NCBI GenBank assembly: GCA_052325425.1
Contig: JBKQUY010000102.1
Span: forward strand, 472 to 64,471
DNA: 64,000 nt
DNA from: Bacteroidia bacterium
GTDB taxonomy: Bacteria > Bacteroidota > Bacteroidia > JABEUT01
Direction of reading: 5' to 3'
Position numbers and translations under genes: made by a program. Numbering within the stretch: the stretch's first letter is position 1; every line of letters begins with the position of its first letter. Below the pieces are notes generated by a model. That model saw only the letters and a program-made list of their open reading frames with translations, was not told the DNA's origin and made no database searches. This document shows positions 1-64,000 of the stretch, in pieces.

Positions 1-1924
1 TATAGTTTATGGTTGAATCATGTATGGAGTCTATTGTCCAGAAATAGGTATTTGTGCCATAATTGCCACCTGTTAAAATGACATTCTTTCCGCATGTGAC
101 AATTGGATTGGTGTTTATGCCCAGGTTATTGGTTATAGTGGGCGCGGGCGGATTGGGTTGAATGATTACATATATACTGTCTTTGCTTTGCAGGCAGCCG
201 TCAACCGAAGTTTGCGTAACATAGTACCAGCCCGTTTTGGTAACACTTATGCCGCCTCCCGATGCTCCTGTTGACCACTTATATGTAAAATCGGGGCCAA
301 CCTGCGGGCATGTGTTTGAAATAGCTTCTATAGATCCTGATTGACAAAACTGAACCGTGTCGGGGCAGGTAGTATCAATGCATACTCCAACAACAGGCCG
401 GTTGCAGCCGCCCCCGCTGCGGGTGAAAAAATCATAAGGCTGCCTGTTTAAATCAATAGGCTCAGCAATAAAAATATCGCTGCCACCGGCAGTATTGAAT
501 GATTCGAAATCTCCATAGCTCGCATCGGCGCAATAAGCGGTATTGCAGGTGGCAGGACTATAATTATAGCCGATATAGCTTGGGTCGCTGGTAATTATCA
601 TATCCTGGTTAAAACTTCCGGCAGTATATATCCCTCCTCCGGCAGTTACGGAAATACTATAACCAAGGTTATCCTCATGGCCGCCAATTTGCCTGCTCCA
701 TTGCCATGCACCGTTTGTATTGCTGTACCCTGCCACAAAAATATCCCAGGTTCCAACCGAGTTAAATGTTCCCTGGCCATACTGGTCGGCATAGCTGTTA
801 AACCGGCATTCAAAGTTCCCGATAATATAAGCGTTTCCTGCTCCGTCAAGCGAAATGGCATTCGATGTTACTGAATTTGAGGAGCCGTCTGACACATCCC
901 ATAATAAGTTCCCGCTTGCATCATATTTCGCGACAAAAATCCGGTTGGCATAAATATTTGAAAGCGTAACCACCGGGTTAACAAAGAAACTCAGGATGCC
1001 AGTAAAATTCCCGGTTAAATAAATATTTGCGGGGGTATTGTTGTCAACCGCTATGCCATTGGCAATATTCAGGGTTCCTCCGCCCGCCATGGTAAACCAC
1101 TGTTCCTGCCCGGCGCTGTTATACTGAACCAGGAAAATTCCGTTAAACAGGTTACTATAATGTACATTATCAAATGTAATGGTATCGGTAAACTGCCCCG
1201 TTACATATACATTTCCCGAAGCATCGCAGCCCACCCCAAGCCCCCTGTCGGTATGCGGCCCTGAGCCCATCTGCGCCCACAAAAAATTACCGTTGCCGTC
1301 GAGTTTCGTGGTAAATATGTTGATATTGTTATTGTCGCTGGTAAGGTTAAATGCCCCAAACGAGGCAGTTCCGGCAAATTCCCCGGTAACCAATACATTG
1401 CCTCCGTTATCTACCGTTATGGCATTGCCTATATCAGCCATAGGGCCACCGGCGCTGACAGCCCATAAGGCATTACCATTAGGGTCATATTTGGCAATAA
1501 AAACATCCTGCAATCCGGCAGAAGTAATAGTATGGGTGCCGAAAGTAGCCGTGCCGTAAAAGTACCCTGTAACATAACTGTTGCCTGCGGCATCGGCTTT
1601 AATGGCCAGTCCCCTGCATGCACCGGAGCCTCCGGCATTTTCAGCCCATTGGAATACCCCGTTGGCATTGGTACAGGTTACAAAAATATCCGATGCCCCG
1701 GAGGCCGTCAGTGAAAATGTTCCAAATTTGGCGGTGCTTGAAAAATATCCTGTCGTATAGGTATTGCCGCTTCCGTCTGTCGAAATGCCGTAGGCTTCAT
1801 CGAGTGTAGGACCTCCTGCTCTCTGCATCCAATAACTTTGGCCGTAGGTGTGGTCTGATATGAATAATATCAAAACCAGGCAAAACCCTAATCGTAAACC
1901 AAAAGAATATTTTGAGAAAAACAT
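1..1924 (-). CDS. Secreted SBBP/beta-propeller repeat protein, probable T9SS substrate (runs off the left edge)
   Basis: Not in the ORF track (no stop in window). ATG at 1924 reads MFFSKYSFGLRLGFCLVLILFISDHTYGQSYWMQRAGGPTLDEAYGISTDGSGNTYTTGYF: signal peptide then SBBP-type repeats; same frame still open near base 1 (GTNTYFWTIDS). Confidence 0.85.
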   Translation of the reverse strand, partial: MFFSKYSFGLRLGFCLVLILFISDHTYGQSYWMQRAGGPTLDEAYGISTDGSGNTYTTGYFSSTAKFGTFSLTASGASDIFVTCTNANGVFQWAENAGGSGACRGLAIKADAAGNSYVTGYFYGTATFGTHTITSAGLQDVFIAKYDPNGNALWAVSAGGPMADIGNAITVDNGGNVLVTGEFAGTASFGAFNLTSDNNNINIFTTKLDGNGNFLWAQMGSGPHTDRGLGVGCDASGNVYVTGQFTDTITFDNVHYSNLFNGIFLVQYNSAGQEQWFTMAGGGTLNIANGIAVDNNTPANIYLTGNFTGILSFFVNPVVTLSNIYANRIFVAKYDASGNLLWDVSDGSSNSVTSNAISLDGAGNAYIIGNFECRFNSYADQYGQGTFNSVGTWDIFVAGYSNTNGAWQWSRQIGGHEDNLGYSISVTAGGGIYTAGSFNQDMIITSDPSYIGYNYSPATCNTAYCADASYGDFESFNTAGGSDIFIAEPIDLNRQPYDFFTRSGGGCNRPVVGVCIDTTCPDTVQFCQSGSIEAISNTCPQVGPDFTYKWSTGASGGGISVTKTGWYYVTQTSVDGCLQSKDSIYVIIQPNPPAPTITNNLGINTNPIVTCGKNVILTGGNYGTNTYFWTIDSIHDSTINY

Positions 1925-2201
1925 CTTGAGAAGTTGAATTCGTTGGTAATTAGGGCACAGTACCTTAATTGCAAATCTACGAATTTTTTCCCGATTATGC
2001 GTTTTTTAGCTATAAGGCAAACTAAATATTCGACACAGTATACGCCCTAACCCTTAATTAAGCATGTCTGTTCTCCCTATTTTATTAATATTCAACTCCC
2101 TTTCAAGGAATACAAATATTACTTATTAAAACATAGATAATAAATATCCGGTGTTGAGAGTTGCATGGAAATTGAAAATAAATATGTAACTTTACAATAG
2201 A

Positions 2202-4100
2202 ATGAAAATTAAAATAATCACTTTAGCATTTTTTTTTACTGCATTACTTAGTAATACTTTTGCTCAAATAAATTTTGTTTGGGGTAGTTTTGGCGGAATT
2301 AATTTAGTATGTGAGGGTTGGGCCGTTACTACTGATAAAAACAGTAATATTTTCTTAACCGGGGAATGTGCAGGCGGTTTTTCATTTGTCTTTGGTGGAA
2401 ATTCCTTAAAATTAATTGGAGGTGGATGGAATGATTACTTAGTTAAATTAGATGCGAATGGTTCTTCAAAATGGGTTAGGGGAGCAAATTTAGTTGGAGC
2501 TAATTCAACATCTACAGGTATTGCTATAGCTACAGACAAAAACGGGGAAATATGTGAAACAGGAATTTTTTCTGGCCGCATAGAGTTTGGTACCAATAAA
2601 TTGGTATTTGATTCTTCTGGTGGAAGTACGAATTGTTATTTAGTAAAGTACGATTCTATGGGAAATGCTTTATGGGCAACATCTCCCATTGCCAGGGTAT
2701 CTTACATTGGTCCGAATTGGGTGTCGAATTGTGGATTGGCTGTTACCACTGATGAATATAATAATGTCTACTTGGCGGGTACATTTACTGATACTATTGT
2801 TTTTGGAAATATTAAGCTTATTGATGTAACAAATACAAATCAATGCGCCATGTTTTTAGTTAAATATGACCAAAATGGGAACGTACTATGGGCAAATTCT
2901 TATGGAATAAATTCATCTGCTTGGGATTACGAAGGACTTTCTTTAGCAGTTGATAGAGATGATCATATTTATTTTGCCGGAGGTTTTGATGGCCCCTCAA
3001 TTTCTTTTGGCCAAAAGGTATTAACATGTATTGGACGTGCTATTTTTTTGACAAAGTTTGATTTGAATGGTAATGTATTATGGGCAGAATCGGCAGGTGG
3101 CACTAACTTAGATTATGCCAATAAAGTTGTGATAGATAAGAGCAATAATGTATATATAGATGGAACTATTACAAGCCCCTTGGTTACATTTGGAACGCAA
3201 ACCCTTACATGCCCTTATGCCGGCAATGAGTTTTTTATTGCAAAATATGATACCGGAGGCAATGTGTTATGGGCAAAGGCCGCGGATAACCATTCCGTAG
3301 GTTATTCTGTTGCTGTAGATTCATGTAATGATGTATTTGCTTCAGGCGGATGCCCCGGGGTTATCTCGGTAGATTCATCTGTGTTTTCAGTTGGCAACGG
3401 AGCAACTGATCCGACTTTTGTTTTAAAATTTGATTATACAGGTGTTATTCTTGCCGGGGGTGTTATTAAAAGTGGGGGAGATGATAACAATGATATTGCA
3501 ACAGATAACCAAGGGAATGTTATTATGGGTGGAGATTTTCAAGGAACAATGGTTATAGGAAAGGACACAACATCTACTGCTCCAAACCTTGAAATGGCTG
3601 GCGTATTAAAATTTTCATTGGGCTTAAATTGTTGTATAGAGAATAAAGGGGAGAATGCATGTTGTAATACTACTTTATATGCAGGGCAGTCAACGGGAAT
3701 AGGCATAAGCCCGCTTAATGATTCAACTTCATATTTTTGGTGGCCATCACAGGGATTAAACTGCCAGACATGCTCATCAGTTGTAGTTACGCCAAGTGTA
3801 ACGACTACATATTATGTAACTACATTATCAGGTAAAGATAGTAACTGTGTAACTGATGCCGTTACAATAACTATTGAACCGCCCTGCAAAGATTTTGCTG
3901 TGCCGAATGTATTTACTCCTAATGGAGATGGACTGAATGATAAGTTTTTAATTAATGCTATAGGAATGAGTGACTATGCCATTGATATATATGACCGATG
4001 GGGTATAAAGGAATTTCATGCTGATACGCCTACTATAAGCTGGGATGGAACTGATTTGAGAGGCAACAAAGTCCCTTTAGGAGCCGTAGAAGGCTTATAG
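2202..4100 (+). CDS. SBBP-repeat secreted protein with gliding-motility/T9SS type-B CTD, C-terminally interrupted by an integrative element
   Basis: Signal peptide; repeated 'LVKYDxxGNVLWA' blades; CTD motif PNVFTPNGDGLND...IYDRWG...WDG ends abruptly in element-derived LGAVEGL*. Confidence 0.9.
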   Translation: MKIKIITLAFFFTALLSNTFAQINFVWGSFGGINLVCEGWAVTTDKNSNIFLTGECAGGFSFVFGGNSLKLIGGGWNDYLVKLDANGSSKWVRGANLVGANSTSTGIAIATDKNGEICETGIFSGRIEFGTNKLVFDSSGGSTNCYLVKYDSMGNALWATSPIARVSYIGPNWVSNCGLAVTTDEYNNVYLAGTFTDTIVFGNIKLIDVTNTNQCAMFLVKYDQNGNVLWANSYGINSSAWDYEGLSLAVDRDDHIYFAGGFDGPSISFGQKVLTCIGRAIFLTKFDLNGNVLWAESAGGTNLDYANKVVIDKSNNVYIDGTITSPLVTFGTQTLTCPYAGNEFFIAKYDTGGNVLWAKAADNHSVGYSVAVDSCNDVFASGGCPGVISVDSSVFSVGNGATDPTFVLKFDYTGVILAGGVIKSGGDDNNDIATDNQGNVIMGGDFQGTMVIGKDTTSTAPNLEMAGVLKFSLGLNCCIENKGENACCNTTLYAGQSTGIGISPLNDSTSYFWWPSQGLNCQTCSSVVVTPSVTTTYYVTTLSGKDSNCVTDAVTITIEPPCKDFAVPNVFTPNGDGLNDKFLINAIGMSDYAIDIYDRWGIKEFHADTPTISWDGTDLRGNKVPLGAVEGL

Positions 4101-4118
4101 GTAGCGGGTTTTCGGGTG

Positions 4119-4142
4119 CTTTGTATAAAAAACCTGTATAAA
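4119..4142 (+). repeat. Candidate integrase arm-type sites (TGTATAAA repeats), left end
   Basis: CTTTGTATAAAAAACCTGTATAAA; same motif three times at 8252-8286 near the right end. Confidence 0.55.
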
Positions 4143-4181
4143 GTGCGCTTCATAATGCTAAGATAGTAGTTTACTTAATAC

Positions 4182-4211
4182 AAAAAAAAGCCCCCTTATA
4201 ATTAAGGGGGC
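4182..4211 (-). terminator. Rho-independent terminator for the Xis/RHH transcript
   Basis: GCCCCCTT-ATAATT-AAGGGGGC hairpin with A8 on + (U-tract on -). Confidence 0.75.
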
Positions 4212-4233
4212 AAGGTACTGGGAAAATACAGCA

Positions 4234-4560
4234 TTAAGAGGCTTTCAAGTGCTTATTCTTTTTATACATAAGAAGTATATCGGGCAAATTTTCGAGGTCT
4301 TTCGTGGCTATATTAACGCCTGAATGTCCAATATACACAGGCTTTATATAACCTGCTCTTATCAATACTCTCAAGTGAGTAGCGGAGCAGCCTCTATAAC
4401 GGGCAGCTTGGTTTATTGGCATAGACAAAGGCTTTAGTACACTTGTTTTTACTTCGTAAAGTGTTTCTGCCTGTTGTTTACATAACTCATATAAAGCCTT
4501 GTTTAACCTGTCTATTTCAGAAAGCAGGGGCTGTATATCTTCTTTGGTTAGTATTTCCAT
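4234..4560 (-). CDS. Excisionase-like HTH DNA-binding protein
   Basis: MPINQAARYRGCSATHLRVLIRAGYIKP resembles HTH_17/Xis; likely start ATG 4560 (MEILTK) rather than 4614; element context. Confidence 0.65.
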   Translation of the reverse strand: MEILTKEDIQPLLSEIDRLNKALYELCKQQAETLYEVKTSVLKPLSMPINQAARYRGCSATHLRVLIRAGYIKPVYIGHSGVNIATKDLENLPDILLMYKKNKHLKAS

Positions 4561-4988
4561 GTGTCCTCCTCTTTTTTGAATTGTGAATAAGAGTGTTCTA
4601 CTACAACCTCCCATTTGTCCTCACCTATTTTCGTTACGCCTCTGACCTCATCTATACCTATTCTTATGGTGTCTATGTGGCATGGAAGACAGTCTCTACC
4701 CGTGAGAGCATAGTAAACGCTTTTAAGCTCTTTACGGTTAAAATGAAAAACTTGTTTACTGGGCGGTGGCAGGAAAATTTGTTTACTGTGTGTTACAGTG
4801 TCTTTCATGGGTATTGCCTCATGCGATACTTGATGATTTTCCTGTATTTCTTTACCTGCAAATTCATGGGCGGACAATCCTATTGCTTGTCCTTTCTCAT
4901 GTAGCGTATCAAATACGTCTGCTGGCAAGCGAAAAGTAATTGTCTTTGTTTGATTTGATTCGGGCTTTTCTGATTTTTCGGTTTTCAT
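4548..4988 (-). CDS. Ribbon-helix-helix-like DNA-binding protein
   Basis: N-terminal TKTITFRLPADVFDTLHEKGQAIGLSAHEF fits the RHH/CopG/MobC pattern; overlaps the Xis-like gene. Confidence 0.55.
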   Translation of the reverse strand: MKTEKSEKPESNQTKTITFRLPADVFDTLHEKGQAIGLSAHEFAGKEIQENHQVSHEAIPMKDTVTHSKQIFLPPPSKQVFHFNRKELKSVYYALTGRDCLPCHIDTIRIGIDEVRGVTKIGEDKWEVVVEHSYSQFKKEEDTWKY

Positions 4989-5330
4989 TTTATTAAGTTA
5001 TTAAATCTGTGTATTGCTAATGTTACACCCGTATTTAAGAGTGTTTCAAAAAGCAATGATTAATGATAATCTCTTATTTTTTAAAGAGAGTATCTTAATT
5101 AATGTTACACTCAAACTTGATTTGAGCGTATTCTTTAAACACAATAGAATAATTATTCTATTTATGTTTATTCGTAAATTTATTTGTGATACTTCTCTTT
5201 TTTTCATTTTTTATAAGAGATTGTATCTTATAAAGAAAGTATCTGACTATATAGTACACCCCTACAACTTGAGTGCCCGATAAAGCAAAATAGATTGTCT
5301 ATTTATGCCTGTTTACAAGTGTAAACACCG

Positions 5331-5398
5331 CAAAGATATACAAAATAATTTTGAAATAAGGTAAAAAAACGCAAAGTTTTTAGTTAATGCTATATTTG
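5331..5398. promoter_or_regulatory. Divergent Bacteroidota -7 promoter elements
   Basis: TATCTTTG on - (5331-5338) and TATATTTG on + (5391-5398) match TAnnTTTG. Confidence 0.6.
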
Positions 5399-5462
5399 CC
5401 CTACAAAATTAATGCGAATGAAATAGAACAAAGTAAACTAACATATTGGCGTTAGCTTTCTT

Positions 5463-5595
5463 GCTTTTGGAAACTTCCACAAATCCAACAATTCACAAGG
5501 ATAAGTTATACGCCCACGCAAAGCGTGGGCTTTATCTTGTCTGTGGATTAGGTGCGTGGAAGTACCTCAAAAGCGGTAGGGTAAATGTCCCACGC
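5463..5595 (+). ncRNA. Candidate structured RNA leader (long multi-stem hairpin) upstream of the lipoprotein gene
   Basis: Nested pairings GCTTTTG/CAAAAGC, CTTCCAC/GTGGAAG, AATCCA/TGGATT, ACAAGGATAA/TTATCTTGT, GCCCACGC-AAA-GCGTGGGC; second CCCACGC at 5589-5595. Confidence 0.55.
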
Positions 5596-5655
5596 TGATT
5601 TTATATAAACTAACCACCTGTTCGGGATGTTGGGGTAAACAAAAACCTTAACAAA

Positions 5656-6156
5656 ATGAAAAACAAAACAAAGTTCTTAACCGCAATTATGGCAGTAAGT
5701 ATTGCTGTAACATTCATGTCGTGTCAAAAAGGGGCAACAGGCCCAGCAGGTACTAATGGTACAAATGGAGTTGCTAACATTTCAAGCAATATCTATTCTA
5801 TTACTCCTGGTTCATGGAGTAATCCGGCAACAGGTGAGTATTTAGTGAAAGTAACCGATGCTGCAATTACAGATGCAGACAATGATGGTATTGAAGTATT
5901 TGTTTCTACTTCAACAGGGATATATTTAGGTTTACCTTCTAATAATCTTCTGGTAAGTGGCGACCAAATGGAATTTGCGTACCAAACTGGGTCAGCAAGT
6001 TTAATTTACCTTAATTCATCTGCACCTGCTTCTACCATTAATTTAAAAGTAGTGGTAATCCCACCTGCTGCAATGATAGCACACCCAAATACAAATTGGA
6101 ATGACTACAATCAGGTAAAAGCTATTATTGATGCTCAAAACATATCTAATAAATAG
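5656..6156 (+). CDS. Lipoprotein with short collagen-like Gly-X-Y stretch (element cargo)
   Basis: Signal II ending TFMSC; GATGPAGTNGTNG. Confidence 0.8.
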   Translation: MKNKTKFLTAIMAVSIAVTFMSCQKGATGPAGTNGTNGVANISSNIYSITPGSWSNPATGEYLVKVTDAAITDADNDGIEVFVSTSTGIYLGLPSNNLLVSGDQMEFAYQTGSASLIYLNSSAPASTINLKVVVIPPAAMIAHPNTNWNDYNQVKAIIDAQNISNK

Positions 6157-6189
6157 TTATTAAACGGAAAACATCTACATTGATGAAAA

Positions 6190-6216
6190 AAAAGGGGCGC
6201 AATTTGCGCCCCTTTT
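6190..6216. terminator. Bidirectional terminator palindrome, copy 1
   Basis: AAAAGGGGCGCAATTTGCGCCCCTTTT between convergent genes. Confidence 0.8.
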
Positions 6217-6243
6217 GATATAACTATAATAATTAGGGTCTTT

Positions 6244-6873
6244 TTATTGCCGTAATAATTGTTCCTTCCTTTGCCTGTCCGCTTGTAATTGCTGCAAAGC
6301 ATTATTTACTTCTTCCTGCTTTTTGGCGGGTAAGCGTCCAAAATGGAATTTTTGCACATTAATATATGCCAGACTATCTTTAGTTATTTGCTTATTAATG
6401 TTTTGTAAAGGAGAATCTCCCGCATTTGAGTTGGTAGATTGTTCAGGCTTCTTTTTAACAATATTTTCAACCCATTGTTTTGCTTTATCTACTTTGTTTA
6501 CAAGATTTTGCGCAATATTAGCTGCTACCGATTTACTTTCATCATCATATTTTTGCTGAACTGCTTGCTGGTTTGTAAATATTATAAAGCCGCAAATACC
6601 AATACCTATACGCTGGTCAATATTCTTAATATAAATATCCTGAAAAAAAGTACGGTCATCAATGCGATATAAATCATTTCCGAACCTATCAATAAAAAAA
6701 TCTGATACAGCTTGGGCGGCTGTTTTTGTTACATCTGAATTTTGGCTGCGTGTTATTTGTGCGTCTATTTTTTCTTTTATGCCATCAATACAGGCTTTTG
6801 GGGTAGGTTTAGTTACTACAAGTAAAATAGCTAATAGGCAAAGTATGCCTAAGAATATAAGTAACTTTTTCAT
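6244..6873 (-). CDS. Membrane-anchored/secreted hypothetical protein (DUF4359-like N-half), element cargo
   Basis: Hydrophobic N-terminus then VTKP...DRTFFQDIY...IGIGICGFIIF; family call from memory. Confidence 0.65.
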   Translation of the reverse strand: MKKLLIFLGILCLLAILLVVTKPTPKACIDGIKEKIDAQITRSQNSDVTKTAAQAVSDFFIDRFGNDLYRIDDRTFFQDIYIKNIDQRIGIGICGFIIFTNQQAVQQKYDDESKSVAANIAQNLVNKVDKAKQWVENIVKKKPEQSTNSNAGDSPLQNINKQITKDSLAYINVQKFHFGRLPAKKQEEVNNALQQLQADRQRKEQLLRQ

Positions 6874-6995
6874 GGTGGCAGTTTATTTAAAATTTAGTTA
6901 ATGCCTCAAACATAGCATTTTTCCAGTTTATATAACTTTTGCCCCAACTCTCTGAAAGCCTTTGTAACATCACTAAGCAAGTCTATAACTAAAGA

Positions 6996-7022
6996 AAAAG
7001 GGGTGCAATTTGCGCCCCTTTT
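6996..7022. terminator. Terminator palindrome, copy 2 (26/27 identical to 6190-6216)
   Basis: AAAAGGGGTGCAATTTGCGCCCCTTTT just downstream of the integrase stop. Confidence 0.8.
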
Positions 7023-7048
7023 TCTTAAAACAAATTACTGTTAACTAC

Positions 7049-8179
7049 CTATGCAACCCGCTTAACTTTTGTTTGCGTTATGCCCTGTAACGCTGTAAAT
7101 ACAGGCTTCATATCGTCAGGCTGAACCCCTATATATTGCATAGTCTGCATAGGGTTGGGAATACCCGACTTGCTGCAATGCCCCAATACTTTTGCAATGG
7201 TAACAATGGCAACCCCATTGCGGAATAAGTGAGTTGCAACGCTACGCCTGAAACAATGGCTTCGTATTTTCTTGTCAATCTCTGCTCTTTTTACCCATTT
7301 ATCCAGTATGTCATTGTGTCCTCTCCAGTCAAATGAGCCCTTTATTACTTTGCCCTTTCTTTCGCCTTTTATACTGTTTACAAGGTCGGCGGATAGTATT
7401 ATATCGTAAACCTTGTTACCTGTCTTTTCCTGAACCAATACAGGTATAATGTAATGGTCGCCCTGTTTCTCTATCATTTCCCAAGTCAAAGCCAGTATAT
7501 CGCTTATACGCTGCCCGCCTGTATAATATTGCAATTTGCTTATAACCTCTGTTTGATGGTCGGGGCAAGGGGTGTTAAACAGTATATTCGTTTCACTTTC
7601 AGTTAATGTTACACCGACTTTATAACTGGGTTGTATCTGAATACGCCTAATCCCCGAAAGGTCAATAGTTATAAGCCCCTGTTTTTTTGCCCGCCTCGTG
7701 TGCATCATAAATTTTCGGAATAGTTCGGCGGCATGGTTACTCCCTTTTTTCTTTGAATGAAGGTAGGTTTGAAAATTCACGCAGAAATCGAAGTCTATTT
7801 CGTCAAAATGTACTTTATCACGACCTGTAAACGTTTTTAATTTCTTAAAGATTAGCAGCATTTTTTGTCTGCTTCTCTCATTCTGAATTAAAGAGGCTTC
7901 ATATTCACCCCATCCTATAAATTCGTTGGGCTTGTAGGGCATTATATCCTGCCCTGCCTCTTTTTTAGCCTTTATTAAGGCATCCATAGCCTTTTTATAG
8001 TATGGGTCAGTCATAACCGCCTTAACATCCTTTTTATTGATTTTGGCGGGTGCTGTAAAGGGCAGTTTCACGTTCTTTAAAACTTTGCCCTTGCTTGTGT
8101 ACCTTAACCTGAAAGATACTTCACCTGTATAGGCTGAAACGTCGTCTATCAGTTGTACGCTTATTTTATCTGTTTTCAT
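7049..8179 (-). CDS. Site-specific tyrosine recombinase/integrase
   Basis: Catalytic residues: GQRISD (R), EKT (K), SHCFRR (HxxR), LGH, TMQY (Y); SAM-like 'FDEIDFDFCVNFQTYL' region. Confidence 0.95.
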   Translation of the reverse strand: MKTDKISVQLIDDVSAYTGEVSFRLRYTSKGKVLKNVKLPFTAPAKINKKDVKAVMTDPYYKKAMDALIKAKKEAGQDIMPYKPNEFIGWGEYEASLIQNERSRQKMLLIFKKLKTFTGRDKVHFDEIDFDFCVNFQTYLHSKKKGSNHAAELFRKFMMHTRRAKKQGLITIDLSGIRRIQIQPSYKVGVTLTESETNILFNTPCPDHQTEVISKLQYYTGGQRISDILALTWEMIEKQGDHYIIPVLVQEKTGNKVYDIILSADLVNSIKGERKGKVIKGSFDWRGHNDILDKWVKRAEIDKKIRSHCFRRSVATHLFRNGVAIVTIAKVLGHCSKSGIPNPMQTMQYIGVQPDDMKPVFTALQGITQTKVKRVA

Positions 8180-8409
8180 TGTTTATTGATTTTTTTTAGT
8201 AATTAATTACAGAGTTACGCCATAATAAATGGCTTCACAAGGTTTTTCATACTTTGTATAAACCTTGTACAAATAGCCCGTATAAATCAATCAGCGATAA
8301 GTAAGCGGGAATTATTTTAATACGTAAAACATCGGTGAAAGCCGCATCAATAGCGAAACGTAGAAAATAATAAGAAATATTAAAATACATTACGCCAAAA
8401 CCCTTGAAA

Positions 8410-8499
8410 GCCCCAGATGGAGTTTATTATTACATTATAAAATCTACTTGCTATAACAAAGCATACGATAAGCATGGCTTTGTCCAGGTTCTGCGATAA
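8410..8499 (+). pseudogene. Displaced 3' end (29 codons + stop) of the T9SS CTD gene starting at 2202
   Basis: Reads APDGVYYYIIKSTCYNKAYDKHGFVQVLR*, the canonical end of a type-B CTD (PDGVYYY...G.V.(V/L)LR). Confidence 0.9.
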
Positions 8500-8511
8500 T
8501 CTTTAAATTTT

Positions 8512-10830
8512 CTAAACCCTTATTCCAATTATTAACACATCATCAACCTGTTCTAAATTGCCTTTCCAATTGTCTAAAGTTTGTTCCAGATTTTGCTTTT
8601 GTTCTTGCATTGTCAACTTACAATTGTCCATTATCAATTGCTGAAGCTGCTTATATTTAAACTTCTTTTCCTTTGGCCCGCCAAACTGGTCGGCATAACC
8701 ATCTGTAAATAGATACAAAGTTCCGGCCTCCCTGCCCTCCAAAGGAGGTTTTAATGTAAAGGCATGAGTAGTGAATGGCTTTGGATTATCGGCTTTGCCT
8801 ATGGGTTGTTTATCGGCAGGTAATTCCTTCATTATTCCATCCTGTATATACCACAACGAATTAAATGCACCCGCCCATTGTATTTGAATCCCTCCTTCGG
8901 AGGGAGTTAGGGAGGTTAACGAAATATCCATCCCATCCTGCACATCGTTTTCGCTTTTCTCAAATGTTTCCAATACAAGTTCTCGCACTTTGTCCAATAT
9001 TTTTCCCGGTTCAGTTATCTTAAATTCTTTTACAGTTCTGTTTAATGCATTACTGCAAACTACACTAACCATTGCACCCGGTACACCGTGGCCGGTGCAA
9101 TCTGCTGCTGCAACAAAAATGGTGGACTCTGTCCGCTCCATCCAATAGAAATCTCCTGCGACAATATCTTTGGGTTTATACAAAACAAATGATTCAGGCA
9201 GATATTGCTCTATCATTTTTAAAGGGGGCAAAATAGCATCCTGCAAACGCTTGGCGTAGTTTATAGAGTCGAGAATATCTTTATTCTTTTCTTCTACTAT
9301 TTTTTTCTGCTCCTCCACTATCTTATTTTTTTCTTCAACCAATTCCTTTTGCTGTTCTACAAGAGTTTTTTGTTGTTCCACAACTGTCTTCTGTTTTTCA
9401 ATCAGGTTCTTTTGTCTGCGTGTAATACTCAATGAGCGGAATATAATCGCTACGAATATCAGAGCAAGAGTCAGGCCACCAAACGAAGCGTACATAATCA
9501 CTTCCTGTTTCCTGGCTGCAGCTTCGTGAATAACATTTCGCTTATCTTCCTCTGCTTTGGCAGAGTCGGCTTTCCTTTCAAAATCAAAAGTCATTTGGCT
9601 GCCCAGTATTTTTTTGTCTGTCTCCTTATTCTTCAGCGAATCCCGGTAAATGATATAGGTTTTGTAATCGCTTAATGCGGTTTTGTAATTGCCTGTAGCA
9701 CTGTCATAAATGGACCAATAATTATAGGCTCCCTTTATCAGTTCTTTTTCTCCAATACTTTTACTTAAGCTCATTGCGCTGTCAAGGTATTGTTTCGCTG
9801 CACGGTATTTTTTCATTTGAGTAAGAATGTTCCCAATGTTTCCATAGGCAAATCCCCTGCCGGTGTTATCTCCAATTTCCCGGCTCATCTGTAACCCCTG
9901 CAATTGGTTTTTCAGCGCCTCGGTATAATTGCCTGTTTTATAATAAGTACTCCCTATATTCCCATAAGCTATGTCCATACCCTGTTTATTTCCAATTTCC
10001 AGGTATATTCTCAAACCTTGCAATTGGTTTTTCAGCGCTTCGGGGTAATTGCCCATATCAAAATAAATGTTACCGGTGCTCATATAAGCCTCGCCCATTG
10101 ATAACTTATCTCCATTTTCCCGGGCTATTTTCAGGCTTTGCAATTGGTTTTTCAGCGCCTCGGTATAATTGCCCTGCTCATCGTAAATGTTCCCTATATT
10201 TCCGTATGCATTGCTCATACCCTTTTTATCTCCTATCTCACTCTCTATTTTCAAACCTTGCAACTGGTTTTTCAATGCTTCAGAGTAATTGCCCTGGGCT
10301 TCATAAATAAGCCCAAGGTTTCCGTAAGCATTGCTCATACCGAGTTTATTTTTAATTTCCTGAAATGAGTTCAAGCTTTGCAGGTAGTTTTTCTGGGCTT
10401 CAGGGTAATTGCCCTGCCTCCAATAAACATTCCCAATGTTTAAATACGCATTGCCCATACCCTTTTTATCTCTTATTTCCTGAAATATTTTCAAACCCTG
10501 CAACTGGTTTTTCAGGGCTTCAGTATAATTGCCCTGGTCTTCATAAATATTTCCTTTGTTCAGGTAAGCTTTGCCCATACCTTGTTTATAATTTATTTTT
10601 TGAGCCAGAGCCAAAGAAATTTGAGCTAATGAGTCGCTTTGGGAGTAATCGGAGAGCAGATATAGTTGCCGGCTCAAATTGTTGAGAGTGTTTACGCGGT
10701 TAGTATCTTCTTTATCAGTTTCAAGAAGGTTTCGAACTGAATCAATCTCATGGGTTTGGGCAAAAGAATTACCTGCCATTAGTACATAGGCAGATATTAC
10801 AAGGAATACGTATTTTATTTTCTGTTTCAG
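8512..10830 (-). CDS. TPR-repeat sensor / TM / PP2C (SpoIIE/RsbU-type) phosphatase
   Basis: 40-aa TPR repeats, TM helix, coiled coil, KPKDIVAGDFYW, DCTGHGVPGA, DGMD, TDGYADQFGG, QVDD; ATG at 10779 but the signal peptide extends in frame to CTG 10830. Confidence 0.9.
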   Translation of the reverse strand: MKQKIKYVFLVISAYVLMAGNSFAQTHEIDSVRNLLETDKEDTNRVNTLNNLSRQLYLLSDYSQSDSLAQISLALAQKINYKQGMGKAYLNKGNIYEDQGNYTEALKNQLQGLKIFQEIRDKKGMGNAYLNIGNVYWRQGNYPEAQKNYLQSLNSFQEIKNKLGMSNAYGNLGLIYEAQGNYSEALKNQLQGLKIESEIGDKKGMSNAYGNIGNIYDEQGNYTEALKNQLQSLKIARENGDKLSMGEAYMSTGNIYFDMGNYPEALKNQLQGLRIYLEIGNKQGMDIAYGNIGSTYYKTGNYTEALKNQLQGLQMSREIGDNTGRGFAYGNIGNILTQMKKYRAAKQYLDSAMSLSKSIGEKELIKGAYNYWSIYDSATGNYKTALSDYKTYIIYRDSLKNKETDKKILGSQMTFDFERKADSAKAEEDKRNVIHEAAARKQEVIMYASFGGLTLALIFVAIIFRSLSITRRQKNLIEKQKTVVEQQKTLVEQQKELVEEKNKIVEEQKKIVEEKNKDILDSINYAKRLQDAILPPLKMIEQYLPESFVLYKPKDIVAGDFYWMERTESTIFVAAADCTGHGVPGAMVSVVCSNALNRTVKEFKITEPGKILDKVRELVLETFEKSENDVQDGMDISLTSLTPSEGGIQIQWAGAFNSLWYIQDGIMKELPADKQPIGKADNPKPFTTHAFTLKPPLEGREAGTLYLFTDGYADQFGGPKEKKFKYKQLQQLIMDNCKLTMQEQKQNLEQTLDNWKGNLEQVDDVLIIGIRV
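9895..10560. repeat. ~120-bp-period tandem DNA repeats encoding TPR units
   Basis: CAA(T/C)TGGTTTTTCAG...TAATTGCCC recurs at 9901, 10021, 10141, 10261, 10381 (diverged), 10501. Confidence 0.85.
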
Positions 10831-10936
10831 ATACCCGGAGTTTCGACCAATAATTGGTGCAAAAGATACAGATAAAACTTGAACAACTATTTTTACTTAG
10901 TAAAACAGCAAGAAGTTTATCGGGATAGAATAGTAC

Positions 10937-13252
10937 TTATTGAATCATAAGTTTTCCGCTCGAAATATATTCGCCTTTCCCAGAGGTTACTTTATATAAA
11001 TATAATCCAGGGGCTTGTCTATTTATGTTCAATTCTGTATTGCCATTATATATAACTGACGAAAATACATTTTGTCCAAGCATATCATATATAGTTATTT
11101 CAGCATCTCCTCCTGTCCCCTGCAATGCTACTGTAACTCTGCCACTGGTAGGATTAGGATATATTTTAAGCGAAGCAGCATTTATTACTGATGTTGTTCC
11201 TGTTGTAATAGAAGAATAGAGAGGTGATTCCCATATACCCCTGCCATAAAATGAAACACGCAATAAACTACTTGGCGTACCATTATTATATATCATTAAA
11301 TTAGTAATTCTGCACGTTGCCGGTAATCCTTTTGAGTAATTAAGCCAGTTGGTCATTGTATTGTCTTTATACCATATAGCATCACCGGTAGCCAGGTACA
11401 TGGCTTCGTTTGTGCTATAGCTATCGTTTAATACGTTGATGATATTTACCGCTGGTAAATTCGCTGTTACATTTGTCCATGAGGCGCCTCTGTTGGCAGA
11501 TCTGTAAATACTATGTCCGCACGATAAATAAACAACATTCGAATCACTTTTTACTGTTGCTATGCAGGCCCCATTTGTTGTAGCAGCCGGTGTGCTGTAC
11601 TTGGTCCAGGTAGGGATAGTGTACAAAGCGCTATCTGTATAATAAAGGAACGAATTTTTGGTTGCCACATATAATTCGCTAGCATTTATGGGTGAAGTTT
11701 CCACTGCTAAAATGGGCTCAGATATAGTAAGTATTTCATTCCATGTTGGTGGATTAGTGAGCAGGTTTGTAGTTGCATAAACATTTGAATCATAAATAAA
11801 AGCCACATTGGTTTGAGATGGAGAAAAATCAACCCCATCATAAGTTCCATGGGAAAATGGATAATTTAATGAAGTTGAAGCAGCTGAAAGATTATGCCGG
11901 GCATCCTCACTTAATACGTAAAATGTATTACTATCTGCATAATCAGCGGCCAATGGTGAAGTAAGGTCGCCACCGTCATATGTAACCCAGGGTTCGGCCT
12001 TATTATAATAAAGCCCTGCATTATCCTGGCTTGCTATAGAGATGAAATCTTCCTTTATCGGGCTGGTTGTTGCATGATAACATTCTGTAATTGAAAGTCC
12101 ATTACTCACAGGCCTCCAGGTGGCTGTACTATCTTTTGTTTCCCATACGCCACCATCATTAGCGTTGTAAAGAATAGTTGGATCGGTAGGATTAAAAGCG
12201 AAAAAATGCATATCGGTATGTATACCCGCCCACCACCTGTAATTGGTCATCCAATGTATACCTCCGTCAGTTGATTTCCATATAGACTCGGCACCCACAT
12301 AGATGGTATTGATATTGGTAGGGTCAATTGCAATACAAAAATTATAACCACCCTGGGAACGGCTCCCGAGCGAATTAGTATCATATCCATCAAGGTCGCA
12401 TTTGTTTGCAGGTTTTGCAACACTGAAAGTTTGTCCGCTATTAGTAGATAGTAAAAGTGGGGTACAATTCGCACTATCATCACCAACAAAAGTAACATAT
12501 ACCACATTCGAATCTGCCTTACTCACCCCAATTCTTCCACCGTTTTGTAGGGCAGCCTTAGGAGCGGGAAGCGGGATGCTTTTCCATGTATTCCCAACAT
12601 CATTGGAGACCCAAAAGTCGGAATCGGTGCAGGCGTATATGGTAGATGTCATTGAAGATGGCTTAAATTGCATATCTCTGAATTTTCCACCACTGTGGAC
12701 TTGAGTCCATGCTGCCCCTGCATTTGTACTTTTCCATATTCCGCTATTTGATGCTGCTATAAGTGTATTATGGTCGTGTGGTGACATTAATATTTCCACA
12801 GCCAGAAGGTTTCCCATGCCAGTATTAGAAGCTTTCCAGGATACCCCTGCATCAGTACTTTTCCATATTCCGAATTCCTGACTGTAATAATTAAGATCGC
12901 CGGTTCCCAGGTATAATATACTGTCGTTGGTGTAATCAATACAAATTGAAGCAGCTGATTTGCCTGCCTGGTTATAAGCCGATATAGTGTCAGTGCCGGT
13001 AGAAGACCATGTTGCAGCACTGTCAGTACTTACAAATAAGCCGCCATTAGCGCTTGTTGCGTATATTTTTAGTGGGTTAATAGGGTCAAATTTTATTTGT
13101 TCTACTCGGCCAATTCCATTTATTTGTCCGCTGGTATTTGTCGGAAATTGAATAGGGCCAACGAGTTTCCAATTACCATATATCTGACTGCTTGCAACTT
13201 TTACAGTCAAGCATATAATTAATAGGGCTATAAAGTATAGTTGCTTTTTCAT
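10937..13252 (-). CDS. BNR/Asp-box (VPS10-like) beta-propeller protein with T9SS type-A CTD
   Basis: Repeated STDxGxxW Asp-boxes; HTDMH; C-terminal IYPNPTSG...GLYLYKV...KLMIQ. Confidence 0.88.
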   Translation of the reverse strand: MKKQLYFIALLIICLTVKVASSQIYGNWKLVGPIQFPTNTSGQINGIGRVEQIKFDPINPLKIYATSANGGLFVSTDSAATWSSTGTDTISAYNQAGKSAASICIDYTNDSILYLGTGDLNYYSQEFGIWKSTDAGVSWKASNTGMGNLLAVEILMSPHDHNTLIAASNSGIWKSTNAGAAWTQVHSGGKFRDMQFKPSSMTSTIYACTDSDFWVSNDVGNTWKSIPLPAPKAALQNGGRIGVSKADSNVVYVTFVGDDSANCTPLLLSTNSGQTFSVAKPANKCDLDGYDTNSLGSRSQGGYNFCIAIDPTNINTIYVGAESIWKSTDGGIHWMTNYRWWAGIHTDMHFFAFNPTDPTILYNANDGGVWETKDSTATWRPVSNGLSITECYHATTSPIKEDFISIASQDNAGLYYNKAEPWVTYDGGDLTSPLAADYADSNTFYVLSEDARHNLSAASTSLNYPFSHGTYDGVDFSPSQTNVAFIYDSNVYATTNLLTNPPTWNEILTISEPILAVETSPINASELYVATKNSFLYYTDSALYTIPTWTKYSTPAATTNGACIATVKSDSNVVYLSCGHSIYRSANRGASWTNVTANLPAVNIINVLNDSYSTNEAMYLATGDAIWYKDNTMTNWLNYSKGLPATCRITNLMIYNNGTPSSLLRVSFYGRGIWESPLYSSITTGTTSVINAASLKIYPNPTSGRVTVALQGTGGDAEITIYDMLGQNVFSSVIYNGNTELNINRQAPGLYLYKVTSGKGEYISSGKLMIQ

Positions 13253-13638
13253 TTAATATCAGCCGGGGTTCCCCTACGGGCATTTTGACGTAATTGCAAT
13301 TGTTGGTAAGGATAAAGTATACTTCCATCATCTTGCACATAAGGCTGAACCAGTATTTGCCAGTTTTTGAATCTCATATACTCAAAGGTGTATGGAATAT
13401 TTTTCTCCATGGTTTTTACAGAATCGGCAAATTCTTCTCCCTCTCCATGGGGTTGTTCTCTGCCTTTCCAATAATTATCGAAAGCCTTCATTGCCTCAAA
13501 ATAATTCGTGGTTGAATCATCCATCATCTGTATCCAATATGGGTATGCAGCAAGATTCTTAACCTCACTTTTTTGAGCAGAAACATTACCCAGAAAACCT
13601 GTTAGAAATATTATTAAACAAAGAAGCGTCAGTTTCAT
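13249..13638 (-). CDS. Small secreted protein translationally coupled to the BNR protein
   Basis: Signal peptide from ATG 13638 (MKLTLLCL); 4-bp overlap with the next gene. Confidence 0.75.
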   Translation of the reverse strand: MKLTLLCLIIFLTGFLGNVSAQKSEVKNLAAYPYWIQMMDDSTTNYFEAMKAFDNYWKGREQPHGEGEEFADSVKTMEKNIPYTFEYMRFKNWQILVQPYVQDDGSILYPYQQLQLRQNARRGTPADIK

Positions 13639-13727
13639 TTTATAAGAACAAATCAATTTTTACCGATTAATTACTTCAAAAGTAAGCAAAAATGCATTTA
13701 AAGCCATTTTTGACTATAGTTAGTTAA

Positions 13728-15326
13728 TTATACTCTTATTCCAATAATTAAAACATCGTCAATTTGCTCCAGGTCATTTTTCCAATCCATAAAAGCTTTT
13801 TCAATATGGGCTTTTTGCTCATTTAAGGGTTTCGTCGAAATAGATACCAGCATTTCCTGCAATTGACTATATTTAAACTTCTTTCCCCTTGGCCCGCCAA
13901 ACTGGTCAGCATAACCATCCGTGAATAGGTATAAGGTATCACCTTTCTGCAGATTTAAATTACTGGTGTTAAAAGGCTGGGGCTTATCATGTTTTCCAAT
14001 GGGCTGTTTATCAGCAGGTACTTCACTCATTTCTCCATTATGAATATACCAAAGTGAGTTATAGGCACCACTCCATTGTATATTGTTAGTTTTTGTATTA
14101 ATACAGCACAAAGAAATATCCATGCCATCCTGAACATTATCTTCACTTTTTTCAAAAGTCTCAAGCACCAAATGGCGCACTTTATCAAGTATTTTACCGG
14201 GCTCAGTTATCTTAAACTCTTTTACCGTCCTGTTTAATGCATTGGAACATACAACGCTTACCAATGCACCTGGAACCCCATGACCAGTACAATCGGCCGC
14301 AGCTATTAAAATATCATCATCTGCCCGCTCCATCCAGTAAAAATCACCCGCTACAATATCTTTCGGTTTATAAATCACAAATGAATCAGGCAGGTAATGT
14401 TTTATTAAACTCATTGGCGGTAAAATGGCATCTTGCAAACGTTTAGCGTAGGTAATGCTGCTGGTTATGTCTTTGTTCTTTTCCTCTACCAACTGCTTTT
14501 GCCGTTCAATAACCTTTTTCTGTTCTAAAATATCCCTGGTACGCTCCTCAACCTGAATCTCTAATTCCTCCTTCTTATGTGAGAGTATCTCCTGTTTTTC
14601 TCTTTCCTGTGAAATTGTTTTTTCCGATAATTCTTTTACTTCTGTATAACTTCTTTGCAGATTTTCAATCAATCGCTTCGTATCAAACAAAATGGCAAGG
14701 AATAGTGTAAAGCCGAAAATTAATGCAGCGGCAATTAATATGTAAAATTTCTTTTGGGTGATATAATATTCCTGGTTGTTACTTTTCAGCAAATCCTTAC
14801 TTACAGATACCTGTAATTCCAGGAGTGCATTTAATTTATCTACTACGGGGTAAATCATCCTGAATAGCCCCTCCGTCCCAATACTATTCAAGTTCTTTGT
14901 ACCTGACTGACTCATTTTTGCCCTTTCAATAGCAATTGCTGAATCAGCCCGATGCATGACCAATTCCGCTGACTTTGCCAATTGTACTTCTTCCGGAGTA
15001 AGGTAGGTAAGCTTATATGCTTGCCAATAGCGCACAATATCTGTATCAGCTTTTTTCATCCTTGCTTGTGCTTCTGAAAGAGAAACCGCACCATCTTTAA
15101 GTTCCTGTAATGTGAAAACAATATTTTTTGCGTAGGCATAACGGATATTAATCAGTTGCTCCATTGGCATAATTCTATTGGCATATATGTCCTGGGTATT
15201 ACTGTCCATCTTATTCAACTGGAACAAGCCGTAGGCCCCAATAGTAATGATTAAGGAACAAAGGATAAAAACTAAAAAAATCAACTTGGTAGAAACTTTA
15301 AATCTATCTAAAAGTTTTTGTAGCAT
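13728..15326 (-). CDS. Four-helix-bundle (4HB_MCP-like) sensor fused to PP2C/SpoIIE phosphatase
   Basis: KVSTKL..TM..IYANRIMPMEQL..TM; SpoIIE motifs. Confidence 0.9.
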   Translation of the reverse strand: MLQKLLDRFKVSTKLIFLVFILCSLIITIGAYGLFQLNKMDSNTQDIYANRIMPMEQLINIRYAYAKNIVFTLQELKDGAVSLSEAQARMKKADTDIVRYWQAYKLTYLTPEEVQLAKSAELVMHRADSAIAIERAKMSQSGTKNLNSIGTEGLFRMIYPVVDKLNALLELQVSVSKDLLKSNNQEYYITQKKFYILIAAALIFGFTLFLAILFDTKRLIENLQRSYTEVKELSEKTISQEREKQEILSHKKEELEIQVEERTRDILEQKKVIERQKQLVEEKNKDITSSITYAKRLQDAILPPMSLIKHYLPDSFVIYKPKDIVAGDFYWMERADDDILIAAADCTGHGVPGALVSVVCSNALNRTVKEFKITEPGKILDKVRHLVLETFEKSEDNVQDGMDISLCCINTKTNNIQWSGAYNSLWYIHNGEMSEVPADKQPIGKHDKPQPFNTSNLNLQKGDTLYLFTDGYADQFGGPRGKKFKYSQLQEMLVSISTKPLNEQKAHIEKAFMDWKNDLEQIDDVLIIGIRV

Positions 15327-15564
15327 TGGGGTACTATCATATCATTGTCAAAACATTACATTGGAATTAACCAGTTTTGCCATGTTATGCTAACAAATAT
15401 ATATATAATTGCAAATCTATGTAAGAAACCCATTGAGTTTTGTTCATAATGCTGCTTCCGAATAAATAGCCTTTGTACTAATCAACCATTGGAAGTTAAC
15501 ATACCATAATGGTATATTTAATTTAGCCAAAAGTCCTGTTTTCATTCAGAGTATAGAATATACA

Positions 15565-17706
15565 TTAACCCCTTATTCCGATTATTAAAACATCGTCAAT
15601 TTGCTCCAGGTCGCTTTTCCAATCCATAAAGGCTTTTTCAATATGGGCTTTTTGTTCATTTAAGGGTTTCGCCGAAATAGATACCAGCATTTCCTGCAAT
15701 TGCTTGTATTTGAATTTTTTACCCTTCGGCCCTCCAAACTGGTCGGCGAAACCATCGGTAAAAATATATACCATATCGCCCTCCTGCAATTTCAATGCCT
15801 GTGCTGAAAATGGCTTATGTCCTTGCTGAATTCCCACAGGCATTTTGTCGGCTTTATATTCAATGCATTCGTTATTGCGGACAAGCCATAACGGGTTGTT
15901 GGCACAGGCAAAGTCGAGCATGTAGTCAGTCAGGTTAAACGAACATAGTATGCAATCCATACCATCTTTGCTGCCATCATCTTTGCCCTCAGGGTTAAGG
16001 GCTTTAATAATATATTCCCTTACCTCATCGAGAATTTTCGCGGGTTCATTTATTTTCTTTTCCAGGTTTACTTCGTTCAGCAGCGATATATTGAGCAGGC
16101 TCATAAAAGCGCCGGGAACACCGTGCCCGGTGCAATCTCCTGCGCAGATTAAAAAGCGCTTGCCTTCATTGGTCTCCACCTCATTGGCCCAGTAAAAATC
16201 CCCGCTGACAATATCTCGGGGCTTAAAGAGAATAAAATACTCTTTCAGGCGCTTGCTTATATAATCGTCGGTGGTAAGCAGGGCGCGCTGTATGCGCGAT
16301 GCGTAATTAATGCTATCTGTAATATCCTTGTTCTTTTCCTCCACAATTAGTTTTTGTTTCTCGACCTCCAGCTTTTGTTTCTCTATAAGCACTTTTTGTT
16401 TGCGCGTAATCCTGAACCGGTTATACATAAACCCTGAGAAAACAAATACCAGGGCAAGGCCGCCATATAATGCGTATTGCAAAGTGCGCTGTTGTTTTAT
16501 CTCCGATTTCTGTGCCACTATCTCCAGGTCTTTTACTTTGGCTGCTTCAGCGTTCTTTATGCTGTCGGTTATTGATTTCTTGTCATATTCAAACTGCATT
16601 TCTTTATGCATTATTTCGCGCTTCTTGCTGTCGTTAATAACGCTATCCTTCAACTGAGTATATTTTTTGTACTGGTCGAGCGCGTCTTTAAAACGGCCAT
16701 CAGCCATATATATATCCGACAGGCTTAAATGGGCGTCTCTTTGTATATCGAGCGCGCCGATTTTTTTACCCAGGTCAGAGGCGCTGTCCGAGTATTGCTC
16801 GGCTTCTCCTATCCTTTTTAATTTTAAATAATAGCTCGAAATATTGATATAGGTAAGCGCCATACCATTTCTATCGCCTATTTGTTTCAGAATACCAAAG
16901 CACTTCATATTATATTCGATTCCCCTGGCATAATCATTTTGTAATCCATATACAACACTAATATTGCCATAAGTATTGGCAAGGCACTGCAAATTATTTA
17001 TCTCACGGCTTATATCGACTGCTCTGTTAAGGTATTCCATCGCTTTGCCATAATCGGGTACTTTGGTGTAAAAAAGTCCCATGTCAGATAATGTATTCGC
17101 AATATTCAATTTGTCGTTTGCCGCTTCATAAGCTTTCAGCGCTTCCTCTGCATATTCTAAAGCCTTCTTATAGTCATTCAGGTACCAATAGATAATGCCA
17201 ACATTTCCCATTTCACCTTCGGCATCTGCCTTGTCTCCCATTTCCCGGTATTTTTTTATAGCCTCCTGGTAGCACTCCAATGATTTGGGATAATCTGACA
17301 TATCCTCATAAACAAGCCCTTCATTCACGTACATATTGGCTATGTGAAGTTTATCTCCGGTTTCTTCAAATAATTTCATGCCATGTGCAAAAGCATCGAG
17401 GCTTGGCTGGTAGTTTGCCTGGCTCAGGTAGTTATTGCCAAGGTCATTGTACCCGCCACCTTCCCATTTTTTACTGCCTTTATCACGGGCTGCTTTAATA
17501 AGCATGTTGGAAATTAAAATACCGCTGTCGGGATTGGTGAAGCATAACTGAAAACCTATTTTTTCAAGTGCAGAGAATTGAGTAGTGTCAGGCAATGATT
17601 TATTATTCCAAACTTTCCAAAGCGAATCCATTTGCCTGTTTTGAGCTGAAACAGTATTGGCAAATAACGCAACAACCAATACGCAGATATGAAAGCGTAA
17701 TTTCAT
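15565..17706 (-). CDS. TPR sensor / TM / PP2C (SpoIIE) phosphatase
   Basis: Signal peptide, TPRs, TM, KPRDIVSGDFYW, DCTGHGVPGA, DGMD, TDGFADQFGG. Confidence 0.9.
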   Translation of the reverse strand: MKLRFHICVLVVALFANTVSAQNRQMDSLWKVWNNKSLPDTTQFSALEKIGFQLCFTNPDSGILISNMLIKAARDKGSKKWEGGGYNDLGNNYLSQANYQPSLDAFAHGMKLFEETGDKLHIANMYVNEGLVYEDMSDYPKSLECYQEAIKKYREMGDKADAEGEMGNVGIIYWYLNDYKKALEYAEEALKAYEAANDKLNIANTLSDMGLFYTKVPDYGKAMEYLNRAVDISREINNLQCLANTYGNISVVYGLQNDYARGIEYNMKCFGILKQIGDRNGMALTYINISSYYLKLKRIGEAEQYSDSASDLGKKIGALDIQRDAHLSLSDIYMADGRFKDALDQYKKYTQLKDSVINDSKKREIMHKEMQFEYDKKSITDSIKNAEAAKVKDLEIVAQKSEIKQQRTLQYALYGGLALVFVFSGFMYNRFRITRKQKVLIEKQKLEVEKQKLIVEEKNKDITDSINYASRIQRALLTTDDYISKRLKEYFILFKPRDIVSGDFYWANEVETNEGKRFLICAGDCTGHGVPGAFMSLLNISLLNEVNLEKKINEPAKILDEVREYIIKALNPEGKDDGSKDGMDCILCSFNLTDYMLDFACANNPLWLVRNNECIEYKADKMPVGIQQGHKPFSAQALKLQEGDMVYIFTDGFADQFGGPKGKKFKYKQLQEMLVSISAKPLNEQKAHIEKAFMDWKSDLEQIDDVLIIGIRG

Positions 17707-17781
17707 TCAAACAAATATAACATATTCATCCACAAGTAAATGAATCAACCGGGTAAGGTATCCGGGAGGTAGAATTTGGAC

Positions 17782-17897
17782 AAAAAAATAGGCCGGAGTA
17801 GAAGAGGTCGTCTTCTGGGTCTCCGGCCATTATTGCTCTTCCACCACTCAAAGAAGAGCATTATCATAATGCTTTAAATAATGTTTCAGAACGTAAT
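17782..17897 (-). ncRNA. Candidate ~115-nt sRNA
   Basis: TACCTTTG promoter on - (17905-17912), hairpin 17834-17860, terminator hairpin 17791-17828 with U-tract; the downstream gene has its own TATATTTG (17712-17719). Confidence 0.45.
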
Positions 17898-17955
17898 TGT
17901 AAAACAAAGGTAAATCATTTTTTGAAATAAAAAATATTTTTTGGCAGATTTTTTT

Positions 17956-20313
17956 TCAGAAAGTTATTTTATACGAACCTACGGGGAAAAATCCTAATTG
18001 ATAATCAGTCTGAAGGCTGTTTGTATCGGGGTTGTAAATTTGTTCAAAAATATTTTGGCGGTTAAAAATATTTTGTGCTTCAAAGGCCCACTCCTGGGTT
18101 ATTTTTTTGCTGTTGAGCTTAAAACCAATCTTTAAATCAACCCTTGAATAATCGGGATACCTGTCAACATAAGCATCTGAGTACTCATAAATCGGTACAT
18201 GCTCAACCTGGCTTGCAGCAAGGTCTATGGGTATATAGCGCTTTCCGCCGGCATAATTTATTTTGGCGCTGATTGAAATTACCTTGCGCTTTTGTTTGTC
18301 TAAATTAATATCCCCTCCCGCAAGCGCGTTAAGCGTATAATTTCCATCGAATGCGGTATTCCTCAACACACCGTCGCTGCCTTTGTATTGCGATTGGTAA
18401 AGCGATGAGGTCAGAAGCACATAATATGTTTTGTCAAAGAACTTTTCAATGGTAAGTTCTGCCCCGTAATTCTGCCCTGTGCCTTTGTTCACAAGGCTGT
18501 CGTAAGGCGGGTCATAATATGACGCGCCGATGTTGAGGGTAGAGTATGTGTTGGGCTGTATCTGCACGGGAATATTGTATAAATACTGGTAATAGGTTTC
18601 AACTTTCATGCGCCAGCCGGGCAAAAAAGCATAATCGTAAGCAAGCACAATATGGGCGCTTTTTGAGAAGCCTAAACCTGTGTTGGTTTCGGCGTAGGTA
18701 CCATTAGGCAATTGATTTTCATAATAATAAACGCTTATAGGCTGCATTTCGCTGTGCATGCCTGTGGCGAGCGCAATAGATTGTTTTGGCGCAAAATGCC
18801 ATTTAATACCGATACGGGGTTCAAAGGCTTTGCTGTTGTTGTTGATTGAAAAGTACTGGTAATGAAGCCCGCTGTTCAATACTATATTATCGGTGAATTT
18901 ATGCTGCCATTCCATATAGGCTTGCAGTAAGGTATTGGTGGCTTTAAAGTTGTTGCCATATATATATGCGTTGTCAACCAATACGCTGTCGCCATAATCA
19001 GAATTATATATATCGGCTTTCACCCCCGTTTTTACAGTGTTCCTGGTATCTATCTTTTTGTTGAAGGTATATGAAAGCGCGGTAATAATATCTGTGGCAT
19101 TCTGGCCGAACGTGATTTTGTAATTACCGTTATCATTGGTGTCAATCTTGGTAATGTTCTGTAGGCCTGAAACAGCAAGGGATATAGTTTGGGATGTGTT
19201 TTCATTGAAGAACAATTTATAAGAAGCTCCGACGGCACCCATGTTCGAATTGAAATATGTGTTTTCGTTAAAAGGAGTAACACTGTAATTATCCTGCTGG
19301 TCTGCAAGCAAAGCTATATAGCTTGGCCCGCCGAGGCCGAATATAGAAATGGTTCCATACTTGACCCCCATAGGTATATTGATTTTGAATGAAATATCCT
19401 GGTACTGGGGAACAGCCGCGAAACCATAATTTATTCCCAGGAACTGGAATACGGCAAGGGTTGAATAACGATAATCAATAATATAGGATGCCTGCGAGTT
19501 TTGGGAAAATGGCCCTTCCGCCTGCAGTTCTGCGCCATTAAAACCGATTTCTCCGGCGAATTCGCTTTTTTCGCTGTTGCCGTTCTTCATCTGCAAATCG
19601 AAAACACCTGCGACAGCATTGCCATATTCTGCCGGAAAGGCTCCTGTCATAAAATCGCTTTGGTCAAGCATATTGTTGTTTAAAATACTTACGGGCCCAC
19701 CGGTAGAGCCCAGCGTTCCAAAATGGTTGGGATTAGGAATATCCACCCCATCGAGCATCCATAATAATCCCAATGGGGAATTGCCCCTTATCACAATATC
19801 ATTGCGCGAATCATTGGCCACGCCTACACCGGCAAAATTTGTTGCCATACGCGATGGGTCTGATAAGGCGCCTGCATAACGGCTGGCATCATCGGGAGAA
19901 AATTGCCCTGCACTGGCTGTAGTCATTTCATTCAGGGCGTTTTGCTTGTCCTTGCCGGTATGTATAACCACTTCTTTCAGCGTATCTACATATTCCTCCA
20001 TGGTTACATTCACACTGCCTTCTTTCCCGGCATCGAGTACTATATTGTTAAGTACAACGGTCTTGTACCCCATTAAAGAAAACCCCAGGCTTACGTGCCC
20101 TATATGAACATTGGTCAGTACATACCTGCCATCGGCATCGGTTGCCGTACCTATAAGCGAATCGGAATTAAGTACTTTTACAATAACACCGGGCAGCGGA
20201 GATTCTGATTGAGCGTCAGTTACCGTTCCATGAATCTTCTGCGTGGCATTTTGCGCAAATAGAAACATGGGTGTACAAAGAAAAAGAAAGAGTATGCTTG
20301 TGCGCTTTATCAT
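17956..20313 (-). CDS. TonB-dependent receptor with N-terminal CarboxypepD_reg-like domain
   Basis: IHGTVTDAQSESPLPGV; plug motif NDIVIRGNSP...LDGVDIPNPNHF; terminal F; likely start ATG 20313. Confidence 0.9.
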   Translation of the reverse strand: MIKRTSILFLFLCTPMFLFAQNATQKIHGTVTDAQSESPLPGVIVKVLNSDSLIGTATDADGRYVLTNVHIGHVSLGFSLMGYKTVVLNNIVLDAGKEGSVNVTMEEYVDTLKEVVIHTGKDKQNALNEMTTASAGQFSPDDASRYAGALSDPSRMATNFAGVGVANDSRNDIVIRGNSPLGLLWMLDGVDIPNPNHFGTLGSTGGPVSILNNNMLDQSDFMTGAFPAEYGNAVAGVFDLQMKNGNSEKSEFAGEIGFNGAELQAEGPFSQNSQASYIIDYRYSTLAVFQFLGINYGFAAVPQYQDISFKINIPMGVKYGTISIFGLGGPSYIALLADQQDNYSVTPFNENTYFNSNMGAVGASYKLFFNENTSQTISLAVSGLQNITKIDTNDNGNYKITFGQNATDIITALSYTFNKKIDTRNTVKTGVKADIYNSDYGDSVLVDNAYIYGNNFKATNTLLQAYMEWQHKFTDNIVLNSGLHYQYFSINNNSKAFEPRIGIKWHFAPKQSIALATGMHSEMQPISVYYYENQLPNGTYAETNTGLGFSKSAHIVLAYDYAFLPGWRMKVETYYQYLYNIPVQIQPNTYSTLNIGASYYDPPYDSLVNKGTGQNYGAELTIEKFFDKTYYVLLTSSLYQSQYKGSDGVLRNTAFDGNYTLNALAGGDINLDKQKRKVISISAKINYAGGKRYIPIDLAASQVEHVPIYEYSDAYVDRYPDYSRVDLKIGFKLNSKKITQEWAFEAQNIFNRQNIFEQIYNPDTNSLQTDYQLGFFPVGSYKITF

Positions 20314-20373
20314 TTTGCAGAAAGTATTTAAAATAACCGTTTGCAAAATTGCGCGATTCATTTAACCGTGAAC

Positions 20374-20389
20374 GATAACAAATGTTATC
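20374..20389. promoter_or_regulatory. Candidate Crp/Fnr-family operator upstream of the TBDR
   Basis: Perfect inverted repeat GATAACA-AA-TGTTATC at the 3' end of the Crp/Fnr gene. Confidence 0.55.
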
Positions 20390-20972
20390 ATTTTAAAACC
20401 TGCGAAGATTTTAACCGGCTAAGATGTACGGGTGTAATGCCCAGGAAGGAAGCTATCATGTGTTGCGGAACCCGCTGATGGATACCGGGAAAGGTGTCGT
20501 TTAGCTTATCGAACCTGTCGAGAACATCATTGGCATAAATCTCTTCAACTTTATCGCTTATCATCATAAAGTAATGTTCTGCAATTAACCTGCCCAGTTT
20601 ATTGCCTTCTTTAGTATGTTCATACCCATATTGCAATGCATCCCTGCTGATTATCACTGCTTCCACATCTTCCAGGGCTTGTATGCTGCAACTGGCGGGC
20701 CTTTTCTTTAAAAGCGAAGCATATTCTGTTATGAAATTATCTTCCATAGTAAAGTGAATGGTTATCTCTTCTCCCTTAGGGTTTGTAATAAGGTTTCTTA
20801 CTATGCCTGAGTTTATGAAGAATATTTCGTTGCAAACAGAGCCTTGTTCCAGCAGGAATTCCTTTTTCCGGTAATTCTTGATTGTCAGCATGGAATTAAA
20901 AGCGCTGCCCTCTTCCATTGAAAATGAAATAAGCGATGAAAACGCAGCATATATCTTAGAAAAGCCTATCAT
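20388..20972 (-). CDS. Crp/Fnr family transcriptional regulator
   Basis: cNMP-binding domain (LLEQGSVCNEIFFINSGIVR) and HTH QHMIASFLGITPVHLSRL. Confidence 0.92.
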   Translation of the reverse strand: MIGFSKIYAAFSSLISFSMEEGSAFNSMLTIKNYRKKEFLLEQGSVCNEIFFINSGIVRNLITNPKGEEITIHFTMEDNFITEYASLLKKRPASCSIQALEDVEAVIISRDALQYGYEHTKEGNKLGRLIAEHYFMMISDKVEEIYANDVLDRFDKLNDTFPGIHQRVPQHMIASFLGITPVHLSRLKSSQVLK

Positions 20973-21076
20973 GTATATTGTTATGGTATAACAAAGATAT
21001 ACATTTAGATTTATTATAAGTTACATTGAACCTCTCATTCAATTCATAACTCATAACTTGTATTTCATATATTTGT

Positions 21077-21820
21077 ATGACGATGAATATCGCCGGAGAA
21101 TTTCATGCGTTGTTTTCCATACATGGCCTTGCAGGTTTGCTTGTACTTTCTGTACTCGAACTTGTACTGGGAATAGATAACATTATTTTCATTTCGCTCA
21201 TTATTGCAAAATTGCCGCTGCCGAAAAGATTACCGGCAAGGGTAATAGGTATGTCCCTTGCCTTGGTTATGCGTATATTTATGTTATTTGCTATTGTATG
21301 GCTCTCGCATTTTACAACAACCCTGCTTAGTATTTCAGGCTTTAAGGTTACAGTTAAAGATGATTTGTTTTTTGCGGGAGGATTGTACCTGGCATGGAAT
21401 ACATTTATAGAATTGCGCATTCATCTCACCGGAAAGAAAAAGAAAAACATGGATACAAATGGGCAATTGCTGTTCCGTAAGGCTGTCATGCAGATAGTTT
21501 TGGCAGATATGCTTTTTTCTTTCGATTCCATTTTCACCGCCATTGGTTTGCTTCAGAATGTTGTAATTATGGCTCTTGCTGTTTTTATAGGAATGGTTTT
21601 TATGGTTTACCTCTCCGGTAAAATAGCTGAGTATATAAATCGTTATCCATCAATCAAGACTTTTGCCTTATCTTTTATAATGGGCGTTGCATTGTTGCTC
21701 ATTACTTCGGCGTTTCACATTCACATACCCAAGATTTACTTTTATTCAGCTTATGGTGTAGCTTTTGTTGCGGTATTGCTTAACCTAAGCCTGAAAAAAA
21801 GAAGCCCTTCGCATAGCTGA
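21077..21820 (+). CDS. TerC family integral membrane protein
   Basis: LELVLGIDNIIFISL and DMLFSFDSIFTAIG motifs. Confidence 0.9.
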   Translation: MTMNIAGEFHALFSIHGLAGLLVLSVLELVLGIDNIIFISLIIAKLPLPKRLPARVIGMSLALVMRIFMLFAIVWLSHFTTTLLSISGFKVTVKDDLFFAGGLYLAWNTFIELRIHLTGKKKKNMDTNGQLLFRKAVMQIVLADMLFSFDSIFTAIGLLQNVVIMALAVFIGMVFMVYLSGKIAEYINRYPSIKTFALSFIMGVALLLITSAFHIHIPKIYFYSAYGVAFVAVLLNLSLKKRSPSHS

Positions 21821-21937
21821 AAACCTTAGTGTTTATTTGAGTCCCGGTATTCAATATACAAGGAACAGGTATATGCTTGTTCTTTAAAAAACAATTATAC
21901 ATTTGCACGCGTATTCTTAACCCTAAATCAAAAAAAC

Positions 21938-24301
21938 ATGAACTCAAAATCACTGTCACTCATTGCTATTGCTTTATTTGGCCTTGCCACAACCGCTTTG
22001 CATGCCCAGGTCGGAATTAATAACAGCGCAACCAATCCTGACCCATCTGCAATACTTGACTTGATGTCAGGCAATTCAGGAGTTAATAAAGGTTTCCTGC
22101 CAAATGCCGTTGCGCTTACTGCAACCAATTCAGCTTCGCCCGTTACAAGCCCTGCTACAGGCCTTATAGTTTATAACACTGCCACTGCAGGCGCATCTCC
22201 CAACAATGTTGTGCCGGGTTATTATTACTGGAACGGAACGGCATGGATAGGCCTTGGTGGTTATGCTTCAGGTTCAGGAACCAACAATTACATTGCCCGC
22301 TGGACGCCAACAGGAAATTCATTGGGAACCGGAATGATACAGGATAATGGCTCATCGGTAGGTATAAATGCAAGCCCCAATACTGACGCAATGCTTTCTA
22401 TAAATAATACCGGAACAGGGCTTTATACCAATTCATCAGGTTACGCGGGCGATTCCTCTATAGGCGCCACTTATGGAGTTTATGGTATGGCTACTAATTA
22501 TGGCTCAGCGGGGGTATATGGAAATAATAATTGGGGAACCGGCGTATATGGCAATTCTGCCAATCAAACAGGAGTATACGGCTTTTCATCATGCGCGGGT
22601 AAAGACGCTCCACCTACCAATCCTTACGGTGGCATATATGGTGAAGGCGATAATACCTGGGGCGTGCAGGGAGTGTCTGCAAGCGGCGCAGGCGTTTTAG
22701 GGGTGGGTAAATATGCGGGTTATTTTACAGGTTCAACACAAGGTGTCTACAGTAATTCAACCGGTGGTGCCGGTGATTCTTCCGTAGGAACAACTTATGG
22801 TGTTTATGGGAATTCATCCAATTATTTATCGGCAGGTGTTTTTGGAACCAGCACCAGTGGCTACGGAGTGAAAGGCAATTCATCCAACGCCGATGGTATC
22901 TATGGCTATTCAATTGCAGGGCCTGCTGGACCACCACAGTTTTCTCAATATGGCGGTGTTTTCGGTGAGGACGACAATACATGGGGAATTGAAGGTTCCT
23001 CAATAAAGGGGACGGGTGTTTATGGTAATGGTGGCAGATACGGAGGGTATTTTACGGCAAGCAGTACCGGTGTTTACAGCAATTCAACTTTTGCCAGCGG
23101 TGATTCTTCGGTAGGCTTAACGTATGGAGTTTATGGTAGTTCTTCAAAAAATGGTTATCCTGGCGTTTATGGAAATAATCCTAATGGCTATGGAGTATGG
23201 GGGAATTCTACCAATGGAACAGGTGTTTACGGTTATTCGAATGCTACAGGTGGGATAAACCCCGGAGGTGTATATGGAGAAAATGATAATGCTTTAGGGT
23301 TTGGTGTCGAGGGTTATTCTTCAAATGGTACTGGTGTAATTGGTAATGGCAATAAATACGGAGGTTATTTTACGGCGCTTAAGGGACAGGGTATATATAG
23401 TAGTTCGACTTATTACTCAGGTGATTCTTCAATAGGCAATACCTATGGTGTTTATGCATATTCAAGCGCTACTACAGGAAACTACCCTGGTGTTTATGGT
23501 ACTTCGAAAAACGGCAATGGTGTAAATGGGTATGCACCCGGCGGTGTTGGTGTTTATGGAAACAGCTCGAGCAATTACGGTATATCGGGGTTTTCTACAA
23601 GCAGTACCGGTGTGTATGGAGAAGGTGACAATCTGTATGGTGTGGAAGGTTATTCATCTTCGGGAACCGGTGTGTTTGCGGAAGGCAACAGTTATGGACT
23701 TATAGCTACCTACTCAAATTTCAATGCTACAACCGCCGTAGCAGCTATTGAAGCCATTGATTCAAAGTCAAACGGAGATGTATGGGTAAATGCATGGTCA
23801 AGCGGCACGCACTACAAAATTATAGGCAGTAATACTACAAGTGTATCGTGCAGTGTGCCCGACCTTGATGGCAATAAAGTGGTAATGCATTGCCCTGAAA
23901 CTCCTGAATTTTATTTTGAAGATTACGGCGAAGGACAGTTGGTAAACGGGAAGGCACATATTGACCTTGACCCGATACTGGCAAAAAATGTTGCCATTAA
24001 TGATAAACACCATTTGAGGGTATTTGTGCAACTTGACGGCGATTGTAAAGGAGTATATGTTACCAATAAAACAGCTACAGGTTTTGATGTGGTTGAACTC
24101 GACGGCGGGACCTCCAATACTTCATTTGAGTGGCATGTGATTTGTAATGTTAAAGATGAAAATGAAAATGGTGTGGTAAATCATAACCAGGACTTAAGGT
24201 TTGAAAAAGCCCCTATTGTTGATGCTTCTGCAAATGCAAAGTTAATTCAGCAGGCGCCTGCCCAAACAATAACTACAACCCAGGCATCGGGTAAAAAATA
24301 A
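21938..24301 (+). CDS. Secreted Gly/Ser/Tyr-rich fibre-like repeat protein
   Basis: Signal peptide, QVGINN...PDPSAILDL N-domain, GVYG repeats with four ~110-aa units (GDSS.G.TYGVY), C-terminal HCPETPEFYFEDYG domain. Confidence 0.8.
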   Translation: MNSKSLSLIAIALFGLATTALHAQVGINNSATNPDPSAILDLMSGNSGVNKGFLPNAVALTATNSASPVTSPATGLIVYNTATAGASPNNVVPGYYYWNGTAWIGLGGYASGSGTNNYIARWTPTGNSLGTGMIQDNGSSVGINASPNTDAMLSINNTGTGLYTNSSGYAGDSSIGATYGVYGMATNYGSAGVYGNNNWGTGVYGNSANQTGVYGFSSCAGKDAPPTNPYGGIYGEGDNTWGVQGVSASGAGVLGVGKYAGYFTGSTQGVYSNSTGGAGDSSVGTTYGVYGNSSNYLSAGVFGTSTSGYGVKGNSSNADGIYGYSIAGPAGPPQFSQYGGVFGEDDNTWGIEGSSIKGTGVYGNGGRYGGYFTASSTGVYSNSTFASGDSSVGLTYGVYGSSSKNGYPGVYGNNPNGYGVWGNSTNGTGVYGYSNATGGINPGGVYGENDNALGFGVEGYSSNGTGVIGNGNKYGGYFTALKGQGIYSSSTYYSGDSSIGNTYGVYAYSSATTGNYPGVYGTSKNGNGVNGYAPGGVGVYGNSSSNYGISGFSTSSTGVYGEGDNLYGVEGYSSSGTGVFAEGNSYGLIATYSNFNATTAVAAIEAIDSKSNGDVWVNAWSSGTHYKIIGSNTTSVSCSVPDLDGNKVVMHCPETPEFYFEDYGEGQLVNGKAHIDLDPILAKNVAINDKHHLRVFVQLDGDCKGVYVTNKTATGFDVVELDGGTSNTSFEWHVICNVKDENENGVVNHNQDLRFEKAPIVDASANAKLIQQAPAQTITTTQASGKK

Positions 24302-24340
24302 ATTATCATTAGCTATAACTTTAGTTAAAAACAAAACAAA

Positions 24341-25324
24341 GTGAAAAAATATATAGGCTTAATAGCAGGCTTTCTGCCTATTGCTGTATCGGCACAATTG
24401 GTAATGACAAATAATTACTATGTGGTGCTTAGCGGTGGCAGCCAGTCAAGCCCGGCTACATTGGTACTTACAAACCCATCGCCATCCGCGATTACCAATT
24501 CGGGAAGCGGCTGGATTGTTTCAGAAAACGAGTTTAACCAGGTTGTCTGGAATATCGGTACCAATACCGGAAATTATATTGTTCCGTTCGGGTATGGAAC
24601 CTCGGATTACCTTCCTGTAACCTGTAACATATCCGCAGCAGGTGTGGGTAACGGAAGCATAAAATTTTCCACATACCACGGCCCGACATGGGATAATTCG
24701 GCTTATGTGCCATCGGATGTTACCAATATGACCGATTTTGGAAGGACAGATTATTCCAATGACGCTGTGGACAGGTTCTGGATATTGGATGCGAACGGTT
24801 ATTCAACCATGCCAACACCGGATATTACATTTACTTACATCCGCGACGGAGCATTTTCTGAAATAGCAGCTCCCAATAATATAACGGAGAGTGCGTTTAT
24901 CGCGCAGCGGTTTAATTCATCTTTAAATGAATGGTACGACTGGTTGGGCGCTACGGGTACCAATATTACATCTGTCAATACCGGAACAATAAAAAGCGGC
25001 AATGTTCCTCCCGCATTTTTCTATCGTTCCTGGTGCTTGTTTAATGATAGCGCCCTGTTTACAGGTATTCCATCTCTAAGTAATCATTCCTCCATTGATG
25101 TATTCCCGAATCCGACACCGGGTAACATTACTATATCAGGAATAACACCGGGACAGGTTATTGAGTTGTATGACTACATTGGACAGAAACTGAGCAGTGA
25201 TATAGCGGACAATTCAATTATGCATTTTGATGTTTCAGACAAGCCTTACGGAGTTTACCTTATAAGAATTGAGAATAAGGACGGAACTATGGTAGCTGAA
25301 AAGAAAGTGATGAAGACACAATAA
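24341..25324 (+). CDS. T9SS type-A CTD secreted protein
   Basis: Signal peptide; VFPNPTPG...GVYLIRI...KKVMK. Confidence 0.85.
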   Translation: MKKYIGLIAGFLPIAVSAQLVMTNNYYVVLSGGSQSSPATLVLTNPSPSAITNSGSGWIVSENEFNQVVWNIGTNTGNYIVPFGYGTSDYLPVTCNISAAGVGNGSIKFSTYHGPTWDNSAYVPSDVTNMTDFGRTDYSNDAVDRFWILDANGYSTMPTPDITFTYIRDGAFSEIAAPNNITESAFIAQRFNSSLNEWYDWLGATGTNITSVNTGTIKSGNVPPAFFYRSWCLFNDSALFTGIPSLSNHSSIDVFPNPTPGNITISGITPGQVIELYDYIGQKLSSDIADNSIMHFDVSDKPYGVYLIRIENKDGTMVAEKKVMKTQ

Positions 25325-25345
25325 GCATTCCGTAATCTTTAAATT

Positions 25346-25379
25346 AAAAAGCCACTGACAGTATCGTCAGCGGCTTTTT
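25346..25379. terminator. Bidirectional terminator
   Basis: AAAAAGCCACTGAC...GTCAGCGGCTTTTT between convergent genes. Confidence 0.75.
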
Positions 25380-25400
25380 AATTGCAATTTCTTTAATAAG

Positions 25401-28400
25401 CTATTCCTTCACAAACTTAACCACCTGTGAAGATGAATTAGTTGTCACTTTCACAAAATAGACTCCCTGCGATAAGTTACCTGTATTAATTGTAAATGGC
25501 GCATTGTAAACGGTGCATCGTACATTATCCATTGAATAGAGTTCTCGGCCCATCACATCTACAATGCTCACCCTTGCAATCGCAGCTTTTGCAACATTGA
25601 ATTTTATATTCAGGTTTTGCCCTGCCGGGTTTGGATATACCGATATTGCTGGGGCGGGAGATGCTATTTGCTCAACCCCTTGTATTAAGGCAATATTGTG
25701 CTGGGTATTACTGCGGGTTGTGGTATTATTGATTTTCTCAGGCCTTAATATTGGTACTACCGTACCTGCCCCTATTGAATCATTCAATACTGCTCCGATA
25801 TACCACCTTGCATGAGGGTAATTGCCGGGGTTAGCCTGGTAAACATAATCATTCATGGTGTTTTGCGTACCCGATACGGAGTCAATCGCTTTCCAGCTGC
25901 CATTGCCTGCACTGTCGCGGTATAGGAAATAAGATATTACCGGCAGTACCACACCTTCTTTCAGGTAGCCTGTACCAGACCATATAAAAGTACCGGGAGT
26001 AAGCTGATATATATGTGTAGTATTTTGCCAGGGGCTTGCTGAAATAGGTTCTTCAGTTCCGCACGTACCAATTGCAGTTAAACAATAACGTACCGTGTTT
26101 GCATTAGGATTATTAATGGGCGTACTGTCAACTATATAATCAGGAGCAGAAAACGGAACAGTTTTAATCAACTGCCAAACCGACAGATAGTTCAGGTAAT
26201 AAAGTTTTAAGCTATCTACCCCGGTCATGGCTGATTTATTCCATACAATTATGTTATGCGTTGATTCCGTATCCACAGAAACTATAGATATTGAAACGCC
26301 GGATGGAACCGAGTTTAACACCTGGGTATTGGCTGTCCCTATGCATCCACCGGCATCGGTAACCGTAACATTATAACTGCCTGCTCCCAGGCCGCCAACG
26401 TTTTGCGTGGTAGCTCCGTCAGACCATAAATAAGTGTATGAAGGGGTACCACCGGTAACCGATATATTTATAGAACCTGTGTTTCCGCTTGTGCAGCTAT
26501 CTGCTGTAACAGATTCAATAGTTATAACCGGGCCTGAGGTATTGCTCACCGAGGCATCAGCCGAATCTTTGCATCCATTATTATCGGTAACAACAACTGT
26601 ATATGTTCCGGCGCTGACATTAAAGAGGTCAGCCGATGTTGAAGAAGTGCTCCAGTTATAAGTATAAGGAGATGTTCCGCCTGAGGCAGTTACCAATACG
26701 TCTCCGTTGGCAGTGGAACAACTTGCAGGATTAATAGTAGTGGATATCACTATGGCGGCAGGAGAGGTAATAGTAACAGTGTTAATAAAATCACTGCACC
26801 CATTGGCATCGGTAACTTTCAGCTTGTAAGGCCCGTCAGGCAATCCTGAGATATTGGAGGTAGTGGCTCCATTTGACCAGGAGTACTGGTATGGCGATTT
26901 ACCTCCGCTCACCGTAACGCTGATAGCGCCGGCTGAACCGCCGTAACATTTATTTTCTGTTACAGAACTTACAGTTACAGCAGGTCCGTTGGTATCGCCC
27001 ACCGTAATGGATTGTGATTGCGAGCCGGAACAACCGCTGTTATCTATAACAGTTAAATTATAAATGCCCGCGGCAAGGCTATCGGCTGTGGCAAGACTGT
27101 CTCCATTGCTCCATGCATAGGTAAAAGGAGGTGTTCCGCCGGACACTGTAGCAGTGGCTGAACCATTATCATTGCCGCATGTGGCTGAAGTCACCTTTAC
27201 AGAAACAGAAAGTGAACCCGATGCTCCCACTGAAACTGAAGCGTCGGCAGTGCACTTATTCGAATCTGTTACGGTAACAGTGTAGCTTCCTACACAAAGG
27301 CCAGTGGCGCTGGCATTAGATTGCACCGGAATGCTGTTCCATGAATAAGCAATAGGCGGAGTAGCGCCAACGACTGATGCAGTGGCGCTACCATTACAAA
27401 CTCCGGTGCAGGTTGCATCAACACCGGTTGCAGTAACTGATATTGGCTTACCGGTCTTTATAATCACTGTTCCGGAATTAGCCGTACATCCTCCGGAATC
27501 AGTAACCATAACAGAACACGACCCTGCGCAAAGGTTGGTTATTGAGGAAGTGGTCTCGCCTGAATTCCAGCTAAATGTATATGGCGGCGTACCGCTCGAT
27601 ACTGTACATGATGCACTGCCATTGCATTGCCCGCAGGTTCCATTTACAGTGGAGAGGTTGAACGATAATGCTGCCGGCTGAGTAATGGTTACTGATCCGG
27701 TGTCTTTACATCCGGAACCATTGGTAACTATACATGTATATTTTCCTGCACAAAGATTTGTGGCTGTCTGGGTAGTTTGACCATTGTCCCAGGTATAAGT
27801 AAAAGGAGCTGCTCCACCCAAAATATTGGCTGTTGCACTGCCATTACAAAGCCCGTTGCACGTTACATTCACGGCACTTGCTGTAACAGTCATTATTCCT
27901 GACTGGGAAATGGTCACTGAGTCGATGGCTTTACATCCATTGGCATCGGTAACCGTAAGTGAATATGTACCTGCGCAAAAGCCAGTCATATTACCTGTTG
28001 TTCCTCCATTACTCCATAAGTATGAATATGGGGCAGCGCCACCTCCAACGCTGACATTGGCACTGCCATTACATTGCCCGCATGTTGCATTGGTTGGTGT
28101 AATAGTAACCGTTAACGGCGGTGGCTGGGAAATGGTTACTGAGTCCAAACCGGAACAGCCGTTGGCATCGGTAACCTTAAGTGAATACGTACCTGCGCAA
28201 AGGCCTGTCAGATTACCCACCGTTCCACCATTACTCCAATAATATGTATATGGCGCTGTACCACCCGACACAATAGAGGTCGCGCTGCCATTGCAGGCAC
28301 CGTTACAGCTTGCATTTACAGATGCAAAGGAAATTGTAATCGGCGTCGGCTGGTTAACGGTTCCTGTTCCCAAACTCTTACATCCCATTGAATCGGTAAC

Positions 28401-31400
28401 TATACAAGTATATGTTCCTGCACAAAGGTTTGCATCTGTTGCATTTGTGCCACCGGAAGGCCAGCTATATATATAAGGGCTTGTGCCGCCTGTTACAGTA
28501 CTTACCGCACTTCCGTTACAAAGCCCATTGCAGGTTACATTTACGCAATTTACTGTAACATTTATAGCGTTATCTACTTTTACAGTTACAAGCGCGGTAT
28601 CAGTACAATTGCCAATACTTCCAATTAAATAGTAAGTGGTTGAAGTGGTCGGGCTCACAGTTACACTTGGTGTATGTATATCAACCGGATCCCACTGATA
28701 TGTATTAGCGCCGCTTGCATTCAAAACGACTGAATCACCAAAGCATATTGCCGGTGAGGCAGGGGCAATACTTAATGCAGGCGATGGATTTACAGTTAAA
28801 CTTACAGTAGCATTATTGGTACACCCGTCAGAAAGGGATACTTTTACTCCATAAACATCCGGAAGGGCAATTTTTCGTATTTCCTCGTTATTCCAGTCGG
28901 CTACATACAAATTTCCCCTTCCATCTGTAGCTACTCCGGCTGGCAGGTTGAAACCGGCGGCAGGGCCAGTTCCGTTAGCAGAGCCTTTTGTAAGGGTGCC
29001 GGCCAGAGTAATAACTTCAGCGGTCGAAACAACTATTTTCCGGATTTCGTTATTAAGCCCGTCACCCACATAAAGATTTCCGCCCGGGTCAATAGATATC
29101 CCCTGCGGGCCATTAAAGCCGGCTGCCGTTCCTATACCATTAGCAGAACCCGCGGTGGTGGATCCGGCAAGAGTGCTTACTGTGCCACTTGAAATTACAA
29201 TCTTTCTTATTTGATTATTAAGATTATCGGCAACAAATAAATTACCGTTTCTATCTGCCGTTATTCCATTTGGCTGATTGAAGCTTGCACCCGGGCCTGT
29301 TCCATTCACAGAACCTGCCGTAGTTGAACCGGCTATAGTGGTAACTGAAGCGTTTGAAATCACAATTTTTCTTATTTCATTATTAACCATATCGGCAACA
29401 TAAAGGTTGCCGCTGCCATCGGTGGTAATTCCTTGCGGTGAATAGAAACCTGCCGCGCTGCCCGTGCCATCGGCAGAGCCATGTGTTTTTGTGCCTGCAA
29501 GTGTAGTTACCACGCCCGATGAAATAACAATCTGCCGTATTTCATTATTTCCTCCGTCCGATACAAACAGGTTACCCATGCCGTCGCATGTTACCCCGCT
29601 TGGCCCGGAGAAACTGGCCGCTGTTCCCGTTCCGTTGCTATTACCGCTTGCTGTAGAGCCCGCAAGGGTAGTAACCACTCCGCTGGAAGCCACAATCATA
29701 CGTATTTCATTATTATTCAAATCAGCGACATATACATTTCCGTTCATATCAGTAGCCACTCCGTTTGGATTGTTGAAAGTTGCCGCGCTGCCTGTGCCGT
29801 TGGCATCGCCTGTAAGGCCTGCGGAGCCTGCCAGCGTGCTTACAACAGCATTATTATTTTTAGCTAATGAGGCGGGCGAAATTGCTATAGTATCATTCGT
29901 CCCTGAGGTGTTCCACATAAATGAATAGGGGCTGCTCGCTGCTCCGGTGTCTGCTTGCAATATAGTACCGAATTGGGAACAAATTGTTGTCATACCGCTT
30001 ATGCTTACAGGCGGTATTGGATTTACTGTTTCAGTAATTGTTACCGCGGCAGCATTGCATCCTGCACTGCTCCCATTTACTGTATATGTTGTAGTACCCG
30101 GCGGGCTTATAGTCATGCTCGATGTAGTTGCTCCTGTATTCCAGGAATAGGTTGAAGCGCCGCCCGCAGTAAGTGTCGCTGAATTGCCCATACATATTGC
30201 TGTAGGTGAAGCTGAAACACTTAACGTTGGGGTAGGGTTTACAGTTATTGTTACATATTGTTCTCCTGCGGGACATCCTGCTGCGCTATTTCCATTTACT
30301 GAATAGCTTGTGGTACTCGCAGGACTTACAGTAATACTTGTTGTTGTAGCTCCTGTGTTCCACGAATATGTGGATGCCCCACTTACGGAAAGTGTGGTTG
30401 AGCTACCTGAACATATAGTTGGCGCTGAAGCTGAAGCGGTTATTGTAGGCGTTGCATTTACCGTAATATAGGCTGTTTTGTTTAACGTATTGTTACCTGC
30501 GCTATTAGACGCTGTAAGCGATACGCTGTATGTTCCGGCTGTATAATAATAAACCGTAGGGTTTTCAGATGTTGACGTTGCCGGAGTGCCACCCTGGAAT
30601 GTCCAGCTCCAGCTTGAAGGATAATTGGTTGAGTTATCGGTAAACGAAACGTAGGAGCCGGTACAAATAGTGGTACTGCTGGCAGTAAAAGCGGCCACCG
30701 GTGTAACAAGGGGCGCTATTTCCCGTATTTCGTTATTACCATAATCAGCGACATACACATTGCCGCTGGCGTCAGTGGTTACCCCATAAGGTTCGTAGAA
30801 AGTCGCTGCTGTTCCCACTCCATTGGCATTCCCCCCCCCTGAAGGATAGCTGGCGTAAGTGCTGACCAAAGCGGATGTAATAATTATTTTTCTTATTTCG
30901 TTGTAACCATATTCAGCAATATATAAATTACCACTCCCATCACAGACTACTCCCGTTGGCTCGGTGAAACTGGCAGCCGCACCGGTACCATTGGTTGTGC
31001 CAGATGTAGTAGAACCGGCTAAGGTAGTAACCACACCGCTGGTAATAACTATCTGTCTTATTTCATTGTTGCTTGCATCGGCTACATAAACATTGGTTCC
31101 ATCTGTAGCTACTCCGGTCGGATAGTCAAATTTTGCCGCTGTACCTGTACCATTGGCAGAGCCTGATGTTCCTATTCCTGCCAGGGTAGAAACTGTAGCA
31201 CTCGAAATAATTATTCTTCTGATTCCGTTGTTATTATAATCGGCCACAAATAAATTGCCGTTCCCATCTGTTACTAACCCGGTTGGGTTATTAAAGGTAG
31301 CATTTGTACCTGTTCCATTTGTAGATCCTGCTGTAGTGCTACCGGCTAATGTTGTAACAGCGGCGGATGAAATAACAATCTTCCGTATTTCATTATTACT

Positions 31401-31859
31401 TGCGTCAGCAACATATAAGTTACCGCTGCCATCATATGTAATTCCGTTTGGGTATTTGAAGCTTGCCGCCGTACCGGTTCCATTGGTGTTGCCCGATGCT
31501 GTTGAACCGGCAAATGTGGTAACAGCACCGGTGGAAATAACAATTTTTCTTATTTCATTATTTTTCGCATCAGCTACGTATAGATTTCCGCTACCATCTG
31601 TGGCCACCCCCGATGGGTCGTAGAAACTTGCCGTAATGCCAGTTCCGTTGGCAGAACCTTGCACACCATTTCCGGCTAAGGTTGTTACTATTTGAGCTGA
31701 ACTAAAAAGAGTCAAGAGTGAAAAGCCAAGAGTTAATAGAACAAATGAAAATTGAAAATTGAGAGTTGAAAATGAATTTTCAATTTTCCGCTTTCCATTT
31801 TTAATTATTTTTTGTAACTTTAATACCTTAGCCGACGACTTTAATGTAAATGTTTGCAT
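25401..31859 (-). CDS. Large T9SS adhesin-like protein: two NHL-repeat propellers, PKD, Ig-like and SprB repeats, type-A CTD
   Basis: NLYVADxxNNEIRKI repeats; PKD WSWTFQGGTP; GGTxPYTYxW/VTDANGC repeats; VYPNPA...GVYFVKV. Confidence 0.92.
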   Translation of the reverse strand: MQTFTLKSSAKVLKLQKIIKNGKRKIENSFSTLNFQFSFVLLTLGFSLLTLFSSAQIVTTLAGNGVQGSANGTGITASFYDPSGVATDGSGNLYVADAKNNEIRKIVISTGAVTTFAGSTASGNTNGTGTAASFKYPNGITYDGSGNLYVADASNNEIRKIVISSAAVTTLAGSTTAGSTNGTGTNATFNNPTGLVTDGNGNLFVADYNNNGIRRIIISSATVSTLAGIGTSGSANGTGTAAKFDYPTGVATDGTNVYVADASNNEIRQIVITSGVVTTLAGSTTSGTTNGTGAAASFTEPTGVVCDGSGNLYIAEYGYNEIRKIIITSALVSTYASYPSGGGNANGVGTAATFYEPYGVTTDASGNVYVADYGNNEIREIAPLVTPVAAFTASSTTICTGSYVSFTDNSTNYPSSWSWTFQGGTPATSTSENPTVYYYTAGTYSVSLTASNSAGNNTLNKTAYITVNATPTITASASAPTICSGSSTTLSVSGASTYSWNTGATTTSITVSPASTTSYSVNGNSAAGCPAGEQYVTITVNPTPTLSVSASPTAICMGNSATLTAGGASTYSWNTGATTSSMTISPPGTTTYTVNGSSAGCNAAAVTITETVNPIPPVSISGMTTICSQFGTILQADTGAASSPYSFMWNTSGTNDTIAISPASLAKNNNAVVSTLAGSAGLTGDANGTGSAATFNNPNGVATDMNGNVYVADLNNNEIRMIVASSGVVTTLAGSTASGNSNGTGTAASFSGPSGVTCDGMGNLFVSDGGNNEIRQIVISSGVVTTLAGTKTHGSADGTGSAAGFYSPQGITTDGSGNLYVADMVNNEIRKIVISNASVTTIAGSTTAGSVNGTGPGASFNQPNGITADRNGNLFVADNLNNQIRKIVISSGTVSTLAGSTTAGSANGIGTAAGFNGPQGISIDPGGNLYVGDGLNNEIRKIVVSTAEVITLAGTLTKGSANGTGPAAGFNLPAGVATDGRGNLYVADWNNEEIRKIALPDVYGVKVSLSDGCTNNATVSLTVNPSPALSIAPASPAICFGDSVVLNASGANTYQWDPVDIHTPSVTVSPTTSTTYYLIGSIGNCTDTALVTVKVDNAINVTVNCVNVTCNGLCNGSAVSTVTGGTSPYIYSWPSGGTNATDANLCAGTYTCIVTDSMGCKSLGTGTVNQPTPITISFASVNASCNGACNGSATSIVSGGTAPYTYYWSNGGTVGNLTGLCAGTYSLKVTDANGCSGLDSVTISQPPPLTVTITPTNATCGQCNGSANVSVGGGAAPYSYLWSNGGTTGNMTGFCAGTYSLTVTDANGCKAIDSVTISQSGIMTVTASAVNVTCNGLCNGSATANILGGAAPFTYTWDNGQTTQTATNLCAGKYTCIVTNGSGCKDTGSVTITQPAALSFNLSTVNGTCGQCNGSASCTVSSGTPPYTFSWNSGETTSSITNLCAGSCSVMVTDSGGCTANSGTVIIKTGKPISVTATGVDATCTGVCNGSATASVVGATPPIAYSWNSIPVQSNASATGLCVGSYTVTVTDSNKCTADASVSVGASGSLSVSVKVTSATCGNDNGSATATVSGGTPPFTYAWSNGDSLATADSLAAGIYNLTVIDNSGCSGSQSQSITVGDTNGPAVTVSSVTENKCYGGSAGAISVTVSGGKSPYQYSWSNGATTSNISGLPDGPYKLKVTDANGCSDFINTVTITSPAAIVISTTINPASCSTANGDVLVTASGGTSPYTYNWSTSSTSADLFNVSAGTYTVVVTDNNGCKDSADASVSNTSGPVITIESVTADSCTSGNTGSINISVTGGTPSYTYLWSDGATTQNVGGLGAGSYNVTVTDAGGCIGTANTQVLNSVPSGVSISIVSVDTESTHNIIVWNKSAMTGVDSLKLYYLNYLSVWQLIKTVPFSAPDYIVDSTPINNPNANTVRYCLTAIGTCGTEEPISASPWQNTTHIYQLTPGTFIWSGTGYLKEGVVLPVISYFLYRDSAGNGSWKAIDSVSGTQNTMNDYVYQANPGNYPHARWYIGAVLNDSIGAGTVVPILRPEKINNTTTRSNTQHNIALIQGVEQIASPAPAISVYPNPAGQNLNIKFNVAKAAIARVSIVDVMGRELYSMDNVRCTVYNAPFTINTGNLSQGVYFVKVTTNSSSQVVKFVKE

Positions 31860-32041
31860 GGTTGGTTTTTTTTTATTGTATTTATAGAAATCACGTTTTA
31901 ACGCATGATATAAATAGATGGGTAAAAATATACTTTTAATTGAAATTATAAAAATTTAAACAGGAAATTATTTGTTAATTCCTAAAATAACAATAATCAA
32001 GTTCTATCTTCTCCCCTTTGGCGAGGCGGGAGGGGCTGCAT

Positions 32042-32067
32042 AAAAAAAATCCCGCATTTCTGCGGGA
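32042..32067 (-). terminator. Terminator of the sigma factor gene
   Basis: A8 followed by TCCCGCA-TTTC-TGCGGGA. Confidence 0.75.
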
Positions 32068-32103
32068 CCTTCAACACATGACAGCAAAGTTTTTTACGTT
32101 TTG

Positions 32104-32970
32104 CTATCCCAAATAGGCCTTTAATAATTTACTGCGCGAGGTATGGCGTAACCTGCGTATGGCTTTTTCTTTTATCTGCCTTACACGTTCACGGGTCAGG
32201 TCGAATTTTGCTCCGATTTCTTCCAATGTAAGCGGGTGGGGCACATCGAGCCCAAAGAAGAGTTTGATTACTTCTTTTTCTCTTTCATTAAGGGTAGAAA
32301 GCGAGCGTTCAATCTCCCTTTTCAACGATTCCATAATCAGCATTTTATCAGCGCGCGGAGAATCATGGTTCACCAACACATCCAACAGGCTGTTATTATC
32401 ATCGCCATTGGCAAATGGGGCATCAACCGATATATGCTTACCCGAAAGCTGCATGGTATCTTTTACCTTATCCATCGGAAGGTCAAGTATTTCAGAAAGT
32501 TCCTCCGGCAAAGGTTCCCTTTCAAATTGCTGCTCGAGGCGCGAGAATGTCTTATTCAGTTTATTGAGTGAACCCACCTGGTTAAGGGGAAGCCTTACAA
32601 TGCGCGATTGCTCGGCCAATGCCTGCAATATTGACTGGCGTATCCACCAAACGGCATAAGATATGAATTTAAAACCCCGGCTATGGTCGAAACGGCGAGC
32701 CGCTTTGATAAGCCCGAGGTTACCTTCATTGATTAAGTCAGGCAGGGTAAGCCCTTGGTTCTGATATTGTTTTGCAACCGAAACCACAAAGCGAAGATTA
32801 GCCTTTGTCAGCTTCTCGAGTGACCTTTCATCGCCTTCCTGTATTTTTTTAGCCAATGCTACCTCTTCATCGGCAGTAATCAATTCCTCACGGCCAATTT
32901 CCTGTAAATATTTGTCGAGGGAAGCGCTTTCCCTGTTTGTAATAGACTTGGTGATTTTGAGCTGTCTCAT
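32104..32970 (-). CDS. rpoD: Primary RNA polymerase sigma factor (Bacteroidota RpoD/SigA)
   Basis: [57 protein letters not shown]...LTRERVRQI. Confidence 0.93.
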
Positions 32971-33082
32971 TGATGTCGTTGGGCTATGTTAAAAGGGCTT
33001 TTTTTAGGTTGCGCAAACTTATGAAAAAAAATACTTTTCCCCGTTACATTTTTCCCTGATTTTTTCAACTCTCCTTGCAAAC

Positions 33083-34552
33083 CTAAGCCCCAAAGGCATA
33101 GTAGGCCCTTGTTCCATTCGGGTATATACCCTCAACCAATATTCCGCCTGATTTATTCTTTAATATTTTTTCAATATCATTAGCCGAACTTACCGCCTGG
33201 TGGTCAATTTTGGTAATAATAAAGCCTTCCTGTATGCCAATCTCCCTTAGCTTGCCATTTTCAAGCTGAACCACTTTCACCCCGTGGTCAAGCCTGAGTT
33301 TTTCAAGTTCTTCTTTAGTGGCTGCAGAAAAAGAAGCTCCAAGGGAAGATAGTGATGAAGGCGATTCGGCTGCGGCTAATTTATCGGTATTGCCATCAAT
33401 ATTACGGAGCGTTACCGGTATTTCAACATGTTCATTATTGCGGCTTACGGTAATATTAACCTTGTCGCCCGGCCTCATGCGTGCAATTTGTTCTTCAAGA
33501 CTGGCAACATCGTTCACATCCTGGTCGCCCACTTTAAGAATTACGTCGCCTTCTTTAATTCCAGCTGATTCGGCTGCTCCATTCGGGGTAAGCCCGTCAA
33601 CATAAATTCCGTTTGTGCTGCTAAGCCCGGCAGTTTTGGCAATGTCGGCATCAACCGTGCGAATGGAAACACCCAGGAAAGCCCGCTGTACAGTACCGTA
33701 TTGCAGCAAATCGGCTACTACCTTTCTTACTAAGTTTACCGGTATGGCAAAAGAATAACCGGTATAAGAGCCGGTAGTAGAAGCAATAGCAGAGTTGATA
33801 CCTACCAGTTGTCCGTCAGTATTTACCAATGCGCCGCCGCTGTTACCCGGGTTTACAGCTGCGTCTGTCTGAATATATGATTCAATGGGATAAAGGTTTT
33901 TTGAAGGGTCGTTCGGCAAAATATCAATATTCCTTCCTTTGGCGCTTACTATGCCTGCCGTAACAGTTGAGGTAAGGTTATAAGGGTTGCCTACCGCAAG
34001 CACCCATTGGCCAACCTGCATTTCATCAGAATTTCCATATTCCATATAAGAAAGGCCTGTGGCGTCAATCTTTAAAAGAGCGAGGTCTGTTTCCGGGTCT
34101 TTGCCTATCAATTTAGCAGTATAGGTATGCCTGTCGCTGAGGGTAACCTCAATTTTACCTGCCTCGTCTATTACATGGTTGTTGGTTACAATATACCCGT
34201 CAGATGAAACAATTACCCCCGAACCCGATACCATTCCCTCAACTCTGTTCTGGCGGGGGTTGCCATACATATAGTCCCATAACGAATTATAAGATGTTGT
34301 TTGCTGTTCTACCGCCGATTTAATATGCACCACGGCAGGAACCGCTTTTTGCGCCGCTGTAACAAAATTGGTGGTGGTTTCGGCCGCGGAAGAAGTAAGT
34401 CCCACAAATTTTACAGGCAAAGGGTTGCGAATGGAAGATTCGGCTATTTTAGTGTCTTGTTTTTGAATATAAAAATGATCAATTCCTAAGGCAACCATTC
34501 CACCAATTGTGGCAACAGATAAGATTGAAATAAAGTTTCTGATAGTTTTCAT
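33083..34552 (-). CDS. Do/DegQ (HtrA) serine endoprotease with two PDZ domains
   Basis: TNNHV, DLAL, GNSGG triad motifs; likely start ATG 34552. Confidence 0.95.
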   Translation of the reverse strand: MKTIRNFISILSVATIGGMVALGIDHFYIQKQDTKIAESSIRNPLPVKFVGLTSSAAETTTNFVTAAQKAVPAVVHIKSAVEQQTTSYNSLWDYMYGNPRQNRVEGMVSGSGVIVSSDGYIVTNNHVIDEAGKIEVTLSDRHTYTAKLIGKDPETDLALLKIDATGLSYMEYGNSDEMQVGQWVLAVGNPYNLTSTVTAGIVSAKGRNIDILPNDPSKNLYPIESYIQTDAAVNPGNSGGALVNTDGQLVGINSAIASTTGSYTGYSFAIPVNLVRKVVADLLQYGTVQRAFLGVSIRTVDADIAKTAGLSSTNGIYVDGLTPNGAAESAGIKEGDVILKVGDQDVNDVASLEEQIARMRPGDKVNITVSRNNEHVEIPVTLRNIDGNTDKLAAAESPSSLSSLGASFSAATKEELEKLRLDHGVKVVQLENGKLREIGIQEGFIITKIDHQAVSSANDIEKILKNKSGGILVEGIYPNGTRAYYAFGA

Positions 34553-34684
34553 AGCTCTTTCATTTTTAGGTTCATGTCGCAAATATCGTTATAACACCTT
34601 TAAACATTGAAATAATTAACAATAATTAACAGCGGAACTTTGCTAACTTTGAGACGTGAAATTTATTGCGTGTATAATTAATTC

Positions 34685-35422
34685 ATGAAAAACAGGATTG
34701 CAATTTTTGTTTTTGGCTTATTGGCCGGCGTTGCCATTGGCCTTGTTTTTGAGGTTGGAATTAAAACTGTGTTAAAGCAGGTACGCGAATTGCATTTAAG
34801 TTTAAATAATATTTACAACCGCCAGGATAAAATGTCTCAGCAACTCGACAGTTTAAAAGGGAAATTAAAAGATGATAAAAAGAACCCGCCGCTTGCTATA
34901 AAAAACCAATACAAAGCTCCGGTTTCGGCGCCGGTGAATACTTTGAAAAATGATTCACTGGCATCAAAAACGAAACCGGAAAATGATACTATAAACAATA
35001 CAAAGGATTCATCTGCCAATGCTGAACCGGGTGATAGCAATGTTGTGGTTATGACAAACCAGCTTGTAAGCGTGACATCACTTCCGCTTAAAGATATTGA
35101 TTCGGTAACAAGTGCTGATAAATCAAACCATAAATCTGATTCCGTCATTGCCTCCATGAGTAATATTGACCCGGAAAAGGACCCGCCCTTTTACCGTATC
35201 GAGTTCTGGCAGTCGCCGTTGAATTTTAAGGGATATAAAATGAGCAAGGGGAAAATAATATTATATGGTATAAATTCAAATACTGCCTTCCGCCTGGTAA
35301 AATGGGATGACGGCTATTATCTTTGGTCGAGCCAGAGTGTTTATAAAGTAGAATATACCGACGATTATAAACCGTTTGAAAAAGTAGTGGATAAAACTGT
35401 TTTGAAAAAAATAACCTTATGA
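34685..35422 (+). CDS. Membrane-anchored hypothetical protein
   Basis: N-terminal TM, coiled coil; 4-bp overlap with dapF. Confidence 0.75.
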   Translation: MKNRIAIFVFGLLAGVAIGLVFEVGIKTVLKQVRELHLSLNNIYNRQDKMSQQLDSLKGKLKDDKKNPPLAIKNQYKAPVSAPVNTLKNDSLASKTKPENDTINNTKDSSANAEPGDSNVVVMTNQLVSVTSLPLKDIDSVTSADKSNHKSDSVIASMSNIDPEKDPPFYRIEFWQSPLNFKGYKMSKGKIILYGINSNTAFRLVKWDDGYYLWSSQSVYKVEYTDDYKPFEKVVDKTVLKKITL

Positions 35423-36216
35423 AAGTTGCATTCTTCAAATACGAGGGCACCGGCAATGATTTTATAATTATTGATAACAGGAAGGGAAACCTTAAAGAAA
35501 ATAGTTATAATCTCTGGAAGAATCTTTGCGACAGGCATTTTGGTATAGGAGCAGATGGGCTGATATTATTGCAGAATAAAAAGGGAAATGATTTTGAAAT
35601 GGTATATTTTAATTCAGATGGCAAAGAGAGTTCCATGTGCGGAAATGGGGGCAGGTGTATAACCCATTTTGCGAAAAAACTAGGAGTAATAAAAGGCAAT
35701 AAAGCCCGGTTTATTGCAATTGACGGAGAGCATGAAGCCACCATAAAAGGCGATGTTGTTAAATTGAAAATGAAAGATATAAATAAGATAGAGGCTGTGG
35801 TTAAGGTGATAAAGGAAGATTATATATTGAATACAGGCTCCCCGCATTATGTGACATTTATTGACGATGTAATGGATGCCGATATTGTTGAAAAGGGCAG
35901 GGCAATCCGAAACAGTAAAGCTTATAAGAAAGAAGGCATTAATGTGAATTTTGTCGAGGTAATGGAAAACGGTATCCCTTTGTTGCGGACGTATGAACGA
36001 GGTGTGGAAAATGAAACACTTTCATGTGGTACGGGAACTGTTGCGGCTGCCCTGGTACTTGCGCACAAAGGTTTGGCTACGGCAAAAGACCATTGCGATA
36101 TTGAAACTATGGGCGGTGAGCTTAAAGTTTGGTTTTCAGAAAAAAATAATAATTTTAGCGGCGTTTGGCTCGAAGGACCTGTGAAATTGGTGTTTACCGG
36201 AGAAATAAATATATAA
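35419..36216 (+). CDS. dapF: Diaminopimelate epimerase
   Basis: KYEGTGNDF, MCGNGGRC, TYERGVENETLSCGTG. Confidence 0.96.
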   Translation: MKVAFFKYEGTGNDFIIIDNRKGNLKENSYNLWKNLCDRHFGIGADGLILLQNKKGNDFEMVYFNSDGKESSMCGNGGRCITHFAKKLGVIKGNKARFIAIDGEHEATIKGDVVKLKMKDINKIEAVVKVIKEDYILNTGSPHYVTFIDDVMDADIVEKGRAIRNSKAYKKEGINVNFVEVMENGIPLLRTYERGVENETLSCGTGTVAAALVLAHKGLATAKDHCDIETMGGELKVWFSEKNNNFSGVWLEGPVKLVFTGEINI

Positions 36217-36239
36217 TTCATAACTCATAACTAAAAGAC

Positions 36240-36809
36240 GTGATTTTTTCAGAAGACAATAACAATTATTCTCTTAAATCCAGCCTTCTTCAATCTCCTG
36301 ATGAATTGAATAAAGGGCTCTGGCTTGTTATTACCGGAGTAAATGATATTCCTCCGCATATTGCCATTATTGACCATGGCAAATATTTTTCCCTCACCGT
36401 GCGCAGAAAAAAAATAGGAGAGTCAATAGATATTTTCCTGAAAGCTATCAGTCGCCGTACTACACCGACTTTGTTTGTGCCCATTAAGTCTGAACACACC
36501 GGAATATTCAGAGGCTCTGAGCTCAGAAAAGCTTTTGAGCCATACCCGACACTCGGCAATGGCGACCATACGTGCCAATGGCCTATACGCGATTTTTTCA
36601 CCCAAACCTATTCCGCCGAATTTTCCAACTCTACTCTTGTTTTTGAACTTCTCGCGGTTGCACAGGCAAAAGGGTTGCTTGCTGAATGCAAATCACTGTT
36701 TGCAGAGATACCTGAAGATTCAATTATTACCCTCCCAAAACATACTACTGAACAAATCAGGGAAAGGATAAATTCTCTTTTAAAAGTAAATGCATTTGGG
36801 GAAAATTAA
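36240..36809 (+). CDS. Hypothetical protein
   Basis: Operonic ORF between dapF and the cytochrome gene. Confidence 0.65.
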   Translation: MIFSEDNNNYSLKSSLLQSPDELNKGLWLVITGVNDIPPHIAIIDHGKYFSLTVRRKKIGESIDIFLKAISRRTTPTLFVPIKSEHTGIFRGSELRKAFEPYPTLGNGDHTCQWPIRDFFTQTYSAEFSNSTLVFELLAVAQAKGLLAECKSLFAEIPEDSIITLPKHTTEQIRERINSLLKVNAFGEN

Positions 36810-38862
36810 GTATTTAATTGCCGCCTTCTTTCTCTTCTTCGTAGTCTTCTCCGCTACATATTGCCATAATTCGACCCTTTCCGCCAAAGATGCTTTCCTT
36901 GCCAAAATAGATAGCGCGCATTCCTACCTGAATATTAACGATACTGTAAAATATGCCGGGGCGCAGACATGCAGGCTATGCCACCAGGCTATATTTGATT
37001 CTTATATGCATACCGGCATGGGAGAATCTTATGACATTGCCACAAAGCAAAAGAGCGCCGCAAAATTTGGCCCGCATGTGGTAGTTTACGATAAGTTTAA
37101 AGATTTTTATTATCACCCGTTTTGGAAAAATGACAGCTTATATGTATTGGAATACCGGCTTAAAGGGCATGATACTGTTTACAGGCATGAGCAGCAGATA
37201 AATTATATAATAGGTTCCGGCCAGCATACCAATTCGCATATATACAGGGTAAATGGTTACTTATACCAGGCTCCTGTAACTTTCTATACTCAGGAGGGAA
37301 AATGGGATTTAGCTCCCGGCTTTTCCGATGGATTTAATTCCCGTTTCAGCAGGGAAGTGGGATTGGAGTGCATGTCCTGCCATAATTCATACCCTGATTT
37401 TACCCCGGGCTCGACCAACAAATATAACAATGTGCCCAATGGCATTACCTGCGAACGCTGCCATGGGGCAGGGGAGATGCATGTAAAAGCTATGCAATTG
37501 GGGCACAGGGTAGATACTACAAAGGCAATTGATTATACGATTGTGAATCCGGCAAAGCTGCCTGTTAACTTGCAGGTAGATGTATGCGAGCGCTGTCACC
37601 TGCAAGGAAATGCAGTGCTGAAACCCGGAAAATCATTTTATGATTTCAGGCCGGGAATGAAGTTGTCGGATATAGAGGATGTGTTTATGCCAAAATATAC
37701 CGGCATGGAAGATGAATATATAATGGCTTCGCATATAGCCCGAATGAAGATGAGCAAATGCTACCTCAATAGTTTGAATACGGCAGCCAAAAATTCTTTA
37801 AAACCATATCAAAGCTCCATGACCTGTGTTACCTGTCATAATCCCCATGTGGATGTGAGGAGCGTGAATGATAATACATTCAATACCATTTGCCGGAATT
37901 GCCACGGTGTAGGGGATGGGTTAACCCCATCCCGTAAAGCATGCACAGAAAAATTGGAGGTGCGCGAGAAGGTGAATGACAACTGCGTTAGCTGTCACAT
38001 GCCCAAAGGCAAAACCATAGACATACCGCACGTAATTACAACCGACCACTACATTCGCATACCTGTAAAAAATGAAGATAAGAAGAAGATAAAAGAGTTT
38101 ATAACCTTGTATGATGTGAATAATGACAACCCATCTGCTGAAACAAGGGGAATAGCTTTTATACAGCAATATGCAAAGTTTGAATCTGATTTTCCTTTGC
38201 TGCTCGATTCAGCCAAACATTATTTCCCTGATAATACTCCAGCGCTGGTAAAGAAAAATTTTTCATCCCTGATTGATATTTACTTTTACAAGCAGGATTA
38301 TAATCATCTGCTCTATTATGTAGGTATTATGCAGCCCAATTATGTGCTTGACAGTATGCTGGTGCATAAAGATTATGCCAACACCGATGCATGGACAGCA
38401 TATAGAATAGGGGAGGCCTTTTATCAAATTAATAATGCGCGCGGAGCCGAAGCTTTTTACAGGAAAGCCATTAGCCTTGCTCCTTACGTATTAGAATTTA
38501 ATAATAAGTTTGGGGCTGCACTGGTTATGCTGGATAAATTGGATGAGGCAGAAAAAATCTATGATTTCATATTAACGCAGGACCCGGAATTTGTTTCGGC
38601 ACTGACCAACAAGGGGTTTATTTCCCTGAAGAAAGGAAATGCCGGACAGGCAAAAAACTATTATGACAAAGCCCTTGCCCTGAGCCCCGATGATAAACAG
38701 GCCATGCTCAATATGGCCGGATGGTATATATATGAAAAGCAGTTCGATAAAGCAGAAGAGAGCTTAAAGCAGGTTCTGAAAAAATATCCCGATGAAGAAC
38801 AGGCCAAGAGTTTATTGCAGCAGATAAAGGGGATGGTGATGGTGCATAAGAAAGCGGCATAA
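36790..38862 (+). CDS. Multiheme c-type cytochrome with C-terminal TPR repeats
   Basis: Seven CxxCH motifs (CRLCH, CMSCH, CERCH x2, CVTCH, CRNCH, CVSCH); TDHYI; TPR tail. Confidence 0.9.
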   Translation: MHLGKIKYLIAAFFLFFVVFSATYCHNSTLSAKDAFLAKIDSAHSYLNINDTVKYAGAQTCRLCHQAIFDSYMHTGMGESYDIATKQKSAAKFGPHVVVYDKFKDFYYHPFWKNDSLYVLEYRLKGHDTVYRHEQQINYIIGSGQHTNSHIYRVNGYLYQAPVTFYTQEGKWDLAPGFSDGFNSRFSREVGLECMSCHNSYPDFTPGSTNKYNNVPNGITCERCHGAGEMHVKAMQLGHRVDTTKAIDYTIVNPAKLPVNLQVDVCERCHLQGNAVLKPGKSFYDFRPGMKLSDIEDVFMPKYTGMEDEYIMASHIARMKMSKCYLNSLNTAAKNSLKPYQSSMTCVTCHNPHVDVRSVNDNTFNTICRNCHGVGDGLTPSRKACTEKLEVREKVNDNCVSCHMPKGKTIDIPHVITTDHYIRIPVKNEDKKKIKEFITLYDVNNDNPSAETRGIAFIQQYAKFESDFPLLLDSAKHYFPDNTPALVKKNFSSLIDIYFYKQDYNHLLYYVGIMQPNYVLDSMLVHKDYANTDAWTAYRIGEAFYQINNARGAEAFYRKAISLAPYVLEFNNKFGAALVMLDKLDEAEKIYDFILTQDPEFVSALTNKGFISLKKGNAGQAKNYYDKALALSPDDKQAMLNMAGWYIYEKQFDKAEESLKQVLKKYPDEEQAKSLLQQIKGMVMVHKKAA

Positions 38863-38910
38863 ACAAATTCCAGATAAAATTATTTCATCCCGAATTGAGC
38901 CGTTAGATTT

Positions 38911-39101
38911 TATATCGCCCTTTCAGGGCCTTAATCTGAATAAAACTTCTATATCATAGGGCGGTGCCCTATGCTGGTGTATTTCGTCCTTTCAGGACTT
39001 GAAATGTTTCTGGCGCCCTGAAAGGGCAATATATATTAGCGAAGGGCATCGCCCTTCGTAAAAGCAAGCAAACATAACCTAAGCCCTGTAAGGGCGATAT
39101 A
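38911..39101. repeat. REP/BIME-like palindrome cluster (GCCCTGAAAGGGC family)
   Basis: Terminal IR TATATCGCCCTTTCAGGGC ... GCCCTGTAAGGGCGATATA with internal hairpins, between convergent genes. Confidence 0.8.
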
Positions 39102-39165
39102 GAATGATTATACTAAGGGGCATTTTATAATTCCTAATTTCTAATTCCCGGATTCCCAATTAAAA

Positions 39166-39819
39166 TCACCCCACCAAAATACTTTCCCCGAATTTCTTCG
39201 AGACATTTATCTTATCGCCTTTACCTACCTGTATAACCATTGAGCCATCGAAAGCTATTTTTTCAATTACTTTCAGCCTTGTGCCTATGCCAACGCCCAA
39301 TTTTTCAAGGTATTGAAGGAATTCCACCGAGGTATCTTTTACGGCTGCCACCTGGCACAATTTTCCCGGTTCAACTTCAATAAGCATAGTTTTATAGGTA
39401 GTTGCAATTTTACCATTAGCCTTGGGTATCGGGTCGCCATGCGGGTCATAGTCGGGATAGCCGAGGAATTTATCGAGCCTGTCGGCAAGTTCTTCATTAT
39501 GTATATGCTCTAATTGCTCAGCCATGCCATGTATTTCATCCCATCCATAGCCTAATTTTTCCAGGAGGAAGACCTCCCACAGCCGGTGCCTGCGGACAAC
39601 TTCTATAGCTGTTTTGGTTCCTTTATCGGTAAGTTTTGCCCCATTCTTTTTATCATAGCTTACCAGCTTTTTATCGCAGAGCTTTTTGAGCATGTCAACC
39701 ACTGAAGCAGGGTTGTTTTCCAGCACCTCGGCTATGGCTGTCGGGCTTATTTTGGCTGCACCTTCATGGCTAAGGCGGTAAATGGCCCTCAGGTAATTTT
39801 CTTCTGAAAATGTATGCAT
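39166..39819 (-). CDS. DtxR/MntR family metal-dependent regulator with FeoA domain
   Basis: SEENYLRAIY, RRHRLWEVFL, AEQLEH, DPHGDPIP; likely start ATG 39819. Confidence 0.93.
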   Translation of the reverse strand: MHTFSEENYLRAIYRLSHEGAAKISPTAIAEVLENNPASVVDMLKKLCDKKLVSYDKKNGAKLTDKGTKTAIEVVRRHRLWEVFLLEKLGYGWDEIHGMAEQLEHIHNEELADRLDKFLGYPDYDPHGDPIPKANGKIATTYKTMLIEVEPGKLCQVAAVKDTSVEFLQYLEKLGVGIGTRLKVIEKIAFDGSMVIQVGKGDKINVSKKFGESILVG

Positions 39820-39946
39820 GTTTTTAGATAGGCGATACAAATTTAAATTATCAATATTTAATAAAGGTGAATTTATATTCGCGAACACCTATAATAAATA
39901 ATTAGATAAGCGAGGCAAAGATAGTTTATTTATTCTAATTATTGAA

Positions 39947-39962
39947 ATTAGGCATACCTAAT
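39947..39962. promoter_or_regulatory. Candidate DtxR/MntR operator
   Basis: ATTAGG-CATA-CCTAAT palindrome between the divergent regulator and mntH; TATGTTTG promoter at 39994-40001. Confidence 0.7.
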
Positions 39963-40014
39963 AAAAATCATTAGCTATGTAAAATAAAAGTGTTATGTTT
40001 GCACAAATTTAATT

Positions 40015-41364
40015 GTGGTGACCCCTGAAAAAGAAGTCAAAATAGCGGCAAAGGCATGGCGGAAAGATAATGCGGAAAATTCACTGGCAGAGGTTTTCTC
40101 TACGGTAAAAGTTCCGACCAGCGGAAGTTTCTGGAGAAAGCTTTTGGCATTTTCCGGGCCGGGGCTTATGGTGGCAGTCGGTTATATGGATCCGGGTAAC
40201 TGGGCTACCGACATTGCCGGAGGGGCGCAGTTCGGCTATACATTATTATCCGTCATTTTTATTTCAAACGTTTTCGCAATCCTTTTACAGTACCTTGCCT
40301 TAAAATTGGGCATTGCGACTGAAAGAGACCTCGCCCAGGCCTGCCGGAACCATTTCAGCCCGGCGGTAAGCTTTTCTCTTTGGGTGCTTTGCGAAATAGC
40401 CATAGCGGCATGCGACCTTGCCGAGGTTATAGGCTCTGCCATTGCCCTGAATTTGTTATTTGGCCTGCCTTTAACCTGGGGAGTTGCCCTGACTGCCTTA
40501 GATGTCCTGGTGATTTTGTTTTTCCAGTATAAAGGCTTCCGTTTCATTGAAAGTGTGGTAGCATCGCTGATATGTGTAATAGTTGTTTCCTTCATTTTTG
40601 AAATGATAAAATCACGCCCCGAAATTTTCCCTATGCTGAGCGGCTTATTGCCAAAATCAGAAGTCGTGATGAACCCAGGCATGCTCTATATAGCTATAGG
40701 AATATTGGGCGCTACGGTAATGCCGCATAACCTCTATTTACATTCCAGCATAGTGCAGACACGTAATTATCCGCGTACCACAATGGGTAAAAAAATGGCT
40801 ATAAAGTTTGCCAGTATTGATAGTACCGTAGCCCTGTTTGCCGCATTCTTCATCAATGCTGCCATACTTATTGTTGCCGCAGCAAGTTTTCATACATCAG
40901 GGCATGAAAATGTGGCAGATATAATGGATGCCCACAAACTATTGGCTCCATTGCTTGGCACAACCATAGCGCCGTTTTTATTTGCGATTGCCCTGCTTGC
41001 CTCCGGTCAAAATTCAACACTTACGGGTACACTGGCAGGACAGATAGTGATGGAAGGCTTTTTGCATATACGATTAAAACCCTGGCTGAGAAGGTTGATA
41101 ACAAGGGCAATTGCCATAGTGCCCGCTTTAATTGTTACCATTATTTATGGGGCAAAAGGCACAGCAAACCTATTGGTATTAAGCCAGGTAATATTATCTA
41201 TGCAGTTGAGTTTTGCTGTAATACCATTGGTAATATTCACCAACAGTAAAATTAAAATGGGCTTGTTTGCCAATGGCCGCCCTATGAAAATTGTTGCATG
41301 GACTGCTTCAGGGATAATATTGGTTTTAAATGTGTATTTACTTTTCGATACATTTTTTAAATGA
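40015..41364 (+). CDS. mntH: Nramp divalent metal (Mn2+) transporter
   Basis: YMDPGNW, GATVMPHNLYLHS, GQNSTLTGTLAGQIVMEGF. Confidence 0.95.
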   Translation: MVTPEKEVKIAAKAWRKDNAENSLAEVFSTVKVPTSGSFWRKLLAFSGPGLMVAVGYMDPGNWATDIAGGAQFGYTLLSVIFISNVFAILLQYLALKLGIATERDLAQACRNHFSPAVSFSLWVLCEIAIAACDLAEVIGSAIALNLLFGLPLTWGVALTALDVLVILFFQYKGFRFIESVVASLICVIVVSFIFEMIKSRPEIFPMLSGLLPKSEVVMNPGMLYIAIGILGATVMPHNLYLHSSIVQTRNYPRTTMGKKMAIKFASIDSTVALFAAFFINAAILIVAAASFHTSGHENVADIMDAHKLLAPLLGTTIAPFLFAIALLASGQNSTLTGTLAGQIVMEGFLHIRLKPWLRRLITRAIAIVPALIVTIIYGAKGTANLLVLSQVILSMQLSFAVIPLVIFTNSKIKMGLFANGRPMKIVAWTASGIILVLNVYLLFDTFFK

Positions 41365-41465
41365 GGCATTAATACCCAGTTGTAAGTAGCAGGATACCAT
41401 GTATTAAGTATTGACTGCCGGGGTTAGCAATAAGTACTTTTGTGACGTCAATTTTTAATTAAACT

Positions 41466-44039
41466 ATGAAATTCAAACATCTCATCATTATAATATCCAG
41501 TATTGTTTCGGTTTATACAAATGGTCAAAATTCTTTGCATGGAAAAATTACTGATGCGCAAAGCGGGGAAACTATACCCGGGGCTGTTATTTACTTGCCT
41601 GAACTTAAAGTAGGCACATCCAGCGATTCAACCGGAAAATATTACATATCATCCTTACCCAGAGGTTCTTATGAAGTAGAAGTAAGGCTTTTAAGTTATG
41701 CTACAGCCGTTAAGCAAGTTACCATAAATGGGTCAACCGGCCTGAATTTTTCATTGACTGCTTCCTCGGCTTCTTCAAAAGAAGTGGTAATTACAGCTCT
41801 TGGCAATGTAACCAACACATTACGTTCTCCTACGCCCGTTACTGTAGTTACTCATGAAATGTTTCTCCAGGAATCTTCAACCAATGTGGTTGACGCCATA
41901 GCCACTCAACCGGGTATTACGGCCATTACAACAGGCCCGGGTGTTTCCAAACCCGAAATAAACGGACTTGGATATAACCGTGTGCTAACACTTTTTGACG
42001 GGGTAAGGCAGGAAGAGTTCCAATGGGGTGATGAGCATGGTGTATTGATTGACCCTTATGCAGTAAATGATGCTGAGATTATCAGGGGTCCTGCTTCACT
42101 TCAATTTGGCGCTAATGCCGTGGCCGGGGTAGTTAACTTCAAATCGGGAGCCTTCACGGAAAACGGAACTATACAAGGCAGTGTAACTACAGAATATCAA
42201 ACCAATAACGGACTGATTGGAAACTCTGAAGATATTGGCGGGAATAATAATGGTTTTGTATGGGATTTAAGGGCAAGTTCAGAGGGAGCTCACTGTTATT
42301 GGGACCCTAAGGACGGGTATGTGTGGGGCACCGCTTTTAATCAGGATAACATAAAGGCAACCATTGGGCTGAACAGGGAATGGGGCTATACCCGTTTGAT
42401 GGTAAGCTTTCTGCACAAGCAAATTGAGATTCCCGATGGAAACCGCGACAGCGCTACCGGGCAATTTGAATTCGATACTCCCCAGGGTAATCCGCAATAT
42501 TATACAAGCGTAGCATTAAAAGGGCAATTAATACCCGGTACAGGCCAGGTATACCCGAACACAGCTAATTACATGTCTTATAATCCCGATATATCAAGCT
42601 ACCAGGTTTTAGACCATTATGTAATTTCATGGCAAAACAGCATTAATGTTGGCAAAGGAAGAATCTTAGCAGATATTGGTTATACACAGAGCCACCGCCA
42701 GGAAATAGATACCGGGGTTGTTCCCGAAGAAAATATGTATGTGAATGATATTCCTTACTCCATCAAATACCAGGTAAAAGGAGATACTTCAGGCCTTAAA
42801 TTTACCGGCGGCTTCAACGGAATGTATGAATCCATGCAAAATGGCACTGAACCCGTATATCCTTATATTGGTGATTTTGAAATACCCAATTACAATCTTT
42901 TTGATATAGGCGGATTTGCCATCCTGGAAAAGGATTATAAAAATCTTACCCTGAGCGGTGGATTGCGTTATGATTCAAGAGTTATGGCAGGGCAATCCAT
43001 GTACCTGGCCAATTATTTCACTTCAAGCCAGGAAATAGTCCCAGAAGGAACACCGGGAGCTTTTTCACAGTTTCTTCCGTTTAACCATACATATACAGGA
43101 TTTTCAGGAAGTATTGGTGCAACTTACCAACTGCCCCAAAATTCATATATAAAAATAAACCTGGTGAGAAGTTTCCGCGCACCTGCCATAAATGAATTAA
43201 CAAGCAATGAGGTTAACCCCGGAGGCGACCTGTATGAATTAGGTGACAGGAATCTTAAACCGGAAGAAGGATACCAGGGGGATATTGCGATTGGAAATAA
43301 TGGCAGAGACGTTAATTTTGAAGTAGATGGTTTTTACAACTATATAAACAACTTCATATTTTCGGACCGGTTGACCAATATTCACGGGGGAGATACAACT
43401 GCTTTAGGGAAATCTATTTTTCAATATAAAGCCAATACTGCCATTATAACCGGTGTTGCCGCGTATTTTAATATACACCCTGCCGATACCAAATGGATTG
43501 AAATAGATAACGGGTTTACATATACCTATTCCTACATGCTAAATCGAACCGATTCAACCCGTTATGTACCATGGACACCTGCTCCCCGTTTGACTTCTGA
43601 AGTTAAGTTTAAATTAAAAACCAGTAACCATCGGATATTAACTGATACATATTTTAAATTTGGATTGGCAAAGTACTGGGCGCAAAATGACATTTACAGC
43701 GCCTATTGGACAGAGTTGCCTTCCCAGGCATATACTTTATATAATTTAGGGTTAGGAACGAATTTTGCTGACCCTAAAACTTCAAGATTGATATGCTCGC
43801 TCTATTTTAATATAACTAACCTTATGAACATTGCTTATGCTGACCATACAGCCCGCACACAGTACTTTTGGGCATATAACAGCACCTCTAATCCTACCAA
43901 TTATGGTAAATCTCCTGCTATTGTTACAGAACCCAACCAGGGTATTTATAACATGGGAAGAAATGTAGGCTTTAAACTTGTTTTCCCTGTAGGAGGGCAT
44001 AAAACAATGAATGCGGAAAATAGTTCAGCAGAAAATTAA
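41466..44039 (+). CDS. TonB-dependent receptor (metal-uptake context)
   Basis: CarboxypepD_reg-like N-domain; SKPEINGLGYNRV, QWGDEHG, IIRGPASLQFG; MGRNV near the C-end. Confidence 0.9.
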   Translation: MKFKHLIIIISSIVSVYTNGQNSLHGKITDAQSGETIPGAVIYLPELKVGTSSDSTGKYYISSLPRGSYEVEVRLLSYATAVKQVTINGSTGLNFSLTASSASSKEVVITALGNVTNTLRSPTPVTVVTHEMFLQESSTNVVDAIATQPGITAITTGPGVSKPEINGLGYNRVLTLFDGVRQEEFQWGDEHGVLIDPYAVNDAEIIRGPASLQFGANAVAGVVNFKSGAFTENGTIQGSVTTEYQTNNGLIGNSEDIGGNNNGFVWDLRASSEGAHCYWDPKDGYVWGTAFNQDNIKATIGLNREWGYTRLMVSFLHKQIEIPDGNRDSATGQFEFDTPQGNPQYYTSVALKGQLIPGTGQVYPNTANYMSYNPDISSYQVLDHYVISWQNSINVGKGRILADIGYTQSHRQEIDTGVVPEENMYVNDIPYSIKYQVKGDTSGLKFTGGFNGMYESMQNGTEPVYPYIGDFEIPNYNLFDIGGFAILEKDYKNLTLSGGLRYDSRVMAGQSMYLANYFTSSQEIVPEGTPGAFSQFLPFNHTYTGFSGSIGATYQLPQNSYIKINLVRSFRAPAINELTSNEVNPGGDLYELGDRNLKPEEGYQGDIAIGNNGRDVNFEVDGFYNYINNFIFSDRLTNIHGGDTTALGKSIFQYKANTAIITGVAAYFNIHPADTKWIEIDNGFTYTYSYMLNRTDSTRYVPWTPAPRLTSEVKFKLKTSNHRILTDTYFKFGLAKYWAQNDIYSAYWTELPSQAYTLYNLGLGTNFADPKTSRLICSLYFNITNLMNIAYADHTARTQYFWAYNSTSNPTNYGKSPAIVTEPNQGIYNMGRNVGFKLVFPVGGHKTMNAENSSAEN

Positions 44040-44241
44040 CATCAATCTAAAGTTAAAAAAGGAAAAATTAAAATTGGTTTTTAATTAAATGTTTTACCTT
44101 TGCCGCCGAAATCAATTTTTTATATCCAAAATGGATAGTGGGCCTTATAGTAAAATAATTTTTTATATCTCCTTCTGATAGGCGGGGCAGCTCTTTTAAG
44201 CTTTCCGCTCCGGTTGGGAAACAGTGAAAAAAGCTTAAGAG

Positions 44242-45606
44242 ATGCAGGTAACAAAACAAATAATACTTATTGTACTTTTTTTCACCTCATTTCTGTGGGT
44301 TAAAGCTACCTCCGCTTCTCCCAATGATTCCCTGAAGAAAGATACCGGCAGTGGCTGGACTTTTCACTTTCAGCTTACTACTATAGGGCAGTATCACGGT
44401 AAATTTAATGCGCCTTATTCCGGTAAAAACAGCCTGCTCGATACCGCTGAACAGGACATGTCAGTTACTTCAACCCTGTTTCTCGGGAGAAGGTTGTGGA
44501 AGTATGCTGCCGTGTATTTTAACCCTGAAATATCAGGCGGGAAAGGGTTTAGCGGAACTACAGGCATAGCAGGTTTCCCGAATGGGGAAATATACAGGGT
44601 AGGTAATCCGACCACGGAACCATATATTGCACGTGCTTATTTTCAGCAGTCGTTTGCATTGCAAGGCAGTCATGACCCCAATATCCCTGATGATGTTAAC
44701 CAGGTGAACCAGCCTTTACCCGATAAAAGAATCACTATCAGCATTGGTAAATTTTCTCTTGCCGATTTTTATGATGCCAATGCTTATTCGCATGATGCCC
44801 GCAACCAGTTTATGAATTGGGTGCTTATGGATAACGGAGCATGGGATTACCCTGCCAACACCCGTGGTTATACGTATTCATGCGTCGCGCAGGTAATTAC
44901 ACCCAAGTGGTATCTCACCTTATCAGATGCCTTGGAACCACTTGTAGCCAATGGCCCCAATATGGATTGGGATGTTTCAAAATCATTTGGTATTACAGCA
45001 GAAACAGGTTATAATTATAAAGTTAATGACAGGGATGGCGGATTTAGTGTCCTGCTCTACCTTAACCAGAACAGGGCTGGAAATTATGGAAATGCTATTG
45101 CCAACTATGAAGCCACCGGTAACCCTGATGCATTATTGCATCTTGATTCTCTTAGCGCGTATAACGGGAATAAAAAATATGGGATTGGCCTGAGCTGGAA
45201 CCACCCCATTGGAAAATATATTGGCATTTTTATGAGGGCAGGCTGGAATAACGGACAAACAGCTACATGGGCATTTACACCCGTTGACCAGACTTTTACA
45301 CCCGGCATCAGCATTAATGGAAACCTATGGCATAGAAAAAATGATACCTATGGAGCAGCCATAATCATTAACGGCATATCAAAAATACACCAGGAATATT
45401 TGAACGACGGCGGAGTTGATTTTATGATTGGCGATGGTAAATTACCAGACTACGCTCCCGAAGAAATTTTTGAGACGTATTACAATGTTTTGCTTTTTGA
45501 ACACCTGTATGTTGCACTTGACTACCAATATGTGCAAAACCCTGCATATAATACCGACAGGGGGCCGGTAAGCATAGGCGCACTGAGGGTGCATGTTGAG
45601 TTCTAA
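44242..45606 (+). CDS. OprB-family porin (MnoP-like high-affinity Mn2+ porin)
   Basis: FNAPYSGKNSL, YFNPEISGGKG, GFPNGE, HDARNQFMNW, NPAYNTDRGPV, terminal F. Confidence 0.85.
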   Translation: MQVTKQIILIVLFFTSFLWVKATSASPNDSLKKDTGSGWTFHFQLTTIGQYHGKFNAPYSGKNSLLDTAEQDMSVTSTLFLGRRLWKYAAVYFNPEISGGKGFSGTTGIAGFPNGEIYRVGNPTTEPYIARAYFQQSFALQGSHDPNIPDDVNQVNQPLPDKRITISIGKFSLADFYDANAYSHDARNQFMNWVLMDNGAWDYPANTRGYTYSCVAQVITPKWYLTLSDALEPLVANGPNMDWDVSKSFGITAETGYNYKVNDRDGGFSVLLYLNQNRAGNYGNAIANYEATGNPDALLHLDSLSAYNGNKKYGIGLSWNHPIGKYIGIFMRAGWNNGQTATWAFTPVDQTFTPGISINGNLWHRKNDTYGAAIIINGISKIHQEYLNDGGVDFMIGDGKLPDYAPEEIFETYYNVLLFEHLYVALDYQYVQNPAYNTDRGPVSIGALRVHVEF

Positions 45607-45698
45607 GTTTATAAAGTCCATAAAGTTTGTAAAGTTTAAAACGAAATGTCTTCATACTTTTACTTTATGAACTTTAAAAACTTTACGAACTTTACAAC
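45605..45698. repeat. Inverted arrays of 9-bp tandem repeats
   Basis: (AAAGTTTRT)-like x4 followed by complementary (ACTTTAYRA)-like x4-5. Confidence 0.75.
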
Positions 45699-45707
45699 TC
45701 ATGGTAC

Positions 45708-46115
45708 ATGGTAATACTATTTGACGGTGTTTGCAATTTATGTAATGGTTTTGTCCGCTTTGTATTAAAGCGTGACAAAAGCAAAATATTTCAATTCGCT
45801 TCGCTTCAATCTGAATATGGCATGGGGCTTTCAGCACATTTCAATTTACCAACAGCAGAATTTGAAACCGTAGTATTATATGATGGAAAAAGAATTCTTG
45901 CTGAATCTGATGCTGTCATCAAAATAATATGGTCATTGGGCGGTATATGGAAAAGCATAATTGTTTGTTACCTGGCGCCGCGCTTTATTCGCAATGGCCT
46001 CTATAACTTCATTGCCAAAAAAAGGTATAATCTTTTTGGCAAAAGAGGCCAATGTATGATTCCAGGTAATGATGTAAAAGACAGGTTTCTTGACAGCACG
46101 GTATTTATCCGGTAA
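45708..46115 (+). CDS. DCC1-like thiol-disulfide oxidoreductase (YuxK/DUF393)
   Basis: ILFDGVCNLCNGFV, FASLQS, RYNLFGKRGQC. Confidence 0.92.
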   Translation: MVILFDGVCNLCNGFVRFVLKRDKSKIFQFASLQSEYGMGLSAHFNLPTAEFETVVLYDGKRILAESDAVIKIIWSLGGIWKSIIVCYLAPRFIRNGLYNFIAKKRYNLFGKRGQCMIPGNDVKDRFLDSTVFIR

Positions 46116-46271
46116 ACGCAATTATTCCCATTCCTTATACTTCGTTTTGTGACCCTCAAATATTTTCAACTATTTATTTATTATAATTTAAATAAAATGT
46201 TTATATTTGCTGTGAATAAACCATAGGTTTATTCAGGTTAAGAACTAATAATTAAGAATGAAGAATAAAAA

Positions 46272-46380
46272 ACTTTGCGGGCTGTTTGCTTTGCGTTCTT
46301 TGCGGTTAAAGTTGTATTTGAAGCACTTCGACTGCGCCTTCGCGAAGCGCTATGGCGAGCAAAGCAGGCTCAGTGTGACA
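46272..46380. repeat. Composite intergenic short-repeat/REP cluster
   Basis: CTTTGCG repeats ending GCGGTTAAA; CTTCGACTGCGC...CTCAGTGTGACA split by a second palindrome. Confidence 0.6.
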
Positions 46381-46665
46381 AAAATAAATTTGGCGGTAAA
46401 AAGGGTTATTTTACCCCACCGCCATTTTTTTAAAACCTATGTATTGCAATTGCAGAGAGGGTTTAAAAGGAAATTGGAGGAAATAAATACATCTTTTTTC
46501 CCCGCTATCCACCGCCACACACCGCCAGAATTAATTACGGATTAAAAATTACGAATCATGAGCAACTATAAGCATTAAGTATTAAACGAATAATCAGGAA
46601 TAATTTGACCACTAAATTCTGACAACTGACTAATTAGTAATTTTACAACTTCAAAACAAGGATTC

Positions 46666-47583
46666 ATGACAAGCGAGGGCCATCAGGGACATCATCACCA
46701 CAACCATCACCATCACGATGGCTTAACCGCGCTTAGCAAAGCCCTTGTAGCAGGCATAATATTGAATACAGCTTTTGTAATTATTGAGGTTGCCGCGGGT
46801 TTATGGGTTAATTCCCTGGCCCTGCTTACCGATGCGGGGCACAACCTGGGCGATGTGGCTTCTTTAATCCTGATAATCATAGCAGGTATACTTGCAAGAC
46901 GTAAACCCAATCATGAATACACTTACGGTTATGCTAAAACAACCATTCTTGCCGCGCTGGTTAACGCGGCAATGCTCCTGGTCGCAGTTGGCGCAATTGG
47001 CTGGGAAGCCATTGGCAGGCTTGCCCATCCGAGCCCTGTACAGGGGAATATCGTCTCATTAGTCGCCCTGGCCGGCATCATTATTAACGCCGCTACTGCT
47101 TTTCTTTTCATGAAGGACAGGAAGAAAGACCTGAACAGCAGGGCTGTATTTTTGCACATGGCCTCTGACGCCCTTGTGGCCGTGGGTGTGTTGATTTCGG
47201 GCATTATCATTATTTATACCCACTGGTATTGGCTCGATTCGGTTGTCAGTTTACTGATTATTGTCATAATTGTCTGGGGCACATGGGGGCTTCTGAAAGA
47301 TTCTCTGCGTCTGTCACTCGATGGCGTCCCCACCGGAATAAAGGTCCATGAAATACGCGATTATCTTTTAAACCTTAAAGGTGTGAGCGGCCTTCATGAT
47401 TTGCATGTATGGGCCATGAGTACAAATGCTACTGCTTTAACTGTCCACCTGGTTATTCACAGCGGGGCAGATGATTCATTCCTGGTTAAGCTGAGTGATG
47501 AGTTGCATGAGAAATTTAACATTGACCATACCACTATACAGGTTGAAAAATCTACTGATGAAGAATGTGAACAACGGTGTTAA
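46666..47583 (+). CDS. Cation diffusion facilitator (CzcD/ZitB-like)
   Basis: His-rich N-terminus; SLALLTDAGHNLGD; LHMASD; HDLHVW; HTTIQVE. Confidence 0.93.
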   Translation: MTSEGHQGHHHHNHHHHDGLTALSKALVAGIILNTAFVIIEVAAGLWVNSLALLTDAGHNLGDVASLILIIIAGILARRKPNHEYTYGYAKTTILAALVNAAMLLVAVGAIGWEAIGRLAHPSPVQGNIVSLVALAGIIINAATAFLFMKDRKKDLNSRAVFLHMASDALVAVGVLISGIIIIYTHWYWLDSVVSLLIIVIIVWGTWGLLKDSLRLSLDGVPTGIKVHEIRDYLLNLKGVSGLHDLHVWAMSTNATALTVHLVIHSGADDSFLVKLSDELHEKFNIDHTTIQVEKSTDEECEQRC

Positions 47584-47647
47584 GTAAAACGATATTCATT
47601 TAGCCTTTATTTTTCTACTTTTGTCCGCCGTAATGATTTAGAAATTT

Positions 47648-48367
47648 ATGAAACTCGATATACTTGCTTTTGGCGCCCATCCCGATGATATAGAACTTTC
47701 TTGCTCCGGTACGCTTATAAAGGCAGTAAAAGCCGGTAAAAAAGTTGGTATAGTTGACCTCACCGAAGGACAATTAGGTACCCGTGGCAATGCAGAACTA
47801 AGGCTGAAAGAATCCGCAGCGGCAGCTAAGATTATCGGCGCATCTGCCAGGGATAACCTCGGAATGATGGATGGCTATTTTAAGAATGACGGGGAGAGCA
47901 GGATTAAGCTTATACAGAAAATACGGCAATATTGCCCTGATATAGTTATTGCCAATGCTCCTTCCGACAGGCACCCTGACCATGGCCGGGCATCGGAAAT
48001 GGTTACAGAAGCCTGTTTTTATGCCGGCCTGGTTAAGATTGAAACTGAATGGGAAGGAAAGAAACAGCAAGCTTTCAGGCCGGGCAGGATATTCTATTAT
48101 ATGCAGCACCTCAGCTACGACCCTGCTTTCCTGGTTGATATAAGCGATGAATTTGAAAAGAAAATAGAATCTATTAAAGCATTCGGTTCGCAATTCCACA
48201 ACCCTGAGTCAAAAGAGCCTGAGACAGTACTCTCATCTCCCCGCTACCTTGAACATATAAGGGAAAGGGCTTCTAATCTTGGTTACATAATAGGAGTAAA
48301 GTATGCAGAGGGTTTTATGGTTCAACGCAAAATTTTTGGAGTCAATAATATTTTTGAGATTTTATGA
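47648..48367 (+). CDS. bshB1: Bacillithiol biosynthesis deacetylase (PIG-L family)
   Basis: [31 protein letters not shown]. Confidence 0.88.
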
Positions 48368-49458
48368 TAAAAACAACAGCGCTTACGCCTAAGCATATTG
48401 CACTGGGGGCAAAAATGGTTGAATTTGCGGGATATAATATGCCTGTGTCTTATACAGGCCTTAATGATGAACATAATACGGTTCGCAATGCGGCGGGAAT
48501 GTTTGATGTATCGCATATGGGGGAATTTTATATTGAAGGCAAAGGCGCGTTGCCGCTGATTCAGAAAGTAACAAGCAATGATGCTTCGGTACTTGTTCCG
48601 GGCAAAGTACAATACTCCTGCCTGCCTAATGACAAGGGTGGTATTGTAGATGACCTGCTTGTTTACAAGATAAGCGATGAGAAATACCTATTGGTAGTGA
48701 ATGCCTCCAACATGGAAAAGGACTGGAACTGGATTTCATCACACAATGATACAGGGGCGATAATGAAAAATGCTTCCGGTGAAACTTCTTTGCTGGCAAT
48801 TCAGGGGCCTAAAGCTACCGCAATATTGAGTAAACTTACCCCTGTTGATTTGGCTAAGATTCCTTACTACAGTTTTACTATTGGTAAATTTTGCGGAATT
48901 GATAATGTGATTATTTCCAATACGGGCTATACAGGAGCGGGTGGTTTTGAAATCTATTGCAAAAACGAAGATGCCGGTAAAATTTGGGATGCAATTATGG
49001 AAGCCGGCAAAGCAGATGGCTTAAAACATATCGGCCTTGGCGCACGCGACACATTAAGGCTCGAAATGGCTTTTTGCCTCTATGGCAACGATATAGACGA
49101 TACCACATCGCCCATAGAAGCCGGCCTTGGCTGGATAACAAAGTTCAATAAGGAGTTTACCAATTCCAAAGCATTGCTGGAACAAAAACAGAACGGAGTA
49201 AAACGGAAGCTGGCAGGGTTTACCATGATTGATAAGGGCATACCGCGTCATGGTTATGAAATAACAGATGCACAGGGAAATACTGTCGGGGTAGTTACTT
49301 CAGGTACCCAATCGCCCACCTTGCAGCAGGCAATAGGCTTGGGTTATGTTAAAACTGAACTGTCTAAGCCCGGTACCGAAATATATATCAAGATACGCGA
49401 TAAACTGATAAAAGCTGTTGTGGTAACGACTCCATTTTATAAACCCGCGAAAGCATGA
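48364..49458 (+). CDS. gcvT: Glycine cleavage system aminomethyltransferase T
   Basis: [31 protein letters not shown]. Confidence 0.96.
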
Positions 49459-50177
49459 AGAATACAATTGAAGTCTGCTTTTCACCCCATTCATTCCCTT
49501 TATATCCTCACGAAGAGTGTATTGTTGTGGTAATTGATGTGCTTCGGGCTACTTCATCAATATGTACGGCTTTGCATTTTGGGGTTGAGAAAATATTGCC
49601 CGTCGCTTCGGTAGTTGAAGCAAGGAATTATCAGTCAAAAGGGTTTCTGGTTGCCGCTGAAAGGCAGGCCCGCCGTGTTGAAGGCTTTGACCTGGGTAAT
49701 TCCCCATTTGAATATATGCAGCAAAAGCTTAAAGGTAAAGTGGTAGTATTTACTACAACCAACGGTACACAGGCTATCCGTATAGCCCGCGACGCATATA
49801 AAATAGCTATTGGCTCTTTTTTAAACCTGACCGCTTTGTGCCAATGGCTGGCGGTACAGCATAAGAACATCATATTGCTTTGTGCAGGCTGGAAGGACTT
49901 TTTCAACCTTGAAGACACCTTATGCGCAGGGGCAATTGCATCAAAGCTCGACAAGACAGGCATGTTTGAAACCAGTTACGATTCTACACTGGCATCAAAA
50001 GCTTTATATGAATTGGCCCAAAAGGACCTCTATGGCTTTATGGAAAACTCATCGCACTTTACCCGTCTTGCCAAGCTCAATCTGCAGGATGATATCCGCT
50101 TCTGCTTGAAACTTGACCAGGCTCCTGTGGTACCCTTATTAGAGGGTAATTACATTGTCCCCGTTGGGCATAAGTAA
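49455..50177 (+). CDS. 2-phosphosulfolactate phosphatase (ComB family)
   Basis: [27 protein letters not shown]. Confidence 0.92.
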
Positions 50178-50237
50178 GTATCCCATAAAAGTAAAACCCC
50201 TGTATATAATATATAGAAGGGCTTTATATTTCTCTTA

Positions 50238-50249
50238 GCGGTCCGGACG
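50238..50249 (-). other. tRNA 3'-end remnant (probably tRNA-Asp), candidate island att site
   Basis: GCGGTCCGGACG is the reverse complement of CGTCCGGACCGC, as remembered from Bacteroidota tRNA-Asp 3' ends; a hairpin at ~50193-50225 lies downstream on -; no T-arm follows. Confidence 0.5.
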
Positions 50250-50261
50250 TTTTTGGCTGTT

Positions 50262-50442
50262 ATAAGGTTGTATGCAGGCACCATTAGTAGCCATTATAGT
50301 AACATGTGATTGTCACTGTAGGGCTTGCCAAAACATTAGTTCCTGAAGTAATATTCAAGCCTGTATTTGGTATCCATTCAAAATTACTATCCAACCCGGT
50401 TGCATTAATAGCAATTGATTTCCCCTGGCATATTGATGGGGA
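50262..50442 (-). pseudogene. Degenerate fragment of an Ig-like T9SS adhesin repeat
   Basis: SPSICQGKSIAINATGLDSNFEWIPNTGLNITSGTNVLASPTVTIT then frameshift/stop; no start. Confidence 0.6.
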
Positions 50443-50622
50443 ACAACACTATGCAGCATTCTCTAAACTGGTGGTAGAATAATAAAATTGTATGGGTATA
50501 AATGCGTATTCCGGTTAAATAAGCATTCAGACCGCTACAAAAATTATTATAATGAACCCAACTGAAATTTTAAATTAAAAAAAGCACCCATATAAGGTGC
50601 TTTTCTTTAATAAAAGTAAGAA

Positions 50623-50802
50623 TTACTTGGCAGCTGGGGTTTCTGATTTCTTATCAGCTTTTTTGTGATTATTAGTCATTGCCTTCTTTTCCCCTTTTTT
50701 GTGGGTCTTATTGTCTGTTGCCTGTTGTGTTTGTTTGGGATTTGCAAATGAAATACCGGCAAACAAAATCATTGCTGCCAAAAATGCGCTCAGTTTTTTC
50801 AT
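50623..50802 (-). CDS. 59-aa secreted Lys-rich small protein (below ORF-track cutoff)
   Basis: MKKLSAFLAAMILFAGISFA-NPKQTQQATDNKTHKKGEKKAMTNNHKKADKKSETPAAK*; terminator AAAAGCACC...GGTGCTTTT at ~50578-50604. Confidence 0.75.
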   Translation of the reverse strand: MKKLSAFLAAMILFAGISFANPKQTQQATDNKTHKKGEKKAMTNNHKKADKKSETPAAK

Positions 50803-50989
50803 GATGTTTAAATTTTTAAATGATTTTATTATTTAATAAAACAAATTTAAATTAGTAAGGTGAAGAAATGATGAAGATGGAATAATTGGGTGTATTTTAA
50901 TGTGAAGTTTATATTATATTTTATAAAATAAAATATATATGTAATCAGAAATTCTTATAATTGCATCATTATAACCATTAATTATAGCC

Positions 50990-51250
50990 ATGAAAAAACT
51001 TTCTGTAATTCTGACAGCAGCGGTACTCCTGACCGGAATATCATCCATCACAGTTGCAAAACAAGATGATAAGAATAAAATGCAGTCTTATACTAAAGCA
51101 ACTACTGCTTCTGATGCCAAGGAAAAATCAACCATTATTTCTGCCCCGAAGACAGCAACTCTCATTCCAAAGCCAGGAAAAAGTGGAATGGAGAATGATA
51201 CAACCAGGAATCAAAAGAAGCTGCCTCCACCGCCACCCAGCAACAGGTAA
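50990..51250 (+). CDS. Small secreted low-complexity protein
   Basis: Signal peptide MKKLSVILTAAVLL...; K/T/P-rich; divergent from the similar small gene. Confidence 0.7.
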   Translation: MKKLSVILTAAVLLTGISSITVAKQDDKNKMQSYTKATTASDAKEKSTIISAPKTATLIPKPGKSGMENDTTRNQKKLPPPPPSNR

Positions 51251-51570
51251 TTTTTGAAAGTACAAATTATTGTAAAGCACCATGGATTACTTTATTCTGT
51301 AAAGCTTTTCATGGATGTATTCAAGTATTAAGTTTCACTTTATAGGATTATATGTTTATTCATATGAACCAATTGTTTATGTATTGTATATTTTAATTTC
51401 TAAATATCTTTTCCTGTTTTATCTCAATTTTTGCATGTTTCGGAAGAAATAACAATATTTTCATCTTTATTTAAAATTAATTTTCTATCATTGTAAAAAT
51501 TAACTCCTCGAACTACAGGCTTGGTTTTAATTTGATTTTGAATATTAAACAAGCTTGAACTCAATTTTTA

Positions 51571-54198
51571 TTGGAGTATAAAACTATAAATAGAAGAATT
51601 CCTTTTATCGTAATCGCTTTGTTATTAATTTTCATAACAAAGGCTGACTATTCATTTGCTCAAAGCACTGCAACAACTACTGTCACCTCAAGTTCATCAG
51701 TGAAATCGGACAGCGTTCAGGCAGCGAAAAAGGAGAGCGGCTTTATAAGCGCGATAAAAAAAATATTCCATATTCCTGATAATAAAAGCAAACGGGATAC
51801 TTCATCTACTGCGGCTAAGGCAAATAACAAAAAAGCTGACAGTGCCAATTCAACATCATATCCGACAGGGATATTTCACATACCAAAAGTTACAGGCAGT
51901 ACCGGCCAATCACCTTCTAATTCAGCGAATAAATCTGCTCCCTCTGATACATCCAAAAAATATTCCGGTGCAAAAAGCGACAGCGCTGCAAAAGCAGATT
52001 CAATGGCCAACAGCCACAAAAACTCTTTTATTTCAAAATTGGAACATATACAAACTCATGGCAGTATTAGCGCGGGATATGATTACGGAGTGCTCCCGTT
52101 TGCAAGCAACATACAGGTACCCATGGGCTATTTTCATAGCGAGGGCCAGGGGCAATTTACTGTGGCTACGCTCCCATTTACAGGCAGCTACTATTATTCT
52201 GACCTTTCAACTATATCCGGCTTGAATAATTATTTCAGGGTAGCATTTGACGTTCAGAAATTCAAACAGGAATACCTTGGTAAGGTTGGGCAGGAGGAGA
52301 GGGCAGTGAAGAATGAACTGATGCAAGCTTATAAAGACAGGCAACTGGCACAACAAAAATTATTATACCTGGAATCTTCACTTAGCCAGCCACAAGTCAA
52401 GATGCCCAATGCCCAGGTTCCCGATGCAAGCCTTCCGTCAACTAATGGTGTCATCGGCAAGGGAGAAACTACTGTAACTACTGCAATAGGAGATTCAGTA
52501 AAGAAAGATGAAAAAGGATTGGCGAAATCGGATTCTTTAAAGGCTCCGAAAGACACAAGTAAAGCGCCAAAAGATTCTATAGGCACTCCCAAAGGAAATG
52601 GCTCAGTTAAGTCAGATTCCGCTGCTTTGACAAAATCAACAAAGTCGTCTTTAACAAAGGATACTGCATCTCTGTTAAAAAATGACAGCACGAAAGCCCA
52701 AATAGAAAAATATAAAAAGGATATAGAGACTTATGACAAACTGATAGATAAATATACCCATGAACTGAGCAGTATCCAGAATAATGCAACAGCATTGGAA
52801 AGGACCAACCCATACCTGAGCAAAGCGTTGAATATTATGGGAGGCGTGAAAAAGCTTGAGGTTGGTTTATGTTATCCCGAGTACAGTACATTCCTATTAA
52901 ATGGAATGGCAGTAAAAGGATTTAATGTAGAATACGAAAAGAATGGAGTATTTACGGCTATAACCGAGGGTACTACTGTAAATACATTGCTGTTTACTAA
53001 TAACACATTGCAGAACCATCTTGTAAACATGCAGAACCTGTATAATATGTTTGACTTCAACAGTGTTCAGAACGGAAGGAAAATAATTGCCGGGAAAATT
53101 GGTATTGGTGAAAAGGACGGAACACACATTTTTGCAGGGCTATTATATGGCGATGGTTTACCCTCATATGCTACAACGACTTCCGGCTCTTTACCGGATG
53201 GCACCAGTAAAAATTATGTATTGGAATTTGATGGACAATATGCATTTAATAAGAATAATATAATTAGCCTGATTTATGGCAAATCATCCACTCAAACTTA
53301 TACGCCAACCTATAGTATTACTGACGGGGGCTTATTCAATTCTCTCCAAAGCAAAGCTATGCTTGGAAAATATAAATTAAAAATCCCCAAGACAAATTCT
53401 ACAATAACACTTACCGGAAGATGGATTGATCCATATTTTAACAGTTTCGGTTTGGGTTATATACGCACGGATAATTTGAGGTACGAGGCAAAATGGGAAC
53501 AGCAATTAAGCAAAAAAATAAAATTCAGCATCTTTTTCAGGAAGGATGAAGATGATGTGCTGCAACTGTATGAATATCGCACCATATTACAGACTGTCGG
53601 AACAAATACGACCATTAAACTGATGAGAAGCCTGACATTGCGGATTGGGTATACTCCGGTTGTAGAACATATGTATGACTTTACCAATGCAGCCAATGAT
53701 ATTTTTAACAATAACTACATCTGCAACGGAGTAATTACCTATGCTCCTATTATACATGGATTAAATACCGCCTTCAACTTTTCTTATAATTACTATAAGC
53801 TCACTACCGATTCACAAACTTTGGTATTTCAGAATGTCAGTTTCAGCAACCTTACAAGGTTCAAAAATTCTTTATCAAATAATATAACTATAAGCTGGTT
53901 TAAAACCACACCTACAGACAGCCTCAATAATGATGTATGGATGGTTTCAGATGAGGTAGGATATAGTTTTGCCCACGGATTAAACATAGCAGTGGGTGGA
54001 AAAGCGGCATACAGCCCCATACAGAACGACTGGCAATACGGATACCAGCTAAAAATAAAAATACCATTGGTTAAGCATCTCTCCTGTGATATAAGCGGGG
54101 AGAAGCTGGTATTGGGAGACTTTTACAATGATTTTGATATTTCGGAGATTGAGAAATTTCCATTCTTAATAAAAGGTAAGATAACTATGACCTGGTAA
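51571..54198 (+). CDS. Outer-membrane beta-barrel-like protein with disordered S/K/D-rich inserts
   Basis: Signal peptide; amphipathic strand pattern in the C-half, DPYFNSFG motif, terminal W. Confidence 0.75.
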   Translation: MEYKTINRRIPFIVIALLLIFITKADYSFAQSTATTTVTSSSSVKSDSVQAAKKESGFISAIKKIFHIPDNKSKRDTSSTAAKANNKKADSANSTSYPTGIFHIPKVTGSTGQSPSNSANKSAPSDTSKKYSGAKSDSAAKADSMANSHKNSFISKLEHIQTHGSISAGYDYGVLPFASNIQVPMGYFHSEGQGQFTVATLPFTGSYYYSDLSTISGLNNYFRVAFDVQKFKQEYLGKVGQEERAVKNELMQAYKDRQLAQQKLLYLESSLSQPQVKMPNAQVPDASLPSTNGVIGKGETTVTTAIGDSVKKDEKGLAKSDSLKAPKDTSKAPKDSIGTPKGNGSVKSDSAALTKSTKSSLTKDTASLLKNDSTKAQIEKYKKDIETYDKLIDKYTHELSSIQNNATALERTNPYLSKALNIMGGVKKLEVGLCYPEYSTFLLNGMAVKGFNVEYEKNGVFTAITEGTTVNTLLFTNNTLQNHLVNMQNLYNMFDFNSVQNGRKIIAGKIGIGEKDGTHIFAGLLYGDGLPSYATTTSGSLPDGTSKNYVLEFDGQYAFNKNNIISLIYGKSSTQTYTPTYSITDGGLFNSLQSKAMLGKYKLKIPKTNSTITLTGRWIDPYFNSFGLGYIRTDNLRYEAKWEQQLSKKIKFSIFFRKDEDDVLQLYEYRTILQTVGTNTTIKLMRSLTLRIGYTPVVEHMYDFTNAANDIFNNNYICNGVITYAPIIHGLNTAFNFSYNYYKLTTDSQTLVFQNVSFSNLTRFKNSLSNNITISWFKTTPTDSLNNDVWMVSDEVGYSFAHGLNIAVGGKAAYSPIQNDWQYGYQLKIKIPLVKHLSCDISGEKLVLGDFYNDFDISEIEKFPFLIKGKITMTW

Positions 54199-54235
54199 CA
54201 ATTGCAAAAAAAATATAACCATTAATCCCACTGAA

Positions 54236-54982
54236 ATGAAAAACAAACTAAAATGCGTACTGGTAGATGAGGATACTTCATTGCATGAGACCGTAAAAAA
54301 TTTATGCAGTTCTTCCAATTTGGCTGTGGTTACACAAAGTTTTATATGCCCAAAACAATTCTTAGAAGCGGCTCCTAATATTGATTTTGATATATGCCTG
54401 TTAGATTTATATATGTCTGAAATGAATGGGATTATGTTAGCAAAGCGCCTTAATGGAAAGTTGGTAATCTTTGTTACCGGGGTAGGGGAAAATTTAAAAG
54501 ATGCTATAGAAGCAGACCCGCTGGATATACTTTTCAAGCCACTTAAAAAAGACCGCTTTATCAGGGCTATTGAAAAGGCTACCGCCCTGTTGAATGAATC
54601 GAAAAGTATTCTTCATGACAGGGGGCCTCAGGAACAGAAATATAAATTGTTTAATGTCGCTGAGTCAAAGGAAAAAGTCAGATTATGTCTTTCCGATATT
54701 TATTTTGTAGGAAATGATTCGGACGATTCCCGCAATAAATCAATAGTTATGAAAGATGGCAAGCAATTTACCTTAATGCGCTATACATTTGAGGAACTTT
54801 TAGGCTTCTGTTCTACCCTGACACAGGTTAACCGATCGGAATTAATTTCCATAGAGGCAGTTCAGAAAGTGCGTCATGACCTTATTTCACTGAAATTTAA
54901 TGACCCGCGTGAAATAATTGTTAAGCAAGTAACACTTAATCGTACCTACAGGCAATCCTTCATGTCCAGGATGAAGATATGA
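54236..54982 (+). CDS. LytTR-family response regulator
   Basis: Receiver (VLVDED, LLDLYM, FVTG, KP) plus LytTR-type QVNRSELISI. Confidence 0.88.
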   Translation: MKNKLKCVLVDEDTSLHETVKNLCSSSNLAVVTQSFICPKQFLEAAPNIDFDICLLDLYMSEMNGIMLAKRLNGKLVIFVTGVGENLKDAIEADPLDILFKPLKKDRFIRAIEKATALLNESKSILHDRGPQEQKYKLFNVAESKEKVRLCLSDIYFVGNDSDDSRNKSIVMKDGKQFTLMRYTFEELLGFCSTLTQVNRSELISIEAVQKVRHDLISLKFNDPREIIVKQVTLNRTYRQSFMSRMKI

Positions 54983-54994
54983 AAATGCATCCTG

Positions 54995-55036
54995 ATGCCT
55001 ATTTATTGTCATTCAATGCCTATTTCTTGTCATTCA
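54995..55036 (+). promoter_or_regulatory. 21-bp tandem direct repeat, candidate LytTR binding site
   Basis: ATGCCTATTTATTGTCATTCA + ATGCCTATTTCTTGTCATTCA (20/21), upstream of a -7-like TACTATTG (55071-55078). Confidence 0.7.
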
Positions 55037-55119
55037 CAACCAACGCAGTAATTTTTTAATATTTCTTTTCTACTATTGTGCCATCAAGGTCATCAGTGGA
55101 CTTGAATAAACAGAGAACC

Positions 55120-56241
55120 ATGAAGAATCTATACTTAACATCAACCATCATACTTCTATCCCTGTTGATTTTTAGCTTTTCTTCCAATGGGCAGCAGGTA
55201 ACAATTGTAAGCGCGGATGTTAATGCCTATAATGTCACGCCCCGTGGACTCTGCCAGGCAGTACTGATGAACCCGGCAACGAATGTAGAGGTAATGTTGG
55301 AGGCAGAGTTGCTGGATGCAGCCAATGAACCTTTGGTTACGGTAAAAACCAATCCATTCATGCTTCACAATGGATTGAATGCTGCTTCTAATATGAACTT
55401 TAGCATAGCAAGTGTTGAATACGGGACCACCAGTATAGTTCCTTATATCAGGAACTCCAATATTCTCCCGACAGGTAAATACAGTTATTGCATCAAAGTA
55501 ATGATAGTAGGAGGTAATGCAGAAGAAGGCGATAATTACTGCGACGAGATAGAATCGGATATTGATTCTTATTTATACCTGGTTAGCCCGGAAGACATGG
55601 ATACGATAAATACGCCGAATCCTGTATTAATATGGAATCATAGTGATCCATTCAATACTTTAGGCCCCGGTGAATATTATAGGATGCTGTTAGTGCCTGT
55701 TACAGAAGGCCAGACAGCAGATGAAGCAGTAACGGTCAATACCCCGCTATATCTTAAGAATAACCTCGAAGAAAACCAGGTACAATATCCCTTTGACGCC
55801 CCCGAACTTGAGCCGGGCAAACATTACGGATGGCAGGTTCAGCTTATAAGTAATGATGTAATAGCCAATAAGACAGAGGCCTGGGAATTCATAGAATATA
55901 TCCATGTTCCTTTAAAAGATAATAAGTATGCCATAATGAGGACTTCCACTGACGGAGGTTTTTATACTGCGGCAAATAACAGGATTTTCTTCAGGTTTGA
56001 TGAAGCCTATGCTACTTCCAATGTGGTTGAATGTTTAATATTTGACAGCCAGATGAAACCTGTAAAATCAAAGACGCTGGACGCGACTAAAAATACTGAT
56101 GGCACCATAGCCCTGAAACAACAAGGATATAACCAGTATGAAGTAGACCTGAACGGAATGAATATAAAAAGCGGTTTTTATTATTTGCAGATAAAAAATG
56201 CCAAAGGACAAGTATTTAAGTTAAAATTCCAGGTACTCTAA
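55120..56241 (+). CDS. Secreted Ig/Fn3-like hypothetical protein
   Basis: Signal peptide from ATG 55120; LPTGKYSYCI, LYLVSPED, LEPGKHYGWQV; CTD-like tail GFYYLQIKN...KLKFQVL. Confidence 0.75.
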   Translation: MKNLYLTSTIILLSLLIFSFSSNGQQVTIVSADVNAYNVTPRGLCQAVLMNPATNVEVMLEAELLDAANEPLVTVKTNPFMLHNGLNAASNMNFSIASVEYGTTSIVPYIRNSNILPTGKYSYCIKVMIVGGNAEEGDNYCDEIESDIDSYLYLVSPEDMDTINTPNPVLIWNHSDPFNTLGPGEYYRMLLVPVTEGQTADEAVTVNTPLYLKNNLEENQVQYPFDAPELEPGKHYGWQVQLISNDVIANKTEAWEFIEYIHVPLKDNKYAIMRTSTDGGFYTAANNRIFFRFDEAYATSNVVECLIFDSQMKPVKSKTLDATKNTDGTIALKQQGYNQYEVDLNGMNIKSGFYYLQIKNAKGQVFKLKFQVL

Positions 56242-56251
56242 AAAGATTTTT

Positions 56252-56791
56252 GTGATTAAAATAAACGATAAGTTAAAAATGATATTTCTTTATTCCATAA
56301 TCTCACTGATGGTAGCCTACCTTGCCTATGATCGTTTTTGGGGTGGAACAAAAACCGGCTACGTGATCATCCTGGATGTCTATAACCAGTTCAGCATGAA
56401 AAAAGAACTGCAGAAAAAATATGAATCTTCCCACAGCGCCCGGAAGAAGATAGTAGACAGCCTTGCCATGGCTGTTCGCATGTTAGCTCAAAAGATACAG
56501 GCCGAGAAAGTCAGGGACACTTCGGATATAAGGATTTTCAATGAAAAGCGAATGGAATATTTTGAGCGTAAGCATATGATAGCCCAGGATGACAGCGCCC
56601 AGATGAAACAGTACGATGAATCGATACTGAACCAGATAAACCAGTACGTAAAAGATTATGCAAAGGAAAACCATTATAAGTACATTTTTGGCAATGGTGG
56701 TAATGGCGACCTGATGGCTGCCGATGAGTCGGAAAATATTACAGCAGCGGTCACCCAATATATTAATGAACGATACGAAGGAAAAAAATGA
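56252..56791 (+). CDS. OmpH/Skp-family protein
   Basis: KTGYV....VYNQF, coiled coil, INQYVKDYAKENHYKYIFG, NITAAVTQYIN. Confidence 0.82.
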   Translation: MIKINDKLKMIFLYSIISLMVAYLAYDRFWGGTKTGYVIILDVYNQFSMKKELQKKYESSHSARKKIVDSLAMAVRMLAQKIQAEKVRDTSDIRIFNEKRMEYFERKHMIAQDDSAQMKQYDESILNQINQYVKDYAKENHYKYIFGNGGNGDLMAADESENITAAVTQYINERYEGKK

Positions 56792-57453
56792 AGAGAATAA
56801 TACTTGGGTGCCTCTGCATACTGTTTGCGTATTCATGCACCCGTTTTCAAAACAACACGGGAACAGGCGGGGATCAAAATCCCACCGGGAGCACGTATAC
56901 CTCGGATACAAAATTAGTGCCCGGTGAATATGTAAAGTGGGTAGAGAATGAACAAAATGGATTGAAAAAGAAAAGAGAAATAGGTGATATAACTTTTTAT
57001 GCTCAATATAAACCACTGCAATATATAGTTTGTGAAGAAGAAAGGAAGAATGATATACCCGATACTACTGCTAAAAGAAGGGCATCCGAGTTAAACGGGA
57101 TGCAATATATGACATTAAAAATAGCTCTGAAGGATGGCAAGGAAGAATTGCTCCGCTATGGAATTTCATCTGCATCTGACTATGACGACAGGGTGAATTA
57201 TTTTTCATTCGGCATGCAACAAGATTTGCAATTGGTGGAGTCTGGGGATACGCTTCCCTGCCTGCTGTTCCATTATGAGCGCATATTCGGCCTGGCCCCT
57301 TATGCCACCTTTTCCCTTGCCTTTGCAAAAGGCAAAAATGTAAATGCCGATAAGACCCTTATACTTTTTGACCATGTTTTTAATAAAGGATTGGTAAAAT
57401 TTTTCTTTAAAGGAAAAGATATAGATGCAGCGCCGCAAGTAGCAACAATATGA
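56788..57453 (+). CDS. Hypothetical lipoprotein
   Basis: Lipobox FAYSC; 4-bp overlaps with both neighbours. Confidence 0.8.
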   Translation: MKRIILGCLCILFAYSCTRFQNNTGTGGDQNPTGSTYTSDTKLVPGEYVKWVENEQNGLKKKREIGDITFYAQYKPLQYIVCEEERKNDIPDTTAKRRASELNGMQYMTLKIALKDGKEELLRYGISSASDYDDRVNYFSFGMQQDLQLVESGDTLPCLLFHYERIFGLAPYATFSLAFAKGKNVNADKTLILFDHVFNKGLVKFFFKGKDIDAAPQVATI

Positions 57454-60400
57454 TGAGAAAAATACTTAAAATAAGGAAAAGATTTGGTAAGCCGGTTCAT
57501 AAATCGGTTGCTCTCATTGCTTTGTTAAGCATTCTATTCCAGTTAAGTTTTCCCACTTTTGCTTTTGCACTTACAGGTGGCCCCAGCCAGCCTGAGACGC
57601 AAAGCTTTGAACCGGTAAGCACCTCTGATATGGTTGATCCTTTTTCCGGCGGCTTCACCTATAATATTCCACTGCTGAATGTGGATGGGTATCCGATAAA
57701 TATCAGCTACCATTCAGGAATCAGCATGGACCAGGAAGCTTCCTGGGTGGGGTTGGGCTGGAACATAAACCCCGGTTGTGTAAGCCGCAATGTACGCGGA
57801 ATCCCCGATGATTTTGAAGGCGATACGATACAGAGAGATTTCAATATGAAGGAGAATACCACCTGGGGAGTGTCAGTCGGTGCCGGGCTTAAAATATTCG
57901 GCTTGCCAAAATCGCTGTTTTCCGGCAGCCTGCAGGCATCTCTGGGTGTACATTATAATAATTATAACGGCGTAGGCACCGATTTATCCGTAACTCTTTC
58001 TGTAACTGCAGGCGCGTCTGGCAAATCGCCTTTGACGGGCAGTCTTGGCCTTGACGCCAACAGTGAAAATGGCGTGTCAGTAGCTCCTAGCCTTGGGTTA
58101 AGCTGTAAATTGAGCGATGCAGATGGAGGTTCAGTTAATCTTGGAGCAAGTGTTGGGACGGCATTTAATACACGGCATGGGTTACAATCTTTAACTATTG
58201 GAACAAGTGTAGGGATAACAACGGATCCCTCTAAAGATGCTAACGGCAATATAACTCATCAGGGCGGAGATATTTCCGGCCCGACTACACCTTCTGCTCA
58301 TTTTAATTTTATGCAGTCAACCTATACTCCCCAGGTTACTATGTCTATGACTGACCTTTCTATTACCGGCAATTTCAGGTTAGGCTTCGAAGGCAGCGGG
58401 GCTCACCCGAATTTTAACGTAGGAGGATATTATACTACTCAATCGCTGACTGCAAATACGGTATATAACCCCGCATACGGTTATATGCATGCCGATGAAG
58501 GGGTGCAGAACCCAAGCGCGATGATGGATTTCAACCGTGAAAAAGACGGGGCATTTACTTCCTCCACGCCCGATCTGCCTTTGGCAAATTTCACTTATGA
58601 TATTTTTACAGTTTCCGGCCAGGGGGCGGGTGGGAGCTACCGCCCATTCCGAGGAGACATAGGCCACGTATTCGACCCTTATAATGTAACTACCAGCCAG
58701 GGCAATGAAATAGGAGTAGATGTCGGCATAGGAGATATTTTTCATGCCGGTGTAGATGTTACAGCCAACACGGTAAATACTTCAAGCGGTGACTGGTCAA
58801 TGGACAATAATTCCATGCCGGGATTGTCATTCGCTTCTTCGGCTCCGGGAAACCCGACATACGAACCGGTATATTTTAAGGAAGCAAGTGAAAAATCGGT
58901 TGAATCAGACCCTTCTTTTTTTCAAAAAGAAGGCGGTTTAAATCCTGAACGTGTAGCTTTAGACCAGATAGCTGATTTCTATACGGTTGCTACTAATACC
59001 TATGAATCCGGGCTTCCGGTTGCAAAAGCCAACTACCGCCAGAAGAGGGATATCAGGAATCAAAGCATTTCAATGCTTACCCGCGGCCAGCTTCAAACCT
59101 CAGGCCTTGAAGATCCCACTACGCTGAATTTGTTTCCCGGCGCACGCCCCCACCATATTGCCGAAATCACCTCTCTTGGTACAGACGGGAAGAGATATGT
59201 ATATGGAATTGCCGCATACAATACAAAGAAAAAGGAAGTGACTTTTGCTGCGGGGGAAAATGCCAGTGATGTTCCGGGAGACCCTTTAAACGGGGTTACG
59301 GGCCTTGTTACATATTCAGGTTCAGATAATACTACAGGGAATACTGAAGGAATAGATAACTATTATTCAGGTATAACTACTCCTCCATATGCACACAGTT
59401 ACTTGCTGACCGCCGTGCTTTCACCTGATTACGTTGATGCCGATAGCATCAGGGGACCAAGTAACGGAGATTTGGGAACATGGACAAAATTCAACTACAC
59501 CAAACAACCTATTTTTAAATGGAGAGTGCCTGTTGGCGACCATACAGCTACCTATAATGAAGGTTTTAAATCTGACCCTACCTCTCCTAAAGCAAATTAC
59601 ATCTATGGCGAAAAAGAACTCTGGTATCTTAACTCCATCGAAACCAAAAATTATATAGCTGTATTTACCACAAAGGCAAGATTGGACGGGTTAGGCGTAA
59701 ATGATGAAAATGGCTCTATTAATACAGATACCAGCTATGCCCCGCGTATGCTCACTACAATAAGCCTTTATACCAAGCCTAATTATAATGCTTATCTTGC
59801 TAATCCTTCATCAACCACTCTTGTGCCTATTGAACAAGTTCATTTTGTTTATAACTATTCATTATGCCCCAATGTTCCTAATAATTATAATGTTGCAACC
59901 GGTTCTTCATCAAGCAATACAGGTAAACTTACATTAACGAAAATATATTTTACCTATCAAAATTCCTTTAAGGGTGAATTGAGCCCTTATGTTTTCAATT
60001 ATAGCTCATTTAACCCGGGTTACAGTATCAAAGCATATGACAGATGGGGTTTTTATAAGGCGGACTCCTCAACAAGTTATGCATATAATGCTTTACCTCC
60101 TCCTGCAGAATATTCTTACGTAGATCAAAATAAAGCTGAAGCAGACCAAAATGCTTCAGCTTGGACAATGACTGACGTTATTATGCCATCAGGGGGAGAC
60201 ATACATATAGATTATGAATCGAATGATTATGCCAGTGTACAAAATCTTCCAGCTATGCAAATGGCAAAAATCGAGGCTGCTACTCCAACTTCCAGTAATA
60301 TTAGTATCCCAGCCAGGTTTACTTCAAATCTACTGGCAGGCAATTTTCCATCTGACCCTAAAGATGTGAATTACGTTTTAGTTTTTCCCCTTCAAAATGA

Positions 60401-63400
60401 TCAAAACGGAAATCCCATTACTAATATCCCTGCTTACTTCAATGGAATTTCAAATCTTTATTTCCGTTTTTTGATGATGATAACTCCTGGTAATTATGAA
60501 TATGTCAGTGGATATGCGCCTATAGATAGTATGGGTGTCGTCTCAACGGATAATCATTATGGCTGGGTTAAGTTGCAGGGAACTGCATTGGATGGGAACG
60601 GTTCCGGCATTTACAGCCCTATTTTAAGAACTGCAATTCAGTATGCTATTGCAAACAGGCCGAGGCTTGTGTTTAATGAGCCATTAATAACGCAGCCTGC
60701 AGGATTAGGGGTTTTCCAGGCCCTGCTCAGTTCAATTACCCAATTCTCTTCCTTAGTCACCGGGCTTAATGGTTCTATTTATATTCAAAACTATTGCAAC
60801 CAGTTTATTACGGATAAATCCTTCATACGTGTCAACAATGTCACGGGAAGGAAATTTGGAGGAGGTCCGAGGGTGAAAGATATTATGACAAATGATGAAT
60901 GGAGTGTAATGACCAATAACCAGGAAAAGTCATTTGATTATGGGCAGCAATACATCTATACGCTTGCCGATGGTGTTACTTCCTCCGGTGTGGCGAGCTA
61001 TGAACCTCAATTGGGCGGCGATGAAAACCCCTGGAGGCAGCCCGTATTCTACAGCCAGCAAAACCTGTGGATTGCCGATGACAAACATTATATGGAGCAG
61101 CCCTTCGGGGAATCTTTTTTCCCTTCGGCAAGCGTGGGATACAGCAGGGTCACGGTCAAGAATTTACAGCGTAGCGGAGTTCACAGGGATGCTACAGGTA
61201 CTGTTGTTCATGAGTTCTATACTACGGCAGATTTTCCTACGATAACCCAGCAGACGGATTTAAAATATATTGAAGAAAAAACAGACCCATTTAGTTTGTC
61301 CTCCTTATTATTTATGAATACCCGGGATTATATGACGGCAAGCGAAGGATATACTATAATTCTGAACGATATGAATGGTAAGCCTAAAGCCCAATATGTT
61401 TACCAGGAAGACCAGACAGAACCTATCAGTTCTGTGGAATATTATTACCAGTCTACCCCCTACCAGGGAGCCAACAGTTACCATGTGAATAATAGTGTTA
61501 CAACCATAAACCCTGATGGTAGCCTCGGGAAAGCCAACATAGGGGTGTTTTATGACGAAGTGGCGGATTTCCGGCAATCGCAAACCAGTAATATTTCTTC
61601 TTCTCTTCAATTAAATGTAGATGATTTCTTTATTGGCCCCCTACCAGTGCCTATTCCAACTATATGGCCCTCTTTAATTACTGAAAATACGCGCTTCAGG
61701 TCTAACGTAATTACCAAAGTGATAAATACATTCGGGATACTTGACAGTACAGTGGTGAAAGATCTTGGCTCAACGGTGAAAACAGAAAATTTAGCCTATG
61801 ACGCACAGACAGGGCAGGTGCTTTTAACCAAAACCACAAACGATTTTGATGATTCTATTTTTAACCTGACCTATCCCGCATACTGGTACTATGGAGGAAT
61901 GGGGCAGGCTTACCAGAATATAGGCCTTGCTTTGCCGAATATTCAGTTTACGAATGGTTCCGCAACGGTAAATAACGCTTCTGCATTATTCTATCCCGGA
62001 GATGAAATAGCATTAACCATAACCAATTCTAAGAGCCCGGGTGTCATGGCATGGATAACCTCTGTAAACGGAAATTCCATTACGGCAGAGCTCAAGAATG
62101 GCACGAAAGTAAGCAACAGTTATTATAACCTTGAAGTTACAAGGTCGGGAAGAAGGAATATGCAGATGATGGATATGGCGAAACTGACCACGCTGGTAAA
62201 CCCGATAAACAGCCTGCAGGCCAATTCGTACCAGAAAGTGACACAGGCAAGCGCCAAAGAATATACAGATAGCTGGGGGACATATTGCAATTGCTTTGAT
62301 AAGCCCAGCATGGAAACGGATAATCCTTATGTTCTGGGAGTAAAAGGCAACTACCGGCTGAAGACATCTCTTCTGTACCTGACGCCACGCGACCAGAGTA
62401 GTTTCGATAACAATACCAATATCCGGCAAGACGGAACCTTTGCCTCCTACAACCCATTTTACTCAGATTCATCCGGTTACTGGAATATGACCCCCGATAA
62501 CTGGACATATACCAGCGAGGTTACCAACTTTAACCCCTATGGACAGGAAATTGAAGATGTTGATGCTTTAGGCAGGTATTCTTCCGCGACTTTCGGGTAT
62601 AACCAGACGTTGCCTACTTCAGTGGCTGCCAACTCGCAATATAAGGAGCAGGGGTTCGACGGTTTTGAAGACTATGCTTTCGGCGGCTGCGCGGACAACC
62701 ACCTGGATGTAAACAGGAGCGCTGTAACGCTGGATGCCACGCAATCTCACACTGGAAGGCATAGCCTTCTTGTCGGAAGTACCCCTGTGGTTATTGGCGG
62801 GCAAATGACTAATTGTGCTCCCTATAACCCATGCAATATTTCACTCTGCGCGATTGACGAGGACCAGGATGGCGAATTTAACCTGGCATTAAGGCCTTCA
62901 GGAGGCGTGGCTCCGTATAACTTTAATTATAATGTTGTTTCCGGCAATGCCACTGTATCCCTGCAAGCCGACGGAAGCCTGCATCTTATTTCATACACAG
63001 CCCCGTTCAATGCTGTGGTGAATGTTACTGTAGCAGATGAAAAAGGCTGTAAATACCAGACTACCGTTACCCTGTCAGAAAGCGTTGAAAACAGTGAAAG
63101 CGGCTATACTATTACAGGAGGGGTAAATACAAATTGCCCTCCATGCAACATTTCGCTTTGTGATTCTGTCGGCAATTATGTAGACGGCCACAGCATTTAC
63201 CTGAAACCTTCCGGCGGTACAGCTCCATATTCATACAATTATACATACAGATATGGTACCAATGTTACTTATGCTGTTTCAGGTAATTACCTGATAATTA
63301 AAGAACCCGATGATTTCATCAATTTTTCAACCTTTGTAACTGTTACCGATGCCAATGGCTGTAGCTATTCGACCACAGTAGATGGAATATATGGCCCGGT

Positions 63401-64000
63401 AAACAACCCTTCATTTACTGTTACCGGAGTAACCCCTTGCAGCGTAAGTAATTGTAATGTCTCTATGTGCTCTGAAATTTTCATAGATGGGGACATTGAT
63501 TCTGTTGAACTTGTTCCTTCGGGTGGCGTAGCACCATACACTTATAATTATACTATTACACAGGCACATCCAAATACCAATGTTACAAACTCAAGTGGCA
63601 ACTTATTCTTTACAACTATTGATTGGCAGAAATATTCTTCTGCTGTAACAGTAACTGACTCGAAAGGATGCAGTGCCGACAGTACCTTAAATGTAAAATT
63701 TACTGATAATATTCCTGTCGTTACCGGAGTTAGCGCCTGTTCACCGTGTGGCTTATCCATGTGTTATTCGACTATCAGTTCAACTATCAATAGCGCATAT
63801 TTTGATTCAATTACTGTTTTCCATGCCTCTGGAGGAGCACCCCCTTATATATTTATTGTCACAGACCACGGAACTGATCTGGATGGAATGGGTGAGTGCA
63901 ACATATATAATGGAATCCAATCTGGCGCAGACTATTACATGCCAGTATCTACTAGAGGATGCTTCTTCGACTTTACTATTACTGTAGTGGACCATCATGG
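57450..64000 (+). CDS. Giant secreted SpvB/RHS(YD)-like protein with C-proximal Cys-rich SprB-like repeats (runs off the right edge)
   Basis: Not in the ORF track (no stop in window). MMRKILK..signal..ALTGGPSQPE..VDPFSGGFTYNIPL..SYHSG..WVGLGWNINPG..RNVRGIPDDF; YDAQTGQVLLT; PYGQEIEDVDALGRYS; same frame reads CFFDFTITVVDHH at the window end. Confidence 0.88.
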   Translation, partial: MMRKILKIRKRFGKPVHKSVALIALLSILFQLSFPTFAFALTGGPSQPETQSFEPVSTSDMVDPFSGGFTYNIPLLNVDGYPINISYHSGISMDQEASWVGLGWNINPGCVSRNVRGIPDDFEGDTIQRDFNMKENTTWGVSVGAGLKIFGLPKSLFSGSLQASLGVHYNNYNGVGTDLSVTLSVTAGASGKSPLTGSLGLDANSENGVSVAPSLGLSCKLSDADGGSVNLGASVGTAFNTRHGLQSLTIGTSVGITTDPSKDANGNITHQGGDISGPTTPSAHFNFMQSTYTPQVTMSMTDLSITGNFRLGFEGSGAHPNFNVGGYYTTQSLTANTVYNPAYGYMHADEGVQNPSAMMDFNREKDGAFTSSTPDLPLANFTYDIFTVSGQGAGGSYRPFRGDIGHVFDPYNVTTSQGNEIGVDVGIGDIFHAGVDVTANTVNTSSGDWSMDNNSMPGLSFASSAPGNPTYEPVYFKEASEKSVESDPSFFQKEGGLNPERVALDQIADFYTVATNTYESGLPVAKANYRQKRDIRNQSISMLTRGQLQTSGLEDPTTLNLFPGARPHHIAEITSLGTDGKRYVYGIAAYNTKKKEVTFAAGENASDVPGDPLNGVTGLVTYSGSDNTTGNTEGIDNYYSGITTPPYAHSYLLTAVLSPDYVDADSIRGPSNGDLGTWTKFNYTKQPIFKWRVPVGDHTATYNEGFKSDPTSPKANYIYGEKELWYLNSIETKNYIAVFTTKARLDGLGVNDENGSINTDTSYAPRMLTTISLYTKPNYNAYLANPSSTTLVPIEQVHFVYNYSLCPNVPNNYNVATGSSSSNTGKLTLTKIYFTYQNSFKGELSPYVFNYSSFNPGYSIKAYDRWGFYKADSSTSYAYNALPPPAEYSYVDQNKAEADQNASAWTMTDVIMPSGGDIHIDYESNDYASVQNLPAMQMAKIEAATPTSSNISIPARFTSNLLAGNFPSDPKDVNYVLVFPLQNDQNGNPITNIPAYFNGISNLYFRFLMMITPGNYEYVSGYAPIDSMGVVSTDNHYGWVKLQGTALDGNGSGIYSPILRTAIQYAIANRPRLVFNEPLITQPAGLGVFQALLSSITQFSSLVTGLNGSIYIQNYCNQFITDKSFIRVNNVTGRKFGGGPRVKDIMTNDEWSVMTNNQEKSFDYGQQYIYTLADGVTSSGVASYEPQLGGDENPWRQPVFYSQQNLWIADDKHYMEQPFGESFFPSASVGYSRVTVKNLQRSGVHRDATGTVVHEFYTTADFPTITQQTDLKYIEEKTDPFSLSSLLFMNTRDYMTASEGYTIILNDMNGKPKAQYVYQEDQTEPISSVEYYYQSTPYQGANSYHVNNSVTTINPDGSLGKANIGVFYDEVADFRQSQTSNISSSLQLNVDDFFIGPLPVPIPTIWPSLITENTRFRSNVITKVINTFGILDSTVVKDLGSTVKTENLAYDAQTGQVLLTKTTNDFDDSIFNLTYPAYWYYGGMGQAYQNIGLALPNIQFTNGSATVNNASALFYPGDEIALTITNSKSPGVMAWITSVNGNSITAELKNGTKVSNSYYNLEVTRSGRRNMQMMDMAKLTTLVNPINSLQANSYQKVTQASAKEYTDSWGTYCNCFDKPSMETDNPYVLGVKGNYRLKTSLLYLTPRDQSSFDNNTNIRQDGTFASYNPFYSDSSGYWNMTPDNWTYTSEVTNFNPYGQEIEDVDALGRYSSATFGYNQTLPTSVAANSQYKEQGFDGFEDYAFGGCADNHLDVNRSAVTLDATQSHTGRHSLLVGSTPVVIGGQMTNCAPYNPCNISLCAIDEDQDGEFNLALRPSGGVAPYNFNYNVVSGNATVSLQADGSLHLISYTAPFNAVVNVTVADEKGCKYQTTVTLSESVENSESGYTITGGVNTNCPPCNISLCDSVGNYVDGHSIYLKPSGGTAPYSYNYTYRYGTNVTYAVSGNYLIIKEPDDFINFSTFVTVTDANGCSYSTTVDGIYGPVNNPSFTVTGVTPCSVSNCNVSMCSEIFIDGDIDSVELVPSGGVAPYTYNYTITQAHPNTNVTNSSGNLFFTTIDWQKYSSAVTVTDSKGCSADSTLNVKFTDNIPVVTGVSACSPCGLSMCYSTISSTINSAYFDSITVFHASGGAPPYIFIVTDHGTDLDGMGECNIYNGIQSGADYYMPVSTRGCFFDFTITVVDHH

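Follow-up and report, generated by a model that had tools for sequence, protein, structure and literature searches.

Integration at secondary (pseudo-attB) sites is a general concept that comes from lambda and SGI1, and the known insertion sequences that target REP/REPIN palindromes use transposases. For type-B cargo of the T9SS, a PorP/SprF-like shuttle gene directly downstream of the cargo gene is common, not obligatory.

The IntDOT recombinase of CTnDOT works with 2 bp of homology and 5 bp of heterology, according to the available text of PMC2034462. Gene-interrupting insertions of the skin, comK and Sa3int type occupy one site conserved across strains, and their conditional excision has been demonstrated, as described in the accessible parts of PMC7397523, PMC6597384 and PMC5025042. 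In the T9SS, all five motifs of the type-B C-terminal domain (CTD) are required for secretion, in the portion of PMC12618676 that was available. Here we analyze a 64,000-nucleotide stretch of Bacteroidota DNA (the window) in which a small integrative element interrupts the CTD of an SBBP beta-propeller gene. We think it probable that this is a one-off insertion at a secondary site, through which one member of a set of about 46 paralogous cargo genes lost its export signal.

A type-B sorting domain in two pieces

The gene and the displaced end of its CTD comprise the following features:

2202..4100, plus strand: truncated SBBP beta-propeller gene, 632 aa with a signal peptide, ending ...WDGTDLRGNKVPLGAVEGL and a stop
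3897..4070, plus strand: first two thirds of the type-B CTD, covering the CHU_C profile from position 2 to about 61, last codon K623
8407..8499, plus strand: displaced CTD end, K plus 29 residues and a stop, holding DGxYYY and GxVxLxR

Profile searches confirm the earlier note's claim that an element splits this CTD. SBBP residues 566-627 match positions 2-64 of 86 of Pfam CHU_C (E 2.9e-13; 50.2 bits, cut-off 27) and residues 566-625 match positions 2-61 of 85 of TIGR04131 (36.6 bits, cut-off 35), the N-terminal piece passing the curated cut-offs of both. The domain is incomplete at the protein C-terminus, where the CHU_C match halts at 64/86, and positions 61-86 sit 4.3 kb downstream. There, 30 codons (8407-8496) encode KAPDGVYYYIIKSTCYNKAYDKHGFVQVLR ahead of a stop, and the 29 missing residues are encoded undamaged at 8410-8496. 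They include DGxYYY and GxVxLxR, the C-terminal blocks with the highest conservation. The displaced end matches CHU_C positions 61-86 of 86 with E 0.0018 and 18.8 bits, a score kept under the cut-off of 27 bits by the shortness of the piece, and positions 58-86 of an HMM made from this genome's own CTDs with E 1.4e-5. Against the alignment of 45 full CTDs from this genome, the two pieces tile with no gap, their sole overlap being the shared K, and neither piece of the gene contains stops or frameshifts. The final nine residues of the 632-aa protein (VPLGAVEGL) and its stop codon are supplied by element DNA.

The genome holds 49 CHU_C matches above the cut-off, the SBBP gene among them. It also has ten PorP_SprF genes, none of them on the contig carrying the SBBP gene (C102), and without a local PorP/SprF gene the SBBP protein would be an "orphan" substrate as the available text of PMC12618676 uses the term. 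The same text agrees with the earlier note that T9SS export needs an intact CTD: losing the last blocks, which we equate with motifs D and E of that paper by position only, should block export. The 632-aa protein probably still enters the periplasm and is probably not exported, because its sorting domain has lost 29 residues from the C-terminal end.

An uninterrupted allele, for which the earlier note proposed comparing related genomes, was found neither in 40 relatives (best 38% identity) nor among 5.8 billion proteins (next best 50% identity, 490 aa). Neither collection yielded an orthologue of the SBBP gene, split or whole.

The integrative element, its junctions and its relatives

Between the two CTD pieces lies an insertion whose core-to-core length, 8407 minus 4068, is 4339 bp, the distance between the pieces. 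Its features, with the two core sites, are:

4068..4083: attL core AAAG TCCC TTTA GGAG, quoted as AAAGTCCCTTTAGGAG, exchange point within or adjoining CC(C) at 4073-4075
4076..8414: integrative element with a core-to-core length of 4339 bp and a GC content of about 32-42%
4122..4142, plus strand: TGTATAAA twice in direct orientation and once more, inverted, at 4261-4268; candidate left-arm Int sites, conserved in relatives
4234..4560, minus strand: excisionase-like protein, 108 aa from MEIL (ORF open to 4614)
4548..4988, minus strand: conserved protein, 146 aa, no family or structure match
5656..6156, plus strand: cargo, predicted lipoprotein of 166 aa, missing from related elements
6244..6873, minus strand: cargo, 209-aa protein with an N-terminal membrane anchor, missing from related elements
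7049..8179, minus strand: tyrosine integrase, 376 aa, PF00589 (E 4.4e-15), PF13102 (E 1.8e-11) and an alignment with XerA
8255..8286, plus strand: three direct YGTAYAAA copies, candidate right-arm arm-type sites
8407..8422: attR core AAAG CCCC AGAT GGAG, quoted as AAAGCCCCAGATGGAG; homology to other elements stops at 8414

The two Pfam matches of the integrase, together with boundaries defined by homology to other copies (start at window 4068-4073, end at 8414), bear out the earlier description of a tyrosine-integrase element in the CTD. The left break point is confirmed independently by a contig of run X3, which leaves the window sequence precisely at 4068 and continues in DNA flanking a different copy. 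GC content showed no contrast between the element and its flanks. The HCFRRS and LGH segments of the integrase align with HVLRHT and LGH of XerA, and with the first catalytic R (GGQRISD) and the Y (TMQYIG), both read by eye, the expected catalytic residues are present. No Pfam arm-binding domain was found in its first 100 residues. Over the whole window, YGTAYAAA is not enriched (14 copies found vs 14.4 expected), and 6 of the 14 copies cluster at the two element ends.

The structural model of the excisionase-like protein (pLDDT 85.6) shows a winged helix preceded by a long helix at the N-terminus. In fold it comes closest to Pukovnik Xis (probability 1.00, rmsd 1.8-2.3, TM on the target 0.74-0.76) and to the RdfS excisionase, accompanied by weak sequence matches to HTH_17 (E 0.0037, below the cut-off) and 4j2n (E 0.057). 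The modelled fold points to a small winged-helix DNA-binding protein of the MerR/Xis type, a predicted excisionase, and the protein is 87-97% identical in related elements. For the 146-aa protein, Pfam, PHROG, NCBIfam and PDB gave no match and the model was poor (pLDDT 47); judged by eye from the sequence alone, it looks like a ribbon-helix-helix protein.

Comparison of the att cores upheld the junction strings quoted in the earlier note and corrected its mismatched 8-bp spacer, in which 5 of 8 positions differ and CCC is common. In three attL/attR pairs, the partners share 2-3 bp, CC(C), and are mismatched to its left and to its right. All three would need an integrase that tolerates mismatches beside a short identity, in line with what the available text of PMC2034462 describes for IntDOT and with the earlier suggestion of such tolerance here. 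The cleavage positions are taken from these three pairs only, for which left and right overlap are indistinguishable. The junction table contains 5 attL and 8 attR, only about eight related junction sets because the integrase family is very narrow.

Relatives of the integrase occur at one locus in genome contigs and five loci in metagenome contigs, in 2 of 41 relatives and 2 of 401 genomes of the class, and copies elsewhere are 88-90% identical. Two loci (L033 and L036) were paired as one element by inference. The family is all but confined to this genus of soil Bacteroidota. Its core consists of the tyrosine integrase, the excisionase-like protein and the small conserved protein, and its cargo is variable. 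Related copies lie in intergenic DNA, in an SprB-repeat gene and adjoining SCO1, ALGX-like and H+-PPase genes.

A REP-like palindrome as the apparent usual target

The attP core of the family, AAAGCCCC TTTA GGRG, matches a 23-nt REP-like palindrome, AAAGCCCCTTTAGGGGTTTGGGG, which is nearly restricted to the genus and often stands in inverted pairs 36-200 bp apart. This 23-mer has 18-45 copies in four of five sampled genus genomes, and outside the genus it was found in only 2 of 195 genomes, with one or two copies each. The 19-mer repeat pattern occurs in 13 of 17 other genus genomes with up to 49 copies, and its reversed control gave none. One related element (G005), bounded by the 14-bp direct repeat CCCTTTAGGGGTTT, has both junctions in a REP-like copy that is the right-hand member of a repeat pair. 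Four more right junctions lie in REP-like copies (L032, L034 twice and L035), and in five of the eight right junctions the sequence is TTTAGGGG(T/G)TTGGG, the same as in free REP-like copies. The palindrome thus appears to be the regular target of the family. In our literature search, no REP-related work was among the matches listed.

In this genome, the 23-mer has no copy at all. Only two sites fit AAASYCCCN4GGRGTTT, both occupied, and the consensus is partly circular, being built in part from those two sites. The CTD codons at the insertion are identical to the attP core at 11 of 16 bases. From these counts we infer that a look-alike site was used since canonical sites are absent; a REP-like regular target would explain off-target insertions when the repeat is missing. 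REP-like copies also lie in frame inside T9SS type-A CTD coding regions of the genus (3 of 18 sampled copies).

Origin of the split gene and comparison with known systems

We propose the following model for the insertion. The attP core of the family would mimic the REP-like palindrome, in copies of which related elements sit, and in a genome without a free copy the element would have landed in the look-alike AAAG(Y)CCC AGAT GGAGTTT. This secondary site would coincide by chance with the G-N-K-(A/V)-P-D-G codons of the type-B CTD, and the element most likely lies inside an export tag because the spot resembles its usual landing site. Strand exchange would occur at or adjoining the shared CC and need one-sided mismatch tolerance, as in IntDOT. 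The insertion would yield a 632-aa periplasmic protein lacking the final 29 sorting-domain residues, and a gene of 652 aa (623 + 29 codons) could be regained if Int, aided by the Xis-like protein, excised the element. The earlier note was right that both excision products are in frame, a 652-aa ORF being the expected result, but this carries no evidential weight because conservative recombination never alters length. Together, the locus looks like an ordinary gene disruption, possibly reversible, rather than a demonstrated switch. The undamaged remnant and the equally undamaged upstream ORF also fit a maintained and reversible state.

Alternatively, the insertion may be fixed, its mobility lost and the gene becoming a pseudogene. 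Decayed family copies are present in this genome: C29 and C68:47592 carry left ends that lack an integrase, and C77 carries an integrase fragment interrupted by stops. The contigs of three runs (depth 5-9) show the integrated form alone. A second split CTD was sought beside the PorP/SprF gene and integrase fragment of C77, and no CHU_C signal was found there. Fixation is unlikely, with the integrase and Xis-like genes as well as the core and candidate arm sites all intact and conserved, and with both gene pieces free of stops and frameshifts.

It is tempting to speculate that insertion and excision by Int and Xis toggle the export of individual T9SS cargo within populations, the window representing the OFF state. 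Such toggling is conceivable from a multi-copy REP-like attB, mismatch tolerance and the copies or look-alikes inside type-A and type-B CTD codons, and we consider it a long shot.

Slightly less probable again is the evolved, regulated switch put forward in the earlier note, in which the host or the element times excision and SBBP export becomes conditional, as for skin in sigK and the comK prophage. The Int and Xis-like genes are intact, excision between the undamaged gene pieces would be precise, and comparable switches exist in other phyla (available parts of PMC7397523, PMC6597384 and PMC5025042). However, this insertion site stands alone: CHU_C matched in 0 of the 10 flanks examined from related copies, related elements occupy other sites, and the same insertion is not conserved across relatives. 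Instead of a domesticated remnant, this is a mobile family whose cargo varies and some of whose copies have decayed. The interrupted gene belongs to a set of about 46 paralogues, and in the collections searched no orthologue of it exceeds 50% identity. The presence of the integrated form alone argues weakly in the same direction at depth 5-9. No empty-site or circle joint was found in the contigs of runs X1-X4, which are of that low depth and drop rare forms; the only joint there is an unrelated one, 8703 to 9083. Our results thus gave the switch no supporting evidence.

The earlier note had also suggested that the conserved type-B CTD coding sequence serves as the family's regular multi-copy attB, and this we regard as very improbable. 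The insertion does lie at the most conserved CTD motif, in a genome with 49 CHU_C domains above the cut-off. However, at the DNA level the best of the other 45 type-B CTDs of this genome reaches only 11 of 15 positions of the site consensus, none of the other junctions lies inside a CHU_C domain, and the att core equals the REP-like repeat instead, a multi-copy palindrome unrelated to the K-x-P-D-G codons of type-B CTDs. A chimeric join in the metagenome bin, which an assembly of 121 contigs might suggest, has almost no probability, because independently assembled contigs bridge both attL (X1, 3000-4919, no differences; X2, 3672-4294) and attR (X1, 8232-8699; X3, 8190-8447) without differences, and the CTD pieces tile exactly.

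The secondary-site insertion favored here is a clear case of a site-specific element disrupting a gene, and it adds to the Bacteroidota mobilome a previously uncharacterised element family of narrow distribution. With a genus-specific REP-like target, a tyrosine integrase would have dozens of places to land in a single genome, and the three natural junction pairs allow heterology-tolerant recombination to be examined in a system other than CTnDOT. Should excision prove to be frequent or under regulation, a T9SS sorting signal would for the first time be seen to be controlled by DNA rearrangement; a literature search on such control found nothing related.

Among described systems, CTnDOT belongs to the same phylum and its IntDOT is likewise a tyrosine recombinase with a SAM_5 core-binding domain, the common domain through which alone the sequence likeness to IntDOT and NBU integrases is known here. 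Clustered candidate arm sites, an accessory Xis-like protein and att sites sharing 2-3 bp (CC) beside a stretch that may differ would extend the likeness, whereas the element here is 4.3 kb long, without transfer genes, and is not a conjugative transposon. As with skin in sigK, the Listeria comK prophage and Sa3int in hlb, a gene is interrupted that precise excision would restore; unlike them, this is a single secondary-site instance with excision predicted. The locus resembles pseudo-attB integration in its core, 11/16 identical to attP, in the missing preferred site and in gene disruption as a by-product, but the preferred site is a multi-copy REP-like palindrome and not a single tRNA or gene end. 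With REP/REPIN-targeting insertion sequences the family shares homing to a short repeated extragenic palindrome, often in inverted pairs, and differs from them in using a tyrosine integrase with attP mimicry and an Xis-like protein.

The split sorting domain

A 4339-bp integrative element divides the type-B C-terminal domain (CTD) of an SBBP gene into two pieces.

Pieces of the split SBBP gene (window coordinates, strand, description)
2202-4100, + strand: truncated SBBP gene, 632 aa, with signal peptide and SBBP-type beta-propeller repeats
8407-8496, + strand: displaced CTD end, reading KAPDGVYYYIIKSTCYNKAYDKHGFVQVLR, then stop

The 632-aa protein ends in WDGTDLRGNKVPLGAVEGL and a stop. Its residues 566-627 match positions 2-64 of the 86 in Pfam CHU_C (E 2.9e-13), and it covers positions 2-61 of the 85 in TIGR04131 (36.6 bits; cut-off 35). 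Being short, the displaced piece scores below the CHU_C cut-off, with a match to positions 61-86 at E 0.0018; against an HMM that represents 45 full CTDs from the window's own genome, it matches positions 58-86 (E 1.4e-5). Added to the alignment of these 45 sequences, the two pieces tile exactly. An earlier note had described a CTD broken in this way, with its end undamaged downstream, and the profile matches and the tiling agree with it; the 16-mers and the 4339-bp spacing that it quoted are correct on re-reading of the sequence.

With the displaced piece the protein loses DGxYYY and GxVxLxR, the two C-terminal blocks most strongly conserved in the CTD alignment. In Flavobacterium johnsoniae, the last 100 residues of a type-B CTD contain five conserved motifs, and secretion was abolished when any single one of them was mutated (PMC12618676). 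Since the lost piece carries conserved blocks and such motif mutants are unsecreted, we infer by analogy that the 632-aa protein would not be exported. With 49 above-cut-off CHU_C matches and 16 SBBP matches in the genome, the disrupted gene is one of many paralogues. No PorP/SprF gene lies beside the split gene; there are 10 in the genome and none on this contig. The upstream neighbour is another, divergent SBBP-repeat protein (window 2-1924, - strand; continuing past the window edge), and the downstream one, convergent on the CTD remnant, is a TPR protein with a SpoIIE/PP2C phosphatase domain (window 8512-10779, - strand).

Boundaries and gene content of the element

Both junctions are crossed with 0 differences by separately assembled contigs of the soil metagenome runs X1-X3: attL (core 4068-4083) by X1 (3000-4919) and X2 (3672-4294), and attR (core 8407-8422) by X1 (8232-8699) and X3 (8190-8447). 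All three runs come from a single study, and the window's own source may be among them; they are evidence for a genuine join, not for its wide occurrence. An assembly error at the junctions is ruled out by these bridging contigs of three runs.

A second element, on contig C68 of the same genome, is 90% identical in DNA to window 6950-8414, where the match ends, and its integrase is 89% identical in amino acids. For the left-end copies at C29:14943 and C68:47592, homology starts at window 4073 and 4068, respectively, and an X3 contig departs from the window at 4068 to enter the flank of C68:47592. Since the other copies match up to these boundaries, the element, judged by alignment, runs from core 4068-4083 to core 8407-8422. 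The C29 copy (C29:14943-15143) has no integrase match on its contig, the copy at C68:47592-49956 retains only ~50 bp of integrase-gene homology (C68:49906-49956), and C77:63857-64144 is an integrase fragment with stops. The integrase-bearing C68 element (C68:20328-25000) adjoins an ALGX-like ORF whose first 60 residues contain no Met.

Genes of the element (window coordinates, strand, description)
4234-4560, - strand: 108-aa Xis-like protein (weak HTH_17 match and predicted fold)
4548-4988, - strand: 146-aa protein, no assigned function
5656-6156, + strand: cargo lipoprotein, 166 aa, no family match
6244-6873, - strand: cargo membrane-anchored protein, 209 aa, no family match
7049-8179, - strand: tyrosine integrase, 376 aa (PF00589 E 4.4e-15; SAM_5 core-binding domain PF13102 E 1.8e-11)

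The H-x-x-R and L-G-H motifs of the integrase align with XerA; assignment of the first Arg and the Tyr is by eye. Sequence matches of the 108-aa protein are weak (HTH_17 E 0.0037; PDB 4j2n E 0.057). Its model, confident at pLDDT 85.6 from a 3-sequence alignment, has as best folds mycobacteriophage Pukovnik Xis (probability 1.00, target TM 0.74-0.76, rmsd 1.8-2.3 Å over ~50 residues) and the RdfS excisionase, all with Foldseek E-values > 0.001. The predicted fold suggests that this protein is the element's excisionase. For the 146-aa protein, no family or PDB match was found and the model is poor (pLDDT 47).

Direct copies of YGTAYAAA bunch at both ends of the element, at 4122, 4135, 4261 (- strand), 8255, 8266 and 8279. 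The motif shows no overall enrichment, with 6 of its 14 matches in the whole window lying at these ends. The end-clustered copies are kept in related elements and are candidate arm-type sites.

A 31-nt GC-rich hairpin stands in 94% identical copies on either side of the 209-aa cargo gene (window 6186-6216 and 6992-7022) and recurs on C68, C109, C77 and C29 of the same genome; a common terminator or some other small repeat is the probable explanation. The left end also holds an outward-reading start (MKR.LYR.FIQ...KPAT.KP...PKG), which in the window opens a 45-aa antisense ORF (4016-4153, - strand). At locus L036 (3423-5399, + strand) this start is joined in frame to the 3' part of the SprB-repeat gene that is interrupted there; the resulting 658-aa ORF keeps its type-A CTD intact. 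The outward ORF may be due to chance, or may provide an outward promoter and start.

Related elements and a probable REP-like target

The integrase family is narrow, occurring in 2 of 41 relatives and 2 of 401 class genomes (E ≤ 1e-45), with one locus in genome contigs (L031, the same place as in genus genome G005) and five in metagenome contigs. The G005 and L036 elements have an integrase, an Xis-like protein (87-97% identity) and a 146-aa protein (57-63%) in common with the window element. Their cargo is unlike the window's and consists of proteins with a type-A sorting domain.

Cargo of related elements (locus coordinates, strand, description)
L031:9560-10390, - strand: secreted type-A T9SS protein, Por_Secre_tail E 3e-13
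L036:746-2008, - strand: secreted type-A T9SS protein, Por_Secre_tail E 3e-11

We aligned 5 left and 8 right junctions, with L033 and L036 treated as one element because of a split integrase and a matching repeat gene. All five left junctions read flank-AAA(G/C)-YYCC-TTTA-GGRG-element, and 5/8 right junctions read element-AAA(G/C)-YCCC-TTTA-GGGG-(T/G)TTGGG. The others are TTTAGGGGTTTTAC in the C68 copy, AGAT GGAG TTTATT in the window and ATAA GGGT ATTG in L033. In six-frame translations, CHU_C matches both window flanks (E 1.2e-18 and 1.4e-5) and none of the other 10 (E ≥ 0.94). By Pfam searches of flanking ORFs, the C29 copy lies 47 bp beyond the end of a complete type-A CTD gene, and other copies neighbour SCO1/SenC, ALGX-like and H+-PPase genes; the G005 site is intergenic. 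The L033/L036 insertion is inside an SprB-repeat gene with a type-A CTD, distant from that CTD.

The sequence outside the canonical right junctions is a repeat rather than chance flanking DNA. With ≤1 mismatch allowed, the 19-mer pattern AAASYCCCTTTAGGGGTTT was found in 13 of the 17 other genus genomes (G001-G017), at up to 49 copies each (G002 27+22, G014 23+26, G006 20+24, G005 12+17), with a reversed control giving 0 in every genome. A 23-mer, AAAGCCCCTTTAGGGGTTTGGGG, has 18-45 copies in 4/5 sampled genus genomes and 1-2 copies in 2/195 of other genera. This family is a 23-24-nt palindrome nearly confined to the genus (for example at loci L037, L044, L048, L051 and L053), and many of its copies are arranged as inverted pairs with 36-200 bp between them (GCCCCAAACCCCTAAAGGGGCTTT ... 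AAAGCCCCTTTAGGGGTTTGGGGC), which by analogy makes it REP/REPIN-like. The G005 element occupies the right-hand copy of such a pair, with the direct repeat CCCTTTAGGGGTTT on both sides.

The genus has roughly 340 REP-like copies, and 3 of the 18 sampled are embedded in frame in a type-A sorting domain (Por_Secre_tail, E 1e-11 to 5e-11). The three long ORFs concerned are unrelated: one is without another family, one is an NHL/SBBP propeller and one a GH28 enzyme. On the opposite strand, these copies code for PQTPKG(A/T)L. Two right ends of family members stand face to face at L034:700-940, 45 bp apart, each abutting a REP-like copy; this doubly occupied cluster adjoins an H+-pyrophosphatase gene.

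In-frame repeat copies in type-A CTDs (locus coordinates, genome)
L043:1501-1519, genome G012
L050:1501-1519, genome G010
L052:1501-1519, genome G001

The window's genome lacks the repeat, as do 4 other genus genomes. In the window's genome the 23-mer has 0 copies, the 19-mer pattern has one, the C68 element junction itself, and CCCCTTTAGGGG is found at two element ends only. The 4.5-Mb genome has two matches to the degenerate site AAASYCCCN4GGRGTTT; both are occupied, and the consensus was in part taken from them. None of the other 45 type-B CTDs fits it at more than 11/15 positions of the aligned codons. The earlier note had proposed the multi-copy CTD sequence as a possible attB; the poor fit of the CTDs, the 10 flanks without CHU_C and the unrelated sites of homologous elements speak against this proposal, and the att core matches the REP-like repeat instead. 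Insertion of homologous elements at unrelated sites is also an outcome that the note itself had named as counting against a switch. Probably the family's attP imitates the repeat and, where the repeat is missing, the integrase took look-alike sites, one of them this CTD. The lack of a canonical site may have led to use of a secondary one.

The proposed REP-like attB and its mimicry by attP are the more interesting part of the finding, and testable. A literature search for T9SS CTDs interrupted or excised by an integrase returned only an unrelated review, and one for REP as tyrosine-recombinase attB returned none with REP among the matches listed; neither proves absence from the literature.

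Strand exchange, excision and known systems

Tyrosine recombinases cut 6-8 bp apart. In three attL/attR pairs, the partners are unlike on both sides of a short identity.

Core sequences of attL/attR pairs
Window: AAAG-T-CCC-TTTA vs AAAG-C-CCC-AGAT
G005: AAAGCCCC vs AAACTCCC
L036/L033: AAACTTCC-TTTA-GGGG vs AAACTCCC-ATAA-GGGT

Core positions up to 6 keep with their own left arm and positions from 9 on with their own right arm. With this cut spacing and so short an identity at CC, the aligned junctions indicate that the overlap must have taken in mismatches left or right of CC, later fixed by replication or repair; the 2 or 3 informative pairs fit a left as well as a right overlap. The heterologous overlap suggested by the earlier note is thus plausible from the three pairs, and its "8-bp mismatched spacer" is overstated, 3/8 positions being common. 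The mismatch beside a short identity resembles IntDOT, for which 2 bp of homology are required on the left and 5 bp of non-homology are tolerated on the right (PMC2034462).

We favour an ordinary secondary-site insertion, possibly still excisable, as the probable explanation, and regard a dead insertion as unlikely. A regulated DNA-rearrangement switch of SBBP export is highly improbable, even though the Int and Xis-like genes, the core sites and the candidate arm sites are intact, neither gene piece is damaged and excision would restore the gene precisely (652 aa = 623 + 29 codons). The predicted product reads K-V/A-P-D-G, or K-V-P-L-G if the right-hand overlap of attL is kept. The in-frame products put forward in the earlier note hold as to frame, and are no evidence for a switch because conservative recombination yields them anyway. 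Several points count against a switch. The element family moves between sites, its cargo varies and some of its copies are decayed; a search of 40 relatives and of a collection of 5.8 billion proteins gave no SBBP orthologue, split or whole; and, as a weak point, run contigs at depth 5-9 contain the integrated form only. The regulatory switches compared (PMC7397523, PMC6597384, PMC5025042) interrupt genes at one conserved site and are excised conditionally, whereas the insertion site of the window element is a one-off.
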